NCBI GenBank assembly: GCA_951406725.2
Contig: OX597830.1
Span: forward strand, 55,614,001 to 55,678,000
Reading direction: 5' to 3'
Length of the DNA stretch: 64,000 bases
From: Octopus vulgaris
Lineage: Eukaryota
Within the stretch, counting starts at the first letter, position 1, and each line of letters starts with the position of its first letter. The translations under genes and the position numbers were made by a program. The notes beneath the pieces were generated by a model. That model was not told the DNA's origin, searched no databases, and saw only the letters and a program-made list of their open reading frames with translations. This document shows, piece by piece, positions 1 to 64,000 of this stretch.

Positions 1-180
1 AAGAGTGAGAGAAAGTTGTGGGGAAAGAGTACAGCAGGGATCGTCACCATCCTCTGCCGGAGCCGCGTGGAGCTTTAGGTATTTTTGCTCAATAAACACT
101 CACAACGCCCTGTCTGGGAATCGAAACCGCGATCCTACAACCGCGAGTCCGCTGCCCTAATCACTGGGCCATTGCGCCTC
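1..180 (-). mobile_element. tRNA-derived SINE, family A (partial)
   Basis: Reverse complement begins gaggcgcaatggcccagtg...gcagcggactcgcgg...gtttcgattccc (A/B-box-like). Similar copies at about 3478(+), 36705-36975(-), 51592-51808(-), 58742-59019(-). Confidence 0.8.
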
Positions 181-349
181 ACTGCATAGTCATATTAACC
201 ACAATAACGAAGAATTGCTGCTAATATTGTTTACAGTTGCTATTATCACCGTTTGTATGCACTTTCTCTTTTTCCTCACTGCTTTTACTATCGGCATTCT
301 GTGATGTGCTGATGTCATTTTATTCAGTCCAACTTGTCCGAAGAAGTAC

Positions 350-500
350 CGTAAATCCTCGAGTATAGTCCGCCCTTGAGTATAATACGCAGGGGATTTT
401 TAGGGGACTGTACCTCTGAAAAACCTAAACCTTGTGTATAATACGCACCCCTTCTCTAACTTGAGTCAAGGTCTATATAACGTCCTTGGTTTGTAAAAAT
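350..500 (+). mobile_element. Left end of pogo/Tigger-like MITE
   Basis: TA|ccgtaaatcctcgagtatagtccgcc, nearly identical to the left end of the complete element at 26770-27292. Confidence 0.7.
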
Positions 501-521
501 GTATACACATACACACACATA

Positions 522-617
<96 letters not shown>

Positions 618-620
<3 letters not shown>

Positions 621-1554
621 CTTAGAATAACTTAGAATAACTTAGAAAGGTTTTGGCCAGTATTGGCCCAGGCCATGTCTAACTTAATAGCACCACCTGG
701 CGAAGTCTTTCAGTTCAGGATTTGGGCACCAAGGCCCATTCGAGCAGAGAGTTATTGTTTGCGGAGACATATCCGGGTGTGGGTGGTTTGTCCGGTACTG
801 TTTGAAGGAATTTGTCCAAAGACTTCTTGAATTTTGTGTGGTCAGTTTCTTTTTTGACGTGTCCTGGTGTAGTGTTGAAGAGAGTGGGTCCAATTGAGGT
901 GAAATAGTTGTGCCGTATTGTCGTTATGTGATGCGATTTAGATTTTTGTTGTGGACGGATGGCACGTGGTCCAAGCCTTGGATGTATTTTGAAGGTGATG
1001 CCAACATCATTCGGACAGTGCTGATGGAATATTTTCCACATCATACAGATAATGTAGCGTTCACGGCGTCGTTGGAGTGAATACAATTTCAGCTTCTCTA
1101 GTCTACCCAAGTAGTCAAGGTCTGATATGCCATCTATCTTTTTTGTGATTGACCTTTGGGGAGCTCCAATTCTCATAATATTTTGTTTTGTGTAGGGAGA
1201 CCACAGTAGACAGCAGTATTCAAGGTGGGGTCGGGCAAAAGTGGAGAAGAGAAGGATAATAGCGTGGGAATCTCTCGACTGGAAGGTTCTGAGAATCCAG
1301 GAACACATTCTGCGGGCCATGTCAACTTTGCTGCTTATATGTGTAGCCCAGCTTATGTTGTTGTCCACTGTTACTCCCAAGTCTCTGATGTTGTTGGATG
1401 CCATGAGAATTTCTCCAGAAGGAAGAGAGTATGGGAGTTTCAGAGCGTCCTCCCTTCCAAAGTGGATCAGTTCGAATTTGTCTTCATTTAGCAACTTGTT
1501 ATTCTTTTCCGCCCATTGGTCAACAGCCAGTAGGTCTGACTGATATACATGCAC
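618..1554 (-). mobile_element. 5'-truncated CR1-group LINE (RT C-terminal part and 3' tail)
   Basis: ORF 715-1554 has RDLGV.VD, RPHLEYC..LWSP and LYSLQRRRER, typical of CR1/L2-group ORF2 ends. The tail is a tandem 10-mer (taacttagaa)x3. Confidence 0.88.
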
Positions 1555-1826
1555 ATAATGCCTCCAATATTTTGTCTGGTGATTAATTTATCGATCTCTG
1601 TTTAATGTGTAAGTTAGTAAGTTTGTTTACTTCCTTTCATGAAGTTACGCCCCTGAGGATGTAAATACCACAAGACGCGATGCACCATTTTGCACGATAT
1701 ATATACATACACACACAGACAGTACTTATGGATAGATCAGTGGGTCGGTAGATAGGCAGGTAGACAGGTAGACAGACAGATCGAAAGATACAGAGAGAGA
1801 GGTGGGGGGGGAATTAGATAGATAAC

Positions 1827-1912
<86 letters not shown>

Positions 1913-2612
1913 TGTTTCTTTATTAGCCACACAGGGCTGCACACAGACAGAACAAATTACAAGGTAGAGCTTTTCTTTTGGGGGTAAAAAAAGAGGGTTG
2001 GTTTTCGATCAAAAGGGATCGTAAAAGGAAAGAAAGAGGACAAAAAAAGGGGAGGATTTAAAAAAAGGGGGGGGAAGAAAAGGGGAGAGGAAAAAAAGTT
2101 GATCAATAGGGATCGTAATCACAGAAATGTCAATAGATAGACAGACAGGCAGGCAGGCAGGCAGGCAGGCAGACAGGCAGGCAGGCAGACAGACAGAAGC
2201 AGTTCATTCTAATATGGACGGTTATTTAAACCTATAACTTATGCGCCTCTCATAAATTGTATAAGAAATTAAATTGGACGTCTACAAGAACTCAAATGAG
2301 GTAGCTATCATGAAATCCAAGAAGAGTTTGTATGAAAGATTGGTCAGATTACGTCAGGTAATTATCATAAAGAAAACAGGTAGTGTTTGAGATTGCTCTC
2401 TTCAATGTTACCTTGTGAAATTGCGCGCCAGTAATAAGTAGCATTAACATAATTTATTCCATTATTAACCCGCAGTTCTTTCTCATTGATTTTGAGTGTG
2501 GGAGTTAATAAAACCGTTATATACGTGCATTTGCGTGTCTGTGTATACGTGTGTATGTCTTTGAGTATGAGCACATGAAGAGAAAATGGTTCGGTGCTCT
2601 TATGTTTAATAT

Positions 2613-3020
2613 GCGGCAAGCTGGCAGAAACGTTAGCGCGCCGGGCGAAATGCTTTGTGGTATTTCGTCTGCCGCTACGTTCTGAGTTCAAATTCCGCCG
2701 AGGTCGACTTTGCCTTTCATCCTTTCGGGGTCGATAAATTAAGGACCAGTTACGCACTGGGGTCAATGTAATCGACTCAATCCGTTTTTCTGTCCTTGTT
2801 TGTCCCCTCTGTGTTTAGCCCCTTGTGGGTAGTAAAGAAATAGGTATTTCGTCTGCCGCTACGTTCTGAGTTCAAATTCTATCGAGGTCGACTTTGCCTT
2901 TCATCCTTTCGGGGTCGATAAATTAAGTACCAGTTAGGCACTGGAGTCGATGTAATCGATTTAATCCGTTTGTCTGTCATTGTTTGTCCCCTCTGTGTTT
3001 AGCCCCTTGTGGGTAGTAAA
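2613..3020 (+). mobile_element. SINE family B with tandemly repeated body
   Basis: Head gcggcaagctggcagaaacgttagc, then two copies of gagttcaaatt...gcctttcatcctttcggggtcgataaattaag. Confidence 0.85.
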
Positions 3021-3144
3021 TAAATACGTATTTAATATGCACTCAGGGGAAGGAAATGTATTGCAAGGTATTGGGGTATATTTTATACCAGTTTTTACAT
3101 CCGTACCAGGGTTTCACGTTTCTTACTTTGCCCCTTTTCCTATC

Positions 3145-3177
<33 letters not shown>

Positions 3178-4025
3178 CCTCTCTCTCTCTTTTTCCAGCA
3201 TTTCTGCTCCCATAAGTGTAACAAGTGAGCATTTTGCCCTTCACTGCCACTTCCATTGCACATGATTCTGCTCCCACGACGGATCAAACAGAGAAGCAGT
3301 ACCAACGCCAAACCAAGACTGGTCTAGAAAGGACCTCGATCAACACTGATCTAAGACTAACTTCAATAAAGAAGGACCTTGGAGGAGCCTCGATCAAGAG
3401 TAAGCAAAAGTGACCCTCGTTCGGGAGCTAACTAAGGCTATCCTACAACATCAAAAACAATAACAACGGCAACTGTGGAGGCGCAATGGCCCAGTGGTTA
3501 GGGCAGTGGACTCGTGGTCAATTCTCAAACCGGGCATTGTGAGTGTTTATTGAGCAAAAATACCTAGGCTGCACGAGGTTCCGGCGAGTGGGAGGGTGTG
3601 AAGCCCGCTGTACTCCTTCACCACAACTTTCTCTCACTCTTTCTTCCTACTTCTGTCACAAAGCAGAGGAACCATGGTGTAACCTACTATGGTGTGGTAA
3701 ACTTTCAGACCCTAGTCTAGATTGCGAATCCTCTGTACCCCAGGGTGGTTCAGCTTTCCACCCGTTAAAAGTCCCCGTTTACGGAATGAGGATAACAACG
3801 TAGTTTTCGCGCCCGTGCAATCTCCTGTCTATTGCGTGTGGTGGGTGGATCTTCAAGTTGTCGCATGCATTCTTAGTAGCATAGAGTAGGCTCGAATTAG
3901 AGATTATTCTTTGTGGTTAATGGCGTGAGTCCTGATTGGAACTGTTTCAATCCCCTTACTTACCACATGCGGAGCGGAAAGGGTGGAGCAGGATAGCTTT
4001 GGGTGGAGGTACATTAACGTCGCAA

Positions 4026-4027
<2 letters not shown>

Positions 4028-4056
<29 letters not shown>

Positions 4057-4161
4057 AAGAAGAAGAAGAAGAAGAAGAAGAAGAAGAAGAAGAAGAAGAA
4101 GAAGAAGAAGAAGAAGAAGAAGAAGAAGAAGAAGAAGAAGAAGAAGAAGAAGAAGAAGAAA
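4028..4161. repeat. (GAA)n microsatellite
   Basis: Long pure AAG tract. Confidence 0.97.
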
Positions 4162-4639
4162 GACAACAGCAGCAACAAATAAGATGAAGAGTGGTTTGCA
4201 CTTATCAAAAGCGTACTTAGTGTTTCAGCCATCACAAGGGTCAAGCGTAACATTCAGTTCGAACTAACACATTTCCCCCGGTTATGTAAGGTACAGCAAA
4301 ACTAAAAGATTAAAATTTATCAATAAGATATAATTATTTTCCTCAATCTATTATATCCTGTTCAAATGTATCCTATCGTCTGTACTTTGGGATCGATTGA
4401 AATCAGGTGAAATATCAAAGTTCAAGCATTTTTCGCTGAATCATTTGATTGTTTACTGGCTTCGTTTCTGTACCTGTTTATTTTGATTTCTTATATGATG
4501 TCTAGGTTTTTGTTTCGGGCGAAAAACTGAATCGGTCTGGGATTGTTTGTGAAAACTGAAACAGTTATGTTATGGAAGAAGCATAACGGCTATTGAACAT
4601 ACATACATATATACATATAGCCACACACTTACATATATA

Positions 4640-4716
<77 letters not shown>

Positions 4717-4723
<7 letters not shown>

Positions 4724-4852
4724 TATTTATTAGTATGTTACATGTTTCTATAAATCATATATCATATATATAGCGCTTTCGTCCATTCTAGAAAGCGCTA
4801 ATATATGATATATGATTTATACAAACATGTAACATACTAATAAATATCTGTA
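4717..4852. repeat. Short inverted repeat (hairpin) next to a (TA)n tract
   Basis: tacagatatttattagtatgttacatg...agcgctttc pairs with gaaagcgct...catgtaacatactaataaatatctgta. Confidence 0.85.
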
Positions 4853-4987
4853 AATATAAAACTATCCAGATTTCTGAGTACCTCTTTTCTTCTAATATAT
4901 AATACCTGTACATCATCTCCAAACCTTCTAATATATATACACATACATATATATACATATAGTCACACACATACATACACACACACG

Positions 4988-5074
<87 letters not shown>

Positions 5075-5140
5075 GAGTAAACACATAAATGTGAAACAAT
5101 GTGGAAAAAGAGTACTCAAATACCAGTGGTAGAGTAATAT

Positions 5141-5300
5141 GCTTTATTTAAAGCAGCAGAAAATTCAACAAAACCTGTTCCTCTGAGTTTCCCGTTGCCG
5201 TTCATCGGACAGTTTTTTCTAGCAAAAACTGTCCGATGAACGGCAACGGGAAACTCAGAGTAACAGGTTTTGTTGAATTTTCTGCTGCTTTAAATAAAGC
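5141..5300. repeat. Near-perfect hairpin, arms about 75 bp, with hammerhead-like core at the inner ends
   Basis: gctttatttaaagcagcagaaaattc...ttcatcggacagtttt pairs with aaaactgtccgatgaa...ctgctgctttaaataaagc. CCGATGA...GAAAC at about 5233-5254. Confidence 0.85.
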
Positions 5301-5683
5301 GTATATATATATATAGGATCCAATCTAATTGACAACGTAGGCCAGGTAGGTACTGTAAATTTAGGGTGAATACTTGATAAGTGTAAGCACCTGTATACGC
5401 CAGCTAGTAGCAGAGGTGAGAGGGTATATGTCTCAAATGAAAGCAAAAACAGAACACAAAGGATTTCGTGGTACATGTGTTTCAAGCTTTATAAACGACC
5501 CATTCTTACATCAGTGTATAATAGATATAAAGGATGGTTTAAAGCTATCTTCAGCCGCATGCATTGTTATACAAAGATTTACATCACGTTATGAAAAATC
5601 CGCAAGGTACAATTAGTGTTACCCATAATGATAGGTATATCATGTCTCCCTGAGAGAGTGTATTTATAAAACTTCATAACCAA

Positions 5684-5910
5684 ATAGGCGTGTAGGGTAT
5701 CATTGGATTTCGAAAATCTGCCCATACTATGTCACCAGTCATCATAGAGTGAATGTTAAATAGATTGAATGTTAAATAGATTTGAATGGGTTCATTCCTC
5801 TTGTAAGGGGAAAGAAATAAGGAGAAGGAAAGAGGGAGAAAAAAAGAGGAAGAAAAGGTGATACGGTATGGACAGATTTTCGAAATCCAATGATACCCTA
5901 CACGCCTATT
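5684..5910. repeat. Inverted repeat, arms about 53 bp
   Basis: aataggcgtgtagggtatcattggatttcgaaaatctg pairs with cagattttcgaaatccaatgataccctacacgcctatt. Confidence 0.85.
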
Positions 5911-6039
5911 ATATATATATATATATATATAGGTGTGAATGCTTGCGTGTGTCTGTGTGTTTGTCCGTGTATGTACTTGTACATGTTTACATGTGTAAGT
6001 ATGTGTGGGGGGGTGTTTGTGTGTGTGTCATGTGATAAG

Positions 6040-6443
6040 GAATATTCTTTTCTACTCTAGGCACAAAGCCCGAAACTTTGGGGGAGGGGGGCAGTCGATT
6101 AGATCGACTCTAGTTATCAACTGGTACTTATTTAATCGACCCCGAAAGGATGAAAGGCAAAGTCGACCTCGGCGGAATTTGAACTCAGAACGTAAAGATA
6201 GACGAAATACCTATTTCTTTACTACCCACAAGGTGCTAAACACAAAGGAGACAAACAAGGACAGACAAACCGATTAAGTCGATTACATCGTCCCCAGTGC
6301 GTAACTGCTACTTATTTAATCGACCCCGAAAGGATGAAAGGCAAAGTCGACCTCGGCGGAATTTGAACTCACAACGTAATGACAGACGAAATACCGCTAA
6401 GCATTTCGCCCGGCGTGCTAATGTTCTCCCAGCTCGCCGCCTT
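6040..6443 (-). mobile_element. SINE family B with two body units
   Basis: Two copies of cgaccccgaaaggatgaaaggcaaagtcgacctcggcggaatttgaactc, ending cagctcgccgcc. Confidence 0.85.
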
Positions 6444-7709
6444 GTTATGTGATAAGGAATATTATCGCAGCAGCGACCTCTGATCTGTGCCACTCCAATA
6501 GTTCAACAATCAAAGAAAGCAAAATGAACACACGCAAACTTCAATGAAAGCAATATGTGTGCGTATCTTGGCTAGAGGTACTCTTCAACACTTTATATTT
6601 CTGATGGCTGTGGATTGGATATCAGGTGCGTCGCAATACATTGAATGAAAAATGAGTCGATGGTTCGTATTATATCACGCATAGTTACAATAATAACCGC
6701 TGAATCTCCCATAAACCACACCCTGTCATGTTAGAAAAAAAGGGTGTAACCATTAAAGAATATAGTCGCATAGTCTCTATGAAGATTGCAAACTGGCAGA
6801 ATCTTTAGTACGTCGGTCAAAATGTTTAGTGGTATTTCTTCCGACCCTTTATGTTTGGAGTTCAAATCCTGCTTGGGTCAACCTTGTCTTTCATCGTTCT
6901 AAGTCGATAAAACAAAGTATCGGTGAAGTACTGGACGTCGATATAATCGACTTGGCTTATATCTTTAAAATTGCTAGACTTGAACCCGGCAACGGACTTG
7001 CATCTCGTTCAGGGAGAATGGTATGTCCTTGGTCACTGCCAAGGTGGTACTGAAAAGTTCCTGGAAATGGTCAATACTGTCCACAAATTTATTAAGTTAA
7101 TCTCAAGTTACCATTATTTTGGAGATTCATAGCTGAAAAGGTCAGTCAGACGGCAGGTGTGTAATCAGATTTAATTGTTGTTGGTTTTATTTGATCACTA
7201 TTTCAAAGATTGAACCTTTTAAATGTTTTTTTCTGTCAGAACTTACGCTAGGACTTAATTATCATTCAACAGAGCTATACCTATCCTGGAGGAAAATAAA
7301 CTTAGCAGAGACTATGTAAATCAAGATGAATTCAAATGTAACCTAGTCCTAGGATGGCAAGAAAGCCGAAAGTTCGTAATTACTGTCCTCATTCATGTAA
7401 AAGTATTATTTTATAACAGGCTTTACTGACAAGAGGACACAATAAAATTAGAATTATATATATATATAGATAGATAGATAAATACATACATACATACATA
7501 AATATATAAATGTATATATACATACATATATATAAATGTATACACACACTCATTCATATATATATATATATATGCATGTATGTATTTATGTATGTATATA
7601 TATATATATATGTGTATACATGTATATATTATATATATATATATATGTTTATATGTAACTATGTATGTATGTATATATATATATATATGTTTATATGTAA
7701 CTATGTATG

Positions 7710-7789
<80 letters not shown>

Positions 7790-7822
7790 TAGATATAGAT
7801 ACAGATACAGATATAGATATAG

Positions 7823-7881
<59 letters not shown>

Positions 7882-8252
7882 AAAGGATGATTATTAATAA
7901 AGGCGGCGAACTGGCAGAATCGATAGGATGCCGGGCAAATGGATGAGCATCATTTCGTCGATATCTACGTTCCGAGTTCAAATTCTACTGAGATCGACTT
8001 TGCCTTCGGGATCGATAAATTAAGTACCAGTAAAGCATTTGGGTCGATTTAATAGATTTACCCCCTCCCCACCAAAATGTCAGGCCTTGTTTTTTAGTAG
8101 AAGGTGTTATTATTTACATTTCTTTCATTATTTACATTTGACGGATATTTGTCCTCATCTTGCTTGTTGTTAACACAACATTTCGGCTGATATACTCTCC
8201 AGATCTTCATCAGGTGTCTTGGGGAAATTTCGAACCTGGGTATTTTTCTGTG

Positions 8253-8311
<59 letters not shown>

Positions 8312-8342
8312 GTTATCATTATTATTGTTATTATTATTATTA

Positions 8343-8425
<83 letters not shown>

Positions 8426-8689
8426 ATCATTATTATTATTCAGGTCACTGCCTGGAATCGAACTATCCCTTACATGAATTTCACCGAGGAATTGAACCTG
8501 AAGACCGAAGCCACGACACCTGGGTGCAAAGCAAACTTTTTCACTACACATGCAAACATATACACACGTGTAAACATAAACGCACATGTAAAGAAGTAAA
8601 TATATATATATATATATATACATAGATATGTAGACCACACATACACACATATATATTTATACATATAATCTATATATATATATACATAC

Positions 8690-8725
<36 letters not shown>

Positions 8726-8738
8726 ATAATATATATAT

Positions 8739-8794
<56 letters not shown>

Positions 8795-8809
8795 CTATAA
8801 TACATACAC

Positions 8810-8911
<102 letters not shown>

Positions 8912-9198
8912 AGGTGTGTGTGTGTGTGTGTAAGGAAAAAATGCTAGAGTCTTTTAAAAGTATTTATTAACTTAACCGGTTTCACTTTTTTAAAAATATC
9001 TTCAAATGTGAAGTATGAGGCTTTGATTATCTTCGGTGGTGTCAAAAATTAGTTTATATAAATGCATTCAAATCAAGTGATAGAGTCTTTGACAATGACA
9101 AGAAAAAGTTTGAGGTTTTGTGTATCCTCTTGCGATGAGTCAAAAAATAGTTTACATAATAAACATTCAGATCAGGTAATAAAACCTTTTACAATGAT

Positions 9199-9333
<135 letters not shown>

Positions 9334-9533
9334 TCAATACATATTCAATCCACTTAATTCAATGATGTCCATGTCTATATTGTCGAGGAAATCCGAACAT
9401 AATTCCAAAACACGACCATACATGCATATATACATACATAAATACATGTTCGTAAAATATGAGTGAGAGAGAAAGAGAGAGAGAGGAAAGGGGGAGGGGA
9501 GAGAGTTATATGCACACATATACATGCATGTGT

Positions 9534-9640
<107 letters not shown>

Positions 9641-10083
9641 TGTTTCTTTATTAGCCACACAGGGCTGCACCCAGACGGGACAAATTACAAGGTAGAGCTT
9701 TTCTTTTTGAAGATAAAAAAGGGGTTTTGGTTTTCGATCAAAAGGGATGAAAGAAAGCGGAAAGCAAAAAAAAGGTGGGGATAAAAATAATAGGAAAAGG
9801 AAAAATCGATCAATAGGGATCGTTATCACAGAAATGTCAATATAAAGTGTAAAGGAGAGGACAGGTGAGGTTTAGCCGTGGAAAGAAAAGCCTACGGAAA
9901 AGACCACGGTAACCTCGGTCAATGAAGTCACACGTTATATTTTTTTACAAATAAGCAACTCTCTGTATTAATTTTTACGGTTCATAAGATCATAGTCAAG
10001 GTGGCTTCGTCATTCATACGTGCCATCCTTGCTACATTCACCCATCTTTTTTTAAAACATTCAATAGACAGAACTTGCCTCTC

Positions 10084-10085
<2 letters not shown>
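9641..10085 (-). mobile_element. 3' end of a LINE with (TCTA)n tail
   Basis: tgtttctttattagccacacagggctgcac...acaaattacaaggtagagcttttc abuts a (GATA)n tract. A second copy at about 1911-2132 has the same junction. Confidence 0.6.
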
Positions 10086-10164
<79 letters not shown>

Positions 10165-10599
10165 TTATATGCCTATACGGATATGTGTATAATATAAATA
10201 TGGATTATAGAGGAGAGAAGAGACAACAATAAAGTCAAACACACATACACACACACACACACGCGCGCGCGCGTGTTTGTTTTTATGTCAAGTTATGTAA
10301 AAACAATTTAACGCTAAGCTGAAGGATTATTCAATACTTTACTGTAGTAGAGTGCATATCTATTAAACTTCGAAGTCACTGTCAACCTCTAACCCTGTGC
10401 AAGTTTAATACGTGCGATATTGATGCCAATGTTGATCATGATGATGATGAGGAGGAGGATGACGATGATATACAAATATATTCTGTGTGTGTGTGTGTGT
10501 GTGTGTGTGTACATATATGAAAATTTATATATATATATATATAAATTTATATATATATATATAAATTTTCATATATGTACACACACATATGTATGTATG

Positions 10600-10657
<58 letters not shown>

Positions 10658-12319
10658 TACATATATACATGTATATATATACATACATACATACATACAT
10701 GCATATATATATACATACATACATACATACATACATATATTTATACACACACATTCATACATAGATGCACACATATACCTATGCACATACGTATATGAGT
10801 GTGTGTTTGACATCTAAGTAATTGAAGAAGTAACGGTAGTCCATTGTGACTTACCGAAGATTTTGTCGGCGCCATTTTGTACAATGTTGTTTGTCAGTAG
10901 AGTGACCAACATCCAGTACATTTCTGCTACGTTCGCTGCTATTGACTCGACTAAACTAATCCTCTGACAGCAGCGCCACCAACACCACCATCACCACCAC
11001 CACAAATACCTCCACCACCGCCACCGTCACTAATTCCCCCATCACTAATACCACAATCAACTACAACAATAATAATAATAATAATAATAAAGCAGACGTA
11101 ACGCCATCGACAACAACAACAACAACAGCAGCAATTATGACAACAATAACAACAACTACAGCCACAGCTGCAACACTACCATCACCTCCATTGTTTATAC
11201 CATCCGCCTCTCCTCCAGCAATCACTCTCAGAAAGAGCAGCAGCAACAACAAAAACAACACTCCTACTACCACCATCACCACCACCACCACCACCATCAT
11301 CACCACCATCACCGCCACCATCACCACTTATATAACAATCATTACTACCGCCATCACACCCTTCCATCATTATCATCATCGTCACTATCATCATCATCAT
11401 CACCACCAACAACAACACCGTTGGCAACTGCAGGAGTTCCATGCGGTGCTCTCACAAACTGCTAGAAGTAGCAACCACTATATCGCCTTAAAATAGGGAA
11501 GAATAAATCTGATCAAATAGCCTGATATCCTGATATGTCGAAAACGAACGGGATGGTCATCGCTGGAATGCCTTTGATCATAAGCCAGTTCGATTGGAGA
11601 TAGCATGGGGGTTAAACAACACAACATCAACAGCAACAACCACACATCAACACAAACGCCAAAATAGACACCACCACCAACAACAACAACAACAACACTA
11701 CTACCACCAGCAGTACTTTCTTCCACCACTAACACCAACACTTCTTTCACGATCAACAACAACAACAACAACACCACCACTACTTCCTCCACCACCAACA
11801 CCACTACTACTATTTCCACCACTCATTTCAACACCAACACCACTACCCTCACCCCCACCACTACCCTCACCCCCACCACCATCTCCATCACCACGAACAC
11901 CACCTCTTAACCACTACAAGTACCTCCACCTCCCTCACTACCAACACCAACAATGCCACCACACCACTTCCACTACTACCTATACTATCACCTCTTTCTA
12001 TCACAATTGCCGCTAGTAATAACAGCTACCAACATCAGCTGTACCACTAAAACTACTACAACCTACGCCGGCAGCATCAGCATCATCATCACTGCCATTA
12101 ATACTATCGCCACAACCCCCCGCCACTGCGCGCCAACGCCACCAGCATCATAAACACTAGCATCACCACGACCACCACCACCAACAACAACAACAAGACA
12201 GGTTAGCAGCAACAACAAATCGTAACAAATCCGTAGAGCTTTTAAGACTGCTTGCTATACGATAAAATAACAACAACGACTGTCAGACAGTGAATAGAGA
12301 AAAAGACAAGAAAGCTAAT

Positions 12320-12352
<33 letters not shown>

Positions 12353-12519
12353 AACAAGAATATCTCGACCTATTTCACTGCTACCCCACCCCTCCTTCTT
12401 GGTGTAATTGTCACCTTGTTCTTTAATTTAACGTCTCGTTACGTCAGAGTTGGCTGGCAGCATAAGAGCTTTATAGCTAATTATCACACACAGGCATGTA
12501 AGTCGGCATATACATATAC

Positions 12520-12591
<72 letters not shown>

Positions 12592-12674
12592 ATGTATGTA
12601 TATATATGTATATATGTATGTATGTATGTGTGTATATATGTATATATATATATATATACATATAATATACACAC

Positions 12675-12718
<44 letters not shown>

Positions 12719-12863
12719 TTTTATTTATATATATATATATATATATTGGCCTGCTCGCTTAACCAGCGGGGTGGCGTCACTTGAAGGCTAAAACAATGCG
12801 AAGCGCATTGTGACCAGCGATGAGTAGCAACATCTGATAGCCTGGTCGGTCACGGTGATCACG

Positions 12864-12925
<62 letters not shown>

Positions 12926-13421
12926 GTTTATATACATATGTATATGTGTATATACATTTTACCATTTTCAGTCACTGGAGTACGACCATGCTGAAGTACC
13001 ACCTTAAAGGGCTTAGGGAAGCAGATCGTCCCCTAGTACATTATTTTTTTTTTTTTTTTGATGTCTGATACTTATTTTATTGGTTTCATTTGTCCAACCC
13101 CTAGATTACCAGAGCGTAAACAAACCAACACAAAAACAAAGACAAACAGCGATGGCCAGAAGTCACCTGACGACAGTAAATCAAAATGCCATAAATGCTA
13201 TCTATAATTCTGTATTGACTCGAATGGGAAAATATGTCGCTCAAGAAAGACTTCAGTTTGAACAATTTTTATGATGTTTTATATTAAGATGCTTTTATTA
13301 AATTCATTCAGTTGTTAAACATAAATTGATCCTGGAATAAAACGGTTTTGATTCACTGTCAGGTGACTCTTGACCAAGTCTGTATATATACACACACACA
13401 CACACACACACATACACACAC

Positions 13422-13525
<104 letters not shown>

Positions 13526-13699
13526 GGATAGATATTCATAGAAAGAGCTATATTTTGTTTCCGACAACCAAATATAGGCCTCCTGGTTTTTTTCCATGTA
13601 TCTGTGCTAATTATCAATATATCGCTGCTTGTATTCAAATATAACTTGACGTTTCTGTTATTAATTTTTAGATACACAAATTTCTTTGAGTTTCGTTCG

Positions 13700-14413
13700 T
13701 ATTTCCTGTCACCGATAACCTGTTTGTGTGATTTTTTTCTCTTGAACCGCTTTTTAGGTTTTGTTTTACAGTGTGATTTTTTATGACTTATCTTACCACA
13801 CTTGAAGAATTTTATAATTTTAAACGTAAGTTACTTTTAAAATGTATACCGCCGCACCCATAACATGGATTCGGTCTTGACATATTTTCTTATCCGACAC
13901 CGGTTGACACTGATGAATATAAGGGCAATTTTTCGCTTCAATTTTATCTGCGTCACGTAGATTTATAATCCTCTGACATTCTTCAGCTACTTCCTGTAGA
14001 GTTAATTTTTGGTCCTCTTCTAGTTTTGTTAATATCTGGTAACGTATATCTGTATCTTTGCTTGCAGTTAGCCCTTGAACAAAAATCAAACACTTGAGCA
14101 TGTCCGGACTCAACTCATTCAATTTGACTTTCTCACATTCAAAATTTTCGATAAAAAAATTAATTACTTCATCGAAACAAATCTCATCTGGTTTCTTTGG
14201 CAGAATATAGTTACTATATTTCTCGATTCGGCAGGGGATAAGTTTCTTAAAAGTAGGCGTAATTTTTCTCGTCGAACCAACGTTTACACTCTTCCTTGAA
14301 GATTTGTTTGTATCTTCGAAAATATGCATAGAGAGTAATCCCTTCTTCTTCAATTGATTTGCTACGCTGTCTGGCGAGTATGAACCTGAAGTATTTTCAA
14401 ACTTCTTTAACAT
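13700..14413 (-). mobile_element. Degenerate Gypsy-type LTR retrotransposon gag-like fragment
   Basis: YSNYILPKKP..I.FDE, LSPDMLKCLIFVQGLT...D.DIR..IL.KLE.DQKLTLQEVAEECQRIINL resembles K02A2.6-like Gypsy gag regions (recognised from memory). Confidence 0.65.
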
Positions 14414-14609
14414 GGTAAAAGATGACAGAAGTTACAAGTTCCATCTTTTAAAAGAAAGTGAGATAGATATGAGTGGATGCCTTCGGAGGGTATATGACTG
14501 TGTGAAGGAAAGATACAGTAGTATATGCATAAAAGTAAATAGAGACTAGTTGGTATAGTGAGGGCGTACATAACATAGGAGTTAAGGAAATACACACACA
14601 CACACATAC

Positions 14610-14668
<59 letters not shown>

Positions 14669-16155
14669 CATAATTCTTTAGTAGCGCTTTCTTTAGTTTA
14701 TCGAATTCGTCAAGACAAAATCAAAATGATAAAAACCTGGCGTGTCATTGTTCATTTCTATGAATCGGATGATTTTGGCTTTGTTTAGAAGAGCAGAAAA
14801 TATTTCAGTTTTTTCTTCAGCGGGGGAAAGGGGAGAGGAGAGAAAGAAAAACAAAGAGGGAGGTAAACAGGCAGAGAGGGGGGTTCAGGACAATCAAGGA
14901 AGATGAAGGAAAGTGAAGCAGAGGCTGGGGAAAGGATAGATAGAAAGAGAGAGGGAAAGAGAAAGAGAGATTTCTTTTCAATTTAATGTGGCCAACCCAT
15001 TGAAATTTCATTACAAAGCATTTTTTTTCTTCTTTTCTCTTCCTCCTCTTTCCTTTCTCATTGTATACCTATCAACGTATTTATAGATAAACGCATTTTC
15101 TCAAAAGGGCTTGGTGACCTTTTAAGAGGTAAGTTTTAGGAACTAGGATGGGAAAGATAACAAAAGAGAGAAGGGTGCGGTCATCACTGCATAATTTGAA
15201 AATAATATTTCAGAGTCCTATGAAAATGTATATTCCTTTTGATTTTGTTTTTTTTTTTCTGGTAAAATATGTCTGTTGTGACTGTGGGGTTGTGTATTTT
15301 TATGTGAATATCCAGGAATGGTAATTCCTTACAACTGGTTTCTGTCGTGAATTTGATGGTTGGGTAAAGTGCGTAGAGTATAATATTAAATATTTGTAGG
15401 TCCTAATTTGATTTGTCCCAAAAGATGAAGCAGTCTTCGAGAAAGCGTCTCCTCCTTTTAATGACGTATTTCTTGCAATCATGATTAAAAACTCTCTCTA
15501 CCACCTCATAAAGCTTTTCTTCCAAGTATCCCATGACTTGGCTAGCATATGAGGGTGCAAACCTAGTCCCCATAGCCGTATCCTTTATCTGTCGATATGC
15601 TTTATTACCGAATCTAAAGGTGTTTTCTTCTAGTACCAGACGTGTGGCCTTGGTGATGAGGTAAGTTTTGAAGCGTTAATTTATCCATCCTCTATGTTTC
15701 TCTGCCTAGTGTTTGACTGCTTCCAGGCCCAAAGTGTGAGGTATATTAGTGTAAAGATTGTTGACCTCAAAGCTTGTAAGTATAATACCTTCTGGGGCAG
15801 TGGGTAGAAAGTGCTTGCGAAAATCTATGCCATCCCGTATATCGCTGGGATTTTATGAGCATAACGGTTTTATGGCTATATCCAAAAGATGACTCAATTG
15901 TTGTGTTGGTGATTGAGGTCCAGTAACTATTCAAGAGCGGATTCTCGTTCAAAGTAAAAGTAGATATGAACAGCAAGACACAGAATCTCATATACTGCAT
16001 TACTTGCCCCGGCTGCAAGGAAAATTACATTGGCGAAACAATTACATTCTAACTTGATTTTCCTAATTTATGAATGTTGTACTAATATTTAATGTTTGTT
16101 CGTGCAAAACTTACACAGAATATAGGATCTGACTATACAGGTGTAACGGAATATA

Positions 16156-17760
16156 CAGTGGCGGCCAAAATGTTCAGAACGGCATTGTTTTCGTCAGAAA
16201 AGTAGATATAAGTTTTTATCAAAGTTGTTTATATTCTATAATTTTCACAGACAATAAATACGATATTATTTGTTATTGTCTGAGATTTTGGTGTAATTTG
16301 AGAAGATAATACAAAAGTTATGGATGATTTATCGATTTACTGCAAAACCCATTGCGGCCAAAATGATCAGAACGGTTGCTTTTACTCCATGTTTTAGTAT
16401 ATTTAACCAGCGAACTCTAATGTTTTGAATTTGTTTACGTGACGGTTCATTTACTAAACACGCCGTAAGAATATCTGCAGTGTACTTTGTTAATATAATG
16501 CCACTTACTCCGTTACTAATTCGTCAGCAGATTATTAAGCTTCGAAAGAAGGATAATTTAAGTATTGGGTCTATTGCAAAGATTGTTAACAAGTCAAAAA
16601 GTGTTATTCACGGTATTCTTAAGGTCTACGAGGATTGTGGTTCGTGTGAAGCAAGAAAGTCTACAGGTAGGCCGAGAAAAACGACCAAGAGAGAAGATCG
16701 TGCTATGGTAAAGTTGGTTAAAAATGATAGATTTAAAACTGCTGCTGCTGTTTCTCGGGAAATGAGCATCGTACTGAAGAAAACTTTATCTCGAAAAACT
16801 GTCTCGTCGTTTAGTTGGACATGACCTACAAGCAAGAGCACCTGCAGTGAAGCCACTGATCAGCTTCAAGAATAAAAAGTGTCGACTTACCTTTGCAACC
16901 GAACATGTGTTGTGGTCTCAAGAAAAATGGCAAACGGTGCATTTCAGTGATGAATCTAAGTCTATGTTATTTGGCTCAGATGGGAAAAGGTACGCTCGAC
17001 GAAATGTAGGTGAAAAATTGTCGCCTAAAATGCCTTAAGACTAGTGTTAAATTCGGTGGAAGAAGTATCATGGTTTGGGGGGTGATATCTGGAGATGGTG
17101 TGGGCCCTTTGGTGCGATTACACGGAAAGGTAAATGCAGGAGTTTATAAACAACTTGTAAAAGATCATGTCTTGCCTGTGCTGAGAAATTCAACTAAGTG
17201 ACCGCCCATATTCATGCAGGACAATGCCCCATGTCACAAGGCTAAGGTGGTCATGAACTTCCTAAAGGCTGAAAAGGTTATTGTTATGGATTGGCCTGCT
17301 CAAAGCCCAGATCTCAATCCTATTGAAAATGTGTGGGATATTCTTGGAGAAAGTTCGAAAGCCAGAAATCCTAAAACAACCAAGCAATTATGGAATGCCC
17401 TTCAGGAAGAAATTAAAAATTTAATTTCCTCATGCAGTCGAAGATGTCAAAGTTTGATTGAAGCTAAAGGGGTTCACACTAAATATTAAATAATTCCAGC
17501 ATTCTCTGTCATTTTTGATTATTTTGTTATTTTTTTCAATCGTTCTGATCATTTTGGCCGCAATGGGTTTTGCAGTAAATCGCTATATCATCCATAACTT
17601 TTGTATTATCCACTCAAATTACACCAACATCTCAGACAATGCCAATTAATATCGTATTTATTGTCTGTGAAAATTATAGAATATAAAACAACTTTATTAA
17701 AAACTTATATCTACTTTTCTGACAAAAACAATGCCGTTCTGAACATTTTGGCCGCAACTG
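16156..17760 (+). mobile_element. Full-length Tc1 DNA transposon (DD34E, IR/DR type), inactivated
   Basis: TA target duplication on both sides. TIRs of about 220 bp start CAGTGGCGGCCAAAATGTTCAGAACGG, with an internal direct repeat at about 16352-16374 and 17541-17563. Transposase is in pieces at 16498-17489: GRPRKT, FSDES, VWG, QDNAPCH-(34)-NPIE. Confidence 0.95.
16498..17489 (+). pseudogene. Tc1 transposase pseudogene
   Basis: Four consecutive ORF-track pieces. Breaks near 16810 and 17030 and an in-frame TGA near 17199. Confidence 0.9.
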
Positions 17761-18027
17761 TACATTTTCATTGGACTTTGAAACCTTTTTATTTTCAAAC
17801 GTTACCGTGATGACTGCACCCTCCTCTCTTTTGTTATCTTTCCCATCCTACTTCGTAAGACTTACCTCTTAAAAGGTCATCTAGCCCTTTCGAGAAAATG
17901 TGTTTATCTAAAATATGTTGATAGGTATACAATGAGAAAGGAAAGAGGAGGAAGAGAAAAAAAGAAGAGAAAATGCTTTGTAATGAAATTTCAGTTGACC
18001 ACGTGAAATTGAAATGAAATCTGTCTT

Positions 18028-18085
<58 letters not shown>

Positions 18086-18495
18086 CATCTATCTCTATCT
18101 ATCCTTTCCCCCAGCCTCTACTTTACTTTTCCTCCTCTTTCTTGATTCTCCTGAAACTTCCCTCTCTGTCTATTTTCCCCTCCTTGCTTTTCCTTCTCTC
18201 CTCTCTCTTTTTACCTCCCAAAATTTTTCTCCTTTTCTAAACAAAGCAAAAAACATCCGATTCATATAAATAAACAAGGAAACGTTGAGCTTTTATCATT
18301 TGCATTTCGTTTTGAGGAGTTCGATAAATGAACGCAAGCGCTTTAATGGAGTATCCAAAATTCTGACTGCTTCCTTTCGGTTGACCTCGAAAGAATTTGA
18401 ACTCAGAATGTAGTGACGGGCGAAATGCCGTTAAGCATTTTGGCCGACGTGCTAAGGATTCTGTCAATTCGCCGCCTTAACAATAACCAATAATG

Positions 18496-18534
<39 letters not shown>

Positions 18535-18749
18535 GTTTCAAATTTTGCCACAAGGGCAGCAAATTTCGGGGAGAGGTATAATCGATTACATCGACTCCAG
18601 TGTTCAACTGGTACTTATCTTATCGACCCCAAAAGGATGAAAGGTAAAGTCGACCTCGGCGGAATTTGAACTCAGAACATAGCGGCAGACGACATACCGG
18701 TCAGCATTTCACCCGGCGTGCTAACGATTCTGCGAGATCGTCGCCTTAA

Positions 18750-19407
18750 TAACAACTATAATATTAGTAATAGTAGCAATAGCAAAAAAAACAGCTGCAG
18801 CAACAGCCACAGTGGTGGTGGGGGGGGGGGGGCTGCGGCGGCGGCGGTGGTGATGGTGGTGCAGTTGTTGTTGCTGCCGTTCCTATTGTTGTTAGTGCTG
18901 CTGCTCTTATTGTTATTAGTGCTAGTGTTGTTGTTGTTGTTGAGGGTGATGGTGGTGGTGGTGGTGGTGGTGGTGGTGACGGGGGAGGAGTGATGGTGAT
19001 GGTGGGGTGAGGGGTAATAGTTTATGATTGTGGTAGAGGTTGAAATGATGCTTGCAGAAGTGGTGGTTGTGATGACATAGGTGGCGTTGCATGTACAGTT
19101 TACCGTTGAAACTAACTGGCAATTACTATCATTATCATCATTGCCGTCATCGTCATTGTCGTCGTCGTCGTTGTGGTTCTCATCATCATCATCATTATCC
19201 TCATCGTCATCAACAGCAGTAGCAGCAGTAGCAGCAGTAGCAGCGACAGCAGCTTCGACATCATCATCGTAGTCGTCATGATGATGATCATCATCATCCT
19301 TACCACCACAACCATCATCATCACCATCATCATCATCGTCGTCATTATCATCAGCAGCAGCAGTACCAGCAGTAGCAGGGGCAGCAGCATCGACATCAAT
19401 GTAGTTG

Positions 19408-19441
<34 letters not shown>

Positions 19442-19725
19442 TATCACCACAACAATCACCACCACCACCACAACCGAAACCATCACCATCATCGTAGTCG
19501 TCGTCATCATCATCATCATCATCATTATCACCACAACAGTCACTATAATCCTCGTCATCAGTAGCAGCAGCATCACCACCGTCATCGTATTCATTGTCAC
19601 CGTCGTCGTCATCATTATGTTCATCATCATCATCATCATCATCATCACCACCACCACAAACACCACCACAAAGACCCACCCTCACCCCCACCCCCACCAT
19701 CATCATCATCATCACCATCATCATT

Positions 19726-19769
<44 letters not shown>

Positions 19770-20320
19770 TACCACCACCACAAACACCACCACAAACACC
19801 ACCGTAACGACCACCACCCCCACCACCACCATCATCATCATCATCATCATCATCATCATTACCACCACCACAAACACCACCACAAACACCACCGTAACGA
19901 CCACCACCCCCACCACCACCATCATCATCATCATCATCATCATCATCACCACCACCACCATCGTCGTCGTCGTCATCACAGCCAACAGCGCAAGGCCGTC
20001 GTTAATTATATATAAGCCATGTGTAATATATATAATCCGATTGTCATGAAAATATGGGTTTATGCAAGCATATGTGTGTGTATGTGTGCGCATGTCTTGG
20101 TGTGTATGCAGGTTTAAGTGTATATCTTTATGTGTCTGTGAATGTGTATGCACATGTATTGTATATATAATATATATATATATGTATGTGTGTGTATGTA
20201 TGTATGTATGTATGTGTGTGTATATGTATATATATATATATATGTATGTATATATATATATATGTGTGTGTGTATGTATATATATATATATGTATGTATG
20301 TATGTATATATGTATGTGTG

Positions 20321-20355
<35 letters not shown>

Positions 20356-20440
20356 ATGTATATATATATATGTATGTATATATATATATGTATGTATATA
20401 TATATATGTATGTATGCATGTATGTATGTGTGTATGTATA

Positions 20441-20476
<36 letters not shown>

Positions 20477-20900
20477 TGTATGTATGTATGTATGTGTGTG
20501 TGTGTATATATATGTATATATATATGTGTGTATGTATGTATGTATGTATGTATGTATGTATGTATGTATGTATGTATGTATGCATATACGTGCGTATGTA
20601 TGTATGTATATATGTGCGTGTGTGTGTACATGTATGTATGTGTGCATGTACGTACTTAAATATACTGATGTATTCACAAACATACATATTTGTGATATAC
20701 ACGTGCATGTCTGTGTATGTATATACGCATGTGCGTATAAGTATTCTACATACATTCATATATATTAATACTAGTTGTGGTTTTTGTCGTCGTCGTCGTC
20801 GTGGATGTGGTGGTGGTGGCGGCGGCGGCGGCGGTGGTGGCGGTGGTTGTGGTAGTGGTTGTGGTGGTTGTGGTGGTGGTGGTGGTGGTTGTGGGGGGAG
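18750..20900. repeat. Compound trinucleotide (CAT/CAC/GGT/GCA) and (TA/TG/TATG) microsatellite field
   Basis: Low-complexity tracts, including a roughly 90-bp tandem duplication around 19766-19947. Confidence 0.9.
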
Positions 20901-21055
20901 GGGGGGCTGACGACTATCCTAACGATTTTCTTCCATATATAACTTGTGTTACGTTGTACCTTGAAACGTAGATAAAGTAATTTTCTCCTCTTTCATTTTA
21001 TCAGTTGCATTTTGAACAGACAAGAGCAAACACACACACACACACACACACACGC

Positions 21056-21124
<69 letters not shown>

Positions 21125-21155
21125 GTATGTATATATATATATATACATACATACA

Positions 21156-21188
<33 letters not shown>

Positions 21189-21288
21189 GTATGTATGCAT
21201 GGATATATATATATATATACACAACTATATATATATTGTTATATTTCGGAATGGTCATTTTGCCAGTTTAGCCAACAAATATATAAAC

Positions 21289-21353
<65 letters not shown>

Positions 21354-21546
21354 CATGCATGGATATAAACGTGGGATTCAGAAATTAACTTCCGAACGAC
21401 GCGGGTCCGAGTTCGATGCTTCTGAGCAACAACTTTCAAATGTCTTCCACAATAGATAGATACATACATACATACATACATACATACATACATACATGCA
21501 TGCATAAATATAAACATACATACATATATTACACACACACACACAC

Positions 21547-21609
<63 letters not shown>

Positions 21610-21839
21610 TTCGACGAGTAAATTGTCAGAATTTTAACTTCACGCATGTGCATTGCTTATTTTCGATTTTGTCGACTACACAGTATTGTAGGGTCAGTTG
21701 GGCACTGTCTGTGTGAAAAGCACCACCATGACGCAATTCAATCTGCCAGGAATTTGGAAACGATATACTGTACTGCTTGGGATTCGCGCTGGAAGCTCCA
21801 ATACGAACATTTCAGAGTGTTTGGGTGTCGATTTGAGGA

Positions 21840-22180
21840 CAGTGCAATCTGAGGACATGTACTGAGAATGATAAAAATCAAACATCGAGTCAACATGATG
21901 GTGTTTGGAGTGATCACTAGTGGCTAGTGATGGCAACGTTATGTTTCCATTCATCTTCCCACACGGCCTCAGATTCAACACGGAGGCCGACATCAAGTCC
22001 CTTTAGGAGGTAGTGCTGCTCTGGATCAAGAGGGTGGCTGCTGGCAGATCCTATGTCTGGCAACAAGACTCTGTACCATGCCACACAAGCAGGAGAACCC
22101 AGTCATGGCTGTCAGACAATTTCTGCAACCACATCACTCCAAACATCTGGCCACCTGACTCCCTAGACTGCAGCCCCCAC
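21840..22180 (+). mobile_element. Tc1/mariner (maT/DD37D-like) transposase fragment
   Basis: Reads MVFGVIT...PFIFPHGLRFNTE...YVWQQDSVPCHTSRRTQSWLSDNFCNHITPNIWPPDSLDC. Confidence 0.75.
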
Positions 22181-23163
22181 TCCTGAGTAAAAGTATAAAA
22201 ACTGCGCCCCTCTGCCAAGCCAGTGAAACAGAGTAGGCTCATCAAACCAGTATGATCCCATGTTCAAATATACGGCCTCCTCATCAGACCAGTGATTGCT
22301 AGAGACAACATGCTAAGGCCTTCGTCTTGCAGTGGACTGAATATAGGCAATCCCATCCATTGTGTGCTATATGTATATATAATTTTGCATATAATTTTCA
22401 CTGTGAAATATTCCCTTCATCGGCTATTGACCAGAGATCACAGCAGTTTCTATCCCGTTTGACAATAACGCCCCACCTGCAAGATGTGTTTATCTCCATC
22501 GATGCGAGTGTGAAACGTCCACGTCCTTTTTGCACCCTCTGTATCCATGCAGTGACCACTGGGTACCTACCTGGAATTGTAATTCCACAAGTAAGACACT
22601 AACTACTTGCTGAGTATCTGTTTCTTGAATTTGTTTCTAGCATTGATTCTTCTCTTACATGCCTCTAGTATATCCATGATGAAGTATTTTCCTCCTTCAC
22701 CTTTTCGTGATTCCTTATACTTCCTAAGTTCAATGTGAACCAATTGGGACATTCTAGGTCAACCTACGATCTCTCACCTCTACTGAGGCCACCGTACAAT
22801 ACGTGTCACAAACGATTTTTAAGTCCTTCCCATTTAAAGACTTTTCGTACATTTGTCCATCGTCAATTCAATAGGTGTATGTGTATGTTTGTGTATGTAT
22901 ATGTTTGTGTATGTGTATGTTTGTGTGTGTATGTGTATAGTCCCGTGTGAATGTGTGCGAGGGTTTGTTCAACATTTTTGTCATATACGTAAATAAACAA
23001 ATCAATCAATAGTGATCGATCAAATAAATACCGAGTCAAAATAGATTTTGAGGTAGATATGATAGACTAAAAGATTTTGAAGACGGTACCTCATCATAGC
23101 TGTTTTCTATGTTTGCATATACATACATACATATAAATATATATATATGTATATATATATATG

Positions 23164-23226
<63 letters not shown>

Positions 23227-23354
23227 TGTATATATATTTACAGAGAGAGAGAGGGAGAGAGAGTTGAGGGAGGATATGCATATATATCTATATATACACA
23301 CATATACATACATACATAATATAACATATATATGTTTGTGTATATGTGCATGTT

Positions 23355-23408
<54 letters not shown>

Positions 23409-23520
23409 CGTGCGTGTGTGTGTATGTGTGTGCGTGCGTGCGTGCGTTCGACTATAATCTACAATATATCTTGAATTTTGGCTGATAAAATAGACTCAAA
23501 GAAAGAGTCTGTTTTATCTA

Positions 23521-23570
23521 CATATAAAGGTATCAAGGTACAGTTTGGCCCAAGGTACATATATAAAGGC
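23521..23570 (+). promoter_or_regulatory. Two TATA-like boxes upstream of exon 1
   Basis: catATAAAGG at about 23521 and atATAAAGGC at about 23561, roughly 180-220 bp before the ATG. The AT-rich context makes this weak. Confidence 0.3.
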
Positions 23571-23743
23571 TAGTTTGGTATATTAAAAGACATAATTTGA
23601 TCACAGGATTATTATAATTATTATCAAATGACTATCATCATTATTAGCAACAACAACAACAACTAATACTGCTGCAACTTTTTTTTAATACTAAAACAAC
23701 TGTTAAGTCTACAATAGAATGCAAATTTGTTCCTTTTACAAAC

Positions 23744-23945
23744 ATGAACGTGTTTCGCAAATATAACAGCATCGGCCAAACATGGATCTGGCTTTACCTT
23801 ATTTTAGCTTTTACTTCTTTTGCGGTTTACGGAAAGGTCTACCATTCTTGCGAGGAAGCTATGATCGACTTGGGAAGCAGTGCTGCAGATGGTATATACC
23901 AGATAATGACTTCGTCTGGGCATGCGGTTAATCTTTATTGCCATG
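23744..23945 (+). CDS. Exon 1 of secreted GON/WSC/EGF protein: signal peptide and start of GON domain
   Basis: ATG at 23744. MNVFRKYNSIGQTWIWLYLILAFTSFAVYG is hydrophobic and signal-like, followed by KVYHSCEEAM...DGIYQI...VNLYCHG, matching the GON N-terminal pattern SC..DG.Y...IYCHG. Donor G|GTAAGT at 23946, phase 1. Confidence 0.88.
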
Positions 23946-24879
23946 GTAAGTAAAAGAAAAGAACAATTACATCTCTTCTCTTTCATTCTTGCATTCGGAT
24001 ACCATATGATAATTATGATAAATTTGTTATTGGATGAAAATCTTAAGTTTGGATGATATGTTTGAGTAGTTTGAGGAGAAGAAAATAGTGACGTGATAGG
24101 ACTGTCCTTTCGTTTCATCTGAGGGAGAAAAAAATTTAATCTTTTGCAGATGGAATTTTAATTCTTACTTTTTTTTTTTTCATCTTCTTGTATTTTTCTT
24201 CTCTCGACAAAACAAAGATATATTCTCATAAAGATAAGTGTCGCTTTTTCCAACGGAATCATAATTCAACGTGAATAGACTGTCATTTCATATTGTCTAA
24301 CACAACAAAAATAGCTAAAATATTTTTTTTTTCACCGGAATTTAGCTTAATTTTCTTTAACTTCATTATCCCTCTCTCGACAAAACAAATGAGCACCTCC
24401 ATAATATGAAATATCTTTCGAACTGTAATATTGGTTTCAAATTTTAGCTTAAAACCAACAGTTTTGGGGGAGTGGTTAAGTTGATTACATAGATTCCCAG
24501 AGCTCGACTGGTTTTCGATCTCGAAAGGACGAAAGACAAAGCCGACATCGGTCGGATTCGAACTCGGCTTGTAAAGACGGACGAAATGCCGGTAAGCATT
24601 TTGCCCAGGGTGCTAATGATTCTGCAAGCTTGCCGCCTTTCTCTTAATCGTAATATTGACAGGTTACAGGGCGGTTAGATGGTAGAATTGTCGGCACGCC
24701 AGGTAAAATGCTTAGCAGCATTTTGTCCGTCTTTACGAACTGAGTTCAAATTCCTTCGCCTATTATCGTCGACTTCGCCTTTCATCGTTTCGGAGTCGAT
24801 AAGATAAGTACCAGGTGAGTACTAGGGTCAATGTAATTGACTTACTCCCACCTCGAACTTGCTGGCTAATGACGAAATC

Positions 24880-25109
24880 TAGCGCTACAGAATTAGCAGA
24901 TGTGGAAGAGGTGAAGTAAAAAAAAATGACGGAAGCGTTAAAAGGCTTCGCTTCGCAAGAATTCCAGCACTGCTTCGAACAGTGGGAAATGTGTCTGGAC
25001 CGATGCATTGCTTCAAATGGAAAATACTTTGAAGGCGATAAAAAGTGTAAACATATAAAACTAAGTGACTAAATTAATATTGCATAATTCTGGTTTCTTT
25101 TGGGTGCTC

Positions 25110-25112
<3 letters not shown>
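24880..25112 (+). mobile_element. Mariner transposase 3' end remnant
   Basis: FQHCFEQWEMCLDRCIASNGKYFEGD, the typical mariner C-terminus. Confidence 0.72.
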
Positions 25113-25182
<70 letters not shown>

Positions 25183-25425
25183 TGTGTGCGTGAATTTTTT
25201 CTCTCCTCTGTGTGTGTGTGTGTGTGTGCGCGTGAATTTTTTCTCTCCTTTTTCCTCTCCTTTTTTCTCTCCTTGTTTCTCTCCTTGTTTTTTGTGTCCC
25301 TTTCTGTAGAAGAGCGTAGGGTCGAAACGTAAGAGACTTTTTCTATTCCTGTGCGTTATACTATTAATAATCTGTTTGTTTTCTACACCACCTGTCTTCG
25401 TCTTTTGTTTTTTTGTGAACTCTCC

Positions 25426-25462
<37 letters not shown>

Positions 25463-25465
25463 CAA

Positions 25466-25915
25466 GCGCAGGCGTCGCTGTGTGGTAATGGGCATACTTC
25501 CCAACAACTTGGTTCCAGCTTCAGGGTTTCAGTCCCACTGCGTGGCAACTTTGGCAAGTGTTTTTCTACTATAGTGTCAGGCCGACCAAAACCTTGTGAG
25601 TGGATTTGGTAGACGGAAATTGAAAGAAGCCTGTCGTGTATATATATGTGTGTGTGAGAGCGAGACAGACAGACAGACAGAGAGTGTGTGCGTGCGTGTG
25701 TGTATGTGTCTTGTGTCTGTGTTTATCCTCCCATCATCATTTGACAACCGATGTTAGTGTGTTTACGTCCCCGTTACCCAGCAATTTGGCCAAAGTAACC
25801 GATAGAATAAATACTATGCTTACAAAGAATAAGTTCTGAGGTTTATTTCTTCGCCCAGAAAAGCCTTTAAAGCAGTGCTCCAGCATGGACTCAGTCAAAT
25901 GACTGAAAGAAATAA
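25466..25915 (+). mobile_element. SINE family C
   Basis: gtggtaa...ttcagtcccactgcgtggc...ggcaagtg...gccgaccaaaaccttgtgagtggatttggtagacggaa. Other copies at about 37280-37668(-), 48325-48620(+), 49795-50225(+), 53600-54010(+), 57705-57868(-), 63580-63960(-). Confidence 0.8.
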
Positions 25916-25990
25916 AAATATAAAAGCATCAAAGAATATATATATGGTGCTCCCGCATGGCCACAGTCAAAATGACTGAAACATGAAAAA

Positions 25991-26036
<46 letters not shown>

Positions 26037-26089
26037 ATGTATGTATGTATGTATGTATGTATATATATATATATATATGTATGTATATG

Positions 26090-26189
<100 letters not shown>

Positions 26190-26385
26190 CTTCAACACAT
26201 TAACAATGTAAACTTTGATTTATGGACCAACTTTTTATAAATCTATAAGTGTGTATATATGTGTATATTTATATGTGTTCGTGTGTGAGTGTCTGTGTGT
26301 CTATGCGTGTGTATGGGTGCCTGTATCGGCCTGTCTCTGCCTGCTTGTGTATGTGGGTGTTTCTGTGTATGCACTTGTGCATGAC

Positions 26386-26431
<46 letters not shown>

Positions 26432-26533
26432 TGTGGTTTCATACTTTGTTCAAGTGCGTTTATGTGATTGCCTGTAGGTGTGTTTGAGAGGATGTAAGTA
26501 TGTGTATGTATGTGAGTGTTTGCGTATGTGTGT

Positions 26534-26569
<36 letters not shown>

Positions 26570-26769
26570 TAGTCGATGTGGGCGTGAGTGGACCTTTGTG
26601 CATGTATATTTGTTTCTCTGTGTGTATGCGTGTACCTGTATTTATATATGTGTGTATATGTATGTATGTGTACCATTGTGCATATCTGTATGTGTGTATA
26701 TTTTTTGTCGCTCTAACTGTGATAATATTGCTGGAGTTATATTGCTGTAGTTTTATGAGACTGACATAC

Positions 26770-27292
26770 TGTAAATCTTCGAGTATAGTCCGCCATTGAG
26801 TATAACACGCAGGGGATTTTTAGGGGGCTGTACCTCTGAAAAATCTAAACCTTGTGTATAATACGCACTCCTTCTCTAACTTGAGTCGTGCTTAATTAAG
26901 CCAGCAGCACCTAGTCGAACAAACACTTCCACGCATGCGTAATACAATAATGGTGATGTTCTCAACTGTTATATGGAAATGCAAATATGTTTGCAAATTG
27001 TTTTTGTTACATGTTATTCTATGTTCTGAATACTTTTATTTTAATAAATGTTGCTTACTGCAAGTTATGGATGATTCTTTTATGACTTCATTGCTTTCAG
27101 GCTTAGCTTAAGGTATTTTCGCGCCCGATATCACAAAATGCGCCTGAATAAACATTGCCGGACAGCAAATAGAGACTCGGACATTGCTTAGAAAATATTT
27201 TTCATTTTTAACCTCGTATACAGTACGCACTAGGGATTTTGACCTTTAAATTTGGGGGGGGGGGAATGCGGATTATACTCGAGGATTTACGG
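26770..27292 (+). mobile_element. Complete pogo/Tigger-like MITE
   Basis: TA|ctgtaaatcttcgagtatagtccgc ... gcggattatactcgaggatttacgg|TA: TIRs of about 25 bp with TA flanks and no ORF. Confidence 0.85.
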
Positions 27293-27294
27293 TA

Positions 27295-27651
27295 CCTCAT
27301 TAAGGTCCTCCGCTTTAGACATGACAGCCTTGTATCAGGATTTACTCTGTGGTAGAACGTTGTAATCAACGGCGGAGAGGCATTCAGAGGTATGCAAACG
27401 TGTCTCACCGACTTAGCGAAGTTAGAATGCAATGTGTCAACGGCGGAGAGGCATTCAGAGGTATGCAAACGTGTCTCACCGACTTAGCGAAGTTAGAATG
27501 CAATGTGTGCACATTGCATTCTAACTTCGCTAAGTCGGTGAGACACGTTTGCATACCTCTGAATGCCTCTCCGCCGTTGATTACAACGTTCTACCACAGA
27601 GTAAATCCTGATACAAGGCTGTCATGTCTAAAGCGGAGGACCTTAATAAGG
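27295..27651. mobile_element. Foldback (palindromic) element with internal 71-bp tandem duplication
   Basis: Arms 27295-27436 and 27510-27651 are reverse complements with 1 visible mismatch. 27437-27507 repeats 27366-27436. Flanked by TA. Confidence 0.88.
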
Positions 27652-28146
27652 TATATTATATATACTGAATTATATATACTGAACTACAAAAGAAACATCG
27701 CACTGTAAAAGATTGTTTCACACACGATATTGAGATTGAGTTCAAATTCCGCCGAGGTCGACTTTGCCTTTCATCCTTTCGGGGTCGATAAATAAAGTAC
27801 CAGTTACGCACTGGGGTCCATGTAATCGACTTAAATTCGTTTGTCTGTCCTTGTTTTTCCCCTCTATGTTTAGCCCCTTGTGGGTAATAAAGAAACATAT
27901 ATGGATTTTATCACATTTTTAGGTAATTTGACAACAGGAAGATGTCGCTGACCCACAACACCACTCTCTTTTGAAAACACAAGGATTGCATGTGGGGTTC
28001 CAACTCGCTCACTTTTCGTGAACATAGTTATGCTCGCGAATGCATCTTTATGAAAAGCATGATGCACGTGCAAAACGTTGACTCATTGGGTGTACAAGGC
28101 ACCCAAATTTACCAGTCTGATTTTCGTTTCCCGAACGCAGCAAGCA

Positions 28147-29130
28147 TGCCACGACTTCCACGAAATGAGAGGGAGCAAGCCATCGGATGTCTCCATGCTG
28201 GTCAGCGTCCATGGGTCATTGCTAATGACCTGAATTGCAATATTCAGACAATTGAGCGGCTGATGCCACAAACATCATGGATGATCGTCCACGCAATGGC
28301 CGACCGAGGATTGCAACGACACGTTAAGATCGCCACCTGCACCGACAGCAATTGCTGAGCCGATTCCGGAGGGCAATGGAATCAGCTAGGCAGACCATAG
28401 GCACTCGCCACAGACCCATTTGTGCAGAGACAGTTCACCCCCGGCTGAGATCTTTCTATCTGTCTTATCGACGTCCTGCTAGGGTCCCCATCCTCACAGA
28501 TCGACTGCTCGAAAACGCCAGAACTAGCGATATCAGCAGTGGAGGACTATAGACTTCTCTGGCGAAAGTTGGTATTGTTTTTCTGTGGTAGAAGGCAGAG
28601 ATAGGGTTTGGAGAAGAGGTGAACGTCATACCGATGGCTATGCGGTGGAGAAAAACTCATGGGAAGGACAGAACATCATGGTATGGGGCAGTATTGCACT
28701 CAACCAGAAACTTGAACCGATGGTCTTTCAAAAAATCGGCTAAGGCCATAGCAATGGAGTAACCGCTACTCGCTACATCGACCAAGTGCTGAGGCCTCAC
28801 ATTGTGTCATACTTGTGTCTGTCATTGGAATCACGCTTTTCCAACACGTCAACGCCCGTGCCCATACTGCCAAGCTGACAACATACTTCTTCCAACAACA
28901 CAACATCTAGACACTGCCGTGGCCTACCCTAATTCAAGACTTGAACCCCATAGAGCACCTATGGGACAAAATCCGAAGAAGGCTAAATGACATCCGTCCA
29001 AGGCCGACAACTGCATCACAACTCACTGCAAGTTTTAACAGAGTGTAGGCTACTATCCCCATGGCCTTCATCAATCGTTTGGAGCATTCAATCTACAGAA
29101 GATGCCTGGCGGTAATCAATGCTAACGAGA
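28147..29130 (+). mobile_element. Degenerate Tc1-like transposase
   Basis: MPRLPRNEREQAIGCLHAG HTH start, GRPR-like linker, IMVWGSI, RYIDQVLRPHIV, FQHVNAR.H and DLNPIEHLWD across frames. Confidence 0.78.
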
Positions 29131-29789
29131 TATTGAGTTCATCTCTTTGGATCCAGGACACTCCGTCATCACGTGACTTCATGTGACGTCAAGCATATTT
29201 CAAGAAGTGACGTTTTATCACAAGGAAAGAACTGTTTCTTAATTAATACTCTTCAAGCAGTGCTATGGAAGCCTGTTAATTAACAGGTTGCTATTTAATC
29301 TTAGTCCTGGTATGTTTGTTATGTATTTGTCTGAATATTTTTTATCGTACCTAATGCGCCTACTACGATAGAATTTTTTTTGACCTTGTAGGTCATGTGC
29401 TGTTAGAATTTTCTTCTGGTCGAGCAGCCCATCCCGCTCAAAAGGTCCTTGAATAAGGGTTGTTTAAGGATGATGAACAAAACACCCATGTTTCTAGAGG
29501 TGACTTATTTAAACCCCAAAGAATCCCTCTCAACATATGGCTATGCTGCTTCCTCACTACTTCTGCTTGTGATCAGAGATGCACATATCGTCAGCTACTA
29601 AGGGACATGCTCAACTGGTCAAGCAGCTGACAAGCAAATCTGTAGTATTCAGCAGAATATTTGGTGTAGCCCATCTTTTATACCAAGACAAAACAACGTA
29701 CATGATAACACTTCCAATCAGTTAAGATCAGAGGTCATTAGAGCCACTGCATGGTACAGCACTATGACATTTATTATTAAAACTACCGT

Positions 29790-30066
29790 CTTATCGAAGG
29801 CTGGATGGAGACGGATGAAACTTTCAGGGATGTTTGGCCTTGTGACTGGCACGAACTTATTAGATTTTGGGATCGATCCGGTGCCAGACAAGGATTCTGG
29901 ATTATCTTTCCTTAATTTTTGAGAGCGGTCGGGTTCATTTTTAGCTTTCTTGTTTGTGAGAGCAGCAGAGTTTATTTCAGATATTCTCATTTTAAAAATC
30001 ATCTCCGGCTAATCGTTGAGAGGACGTTGATGTTGCCTTGGCGGAGGTTTGCGCTCTCTGAGTGAT
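29790..30066 (+). mobile_element. Non-autonomous element, possibly Helentron-associated
   Basis: Ends ccttggcggaggtttgcgctctctgagtg, resembling HINE/Helentron-type 3' ends from memory. Confidence 0.35.
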
Positions 30067-30068
30067 CG

Positions 30069-30143
<75 letters not shown>

Positions 30144-30614
30144 GTGTTGAATGCGTATGTCTCTCCATTTATATGTGTGTTGTTTGTATGTCTATGTATA
30201 TATGCGCATATGTAGGTATGTCTCTATAAGTCGCTGTGTGTGTATTATCACCTCGTTTGAATAGGGTGTACTAACCCTTTAGCGTTTAAACTAGCCATAT
30301 CCGGCCAAAATATCCTACCTGTTTTACGTTCAAGCCAGCCAGATCTGACCTCTTACACCTCTTACAATGTCATTCCAAAACGAAGCAATCACATCATTGA
30401 AATCATGAAGCTATGAGTCAATGCGCGATTAATTCAAAACAATACGAATAAATAAATAATTCATTTGACAAGAGTAATCTAAATACTAAAAGGCTAAAGC
30501 AGGTTGCTAAAGTGATTAAAGAGTTCTAAATATAAAGGGTCGATTCTATAAAGATTAAGAACCAAGAGTCTTTGGCAAAGACCCCCGGAAAGTAAGCCAA
30601 ATCTCTCGAAAAAC

Positions 30615-30980
30615 GTGGTGATCTCATTCTCGCTCACAACATCATAAGCGGAAAGTGTAACCTCTCGAAAGAGCTGTTCTTCACTCCTGCTCCAGAGCGT
30701 GGGCTGCAGGGTCACTCCGAAAAGCTCTATCTACGACGATTTCATCTCAATCGAAGGAGAGGGGCTTTCTCCGTCCGGGTTGCGGATCCGTGGAATAAGC
30801 TACCGGACGAGATAGTGAAGATGCCGACGACCGCTCAGTTCAAAGTCTCTCTTGACCAGAAATGGCCTGAACTCTTTGTATGACCACCCTCCCTGTGCAT
30901 AACTCCCTGTCTCCCCTACATGGCTTTGCTTTTGCTTTTTGAGCCAATAAAAATTGAATTAAAATTTTAAAAATTGAATT
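30615..30980 (+). mobile_element. CR1-group LINE 3' fragment
   Basis: Closely similar to 46850-47180. Confidence 0.85.
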
Positions 30981-31519
30981 AAATCGAATAAACAAGTAAA
31001 AAAATTCTTATTAGCGCTTGATTATAATCAATATGGCTCCATAGATATTCTTTGTTTCGTTTCTACCACTGGAGCACTGCCAGACTGGAGCACCATTTAC
31101 AAAGGGTCTTAGTATTAATTAATCATATTGACTCCAAAATAGATTTCGGTTTCATATTAATTTTTGTTGCTGTCTAATTGTCGGAAGCCTTACATTTTGA
31201 CATAGGAGGGACGGAACGTGGCATACCTGTTTTATATAGAAAAAAAAAATAACCAAAAGCTCAAACAAACATAACCATCCACCCTACCCTCTATCCATAC
31301 ATCCACCGTATATGCATACATGTTTTGAAGTGTACACATACACATATCGATATATCGCTTGCAACCATGTAGCTTTCGGCTCAGTCCTTCTATGCGGCAC
31401 CTTGAACAATTGCCTTCTTCTATAGCCCCAGGTCTCCCAATGTTCTCTAAGTGAATTAGTTAAACAGAAACTGTGAGGAAACCTGTCGTGTATATATATT
31501 TATACAAAACATTGATACG

Positions 31520-33600
31520 AAACTTAAAGAATTCATGTCAATAATGCGAACCATATGCATTAAAATTGTCCCAGAAAAGAGAGCAACTACATACAAAAGC
31601 ATCATTCCTCGAGACAGGAGAGTCTTTATGAGAAAGGGAATAAAGATCTCCAATCGCTTAAATAATTTAATGACAGCAAGAAATCCCTCCTCAAATAGAG
31701 ACTTTTATAGGTCGAAAGTAAACTCAAACTCTCCCATGGAAAGGAAAGGGTAGATAGAGAGACCAGGCGGTGGAAAATATATGAATGAATCCTAAAACCT
31801 TCTACAAGTTCGCGAAAGGTGCTGCCTCGGTACACTACAAGATAGAACCACTGTTTGAAGAAGGTGGTTCGCTAGCTGCGGACTCAAGAGGCTATGTGAA
31901 GTACTAAATAAACAATTCTAGAGAGTCTTCAACTCTCAATTGGGAAACGGGAAAGTAAGTGAGTCTAAAGAGTTTGCCAACACTGCAGACCTACATAGGG
32001 AAAAGGCAACTGTCGACTACATCGACATAGAAGAGGAGAATGTAATATCGGCCATTGATGAGATGGGCTCAAATTCTACAAGGGGTTCGGGTGGATTTTG
32101 GCGGTTCTAAAAGTTTTCTTGCATGTGCATGTGGCAAACTTCCAAAACTGTTACAAGAGGGTATCATATGCCCTGTTCATAAAGGAGAAATCAGAGCAAA
32201 TACTAAAAATTACAGGCCTATTTCTCTGACTTAACATGTTATCAGGGTCATGGAAGGCGTTTGCATAAGGATACTGATACCGATCCTCGGAGAGAATAAC
32301 TTGCTCACAAATACACAACTTGGGTTCCACCCAGGGAGGAGCTGCCTCACACTACTACTACAACATTACGATTGGATACTGAAACAGCAGTTCAACCATT
32401 CAAATGTGGATGTGATATATCTCGATTTTGCCAAGGCTTTTGACAAAGTTGATCATAGGATATGTCACAAACTACATGACTTTGATACCACTTGAAAACT
32501 GGGAGAATGATTGCACAGCTTTTAAATGACAAAAGTCAAAAACTTGCAGCCAGGTGCACTTTCTGGGAAGACATCAATCCGCAGCGGAGTTCCTCAGAGA
32601 ACTATACTAAGACTATTACAGTTTGTGGTCGCTCACTCAGATCTGTAATCAATCGTACAGTCAGCCGCTCTCACCAGCTATACTGATGATACAAAAGTAT
32701 CACAAACGGTCAAAGACCCTAATGACATACTAAAACTGTAAAACGACCTGCATACAATATACAAATGAGCTGGTGAAACTAACATGCAGTCCAATGCTGA
32801 TAAGCTTCAAGCACTCCCTTATTGGACCCATAAACAGACTACAGTCGGAATACATAGGACCAGGGGAGCAATGCAATCCCAGAGTTAGGATCGGTGCGTG
32901 AGCTGGGAATCCATATGAGTAAATGATGCAATATTCCATGAGCATATTACCAAGATGGTAACACTGTGCAGACGAGTAGCTGAATGGATCCTTAGATCAT
33001 TCAGAAGCAGAAATAAGGATACCTTGCAACTCTTATGGAGGACGTTTGTTCTCAGTTATCTGGATTATTGCTCCCGACAGTGGTCGTCGCAGAGTGTCAA
33101 ATTAATGGTGGAATTTTTGACAATCTAGTGCCACAACACGAAGTAGACTTACTTGGTGAAACACATGAGCTACTGAGAGAGGCCACAAAAGCTGAAGCTC
33201 TACTCCCTATAGAGAAGGCCAGAAAGATATGCAGTGGTGTACATACGGAAGATTTTGAACGAACTAGCTCTCAACTTATGAATTAAAAGCTATACCAACC
33301 ACCGAATTGGACGGCACTGCATAATACCAAAGATCCTGTCTTCTTAATCTCGGATTAGGACCGACCCAGTATTTCAACAGCTTGGGTTTCAGGGGACCGC
33401 AACTGTTTCACATCCTGCCAAACAACCTCAGAAATCTGCAAGGTGTAGATGTGGAGACCTTCAAAAAACACCTGGTCTACTTTCAACCTGAAATCCCAGA
33501 TGAACCCATAGGGGCATCTGGGTAGGAGGCACAAACAAGAGCAGTGCCGTCTAACTCGCTTCTTCACCAAGAACAATACAGAAGGGAGACCCATAAACAC
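31520..33600 (+). mobile_element. Degenerate CR1-group LINE ORF2 (RT)
   Basis: NYRPISLT, GFHPGRSCLTLLL, VDVIYLDFAKAFDKVDH and YTDDTK motifs, with many stops and frameshifts. Confidence 0.88.
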
Positions 33601-33685
33601 TGAAATGTGGTGCTCCAGTATGGCCCCCATGAAACCAGTAAGAGAATAAATGAATATATATATAATACATAATACATATATATAT

Positions 33686-33716
<31 letters not shown>

Positions 33717-33754
33717 CACAAAAATATACATACATATATACATACATATATATA

Positions 33755-33800
<46 letters not shown>

Positions 33801-33938
33801 ACTACTCCTATATATATATATATATATATGCCTATATATATATACATACATATTTATACATATATACATAAGTATATATACATATATATATATATAATAC
33901 ATATTCATATATACATATGTGCATATGTACATTCATAT

Positions 33939-33977
<39 letters not shown>

Positions 33978-35089
33978 TATATATATATATGAATGTATGT
34001 ATGTGTGTATGTATGTATGTATGTATGTATGTATGTATGTATGTATGTATGTATGTATGTATGTTTGATAGTATAAATATACAACATACGTGTAATACAT
34101 CAGTTTATGCTGTGTTTATAATCAATGAAAAGTTGCAAAATTAAATGGATTCAGATGTCGAGTGTTTCGTGTGTTGCATTCACCGAACTGATAAGCGCCA
34201 TGCGCGCCTCTCTCGACCCTTGAATCGCTTTAAAAACTCTGCCGATTAAAAATAAAAGATAATGAAGTATTTAGTCACACATATGCTCACACATATCGCA
34301 TATACATATATACATATATACATACATATGTAGGTACACATGCATACACTCATGCACGCATACACATACATACACTAATGCACGCATACACACACACATA
34401 CAGACAAGCAGATGTGTTGCGTGTTTCTGATAACGCCGAAGTGATATCGAACCAAAAGTCAATGTCTTAGATTGCCGAATCTTTAGGACTGATTGTGTAC
34501 CGTGATCTTGGTGTCTCAAGTCAAAACTGAGCGAAAAACAATCAAGATGGGAAGTCACCTCTGTGGCAATTGCAACCTAAAATTTTGGGTCCAATAAGTT
34601 TTTTACAACACCTCAAAGACCCTCTCCACCCTATAGACATGATCCAGAAACAAGCCAGAGTAAGATATCCAGGACCAGTATGGGATGCAGGCTCAAGAAC
34701 GTGTGTGAGAGCGCCATGTTCTCAAGTACAAGCAAAATATCTCCAAAATATCCAATGCCATTCCCGGTATATCTCGTTTTATATCAGAGTGACCTTCTCC
34801 TAGAGATATATATTTCTTTATTGCCCACAAGGGGCTAAACATAGAGGGGACAAACAAGGACAGACAAACGGATTAAGTCGATTACATCGACCCCAGTGCG
34901 AAACTGGTACTTTTATTTATCGACCCCGAAAGGATGAAAGGCAAAGTCGACCTCGGCGGAATTTGAACTCAGAACGTAGCCGCAGATGAAATACCGGTCA
35001 GCATTGCGCCCGGCGCGCTAACGTGTCTGCCAGATCGCCGCCTTAAAGTACATCTCTCCTAGAGATATACTTTAACAAAAGCTGAGAGA

Positions 35090-35685
35090 GTGCTTCACTC
35101 CCAGTGGTCTTCCAGGACGCTCGACATTAATCCGGAATTTCTGAGGGCCTTAAACTTACATGTCTTGGGTAACAGTCTCCAGAGCAGTAGTATCAGGTCG
35201 GGTGAACGTGGTGCCCATTTCAACAGCACATTTCATCAGGAAGCGCCAAATTGCCGTTGGAGGACTCTGGGTTTCCAGACTTGTTCATATGGACTTCTTG
35301 GGGCTTTGCAAGAGCTTTTAGCGAACCCGCTCGACGGTCTCTTCCGATATTATTGGTAGTCCAGATCCTTTTGCCCTGCACACACAGCCTTCCGCTTTTA
35401 ATTTATTGTGCCATGTCCACATCTGCATTGCCGTTGGTGACTTTTTAGACGACTCTCTCACAAGTGCACGCTGCACAGTCTTGTTCGACTGTGTTCGAGC
35501 ACACTCCAACACACAAAACGCCTTTTCTCTTCCAGTGAATGCCATTTCTATCTCCGAAAAGATAAACATATGAAACATTAAACATACAATTTTGACCTGT
35601 TTCTACGCATACATTTAGAATTTGGAGTTATTTGAACAAGAACTGGCAAAGATTGCGAAATGATATCAAACTTTTTGAAACACCC

Positions 35686-35687
<2 letters not shown>
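35090..35687 (-). mobile_element. Tc1/mariner remnant (rosa/DD41D-like N-terminus) with one TIR
   Basis: Terminus cagggtgtttcaaaaagtt. ORF MAFTGREKAFCVLECARTQSNKTVQRA...PTAMQ.WTWH.K...GC....SG.P.ISEETVERVR. Confidence 0.7.
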
Positions 35688-35767
<80 letters not shown>

Positions 35768-35823
35768 TATATATATATATATACGTATGTATGTATATAT
35801 ACATATATATATATGTATGTATG

Positions 35824-35900
<77 letters not shown>

Positions 35901-36076
35901 ATATATGTACGTATATATATCTAATATAGGATTAAATTTTTCGAAAAAAATTCTATCAATGGCCAGCATATTAAAAATTACCTTTATAGTGATGAATTAT
36001 ATGGTTATTGACGATGTGTCTATTTTCGGCATATTGGGCATTAGAGTTTTTTTTTCTTTTGCCCTTGTTTATAAGT

Positions 36077-36124
<48 letters not shown>

Positions 36125-37444
36125 GTTATTAAGTCTATGTCCGGTCACTCTATGACCAGACATAGGCTTAACTACATATAAATACATTACTGCTCTATGC
36201 TTTTCAGAATGAGCTTCTTTTCCAGATATATGATACATTGACGATATATATATATAATGTGCTTCTTTTAGTTTCCGCCTGCTAAATCCTTTCACAAGAC
36301 TTTGGTCGGTCCGAGAATATAGCAGAAGACGCTTGCCAATGTAGTAAAACTGAATCCGGAACCATGTGGTTGGAAAGAAAAGTTCTTAACACACACCTCC
36401 ATATATGTGTACATATAAACATACAAACATACATACATACATATACATTCACATACATATATGTACGTACTCATATATCCATACGCATATATGTATATAC
36501 ACATACACACATTCACCGACACACACGCGCATGTAGTTTGTATTACAGGTATGAATATAGAGTGAGTACCAAGCTAAGGGGGACGTGTAATAGTTGGTGT
36601 GTTTGTTGTTGCTGTTGAGCGTAGCGGTCTTCGTTCTAGTGGGAGAAGTCCGAAACGCGGTCCTTTACTATTCGTAAGACCCGCAGAAGAGAAACCAGGT
36701 CAACTCCCCACCCCGACACCGACACCGAGAGCATCGACGGATGGATGAATGCGCATCCAGGCTCAGCGATTGCGTAGGAAGTCGGGGACAAGAAACAGGA
36801 AGAAAGAGTGAGAGAAAGTTGGAGCGAAAGAGTAAAAAAGGGGTCGCCACCACCTCCTGCCGGAGCCTCGTGGAGCTTTAGGTGTTTTCGCTCAATAAAC
36901 ACACACAACGCCCGGTCTGGGAATCGAAACCGTAATCCTTCGACCGCGAGTCCGCTGCCCTAACCATTGGGCCATTGGACCACCTGTTGTTGCTGTGTCA
37001 TATTTAAGGTCAGAAAGAACAAAAAAAAGAACAGAAACGAGAAATATTAAGCAAAAACTAAGTGAACTACTGGACTTTGAAACTGTTTCTCCAAAGATAG
37101 AAAGTGTTCAGAGTCCAGTGGCTGATGTCTGTATCAGCCACTGCCTTTGAGCCATAAGATAGGCTGGAATGAGTGATGGAAGAAGGAATTTAAGGTGCGG
37201 TAGAAGATTATCAAAAAGATACAAACCTACATACATACATATGGGTGTATATATATATGTTTGTATATATTCTTTCATTCTTTTATTTGTTTCGGTCATT
37301 TCGATCCAAGGTCTTATTCTTTGTAAGCCTAGTACTTATTCTATCGGTCTATTTTGCCGAAGCACTAAGTAACGGGGACGTAAACACACCACCATCGGTT
37401 GTCAAGCGATGGTTGGGGACAAACACAAACATACACACATACAC

Positions 37445-37503
<59 letters not shown>

Positions 37504-37685
37504 GACGCGCTCCTTTCAGTTTCCGTCTACCAAATCCACTCACAAGGCTTTGGTCAGCCCGAGGCTATAGTAGAAGACACTTGCCCAAAGTCCAAGGTGC
37601 CACGCAGTGGGACTGAACCCGGAACCACGTGGTTGGTAAGCAAGCTACTTACCACACACCCACGCCTGTATGTGTATATATATAA

Positions 37686-37738
<53 letters not shown>

Positions 37739-37841
37739 TATAATAAATATATATGAGGAGTAGATAGACAACTGACAACTAATGAAGGGTCATTTTCCGT
37801 GTTACTTGTCCTGTTTTCCATTGTTTCTCTCGTTGTTTGCG

Positions 37842-37912
<71 letters not shown>

Positions 37913-38371
37913 AGAGTTTACGAAAAAAAAAACAAAAGACGAAGACAGGTGGTGTACAAAACAAACAGATGTATTAGTATAATGCTCAGGAATAGAAAAA
38001 GTCTTTTATGTTTCGAGCCTACGCTCTTCTACAGAAAGGGACACAGAAAAAAAACAAGGAGAGAAAAAACTTTGTGTGTAGTGGCTATGCATACATACAT
38101 ACACATATGTATAAATATATACGCAGAGATGTATGTACTTATATATAAACAGATCTACACACATATATACACATACTTAAAAATTAACACGCACACACAC
38201 ACACGCATCACTTAACCACATATTTACAAAACCCGGGAATTGTCTTAACTCAAAAAATCTTGTCATTTTGCTTGTTAGCGACCGGTTTGAACTCCATTAA
38301 GAGAAACTTACATAATTCTCAAAGAAAAACACGTTCACTTAATTACACACATACACACATATTTTGATGCA

Positions 38372-39330
38372 AGCATACATGCATACATACATACATACAT
38401 ACATACATACATACATACATACATGCATACATGCATGCATGCATGCATACATGCATGCATGCATGCATACATACATACATACATACATACATACACACAT
38501 ACATACATACATGCATACACACATACATACATACATACATACATACACGCATACATACATACATACATACATACATACATACATACATACACACATACAT
38601 ACATACATACATACATACATACATACATACATACACACATGCATACATACATACATACATACACACACATGCATACATACATACATACATACACACATAC
38701 ATACATACACACATACATACATACATACATACATACATACATACATACATACATACATACACACATGCATACATACATACATACATACATACACACATAC
38801 ATACACACATACACACATACACACATACATACATACATACATACATAAATACATACATACATACATACATACATGCATGCATGCATGCATACATACATAC
38901 ATACATACATACATACACACATACATACATACATACATGCATGCATACATGCATACATGCATACATACATACATACATACATACATGCATACATACATAC
39001 ATACATACACACACATACTTACATACATACATGCATGCATACATGCATACATGCATACATGCATACATACATACACACATACATACATACATACATACAC
39101 ACATACATACATACATACATACATACACACATACATACATACATACATACATACATACATACATACATACATACATACATACATACATACATACATACAT
39201 ACATGCATGCATACATGCATACATGCATACATACATACATACATACATACATACATACATACATACATACATACATACATGCATGCATACATGCATACAT
39301 ACATACATACATACATACATACATACATAC
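38372..39330. repeat. About 960-bp (CATA)n/(CATG)/(CACA) compound tetranucleotide tract
   Basis: Direct reading. It ends about 230 bp upstream of exon 2. Confidence 0.97.
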
Positions 39331-39562
39331 AGTTACACTACGAAGATTTTGGTGGATCCAAGTCCACAGGTGAATCGTGGTTCTGCGCTGTGGAATCGAA
39401 ACTGGAATAACGTTTTTGACGAACGAAGTCCATAACCACCTGTCCATATCTATGTTGCTACGAATCAATCAAAAGTCCCCACCCGCATCTCATCCCCATC
39501 CATAAAGGTATCATTTAATACGTATTTTCCGTTTTGTCATTCCATTCTTCTTTTTATTTCAG

Positions 39563-39646
39563 GTTTTAAAACTAACAATCCGAAAGAATACCTGACTTTG
39601 CCAGCGGGAAAATCTAAAAATTATGCGTCTGTGTACGACTACATTA
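39563..39646 (+). CDS. Exon 2, GON domain (FKTNNPKEYLTLPAGKSKNYASVYDYI)
   Basis: Acceptor tttttatttcAG, donor GTAAGT at 39647, phase 1-1. PKEYLTL..G..NY is the GON signature that follows YCHG. Confidence 0.9.
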
Positions 39647-39885
39647 GTAAGTATGAAAATTTAGTACATGACTTAACTGTTTGCATCTGTTTATACAGAT
39701 GTCTGTGTGTGCGTGCACACACATTTGTGTGTACATATATGGTCCAAGCAAAAAAAAACTCGAAGACGTGGTAAAAGAACAACGGAGTGTACTAGGTTTA
39801 CGCTCGGAAAAATTGGAAGAAATATTTAACATTTCGAGCCTACACTCTTCTACACACTACACACACACACACACACCCCCACATA

Positions 39886-39997
<112 letters not shown>

Positions 39998-40027
39998 TAT
40001 ATTTATAGATATACATATATATATATT

Positions 40028-40098
<71 letters not shown>

Positions 40099-40187
40099 AT
40101 ATATATATATACATATATATATATATTATATATATATGTATGTATATACATATATGTATGCATATATATATATGTATGTATATATAC

Positions 40188-40241
<54 letters not shown>

Positions 40242-40720
40242 GGAAGTTAAATGTCATGGCCAGTCATACAGGCACCTCAGGCAGAATGCTTAGCAGCTTT
40301 TCGTCCATATTTACGTTCTGAGGTGAAATACCACCGAGGTCGACTTTACCTTTCTTCCTTAAAATAAAATAAGTAGCAGCTGAGCGATGGGAACGATGTA
40401 ATTGTCTTACCCTCCCCCCTGAACTTGCTGGCCTTGTGCCAGAATTTGAAACCCACATACATACACGCAAATACAGTATTGAATTTGTCAGCGAGAGAGG
40501 TTTCATCTTGATAAAGTAAATCATTTAAGAGTCACTTTCCGTAAAAGAGTCACTTGCCATGCAACGGGCAGGAAGTAAATGCATCGCGGTTTTTTGTCGA
40601 GGAGGAAATTGTGTTTGTATCTTTCTTTTACTCTTTTACTTGTTTCAGTCATCAGACTGCGGTCATACTGGGGCATCACCTTGCACAATTTATTTTAGTC
40701 GAATGAATCGACCCCAGTAC

Positions 40721-40796
<76 letters not shown>

Positions 40797-40820
40797 TATT
40801 ATCATTATTATTACTATTAA

Positions 40821-40856
<36 letters not shown>

Positions 40857-40892
40857 TATTATCATTATCATTATTATTATCATTATCATTAA

Positions 40893-40976
<84 letters not shown>

Positions 40977-41085
40977 TATCATTATTATTATTATCATTAT
41001 TATTATCATTATCATTATTATTATTATTATCATTATCATTATTGTTATCTTTATTATTATTATTATTATTATTATCATCATTATT

Positions 41086-41120
<35 letters not shown>

Positions 41121-41134
41121 CATTATTATTATTG

Positions 41135-41218
<84 letters not shown>
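40721..41218. repeat. (TTA/TCA)n then (GTA)n microsatellite
   Basis: Direct reading. Confidence 0.95.
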
Positions 41219-41399
41219 TTTTCTTTTAGTTAAGTCTGGTACTTATTCAATAAGTACCAGATTTAACTGAAAAAGAGATAGCTGGATCTTTCTCTGTTCA
41301 GGGGTTGACTAATAATGGTCGTTACAGACCTCTTCCCACTTTCCTTGTAGCATCAGAAACAAGAAATAACCTGGCTGACTTTGGAAGTGGTTGTACTTT

Positions 41400-43500
41400 C
41401 GCTACTAGAAGCAGCAAGTAATATCCCAGTTGGAAAAAATTGATTTTGTTATCTCATATCAAACATTACACAATGCTGGGGGTTGAAGAGATCCTAGTGG
41501 GAAATCTCGACACAGAACATGCATCTGAACGTCTGTTTTGCAATGTGTATCGTTCAGTCGAGTAATAACAGTGGAGTGACATTGAGACGTTGCTGCTAAC
41601 AGCATAATGAGAAATGACTTCACTTTTGCTCACACATATGGACCTAACAATATCAGGTATCGCTATGTTTAATTAAAGCCTCAGTAAATGCCTCGTGGAA
41701 TGGTGGGGAAGCTTTTGATAAGACATGTATTGAAAGTCAGTGTTTTCGTGATGGATGTATAAAGAGTAATAATGTGGTGTTTTTCTCAAAAATATTCAAA
41801 AATATTCAAGTTTTCTTGTAAATGCAACATAGAACTCTACCAGTGTCACTCAACAGGATCTTGATTGCATAACAAGATGAATCAATCATGATTTTAATCA
41901 CAAGTCAAGGAATTCGAGAAACACATTTAACCACAGGTTAATAAATCCATTGCCCTGTAGAATGAATGCTTTAACCGTCTCACTTTGACTTGTACAATAA
42001 CTTTGTACCATCTGGAGGATGTGGCATCGTATTTGGCGAAACATGAGCATGTTGCTAACCAACTGGCTTGTATCGTACGATGTTTCATATGTCTACAGTT
42101 CCTCAAAGTTTTGTATTGCACAGGAGCGCTGATTGGACTGCAACTTGTCAAACCATTCCTTTCGTGCATCACTTCAACAAGCACAAACTACTCAAAACTT
42201 GTGTCTGCTGTCAGACAACCTTATGATGACTTTTCCACAGTGGATCCAAACCGATTGCCAAATGTACATAGTCCTGCACTCAGTTTCGTATCTTCTAGCA
42301 GATTCTAGGAAACCAGATATGATGAAGATATATGCTGTGCTGTTGAAGCTGTTGCAACCGAATTGAATCCAGAGGTGTTAAAAGTACTGTCGAGGCTTCT
42401 TCCAAAGTTAGCAGATGGTTTCCAGAACCAGAAGGGAGTTCTGCTTTTTTTTTTTTTTTTTTGAACATCGTCAAAGAGTCTCCCCATGCTCGGGCAAGCA
42501 TGAACTTTGCTAAACTAGGGAGAGCACCCATTCACAATCTCGGCTCAAAACGTAGTGTGGGCTTTACCAACTATGAGTTGAGTCATCGAGGTGACAAGCA
42601 ACTCAAATTGCCATCTTCTTCCCAAGTTAAATCCAAGTCAGTTGATCTGATTGAACTCGAGAGTCCGGAGCATTCAGGCAATATACCAAACTCCCCAAAC
42701 CTGGGGGCGAGTACCTGATATCATTAAAGAATGGGATAACCGCCAGTAGCAGTTAATGTTGGAGGGACTGGAGAAGAAGGAAATCCCCAATATAGCAATG
42801 GATAGACGATGAACAGGCGATCTGGATATTTTAGAATAGCATAGTGGACCGTTTACTAGCAGCACTGGGGTAGAGGCCTATCTCATGACAGATATATTGG
42901 ATAAAGAAAAGGTCAATAGGCTGTGTTTAGAAATCAGATATGCCAGAGACACGGCCCTTTCTGCGCCAAAACCCAGCGACATTTTCCATCTTAAATAAAA
43001 TTATCAAAAACTGTCAATGGAACGATGTGCAATAAATTTGAAGATTTATTTGAATTAATGTGAGTTGCAAGACTGATGTAAGCCTTATTGCTTTTAATCA
43101 TGCATTGGAAGACTTGGTGTGAGGTTCTGAAGTCATAATGGTTATAAATGTATTATTGTATCTTATAAATTACGGAACTCGAAAAATGTTTTTTCTTCTG
43201 TAAAATTTAATTACTTAATTATTCATTAAATTGTTTATTCCACATCAAAATCGTGTTCTATGACCTCAAAAACATATATAAAGACATATCACATGACATT
43301 CTTGGTAACAGCTACTGATTTCATTTAAAAATCGTGTACTCTGGCCGCCATCTTGGAGTTCCGCCATATTGGAAAGTCAAATTGCGAAGTTAATACTATT
43401 TTGGGATTCAATGTATTAAAAAAAAACATGCTAAGTTAAAATATTATATATTTACGTAGAGTTTTAAATTGATTAAATTAGTTTTTACCCCTATTCTGGT
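41400..43500 (+). mobile_element. Degenerate unclassified DNA-transposon-like coding remnant
   Basis: Broken protein-like frames (LGVEEILVGNLDTEHASERLFCN; SVTQQDLDCITR; FLKVLYCTGALIGLQLVKPFLS; APIHNLGSKRSVGFTNYEL) and a subterminal ggccgccatcttgga motif at about 43343. Confidence 0.5.
41586..41796 (+). repeat. 211-bp direct copy of the 3' half of exon 3, its donor and the start of intron 3
   Basis: Matches 44028-44238 with 3 substitutions seen. Confidence 0.95.
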
Positions 43501-43944
43501 GAGGTTTCAAACTTCAACGGGAATGTACAAATTTGAAATCGCAAAAACAGTTTATATTATTGTTTTTGATCTTAACTACAACTTTTCTAAGAGTTCTCCA
43601 AAAAGAAGCTCGAAAATTTTCAAATAATATCAGCACCCACCCACTATAAAGACCATAAACCGATAAGAGAGCTTCAGAGTGGTCACTTTGCCTGTTAGAA
43701 ACAACAGCTAGAAACACTGGATATCACGTTCTCAAAAAAAAGGAAGAAAGTCATTTCTGGAATGCCTTTCATCATCAGTTTGCTTAATCAGGGTTGACGT
43801 GGAGTTAAATAACAACAAAAATATCTTTATTGTGCTGCTCAGTTGGCAAAGCCGTTATATTCGACATAATGTTATGTTATTGCTAATAGTTTGTGTTATT
43901 TAGAGGATACGATTAAGAAACCGTTTTGCTTGTTTCTATTTCAG

Positions 43945-44098
43945 GTCTCCCGTATGAATGTTACCAAAATAATCCACGCCAGCTTTACTCAAAACGTGGA
44001 CGAACTGAATTCACCAAAGTCGCTTTCGACGTTGCTGCTAACAGCATAATGAGAAATGACTTCACGTTTGCTCACACATATGGACCTAACAATATCAG
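43945..44098 (+). CDS. Exon 3, GON domain (SLPYECYQNNPRQLYSKRGRTEFTKVAFDVAANSIMRNDFTFAHTYGPNNI)
   Basis: Acceptor tttctatttcAG, donor AG|GTATCG at 44099, phase 1-2. Matches the GON motif G.T.F.KV..D......DFTFA.T.G. Confidence 0.9.
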
Positions 44099-45546
44099 GT
44101 ATCGCTATGTTTAATTAAAGCCTCAGTAAATGCTTCGTGGAATGGTGGGGAAGCTTTTGATAAGACATGTATTGAAAGTCAGTGTTTTCATGATGGATGT
44201 ATAAAGAGTAATAATGTGGTGTTTTTCTCAAAAATATTTTCAAAGAGAAAAGTGCAAAAACTGCAACTGTGAATTGAAACCATGAGAGGCGAAGTTCTGG
44301 CTTAGCAAGACACGAAAGAACAGAGTCCACCATATTTTGGGGAAGCCTCCAAGTTTGATAGGAAAAAGGGTGGAAATTGTTCTATCAGGAATCCAAACCT
44401 AAATCCTTGCAACAGTACAGACTCAGCTAAAAGTACTCAGGAGTCATGGAGGTGCGTGGCCTAGTGGTTAGGATGCTGAATTCATGATCGTAAGATTGTA
44501 GATTCGAATACTGGATCAGATGATGTGTTGTGTTCTTGAACAAAACGCTTCATTTCACGTTATTCCAGTCCACTCAGCTGGCAAAAATGAGTAATACTGC
44601 CATGGATTGGCGTCCCTCAAGTTGGGGAATATATACGCCATGAAACCGGGAAACCGGCCCTTATGAGTCAACATGACTTGTGAAGGAAACTTTGCTTCTC
44701 CTTTTTTTACCCAAGAGTCAGGCGGTAGTGTTCAATTGGATTAAGGATTAAGTTTACACCTTATCGCTGAGTGCCTACATATTACACCAGAACGCTTAGC
44801 GTTTAAGTTTTTTTTTTACGCCGCACAAATCGTCCATATTCTAGTTCAAGCGGAGCATAGCAAGTTATGAAATTCATGTTTTTCTTCCAAAAGCAGTAAG
44901 AGTGAAAAATTAATTGAATTTCTATAGTCAGCCATTAAATCTGGTTCGAAATTCATTAGGAATACTTGGGAGATACCAGTAAAAATTTGACTCCTAAAAT
45001 GGATGTCAATCAAAGATAACTCTTGCAGCAATCGAACAGACGACACAAAAAGACGATGATCTTCTTTGACATAACACCACTCATTCATTCAGAGGCATAG
45101 TTAGGAGTATTTTTGACTCAATGCTCACTCAGTAATCAGCGTTTTGCTAATTCTGCTACTCGATGTTTCTGCTACACCACAACGATATATAATTCTTTAA
45201 AAACATTGTCGTAATGACCATATATGTAGGGTAGAGGTTTAGTCGATTGTTTCACGTCGACCTCAGTTCATAATTTGAATTCTGAATGTAGGAAAGGAGC
45301 TGCTTTCTAACAAAATAACAAAAGCGCTATGAACTCATGCAAGAAAAGTAAGCGAAGGTCCTATTTTGTCATGTTCATAATTAACGGAACCTATGCTTCA
45401 AGAATGTTTTCTGTCTGAAATAAGTAGAAAATTATTAAAGAGCATACATCAGTTATTAAGTATGTCGAAATTCGCTTAAAATATAATTAAAATACTAAGA
45501 AAAGATTGCGTTTCAAAACGCAACACTTATTTTCGGAACAACCTAA

Positions 45547-45618
<72 letters not shown>

Positions 45619-45909
45619 CGTGCGTGTGTGTGTGTGTCGGTGTCGGTGTATGTGTCTGTGTGTGTCTGTAAATATTTTCATATATATATATATGTATATA
45701 TGTATGTATGTACATATATGTGTACGTATGTACACACCTATATGTATACATATATGCATATACATACATAATATATATGTATATGTACATACATATATAA
45801 ATATATGCATATACATCATTATAAATATATATATACACATATATACATGTATATATATATATGTATGTATGTATATATATATATGTATGTATGTATATAT
45901 ATAAATATG

Positions 45910-45951
<42 letters not shown>

Positions 45952-46199
45952 GGTCCCGGGTTGAGTCGGGGTTAACCACAGTAAATAAGGTACTCAATAC
46001 ATAGCAGAGTAAATTAATTTATTTCATAGAAGGAGCTTCTAAGAATGATAGTTTGCGCCATGCCTACCCCAAAAAGTCCCCCACCACCACCCCTTTAAAC
46101 CTGCCTAAATGTATAAATGCCAAAACTATTCTTGTCACCTAGCTTCCTGATGATTTCTTTTGAATGAAACAGTTCTAGTCCTGTAGAAGCTCCTTCTAT

Positions 46200-46284
<85 letters not shown>

Positions 46285-46307
46285 GCTATTGTTTTCTTTT
46301 TTATTAG

Positions 46308-46480
46308 TTACGGAACAGCTGGTGGCATGTTCAGTCCCTTACCGCGATGTCGACCCCATGGCGTATTCAGTATTGATCTGACTGGAACACCGTTTATAAT
46401 ACACCAGAAAGCGAGATGGAAATGGGACGGACAGTTCCAAGATGGCGCAAATAATGGGACGGTAATCTTAAGCAAGTACG
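46308..46480 (+). CDS. Exon 4, GON domain (SYGTAGGMFSPLPRCRPHGVFSIDLTGTPFIIHQKARWKWDGQFQDGANNGTVILSKY)
   Basis: Acceptor ttttctttttttattAG, donor G|GTAAGT at 46481, phase 2-1. Matches the GON motif YGTAG..S...C.P.G.FSIDL.GT.F.....W...G. Confidence 0.9.
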
Positions 46481-46659
46481 GTAAGTATATGACTAAGTGC
46501 CTGCAAGAGTTGCAAGGCATATTTTTATACTAGTGTTACCGTGCCTCTTATGAAGGCGCATGGCTCGGTGGTTAGAGCGTCGAGCTTACGATCGGGAGTG
46601 TGCGAGTCCGAATCCCGGACCGAGCTGCGTGTTGTCTTCTTAAGCAAGACACTTTATTT

Positions 46660-47203
46660 ATGTCACCCTGGTGAGACCCATATTGGAGTATGGGATTCAA
46701 GCCTCTTCTCCTTATCTCCTCAAAGGCATACAGCATCTCGAAAGAGTCCAGAAGCTGGCTACCCGCATGGTTCATGGTCTCAAAAATTTGTCCTACGAAG
46801 AAAGGCTGAGGACGCTCGACCTTTATTCTCTTGAAAAACGCCGCCGCCGTAGTGATCTCATTCTCGCCCACAACATCATAAGCGGAAAGTGTAACCTCTC
46901 GAAAGAGCTGTTCTTCACTCCTGCTCCAGAGCGTCGGCTGCGGGGTCATTCCGAAAAGCTCTACCTGCGACGATTTCATCTCAATCGAAGGAGAGGAGCT
47001 TTCTCCGTCCGGGTTGCGGATCCGTGGAACAAGCTGCCAGACGAGATGGTGAAGATGCCAACGACCGCTTTGTTCAAAGCCTCCCTGGACCTCAAGTGGC
47101 CTGAACTCTTTACATGAACACCACCCTGTACTTAACTCCATGTCCCCCTACATGGCCTTGCTATTTGCTTTTGAGCCAAATTAACTAACTAACTAACTAA
47201 CTA
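46660..47203 (+). mobile_element. 5'-truncated CR1-group LINE inserted into a SINE
   Basis: ORF RPILEYG...LERVQKLATRMV.GL..LSYEERL..LDLYSLEKRRRR.DLI, with (aact)n tail. The SINE head at 46553-46659 (...caagacactttatt) resumes at about 47204 (tttcacattgctcca...). Confidence 0.9.
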
Positions 47204-47614
47204 TTTCACATTGCTCCAATTCACTCAGCTGTAGAAATGAGTTGCGACATCACTGGTGCCAAGCTGTATCGGCCCCTTTGCATTTCCCTTGGATAACATC
47301 GGTGGCGCGGGGAGGAGAGGATGGTATGCATGGCCGACTGCTGGTCTTCTATAAACAACCTTGCCCGGACTTGTGCCTCGGAGGGTAACTTTCTAGGTGC
47401 AATCTCATGGTCAGTCATGACCGAAGGGGCTCTCAACAGCAGCATGCCTCTATGTAGTTCCTATGAACCCAATTACACTCACAATTTATCGGTTGACCTG
47501 AGGCTGTAGAAAATGGCATTTGTCTCAATATCTTTAGCCTCGTCATTGCAACTGCGCCCATACACACAAGCGCATGTGCAACATACAACACACAGAATTT
47601 AATATATATATATG

Positions 47615-47712
<98 letters not shown>

Positions 47713-47757
47713 TTATTTTATATCTTAAAAATATTGATTATATTTTAGATTTTGAAA

Positions 47758-47820
47758 CCACCTGAAGAATGATTACTACTCAAAGATGTGATGAAAGAAG
47801 ACATGAAACGATCGTAGTGG
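47758..47820 (+). ncRNA. Minimal type I hammerhead ribozyme motif
   Basis: ccac CTGAAGA atg...cat GAAAC gatc GTA gtgg: stem I ccac/gtgg, intact core, palindromic stem III ACGATCGT, GUA cleavage triplet. Stem II is short. Confidence 0.62.
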
Positions 47821-48182
47821 ATAATAATAATTGTTAACTTTCTAAATAATATAAATTAATTTATGTATTGGCTTGAGTCTTTCTTTGTTTGATTTGCATA
47901 ATAGTGGTTTTGTCTCTAATTTAATATAATATATATATATATATATATATAATCCTTTCTACTATTCAAGGTCTGAAATTTTCCGGCAAATTTTCGCCAG
48001 TCTTTACGTTCTAAGTTCAAATTCCATCGAGTTCGACTTCACCTTTTATCATTTCGGGATTGATAAATTAAGTACCAGTGGAGTTCTGAGGTCGATGTAA
48101 TCGACTTAACCCCTTCCCCAAAATTTCAGACCTTGTACCTCGAGTAGAAAGGATTATGATTATTTTTTTTTTTTTTTTTCAG

Positions 48183-48313
48183 AATATATAGGTTGCTTTA
48201 AAGACATCAGAAAAAGTGTTCTTCCAATGTTGCGCTGGTCAAGTTTACATATGACCATAGAAAAATGCATTCTTAGTTGCAAAAAGGGCGGATATTATTA
48301 TGCTGGTCTGGAG
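48183..48313 (+). CDS. Exon 5, WSC domain N-half (EYIGCFKDIRKSVLPMLRWSSLHMTIEKCILSCKKGGYYYAGLE)
   Basis: Poly-T then cAG acceptor, donor GAG|GTAAGT, phase 1-0. Classic WSC pattern YIGCF.D...MT.E.C...C...GY.YAGLE. Confidence 0.92.
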
Positions 48314-49177
48314 GTAAGTTCAGCATAGATGGTTGTGTGGTACGAAGCTTGCTTCCCAACCACGCGATTTCAATATTTGTTCTACTGCGCGGTATAAATT
48401 TCTTGGTGAAGTGTCTTCTATTATTGCCCCGGGCGAACCAAAGACTTGTGAGTGGATTTGGTATGCGGAAACAGAAACAAGCCTATCGTGCGCGCATGTG
48501 TGTGTGTATGTGTGTCTTTGTGTTTGTCTGTTTCCCTACCACCGTTTGACAACCGGTGTTGGTTTGTATACGTTCCCATAGCATAGCAGTTTGGCAAAAG
48601 ACACCGATAAAAGAAATAGAGGGGGTAAAAATAGCCGCAAATAAAAGAGTGACACAAGTAAAGAAAAAATAAAAGGGATGCACACACACACAAACACACA
48701 TACACAACCCCCCCCCCCACAGACACACACACAAACGCACACACAATGGCCGTCTCCAAGAAAATTGAGCTGTATTAACCAGCCTAGACGACGGGTCAGG
48801 GATTTGTATTGTAATAAGGGCGATATAACGTACCCATAATGCAGATACATCCAAAGATCCATGACCAAGACACTCAGCTGTCAACAATCTTAGTCTATCA
48901 AGTTGTACCACAGTATGCTACAATAATCCTCTGAACTGTATCCGTGACGAAGTCACTTGACCGTCAGCAATACAGTTCACCTAGATGTGTATGTGTGTGT
49001 GTGTGTGTGTGTGTGCGTACTCTAATATCGATGAGTGAGAATGAGTGCTCAGCACTACATTGGAGGATGAATGACCCGACCTTGTTATTTTTTGTATCAT
49101 CTATCTGGATATTTTGTTGTCCCTTTTTGTATCACCTGGTTGTCCGGATGTTTTGCGTTCTTGTCCCATTTTGTATT

Positions 49178-49229
<52 letters not shown>

Positions 49230-49330
49230 AGTAGCTATAAGCAAATTGATTGAAACTAAGATATCCGCCTATATGTTTGCACTCATGCACTAGAGATTAT
49301 CCATTGTACTATTATCGTCTTCCTTTGCAG

Positions 49331-49460
49331 AATGGAAGATTTTGTTCCTGTGGAAATAGCTACAGCAAAGGGGGTGTGTCCAAACGGTGTACCGCGCGCT
49401 GCAGTGGTCAACGCTATCGAAAATGTGGTGGTTACTTAGCCCTCTCCGTTTACACTGCAG
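49331..49460 (+). CDS. Exon 6, WSC domain C-half (NGRFCSCGNSYSKGGVSKRCTARCSGQRYRKCGGYLALSVYTA)
   Basis: Acceptor cttcctttgcAG, donor G|GTATGT at 49461, phase 0-1. WSC pattern G..C.CG.....C...C.G.....CGG....SVY. Confidence 0.92.
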
Positions 49461-50517
49461 GTATGTAATAGCAAAGGCTTTAAATATTAATCGCGTGTAT
49501 AATTTCTCTGTTTCGTGATTTGTTTTTTGTTTTTTAATTTTTAATTTTAATTTAATTTAATTTAATTTTTATTGACTCAGAAAGTAAGGACATGTAGGGG
49601 GAGGATGGTCATACAAAAAGTTCAGGCCATATCCGGTCAAGTGAGACTTTGAACCGAACGGTCGTCGGCATCTTCACTATCTCGTCCGGCAGTTTATTCC
49701 ACGAATCCGCAACCCGGACGGAGAAAGCCCCTCTCCTTTTTTTTATGTTTGTTTTCAAGGGGATGTCTGTTTCAAATTATTAAGAAGGTTGTTGGCATGG
49801 CTATGTTTAGTTAAGAAGTTGTCTTAGCCAGCACATAGTTTCGGGCTCGGTCCCACGGCGCGGTACCTTGGGCAGGTGTCTTCTTCAATAGCCCCGGTCC
49901 GACCAATACCTTGGGAGTGAATTTGAATGGGGGGGGGTAACTTGTAGAAGCCCGTTGCATATATATGTGTACGTGCGTGCGTGCGCATGTGTAAGTACGT
50001 GGGTGTGTTTGTGGTTGTCTTTGTGCAAGTGCCTGTCCCCTTTTTCTACCACTTGGTAACCGATGTTGGTTTGTTTATGTCGCCTTTATTTACAGGTACG
50101 GCTTAAGAGACCGATAGAGTTTTTACTAAACTTCAAAAATACATAGTGAGGTTGATTTGTTTGAGTAAAATCCTCAGGGATGGTATCCTAGGGTGGCTGC
50201 AGTCCAATGACCGAAACAAAAGATAAAGGATAAATATATTTGCGAATCATATATAATTGCATCATACATTTAATTTTCAGTTCGAAAAAAAAAAGGCAAC
50301 TTATTGGGTCTATCTGATATCGTTCAAGCCATTTTATTATGCATACATTTAGACACATTCATACTTACATATACATACATCGACTACAGTAGAAAGCGAG
50401 TGAAAATGTAGCATCGTCTGTTGGATTCAAACATCGCATCTTCCGTACCACACCAATGTAACACAACAGATTTGACTTTCCAAATTAGAACCCTTAACTA
50501 AGTAACTAAGATTATAC

Positions 50518-51122
50518 ATACCTATTTCTTTACTGCCCACAGGGGGCTAAACACAGAGAAGACAAACAAGGACAGACAAAGGGATTAAGCCGATTATATC
50601 GACCGCAGTGCGTAACTGGTACTTATTTAATCGACCCCGAAAGGATGAAAGGCAAAGTCGACCTCGGCGGAATTTGAACTCAGAACGTAACGGCAGACGA
50701 AATACCTAGTTCTTTACTACCCACAAGGGGCTAAACACAAAGGGGACAAACAAGGACAGACAAAGGGATTAAGTCGATTACATCGACCCCAGTGCGAAAC
50801 TGGTACTTTATTTATCGACCCCGAAAGGATGAAAGGCAAAGTCGACCTCGGCGGAATTTGAACTCAGAACGTAACGGCAGATGAAATACCTAGTTCTTTA
50901 CTACCCACAAGGGGCTAAACACAAAGGGGACAAATAAGGACAGACAAAGGGATTAAGTCGATTACATCGACCCCAGTGCGAAACTGGTACTTTATTTATC
51001 GACCCCGAAAGGATGAAAGGCAAAGTCGACCTCGGCGGAATTTGAACTCAGAACGTCACGGCAGACGAAATACCGGCAAGCATTTCGCCCGCCGCGCTAA
51101 CGTTTCTGCCAGCTCGCCGCCT
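50518..51122 (-). mobile_element. SINE family B with three tandem 184-bp body units
   Basis: Unit starts recur at 50521, 50705 and 50889. Single head at about 51075-51122. Confidence 0.9.
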
Positions 51123-51229
51123 TGTTCGTGTGTGTATATGTTTATGTGTATATGCAAGTGATTGTGTGTGTGCTTGAGCTTCTGTTTGTGTCTGTAATTG
51201 TGTATCTATGTGTGTGCATGTGTTTGTGA

Positions 51230-51322
<93 letters not shown>

Positions 51323-51371
51323 CATGTACATCTACATATCTAATTATTGATACACTTGCTTTCTTTTCCAG

Positions 51372-51495
51372 GAGAATCTCACTACCGAATAGGCAAGTGT
51401 GGTGGATACCCAGCTAAATGCTACCCCGTCATGACTGACGGACAAGAAAGGGATCTCTTGTTTCTGCAATTAAATCCCACTCACCCATGCAAACA
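51372..51495 (+). CDS. Exon 7, end of GON domain and start of EGF (GESHYRIGKCGGYPAKCYPVMTDGQERDLLFLQLNPTHPCK)
   Basis: Acceptor ttcttttccAG, donor GTAACT at 51496, phase 1-2. GKCGGYPAKCYP resembles the GON C-terminal GKCGGYCGKC.P motif. Confidence 0.85.
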
Positions 51496-52456
51496 GTAAC
51501 TATGTTGTTGTTGTTGTTGTTGTTGTTCTGGTTCATGTTCTTCTTTCTAGTGTGATGGTTGTTGCTGCTTTTGTTTGTTTGTTTGTTGAGGGTAGGAAGT
51601 CGGGGACAAGAAACGGGAAGAAAAAGTGAGAGAAAGTTGAAAGTTGGAGCGAATGAGTACAACAGGGGTCGCCACCACCCCCTGCCGAAGCCTCGTGGAG
51701 CTTTAGGTGTTTTCGCTCAATAAACACACACAACGCCCGGTCTGGGAATCGAAACCGCGATCCTCCGACCGTGAGTCCGCTGCCCTAACCACTGGGCCAT
51801 TGCGCCTCTGGTTGTTGCTGCTGTTTTTGTTGTTGTTGCTCTTGGTAGTGGTGACGCTGCTATTTTTGTTAGTGTATTTAAAGTCTCTATATTCTTTCTC
51901 TCTGAAAAAGCACAAAATTTCAAGCCCTTGTTCATATTATTCTTGTTGCTAACTCAACTGCAGTGAGATGTGAAACAACTGACGTTTCGGACGTAAATCT
52001 TTCTTCGGAGAACAAAGAATATAAAGGACAAATATGACATCGTTATTAAAGTTTCTGTTATCTTTCTCACTGAAGAAGCACAAATTTCTTTGTTCTAGTT
52101 CATGTTGTTCATGTTGCTAATATAGTGGTTGTTGTTGCTATTTCTGTTACTACTGTTGTTATTGTTGTTGTTGTTGTTATGTTGTTGTTGTTGTTGTTGT
52201 TGTTGTTGCTATTGCTATGGTAGTAAATGGCGTTGTTATTTGCTGCTGCTGTTATTATTCATAAGGATAGTGTTGCTGTGATTATTGTTACCGTTGCTGC
52301 TGCTGTTGCTGCTGCTGCTACTGCAGCTACTACTATTGATGTTGCTGTTGCAAATTATGATGTTGCTGCTTCTGTTATTGCTGTTGATGATGTTGTTGCA
52401 ACTGTTACTGTTGTTGTTGTTGTGGTTGTTTTTGTTGTTGTTGTTTTTGTTGTTGT

Positions 52457-52503
<47 letters not shown>

Positions 52504-53364
52504 TTGTTGTTGTCGTCGTCGTTGTTGTTGTTGCTGTTCATTTCTATCAAGTGTTTTATGAAAGTCGACTGCTTCTATGATATGAATTTCCCTGTTTTAA
52601 AGTAAGCCAAATTCAACCGTCCATTGTACCTTCATGTTAGTTTACGTTCCCAACTTCAGCTTTATAATGGTAAAGATCTTTTTTTATTAAATCCTCCGTT
52701 ATTTTCAAAATTAATTGAAACAAATAATTCAGTATAATTTCGGTGTGAATATGGCAATAAAAGAGTTAATTTTCTGCCATAGTTTATTATGTTTGTTACC
52801 TTATACTAAACCAAATGTACTTGTACCTATTTTTTAGATACTTTCACGGACTTATTTAACCACCACCACCCATCACGTAATAATACTTATGGAAACAATT
52901 ATAGAAAACGTGAACTTGTATAAGAAAATCTTAGTCGATTTTATTCATCAAATATTTTTCTGCTCACTGATAAACATATTTTAACCCTAGCAAAGACTTT
53001 TTAATGCGTTTAAAATATAACGTACCTAAGAAATTTCCGGAACTCCCTAAATATTTGGTGCCCCTCGTGGATAGCTGCCACTTACTTTCGATTTCACAAC
53101 GCCACAAGGGACTGCTTCAACTCAGTTTTAAAACAAAAAAAAATTAAACGACGCTTTCGCTGTTCGTTGCTTCAATGGCACCGATTCTTATAGTATTTAT
53201 TGACAGCAAGCCACAACAATTGTAGAATAGTATTAGGTCCCTATTTCCATGATCCCTACACCGGACAACTACTCAAAATGCCCCTGCCTTCTGATAACAC
53301 TGGTTTTACCATTATTCCGACTTATTTGCTTTTTCTTTTCTTTTTTTTTTTTTTTTGTTTTTAG

Positions 53365-53468
53365 AAAAATCTGTGCTCCTTTCGGAATATGCATTGCAAC
53401 GACCAGCGATGGATTCTTTTGTCAATGTCCCACTGGATTTTCAGGATCCCGATGTCAAACGAGAACAG
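53365..53468 (+). CDS. Exon 8, EGF-like domain (QKICAPFGICIATTSDGFFCQCPTGFSGSRCQTRT)
   Basis: Poly-T tttAG acceptor, donor G|GTTAGT, phase 2-1. With the PCK from exon 7 it gives a 6-Cys EGF ending C.CP.GF.G.RC. Confidence 0.9.
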
Positions 53469-54309
53469 GTTAGTGAAATATGGAATAATGACTGGGTTAA
53501 TTATCTTAGGTGAGGCACATACAGCCCTTCTGTTTCGATCCGATAACATATTCTGTGTCGGAACATACAGTGTTGGCTAAAGACTATTATAGATAGACGC
53601 AGGCATGGTCAGGTGCAAGGCATGGCTGTATGGTCAAGAAAACCACTTTGCAAGGATTTAGTTTTAGGTTCAATCCCACTGCGCAGAACCATGGGCTAGT
53701 ATTTTCTATTATAGCACTGAGGCCGACCAATGCCTTGTGAGTGAATTTGTTAGATGGAAGCCTATGTATATATGTGTTTGTGCGTGTGTGTGTGTGCGTG
53801 CGCGCCTTTGTGTTTCCTGAGCCGCTGCCTTTGACAACTGCTGATGGTAACTTGGCAGTTCGACATAAAAGATCGATAGAATGAGCACCATACTTTAAAA
53901 ATTAAAAAAAAATTAATACTTGTATCTATTTCTTCACCTACAGCAGAAAAAAAACCCTTCAAAGCGTTGCCCCAGCATGGCCGCAGTCCAAAGATTGAAA
54001 CAAGTCAAGTATAAAAAACTATGTTCGTTATACAGCAATGAAACGAAGCACTTTTAACAAGTCTTTTATCTTTTATCTTTAACTTGTTTCAGTCATTGCA
54101 ATGCGGCCATGATGGGGCTCCACCTTAAAGAATTTGTATTCACCCTGGAACTTATTTTTGAAAGCCCAGAACTTATTTTCTTGGTCTCTTTTGTTGAAGC
54201 GTTAAGTCACGGGGACATAAACACACCAACACCAGCTGTCAAGTCGTGGTGGTAGGGGACAAACACCGACACAAAGACACACATAGACACAGATATAGAC
54301 ATAAACATA

Positions 54310-54360
<51 letters not shown>

Positions 54361-54386
54361 AAGGGTGGAAAGGAACACACGAGTTG

Positions 54387-56883
54387 ATATATATGAAAAA
54401 ACAAGTCAAAAATAGAAAATGCTAAGATGATTTTATAGTGAATCTTTCAATACCGGTTTCGGTCATTTTGAGACCTTTTCAACTGTAACGATTAAATAAT
54501 TAAATTTAGAAAAATTAGAAGAAAAGTTTTTTTAAAAGAATATTTCTGTAGTAGTGTTCAGATATAAGTAGCATTCTGCCTTTCTCTGACTCCCTTGTTT
54601 GCACTTGTGTGTTCGAGGTCGTTTTGAGTTCTTGGTAGGATAGGTGAAGAATAAGGAGGCTGAATTGGAGAGGGGGTGGGGAAATCTGGGAATGCCTTAA
54701 TGGTCGTATTTTGAATGGTCAGTGGCTGACAGTAGTCGCAGTTCAATTCAGGAATTGTTTATGGAATTTGCGTAGGCGTTATACTGAAAGACATTAGTGA
54801 CAAGGTTAAGGGGTGGAAGGTGGAGAAGTAGAAGAAGAAGATGACGATGTTGATGATGATGATGATGAAGAAGAAGAAGAAGAAGAAGAAGAAGAAGAAG
54901 AAGAAGAAGAAGAAGGAGAAGGAGAAGATGGTGGTGATGATGATGACGACGATGATGATGATAATGATGATGATGAAGAAGAAGAGGAAGAAGAAGAAGA
55001 AAAAAACAGAGAAGGGAGAATATGAATGGGTGTAAGTATAGCTGTGATGGGGCTGATTAGTAATGGATTCTATGGAGTGTAATATTTGTGTGTGTATATA
55101 TTTCTTGTATTCTAAAGTTGAGGTATATTAATTGTTTGTCGTAGACCCGTTAAGAAGTGGCTTGTATTTTGTAATAAAGAGATTTTCTTTACTTATTCGT
55201 TGTCTCGAGGTTGTATCGTCCCTAAATTGGTAGAGGGGGAAAATTCTGAAGTTTGGTGTTTTTTTGTTGGCGCAAGTATCTATGTGTTGGCTAAAATCTA
55301 TTTTTCTGTTTTGGGGAATTTTTATCTGGGATCTGTGCAGGGCCATTCGTTTACGCAAACCATTTTTTGTTTGGCCTATGTACTGCTCTTGACACCCGGA
55401 GCAGGTTAGTGAGTATATTAGGTTCTCCGAAGCACATGTGAAGTTGCTTTTCACTGTAAACCGTTGTCCCTGTTTGAAGGAGAACTTTGATCCCTCAATT
55501 AGATAGTCGCATATCCCGCAATTGGGTCTTCCACATTTTTTTACTGTCGGCTTCTGTGTTGAAGAGTGAATTCGGGCTTGTGTTAGGAGACTTTTCATGG
55601 ATCTAGGCTGTCTTTTGCTTTTTATGATCGTGTGTGTTTGGAGGATTGTGTTCATTCTGTGGTCTTTTTTTAGGAGGGGTATGTTGTGGAGGATGGTGTC
55701 GAAGGCTTCGTTATTGAGAGGGTTGTGTGTGGAGATGTATGGTAAGGCTTTTGGTTGTAAGTTTTTCTTTGATTTGGGATGTCTCAGTTCCTTGATGTTA
55801 AGTTGAAGGGCACGTTGAATGCACTTCTCAATAAGTGAAGGTGGATAGTTCCTGGTGATAAGGGTATCTTTTAGTTCTTGTAGTCGTGTGTCTCTGGTGT
55901 TTGCGTTCGAGACTATAGTGCATATCCTTTTTGCTAGATTGAAGGGGATATTCATCCTGGTGTGTCTGGGGTGGCATGAATTGAATGGAAGATATTGCTT
56001 AGAGTCTGTAGGCTTATAGTATATGTCTGTTTCTATTATATTATTAGCTTTCTTAATGAGGATATCGAGGAAGGGGAGTTGTTGCTGGCTATATTCCATC
56101 GTGAATTGGATGTTTACGTCCAGTCCGTTTAAAATTTCCTGGAATTCTATGAGTTTTTCTATATTTTTATGCCAAAGGATGAAACAGTCATCTAGATATC
56201 TCTTCCAGTTGTTTTCTATGTAGATGGAGAAAGGGCTGCCATATCTTTCTAGAACCTTACGATACAGACTGATCTCTAGGTATCCTATGACTAGGTTGGC
56301 AAAGGAGGGGGCCATTCGTGTACCCATCGCAGTCCCCGATTTTTGTCGGTAGAAGTTGTCATTGAAGGCGAAGAAGTTATTTTCCAGGATGAATTTAACC
56401 TCTTCTTCATCATCATCATCATCAACATCGTCATCTTCTTCTTCTACTTCTCCACCTTCCACCCCTTAACCTTGTCACTAATGTCTTTCAGTATAACGCC
56501 TACGCAAATTCCATAAACAATTCCTGAATTGAACTGCAACTACTGTCAGCCACTGACCATTCAAAATACGACCATTAAGGCATTCCCAGATTTCCCCACC
56601 CCCTCTCCACATCAGCCTCCTTATTCTTCACCTATCCTACCAAGAACTCAAAACGACCTCGAACACACAAGTGCAAACAAGGGAGTCAGAGAAAGGCAGA
56701 ATGCTACTTATATCTGAACACTACTACAGAAATATTCTTTTAAAAAAACTTTTCTTCTAATTTTTCTAAATTCAATTATTTAATCGTTACAGTTGAAAAG
56801 GTCTCAAAATGACCGAAACCGGTACTGAAAGATTCACTATAAAATCATCTTAGCATTTTCTATTTTTGACTTGTTTTTTCATA

Positions 56884-56888
<5 letters not shown>
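54387..56888 (-). mobile_element. 5'-truncated Penelope-like retroelement with about 488-bp inverted terminal repeats
   Basis: Uninterrupted RT (GTAMGTRMAPSFANL, KRYLDDCF, LPFLD, YYKPT, SCHP.H) plus GIY-YIG (NLIYSLTCSGCQEQYIGQT...R..H) at 55128-56400. 54387-54874 and 56401-56888 are near-perfect reverse complements. Confidence 0.95.
56788..56829 (+). ncRNA. Minimal hammerhead motif (U3-A8 variant) in the Penelope terminal repeat
   Basis: cag TTGAAAA ggtc-tcaaaat-gacc GAAAC cg GTA ctg. Mirror copy on the minus strand at about 54445-54488. Confidence 0.6.
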
Positions 56889-56971
<83 letters not shown>

Positions 56972-56975
56972 ATGC

Positions 56976-57052
<77 letters not shown>

Positions 57053-57068
57053 TTTGTGTGTATGTATA

Positions 57069-57187
<119 letters not shown>

Positions 57188-57334
57188 AGTAGTTGAATGA
57201 ATTATCTTATTATGGATAATTCGGTTAACCGATACCTGGGTAGCAAATTCACGTCAGAAAAACACGGTTGAAGCTACATGCCTAGGGCAGAGATCACGTG
57301 CTTTCGTGTGGAAATTTGTGTGTTTTTTTAAATA

Positions 57335-57647
57335 CAAATAAATGAAAGAATTGAGTTGAACGACGAATTAACAAAATTCCTTTATTTTCGACATATGTTT
57401 CGAAGGCTGTATATTCCTAATTTCGAAGGAATAAGGGGTGCATTATGCCGCCCTCTCATCAGGAAAAAACAAGAAATTTATGTCAGCATCAAGATGCACA
57501 AAAACTTTTAGATGACTGCCCACACGGAGCCCATAGCATAATGCACCCCTTATTCCTTCGAAATTAGGAATATGCAGCCTTCGAAACATATGTCGAAAAT
57601 AAAGGAATTTTGTTAATTCGTCGTTCAACTCCATTCTTTTATTTATT

Positions 57648-57648
<1 letters not shown>
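57335..57648. repeat. Inverted repeat, arms about 110 bp, carrying the hammerhead
   Basis: gagttgaacgacgaattaacaaaattcc...ggggtgcattatgc pairs with gcataatgcacccc...ggaattttgttaattcgtcgttcaactc. Confidence 0.9.
57385..57468 (-). ncRNA. Type I hammerhead ribozyme motif with extended stem II
   Basis: Minus strand: ttttc CTGATGA gagggc...tattcct-tcgaaatt-aggaata...gccttc GAAAC atat GTC gaaaa. Stems I-III, canonical core and GUC site. Confidence 0.72.
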
Positions 57649-57705
<57 letters not shown>

Positions 57706-59206
57706 CACCGGGCCTCTTCTAGTTTCCGTAGACCAAATCGACTGAAAAGACTTTGGTCGACCTGAGGCTATTGGTAGAAGAGATTTGCGCCCAGGGTTCC
57801 ACAGTGGGACTGAACCCGGAACCATGTGGTTGGGAAGCAAGCTCCTTATCACACAACCACGCCTGCACCCTGAATAAAATGAGTATACGCCCGCAAACTG
57901 TAATTTAATATTCGAACTGATTGCCATCAAAGTTTTAAATGGTCTGTCAAGTTTTCTTTACCCACTAGTATCAGTGAGATTACAAGCAATAGATGAATAT
58001 ATAGCTGGGAAGCTACACAAATGCTGACGAGACTCCAAACGGAGTCGAACTAAGCAGCAGATACAGCTGTTCCTTTCTTTTTCTTATTAACTAACGCACT
58101 ATGTATATAAAAGGACGGAATATTCACATTCGTTGGAAGAGTTTTCGCTAAGCTTTCTTCCCAACCACATGGTTCCGGGTTCAGTCCCACTTAGTGACAC
58201 CTTGGGTAAGTGTCTTCAGCTATAACCTCGGGCCGACTTTGCAAGTAGATTTTGTAGACAAAAACTGAACGAAGCTGTCATATATATATGTGTGGATAGG
58301 CGGCGAGCTGGCAGAGACGTTAGCACGCCGGGCGAAATGCGTAGCCGTATTTCGTCTGCCGTGACGTTCTGAGTTCAAATTCCGCCGAGGTTGACTGTGC
58401 CTTTCAACCTTTCGGCGTCGATGAATTAAGTACCAGTTACGCACTGGTGTCGATGTAATTAACTTAATCCGTTTGTCTGTCCATGTTTGCCCCCTCTATG
58501 TTTAGCCCCTTGTGGGCAATAAAGTAATATATATATATATGTGTGTGTGCGCGCGCGTGTGTGTGTGTTTGTGTGATCTGCTTGTTTTACTGGCATCGGA
58601 CATGAAAGACCTCCATATGCTAAGCTATGAAGATCAAGGAACTTTCTTGGGTTCGAATGAAAATTATCCTTGAAACTTTGCCGTTCCCTCATACCTGTAT
58701 TTCACACAAAAATGAGTGGTAGAGTGGTTGTTAGTTCTTCCTCAAGCCATGCCTGGCTCATAAGGTCCGGTTTCTTGGTGTATAGGTTCCGCACCTGGAC
58801 AGGACGCCGGTCCGTCGCAGGTGAGTTGCAAGATGCAGGAGGAAAGAGTGAGAGAAAGTTGTGGCGAAAGAGTCAGCAGAAGTTCGCCATTACCTTCTGC
58901 CGGAGCCGTGTGGAGCTTAGGTGTTTCGCCCATAAACACACACATCGCCCTGTCTGAGATTCGAATCCGCGATCCCTCGACCGCGAGTCCGCTGCTCTAA
59001 CCACTAGGCCATGTGCCTCGTCATGTTTTCAGGTCTACTGCTGCACATTTTATAGAAATCATTTGTTATTTTCTTTTAGCGCCATGTCAACCTTAATCAA
59101 GCTGACCTATGCCAAAGATAATCCAACCGCGTGACCATCCCAACTCCTCTTTTATTCATACATTCTATCTGTAAGAGAATAAACAGCCAGTGTGCTTTTC
59201 CCTTTT

Positions 59207-59642
59207 GGATCGTTTCGGTTTGACCGGCAGTTTTTTCTAGCGGTGTCATATGAAATTGTCATCCATAATTATGACCCTAGTATCGATCTATTGCATTTCA
59301 ATCTGTTTTAGGGTTCGAGTTAGAGTTAGGGTTAGTCAGGGTTAGGGTTAGGGGTGGGGAGAAGGGTATCTTTTTTTCTTCAGAAATGTAAATAAACCCA
59401 ATCTGTTTCTTAAACGAGGGACATAGTCATGCGGCACAGAATGTTTTCACCTCAATAGACGTCATTGATTGGTTGAAATTGAAGAAAAAAAAAAACAAGT
59501 ATCTTACAAACCATAGAATTTTCTCAATAAAGCCAAGAGAAAAAGATCTTTTATAAACACATTCTACCAGTATACGAAGTTTAAAAGTGTTTAGTTACGT
59601 GGAAATTATTTTAAAAAACTGCCGGTCAAACCGAAAAGATCC
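59207..59642. mobile_element. MITE with 8-bp target duplication and internal TTAGGG-like repeats (Merlin-like)
   Basis: TIRs GGATCgtttcggtttgaccggcagttttt and aaaaactgccggtcaaaccgaaaaGATCC. TSD tccctttt at 59199-59206 and 59643-59650. Confidence 0.85.
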
Positions 59643-60137
59643 TCCCTTTTTTTAAAAAGACATTATGAAGACATTATACTAATATTTCTAGCAACTCGTG
59701 TCAACACATTGAGACCACCCTATTAGATTCTGGCACATGTTTAAAGCGACTAGGTGGACGTATCCGCCGCAAAATCAGATTATTCCATTACTTTACAACG
59801 TAAGTACGACAGGTGTTTAGCAGGATCGTAAGAGTGTTGGAAAATATGCCTTACGGGATATACTCAGTTTCTTTATGTTCTGAGTTCGAATCCTGCAGAC
59901 GTCAAATTTTGTCTTTCATTCTTTCGGGCTCGACAATATAAAGGGCCAGTTAAGTACTGGGTTCCTTCAAATTACATAATCACCCTTCCCTTAAATTTAC
60001 TAGCTTTTGTGTTTAGATTAGAAATAATTATCGTTTTAGGTAATTCTTTACTTCAAGACAAAACTGCAGAGTCAATTCTTGTGAGATTCATATATTTTTA
60101 TATTTCTATTCTATTTTTTTTTTTAACTCTTCACCAG

Positions 60138-60259
60138 AACAAACTACTACCAATCAGAAGTGTCCTGCCGACTACCAACCGGAATCTTGCGCATGTCAGA
60201 AGAATGACTGTTATGGAGCGAAACTCCAAAATGGTTTTTGCTACACAAACAAGGGAAGG
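60138..60259 (+). CDS. Exon 9, cysteine-rich repeat (EQTTTNQKCPADYQPESCACQKNDCYGAKLQNGFCYTNKGR)
   Basis: Acceptor ctcttcaccAG, donor AGG|GTATGC at 60260, phase 1-0. Open frame with 5 Cys, phase-compatible with exons 8 and 10. Confidence 0.8.
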
Positions 60260-60459
60260 GTATGCAATTATAAATAGTTTTCATTTCCTTATTTTGCTAC
60301 TTTTAACCTTTGGGTACTGGCCATGCTGATGCACCACATTTGTAGTTGTTGAAATTGTTTTCGTTACATGTAATCGTTAAGATGTAATCGACAAGTTCCT
60401 TCCCACCAAAATTTCAGGCCTTGTGCCTATAGTAGAAAGTGTTGTTGTTATTATTATTA

Positions 60460-62305
60460 TTTGGAAGATTTCCGCATAGATAAAGACGATCTAAAAATGG
60501 CCAAGAAAATTGTAAAAAGGAATGGAAGAAGGCTAGCTCTAAACCCTCCATCCGACGTGATAAGGAATATCTTAAGATGTACGGCCACATACCGCTACAT
60601 CGGAGTTAAGTCACGTGGGATGGAAAATGTTCCTGAGAGCGAAATACAAAAATACCTCGGATGCAAGGAAAGAAATTTGGAACTACTGAGGTGAGATTTG
60701 GGACTGAAGAAGAAGCCAGGTGTCATTCCTCGACTACTTTGAGGAATGGAAATGTCTTAATCCCCCAGCTATCGTGACCAACGCCTTGCCAAGATTAAGG
60801 TGTTGAATGTGCCGCCAGAAATATCCATCACCTGGTTAGTGGCGGCCGTCTTAGAAGGTTAGAAGAAAACGAAGGTCAAGAAAATACATAAGCAAAACTG
60901 GTCAGGTATAGGTATGGAATTGATTTTACAATGTAAGCAGGACCATATCAACCAAATGTCCGATCGAATCGATCTCCCAGATGGTACTCACCTGTCAGTG
61001 TTAATGGAGGGTAGAAAGCCACGATGTCAAACATGTGGATCTGTAATTCACTTAAAGGCTTTTTGCCTTGAAATTAAAAAAAAAAACTAAACTCCCACTG
61101 CTACCAGCACTGCAAACACCGCAAACGCAAAATCATGAACAAGTGTTCAAGACTCCTACACCTACATCTACACCCACACTCACGCGCACACCCACTCCCA
61201 AACCAAACAAAGAAGGAGTCTGCCTCCGGTTGCCACGGAAAAGCATGCTTCTGCTGAATGCTCTAACTCCCAAACCAACATCAACTGCAATGACATGGAG
61301 AAAGAAGAGCTGAACGATCACAGTGACAAAATGGGGTAGGCGAAAGAGGGGGAGAGTACATAGCCCTGCTCCAAGGACTCAACCAAATATATACTGAAAC
61401 CACAACTGAAACACAATTCACAACCACTCCAACAAAAACCACAAGAATAAACAACAACTTCAAAAACAGCAACATCAACAGCATGGAATCACAGAAACAC
61501 AGAAAACAACCAATTACCGAACTTCAAAAACAAGAAAATTCATCAGACTGTAGACGAAATGCATTCATCAATTTCACTGTTGTGAAAAAGAGCAACATTG
61601 AGCAACAAAGAAGAACTAAATAGAGACAGAAGGAAAGGAATTTGAGGATTTCATCCTCAAAACCGCGAAGGGTAGGCTTCTAATTAAAACGTCGTCAGAG
61701 AAAAATTCCCAGTATAGTGTAGAAATTTTTAAATAAAATCAGTTGATAAAAGGCTGTTGGAATGGCCTTTTAAAAAAATTTCGCCTATAGGGAGGTCTGG
61801 AATTGCTAGGCTTCTTGAAAATCAAGATGAGTAACCTCCTCATTTTTTTTTCTCCGAGAATGGTGTGTGTGAATGTGCGTGACCTGGGTTCAGCTTCGAA
61901 GCAAGGTCACTTGCTCAATGATCTCAGGTCACTTGATTTAGCTGTGACAGCCATTAGTGAAACAAGAATCTCCGGAAAACACCCTCTTGCATCCATTTTC
62001 GGGAACTACGGGGTATTCTTATCTTGTGGTCTATCGGGAGTGGATGGCGGTGTAGCAGTGCTACTCCGAAAATCCATAGATCTCTAAGTATGGGCTATTT
62101 TCTTGGGCCCGGATGGTAAGATAGTGGTCTTACACGTAAATGGCAGCGAAGGTGCCGCCTTAAGACTGGTGGCAGTTTATGCCTCAACAGGGCCTGTAAG
62201 GCCAGATTTCTTCAGATGTCTAGAAACATTCTTGGGAACGTCCCGTACTTTAGTATTGGTGGGGGACTGGAACCATATTTTGGATGCGCGGAAGGACTAT
62301 GTGGG
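60460..62305 (+). mobile_element. Degenerate Tx1/L1-like LINE 5' part (ORF1 and APE endonuclease)
   Basis: Zinc-knuckle-like EGRKPRCQTCGSVIHLKAFC at about 61010-61070. APE motifs CVNVRDL, ISETR, GGVAVL, LVAVYA and LVGDWN at 61860-62300. Confidence 0.78.
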
Positions 62306-62420
62306 TTTGCCTTCCATCCTTGCGGGTCGATAAAATAAGTACCAGTTGAGCGATAAGGTGGATGTAATCGACTTGCTCGCTCCCAGGAACTGCTGCCTTG
62401 AGCCAAAATCTGAAACCATT

Positions 62421-62454
<34 letters not shown>

Positions 62455-62479
62455 TACTATGACTGTTATTTTTTTTCAG

Positions 62480-62607
62480 GCAAGTCTAACCTGCAGATAT
62501 GGAAAGTTTCCCACGATTTCTGTTACAGAAGTGCATTCAAAACCAAATGAAAACTTCGTAAGATGTCCAACGGGTTCTACGATGTTGTCATGCACCTACT
62601 GGTCTTC
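62480..62607 (+). CDS. Exon 10, cysteine-rich repeat (ASLTCRYGKFPTISVTEVHSKPNENFVRCPTGSTMLSCTYWS); gene probably continues beyond the window
   Basis: Acceptor ttttttttcAG, probable donor GTACGT at 62608, phase 0-2. Second CP.G.....C unit. Confidence 0.75.
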
Positions 62608-62666
62608 GTACGTTTACTTTATATATTCATACATATGCAGCTACAAGTGTGTGAGGGTGTATATAT

Positions 62667-62716
<50 letters not shown>

Positions 62717-62810
62717 TACAGATATAGGGTGAAATATAATTAATTTAATAAAATCAACAAATTTCACCTAGTAGTATTTCGATATGGAAAAGGACCATAT
62801 TCGGTAAAAA

Positions 62811-62982
62811 TTTATATAATTAGAATAATAAGGGTATTTTGCAACAAGTTGCTTAAACCACATACCGAAAATTTTAGAAATAGCAGCCAAAAGACTAAAA
62901 TTTTCCAAAATTTTCTAAAATTTTCGGTATTCGGTTTAAGCAACTTGTTGCAAAAAACCCTTATTATTCTAATTATATAAAT
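62811..62982. repeat. Inverted repeat, arms about 70 bp
   Basis: tttatataattagaataataaggg...ttgcaacaagttgcttaaacc...taccgaaaattttagaaa and its reverse complement. Confidence 0.85.
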
Positions 62983-63131
62983 ATATATATGCAGTTACGG
63001 TATTTTCTGTTGAGAACGTAGTAGAGTACATTATAAGGCATATCCACCTTCAGATTTATCTTGTGCTATCCAGTAGTAATATTATACATACTTCCAGATT
63101 TGCGTTTGGTGCCACCTAGAAGGAGTACGGT

Positions 63132-63375
63132 TGGACATTTATTTTTTAATCACTACAATTGTTTCCACGCAACGTAGTTCACCAGCAGAGCAAGTATTTG
63201 ATTATGCAACTGTTTGCCTGCATTATGAGGTCAGGTTGTGTTTCCACAGGCGATGGCCTGAGAAAAACAAGCTAGATCTCATAATGAAGGCAAACAGTTG
63301 CATAATCAAATACTTGCTCTGCTGGAGAACTACGTTGCGTGGAAACAATTGTAGTGATTTAAAAATAAATGTCCA
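63132..63375. repeat. Foldback hairpin, arms about 120 bp
   Basis: tggacatttatttt...ccacgcaacgtagttc.ccagcagagcaagtatttgattatgcaactgtttgcct pairs with aggcaaacagttgcataatcaaatacttgctctgctgg...aaataaatgtcca. Confidence 0.88.
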
Positions 63376-63419
63376 TCTGACTCCAATTTTTTCAAGTATA
63401 TATACATACATATATATAT

Positions 63420-63501
<82 letters not shown>

Positions 63502-64000
63502 GTGTGTATATATGTCTATATATATATATATGTATATGTATATGTATATATATATATATGCATATATATATATATATCTCTTTTACTTGTTTCAGTCATT
63601 TGACTGCGGCCATGCTGGAGCACCGCCTTTAATCGAGCAACTCGACCCCGGGACTTATTCTTTGTAAGCCCAGTACTTATTCTATCGGTCTCTTTTTTGC
63701 CGAGCCGCTAAGTGACGGGGACGTAAACACACCAGCATCGGTCGTCAAGCGATGCTAGGGGGTCAAACACAGACACGCAAACACACACATATATATATAT
63801 ATACATATATACGACAGGCTTCTTTCAGTTTCCGTCTACCAAATCCACTCACAAGGCATTGGTCGGCCCGGGGCTATAGCAGAAGACACTTGCCCAAGAT
63901 GCCACGCAGAGGGACTGAACCCGGAACCATGTGGTTGGTTAGCAAGCTACTTACCACACAATATATAATGTAGTATCATACATCCTAAAATCTTGTTTAT

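Follow-up and report, generated by a model that had tools for sequence, protein, structure and literature searches.

On balance, we favor the reading that exons 5 and 6 of an Octopus vulgaris gene nest a complete WSC domain in a GON domain, that exon 5 is spliced in in all transcript contigs examined, and that the arrangement is likely an old, shuffled insertion in a surface hairpin, now forming the predicted ligand-binding head of a single-pass surface receptor. The start of the gene lies in the window, the whole stretch of 64,000 nucleotides that was analyzed (assembly GCA_951406725.2, contig OX597830.1, positions 55,614,001 to 55,678,000), with the following exons.

23744..23945, + strand: exon 1 (coding part), with start codon, predicted signal peptide and GON start; 85% match to residues 1-73 of O. 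bimaculoides XP_014770689.1
39563..39646, + strand: exon 2, GON 36-60 (Pfam E 5e-6)
43945..44098, + strand: exon 3, GON 81-117 (Pfam E 1.9e-6); its 3′ letters precede exon 4 in 4/4 contigs
46308..46480, + strand: exon 4, GON 122-161 and the strand before the insertion, phase 1 after (Pfam E 7.8e-5); spanned wholly by one contig per run in 4/4 runs
48183..48313, + strand: exon 5, first half of the inserted WSC, 131 nt, phase 1 to phase 0 (Pfam WSC 1-45, E 1.7e-7); its first 30 bases follow exon 4 in 4/4 contigs
49331..49460, + strand: exon 6, second half of the inserted WSC, 130 nt, phase 0 to phase 1 (Pfam WSC 47-82, E 6.6e-4); alignable with orthologs
51372..51495, + strand: exon 7, GON C-terminal strands with CGGYP, phase 2 after, internal, donor at 51496 (Pfam GON 175-193, E 0.096); best genome match of the uninterrupted relative P0031
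53365..53468, + strand: exon 8, EGF-like domain (Pfam EGF E 1.9e-5), in frame with exon 7 and at the same position in orthologs
60138..60259, + strand: exon 9, family-specific Cys-rich region; tblastn match to ortholog residues 370-414, 0 Pfam families
62480..62607, + strand: exon 10, Cys-rich region continued, placed by ortholog tblastn and the in-frame exon chain; the gene extends beyond the window

The exons have AG/GT ends, and the ten-exon chain amounts to 450 codons without a stop. Exon 7 is internal. The gene continues for about 57 kb beyond the window, as far as a transmembrane exon near G000:C17:55,734,600-55,734,740. The intervening exons encode EGF, FN2, laminin-G, Gly-rich and second WSC segments and then EGF again, with only about two to three EGF repeats in the octopus stalk. 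This second WSC, further down the same receptor, is an ordinary one. A short secreted product, terminated by the TAA that follows exon 7, was rejected because of the in-frame donor and the orthologous downstream exons, and a nested foreign gene or assembly artefact because of the RNA junction and the orthologs.

Domain evidence for nesting

When Pfam was run exon by exon, exons 2, 3 and 4 scored 27, 28.4 and 23.1 bits against GON (PF08685), all above the cut-off of 22.6 bits, and orthologs reached E 1e-32; exon 7 alone falls below the cut-off. The cassette of exons 5 and 6 (261 nt, intron phases 1-0-1) sits between GON profile positions 161 and 175, flanked by GON 36-161 in exons 2-4 and GON 175-193 in exon 7, and has the 8 Cys and CGG motif of a WSC domain (PF01822), which bears out the original claim of a complete WSC within GON. 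A profile of our own, built from 13 contiguous GONs, gave the computed skip form (without exons 5 and 6) 131.4 bits over positions 2-194, compared with 120.0 bits for exons 1-4 alone. For the inclusion form, the same profile returned a GON match broken into 2-172 and 181-194, flanking WSC at E 4.5e-18. Removal of the two exons keeps the frame and yields a contiguous GON match, as had been anticipated.

The GON tail that follows the WSC domain, canonically G-x-CGG-x-C-x-x-C-x-P, reads CGG[YF]PxxC, the whole subfamily having CGGYP rather than the CGGYC first proposed, and in exon 4 the canonical GON GDC is replaced by GGM. In 76 domains the GDC Cys occurs together with the second Cys of CGGxC, and in 41 both are absent, with no mixed cases; the split probably reflects a single inherited event that is counted repeatedly. 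This joint presence or absence links the exon-7 motif to this GON. It is extremely unlikely that GON is instead truncated after exon 4, with WSC in tandem and exon 7 a linker that resembles a GON tail by chance or through a copied CGG. Such an arrangement would fit the E value of only 0.096 for exon 7, the conserved CGG that WSC itself carries (PMC9024836), and three gene models (O. bimaculoides, Ciona and one Dreissena) that stop before the tail. However, the short models end where the octopus gene has introns, and among nine orthologs the tail is as conserved as the rest (49%, compared with 43% for the N-terminal GON part and 48% for WSC). The tail also aligns column for column with canonical GON tails, in addition to the paired cysteine loss, and P0031 has the same tail directly after its N-terminal GON part and finds its best match in the octopus genome in exon 7. 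We consider it almost certain that the WSC domain is nested in GON.

Inclusion of the WSC exons

RNA evidence in octopus covers the junctions between exons 3 and 4 and between exons 4 and 5, both of which are present in spliced contigs from four of four runs (4 studies). We treated these runs as cDNA because spliced junctions appear, their RNA status being otherwise guessed. The contigs are 4.5-4.9 kb long and extend 3.9-4.1 kb past exon 4. Skipping of exon 5 was seen in the spliced contigs of 0/4 runs, a count that a minor skip form could escape, since contigs drop rare variants. Likewise, no clean skip was found among named orthologs or in the isoforms annotated for oysters, mussels, Pomacea and Mya.

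The sequence-only reading had proposed that splicing might switch the binding module on or off. A regulated cassette of this kind could draw on the in-frame skip with its one-piece GON match, and on the existence of P0031, an uninterrupted member of the same subfamily that folds well. Nevertheless, every run yielded a single contig with exon 5, at a mean word depth of 55-213 and with no second loose end, and the annotated isoforms agree. P0031 looks like a separate gene rather than a skip product, because it has canonical loop spacing and is 26-30% identical to the nested sequences in the same alignment, and the symmetry of the cassette is already explained by the origin of the module. Regulated skipping is thus improbable, and exons 5 and 6 are very probably included constitutively.

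Distribution and origin

Relatives were drawn from a HMMER library search and an alignment query; word-indexed searches with exon 4 and the O. bimaculoides protein recovered only that O. bimaculoides protein. The same nesting is found in 17 named bivalve and gastropod species, among them oysters, mussels, scallops, clams and snails. Among 46 proteins with the subfamily GON tail motif, 42 carry a full WSC at the same place, and named clean skips number zero. Three Logan proteins of 2,216 aa, from contigs of 6.8-8.4 kb that are too short to span introns, cluster with oysters and are nested. In Ciona, the nesting begins at the same point, in a model that stops halfway through WSC and before the GON tail. 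A quick GON tree, drawn open, sets the nested group (SH-aLRT 84) apart from ADAMTS GONs. Nesting is common across molluscs and is therefore an old, fixed design rather than an octopus-specific one; it is shared within molluscs and is probably older than them.

Default HMMER filtering conceals both GON and WSC in full-length members of the family, and the bias filter hides GON in 8 of the 12 proteins tested. A metagenome scan with P0031 gave three distant loci, two of which read as bacteria-like GON ORFs. In the ESM Atlas, the nested head stays below 0.9, and the first cluster for P0031, at 0.96, may be its own.

Phase-1 introns flank the cassette, whose phases read 1-0-1 over the two exons in agreement with the symmetric phase 1-1 unit first described, and the same two-exon WSC unit recurs in other genes of the octopus genome. 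The proposed origin by exon shuffling is accordingly well supported, and we regard it as highly likely. The octopus ADAMTS-type GON gene on C1 and two GON genes on C10 contain no WSC inside GON. No pre-existing phase-1 intron at the insertion site was found in these paralogs: the C1 gene has an intron near the site that was read as phase 0, and the C10 genes lack one at this point. The entry of a phase 1-1 WSC module into a GON gene would have been a single event that preceded the divergence of bivalves, gastropods and cephalopods, and the module would have been constitutive thereafter; this single insertion probably predates the mollusc-tunicate split.

Predicted fold

Fold models were those of the head of a mussel ortholog (AlphaFold) and of the uninterrupted relative P0031. 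The mussel head has a pLDDT of 83.3, with 92-97 in blocks 271-300, and its WSC is modeled as a domain of its own, lying between two GON sheet strands. This WSC (residues 176-265) is predicted to adopt the PAN/apple-type fold of the Kremen1 and yeast Wsc1 domains (PF01822), with which the family also shares the 8 Cys and CGG; the model matches Kremen WSC (5fws) with Z 11.1, rmsd 2.0 and 88 aligned residues, and 7pz2 with Z 9.2. In the predicted P0031 domain the strands follow in the same order, and a turn of 4 residues occupies the insertion site. The same weak sandwich matches (Z 2-3.7) span the insert in the mussel model and the plain domain in P0031 (8okh_B, 47..307 and 69..225, respectively).

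GON would consist of a small fibrinogen-like first subdomain and a beta-sandwich. Only about 45 N-terminal residues superpose on the fibrinogen (FReD) fold (rmsd about 2, Z 2.2-3.2; Foldseek E 8e-3 or weaker). The segment after WSC would supply the last sandwich strands, and WSC, its first and last strands being neighbors, would hang from a surface hairpin loop. The placement of WSC in a loop of the GON fold, as first suggested, is in line with the mussel prediction. Our structure search found no solved GON structure and no clear solved relative of the sandwich (best Z 3.7; no Foldseek match at E 0.001), an absence that does not make GON a new fold.

Receptor architecture and proposed role

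Orthologs are predicted type I receptors of about 2,200 aa with GON[WSC] at the N-terminus, where GON directly follows the signal peptide, and a stalk of EGF repeats with FN2 and laminin-G. A transmembrane-like segment lies at the end of 23 of the 24 long family proteins examined. Their tails carry a perfect NPxY motif in oysters and gastropods and NP(L/V)(A/H) in mussels, scallops and clams; no NPxY occurs in the candidate octopus tail exon. The GON[WSC] head would capture glycans or glycoproteins at the tip of the EGF stalk, and we tentatively suggest that the protein may act as a scavenger, uptake or adhesion receptor, an assignment to which we give somewhat less than even weight. We found no ligand, phenotype or site of expression for it.

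Less likely, a receptor of the same architecture might use its head to bind proteins, as Kremen WSC does in Wnt control, and serve as a signaling co-receptor. The closest solved structure is indeed Kremen WSC (36% identity), and PMC9024836 describes WSC domains of both carbohydrate- and protein-binding kinds, with no apparent glycan pocket in yeast Wsc1. However, any animal WSC would be expected to resemble Kremen, and the octopus family has neither kringle nor CUB, its stalk being made of EGF repeats, FN2 and laminin-G and its short tail lacking an enzyme domain. It is very unlikely that GON acts here in the ER, as for ADAMTS9 and GON-1, with WSC tuning that role. PMC3338439 places the GON domain of GON-1/ADAMTS9 in ER-to-Golgi transport and inside the ER, but GON in the present family sits at the N-terminal tip of a long membrane protein with a stalk, lies apart from ADAMTS GONs in the quick tree and is missing one cysteine pair.

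The octopus GON is homologous to that of ADAMTS9, ADAMTS20 and GON-1 across the full profile, provided that its two halves are taken together, and all these proteins have a signal peptide and are luminal or extracellular. The octopus domain differs in being N-terminal rather than C-terminal, in its interruption by WSC and in the lost cysteine pair. Family records in databases are named ADAMTS9-like, MEGF6/MEGF11/PEAR1-like or Kremen, or are unnamed. For the octopus gene the label ADAMTS9-like is wrong, because protease, TSP1 and spacer domains are absent from the Pfam matches of orthologs.

MEGF10/Draper/CED-1, SREC and stabilin-type proteins are EGF-stalk receptors, and the GON[WSC] family resembles them in its type I membrane topology, its run of EGF repeats and, in some species, its NPxY-type tail. 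In contrast to these receptors, it has no EMI or fasciclin head among its Pfam matches and carries GON[WSC], FN2, laminin-G and Gly-rich segments instead. A choanoflagellate protein, EP00056_Hartaetosiga_gracilis_P016133 (P0110), follows the order of the octopus family, with an N-terminal GON, EGF, an EGF-YDYC-FN2 block (E 1e-13), laminin-G, EGF repeats (E 4e-36) and a transmembrane segment. It is set beside the family by this domain order, and differs in its uninterrupted GON with both cysteines, its length of 3,036 aa and its other inserts.

Shuffled modules nested within other domains have precedents in the FN2 repeats inside the catalytic domain of MMP-2 and MMP-9 and in L4 inside a laminin LE repeat. 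These cases likewise have a mobile module in a loop of a host domain, constitutively present, with different modules and hosts. The octopus WSC, unlike those of Kremen1 and Wsc1, lies within another domain rather than in series. No report of WSC in GON was found in the open-access literature searched, in keeping with the novelty claimed at the outset.

In this family, exon shuffling into the interior of a domain can be followed cleanly and dated, and an uninterrupted relative is available for comparison. Since GON accommodates an entire domain in one of its loops, the family points to a surface loop of the fold and to a cysteine pair specific to the subfamily. Here GON heads a conserved membrane receptor, while the role reported in PMC3338439 is ER transport by ADAMTS9/GON-1. 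Its mislabeled or missing names in databases are due in part to default HMMER filtering, which conceals GON and WSC when full-length proteins are searched. Farmed oysters, mussels and scallops have this conserved surface receptor, and possible immune, uptake or adhesion roles can readily be tested in them. More speculatively, GON[WSC] may serve as a composite head for recognition in a previously undescribed receptor family that goes back at least to the protostome-deuterostome split, with WSC grafted onto a pre-animal GON receptor such as P0110. GON may then be a binding fold of general extracellular use, found in bacteria-like proteins as well and borrowed by ADAMTS9/20. If so, the family would give a direct route to GON ligands.

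Exon Structure and Identity of the Nested Domain

In the 2.8-Gb octopus genome (G000) the window corresponds to G000:C17:55,614,001-55,678,000, and the exon coordinates and intron phases of the sequence-only reading are correct, the full series of phases being 1, 0, 1 and 2:

Exon 4, 46308-46480, part of the GON domain, phase 1 after
Exon 5, 48183-48313, first WSC half, phase 0 after
Exon 6, 49331-49460, second WSC half, phase 1 after
Exon 7, 51372-51495, GON tail, phase 2 after

Exon-by-exon Pfam searches, which bear out the proposed domain order, place GON positions 36-161 in exons 2-4 and WSC positions 1-45 and 47-82 in exons 5-6 (261 nt together); exon 7 alone matches GON 175-193 at an E-value of only 0.096. 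With exons 5-6 omitted by script, the spliced form gives one continuous match to the GON profile (131.4 bits over positions 2-194; exons 1-4 alone score 120.0 bits), and with them the match splits around an eight-cysteine WSC domain, as had been predicted. Default HMMER filtering missed both GON and WSC in six of eight orthologs scanned, and a local GON profile detected 4 of 12 by default and all 12 with the bias filter off.

Judged from sequence, exon 7 is indeed the GON tail, and three lines of evidence agree on this. Uninterrupted GON domains have tails that align with it column by column. The tail is reached in 117 of the 164 GON motif matches among stored proteins; the GDC cysteine and CGGxC are both present in 76 of these and both absent (GDx with CGGxP) in 41, with no mixed cases. 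This paired absence is probably a single inherited change, suggesting a lost disulfide in the GDx/CGGxP group, and the paired pattern links the tail to this GON domain. P0031, an uninterrupted relative, lacks WSC and has the GDx/CGGxP signature; in the octopus genome it matches two places, exon 7 (E 0.057) and exon 4 (E 0.19).

Structures were predicted with AlphaFold2. For the head of a mussel ortholog (307 residues; alignment of 62 rows) the model reached pLDDT 83.3 and pTM 0.73, with post-WSC strands at 92-97, and its residues 176-265 match the WSC domains of Kremen (Z 11.1, rmsd 2.0, 88 aligned) and yeast Wsc1 (Z 9.2). The P0031 model (pLDDT 86.0) has the same strand order, and a short turn links strands 180-184 and 189-194 at the site that holds WSC in the nested form. 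Since the first and last WSC strands are adjacent in the topology given in PMC9024836, grafting into such a turn would be possible. A beta-sandwich match to 8okh_B 24..188 covers residues 47..307 in the nested model and 69..225 in the uninterrupted one, and 5u6f_A and 3v10_B likewise match weakly across both (all Z 2-3.7, values that do not indicate kinship). Such spanning matches are expected if the tail completes the GON sheet. On whether the two GON halves fold together, these mussel and P0031 models, rather than an octopus one, agree with a completed sheet in strand order and in these weak matches. The first subdomain of fibrinogen-like domains can be superposed on roughly the first 45 GON residues.

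Origin and Spread of the Nesting

The WSC profile matches the octopus genome 37 times, many of these as paired segments (1-46 and 47-82). In the stretches examined, WSC exons on C13 are bounded by phase-1 introns and split by a phase-0 intron that follows GLE, GLQ or GLT, like the cassette, and copies on C3 and C17 have the inner intron elsewhere or lack it. The concept of class 1-1 modules comes from Patthy's work, and the layout shared with C13 makes the WSC two-exon unit an ordinary module of this class. Because other octopus GON genes carry no internal WSC and canonical GON domains are uninterrupted in 76 of 76 cases, including amphioxus, coral and choanoflagellate, the insertion is, by parsimony, the derived state. 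The proposal of exon shuffling is well supported. The nesting is real and conserved, and of a known kind, in which a module is placed in a host domain.

A related gene pair on C10 (23,284,669-23,288,882 and 24,990,062-24,997,551) has an uninterrupted GON domain without an intron at the insertion site. P0110, a 3,036-aa membrane protein of the choanoflagellate Hartaetosiga gracilis, also has an uninterrupted GON and has in common with the receptor an EGF-FN2 block, a laminin-G domain, EGF repeats and a transmembrane segment, making it a candidate for the pre-insertion form.

Both GON parts flank WSC in 17 named mollusc species.

Mollusc species with the nesting
Gastropods: Lottia (model without the last 16 WSC residues), Pomacea
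Oysters: Crassostrea virginica, Magallana gigas, Magallana angulata, two Saccostrea, Ostrea
Other bivalves: four Mytilus, Ylistrum, Argopecten, Pecten, Mya, Dreissena

Of the stored proteins, 46 carry the tail motif of the subfamily, isoforms and alleles counted. Both WSC halves lie upstream of it in 42; the others are two Mya models with the second half only, one model starting inside WSC, and P0031, the sole insert-free form. In a quick tree built from 75 GON rows and drawn open, P0031, on a long branch, groups with the 13 nested rows (SH-aLRT 84). With its canonical loop spacing, P0031 seems not to be a skip product. Exon 4 shares 88% identity with an Octopus bimaculoides protein, whose model shows no WSC because it runs on into intron 4 and ends there. 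In a Ciona intestinalis model on an 18-Mb contig the first WSC half comes after the subfamily GON, and the model ends where octopus exon 5 ends and before the GON tail; this suggests that the nesting arose before the mollusc-tunicate split.

Close GON domains (P0012-P0016, P0020, P0021, P0025, P0045, P0061) are joined to trypsin, VWA, link, C-type lectin, F5/8, kringle and tandem WSC modules, showing GON itself to be mobile outside ADAMTS. GON-like domains also occur in bacteria-like proteins (P0038, P0081, P0139, P0145, and the metagenome loci L034:1096-2025 and L035:178-1113), some with lipoprotein-type signals and tandem copies, GGG replacing CGG; GON may thus not be confined to eukaryotes.

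Transcripts and Receptor Architecture

Exon 4 was found in 20 of 24 listed sequencing runs, none with RNA on record. Four runs from four studies were aligned to exon 4 and its flanks, covering junctions 3>4 and 4>5. Each yields a single contig that spans exon 4, with the end of exon 3 before it and the opening 30 bases of exon 5 after it, so exon 5 is spliced in and the predicted 46480>48183 junction exists in all four. The suggestion that splicing switches exons 5-6 on and off finds no support, as neither a junction skipping exons 5-6 nor intron read-through occurs in the four contigs, an assembly form that drops rare variants. These contigs (4.5-4.9 kb) reach 3.9-4.1 kb past exon 4, in agreement with the at least 3,472 nt of exon pieces recovered after it. 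Three nested oyster-cluster proteins of 2,216 aa are encoded on Logan contigs of 6.8-8.4 kb, a length that cannot accommodate introns.

The in-frame donor of exon 7 lies one base before a TAA, and exons 8-10 prolong the frame, stop-free, to 450 codons. Searching the window and the next 160 kb with five orthologs (tblastn) recovered, in collinear order, exons for EGF, FN2, laminin-G, a Gly-rich region and a second WSC, then about 2-3 EGF repeats and, ~57 kb beyond the window end, a transmembrane segment. The Gly-rich region comprises several conserved exons (G000:C17 ~55,706,400-55,716,700, stretches L011-L012) and has no listed Pfam match in orthologs. Bivalve and gastropod orthologs (~2,200 aa) have a longer EGF stalk than octopus. 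All but one of the 24 long proteins examined close with a transmembrane-like segment followed by 37-92 tail residues; in this tail oysters have FSNPHY/FTNPHY, gastropods DNPMY/ENPMY and other bivalves NP(L/V)(A/H), and NPxY is absent from the candidate octopus tail exon.

The introns hold further features:

41586-41796, intron 2, copy (211 bp, 98.6% identical) of the 3' part and donor of exon 3 (44028-44238), perhaps duplicated locally and recently next to a mobile element
55128-56465 (-), intron 8, 445-aa open frame, presumably Penelope-type reverse transcriptase with GIY-YIG endonuclease
46644-47117, 30696-30877 and 49609-49776 (-), introns 4, 1 and 6, related fragments that we take to be a LINE reverse-transcriptase C-terminus
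50518-51074, intron 6, 184-bp unit in three tandem copies, 95% matches

Function and Significance

Comparisons with gelatinase, laminin and Draper/MEGF10 form the background to this discussion. The WSC-in-GON arrangement does not appear in the accessible parts of PMC549037, PMC4224354 and PMC10855680, nor was a description found in the searchable literature, a body of text with few subscription journals and no supplementary tables; the family is apparently undescribed. GON is described in PMC3338439 as acting in ER-to-Golgi transport, and PMC9024836, on the WSC fold, includes both glucan-binding and protein-binding cases. The chief alternative for the function, a co-receptor that binds proteins as Kremen does, is less likely than the role favored below. 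The receptor would carry a signal peptide, binding-type modules atop an EGF stalk, one transmembrane helix and a short tail. This binding-type tip, stalk and single helix, with NPxY tails in part of the family and no enzyme domain, tentatively favor a scavenger, uptake or adhesion receptor, a reading we put at somewhat short of even. Among nine orthologs identity is 48% for WSC, 43% for GON-N and 49% for the GON tail; WSC is thus as well conserved as the GON domain around it, which fits a fixed working part of the receptor.
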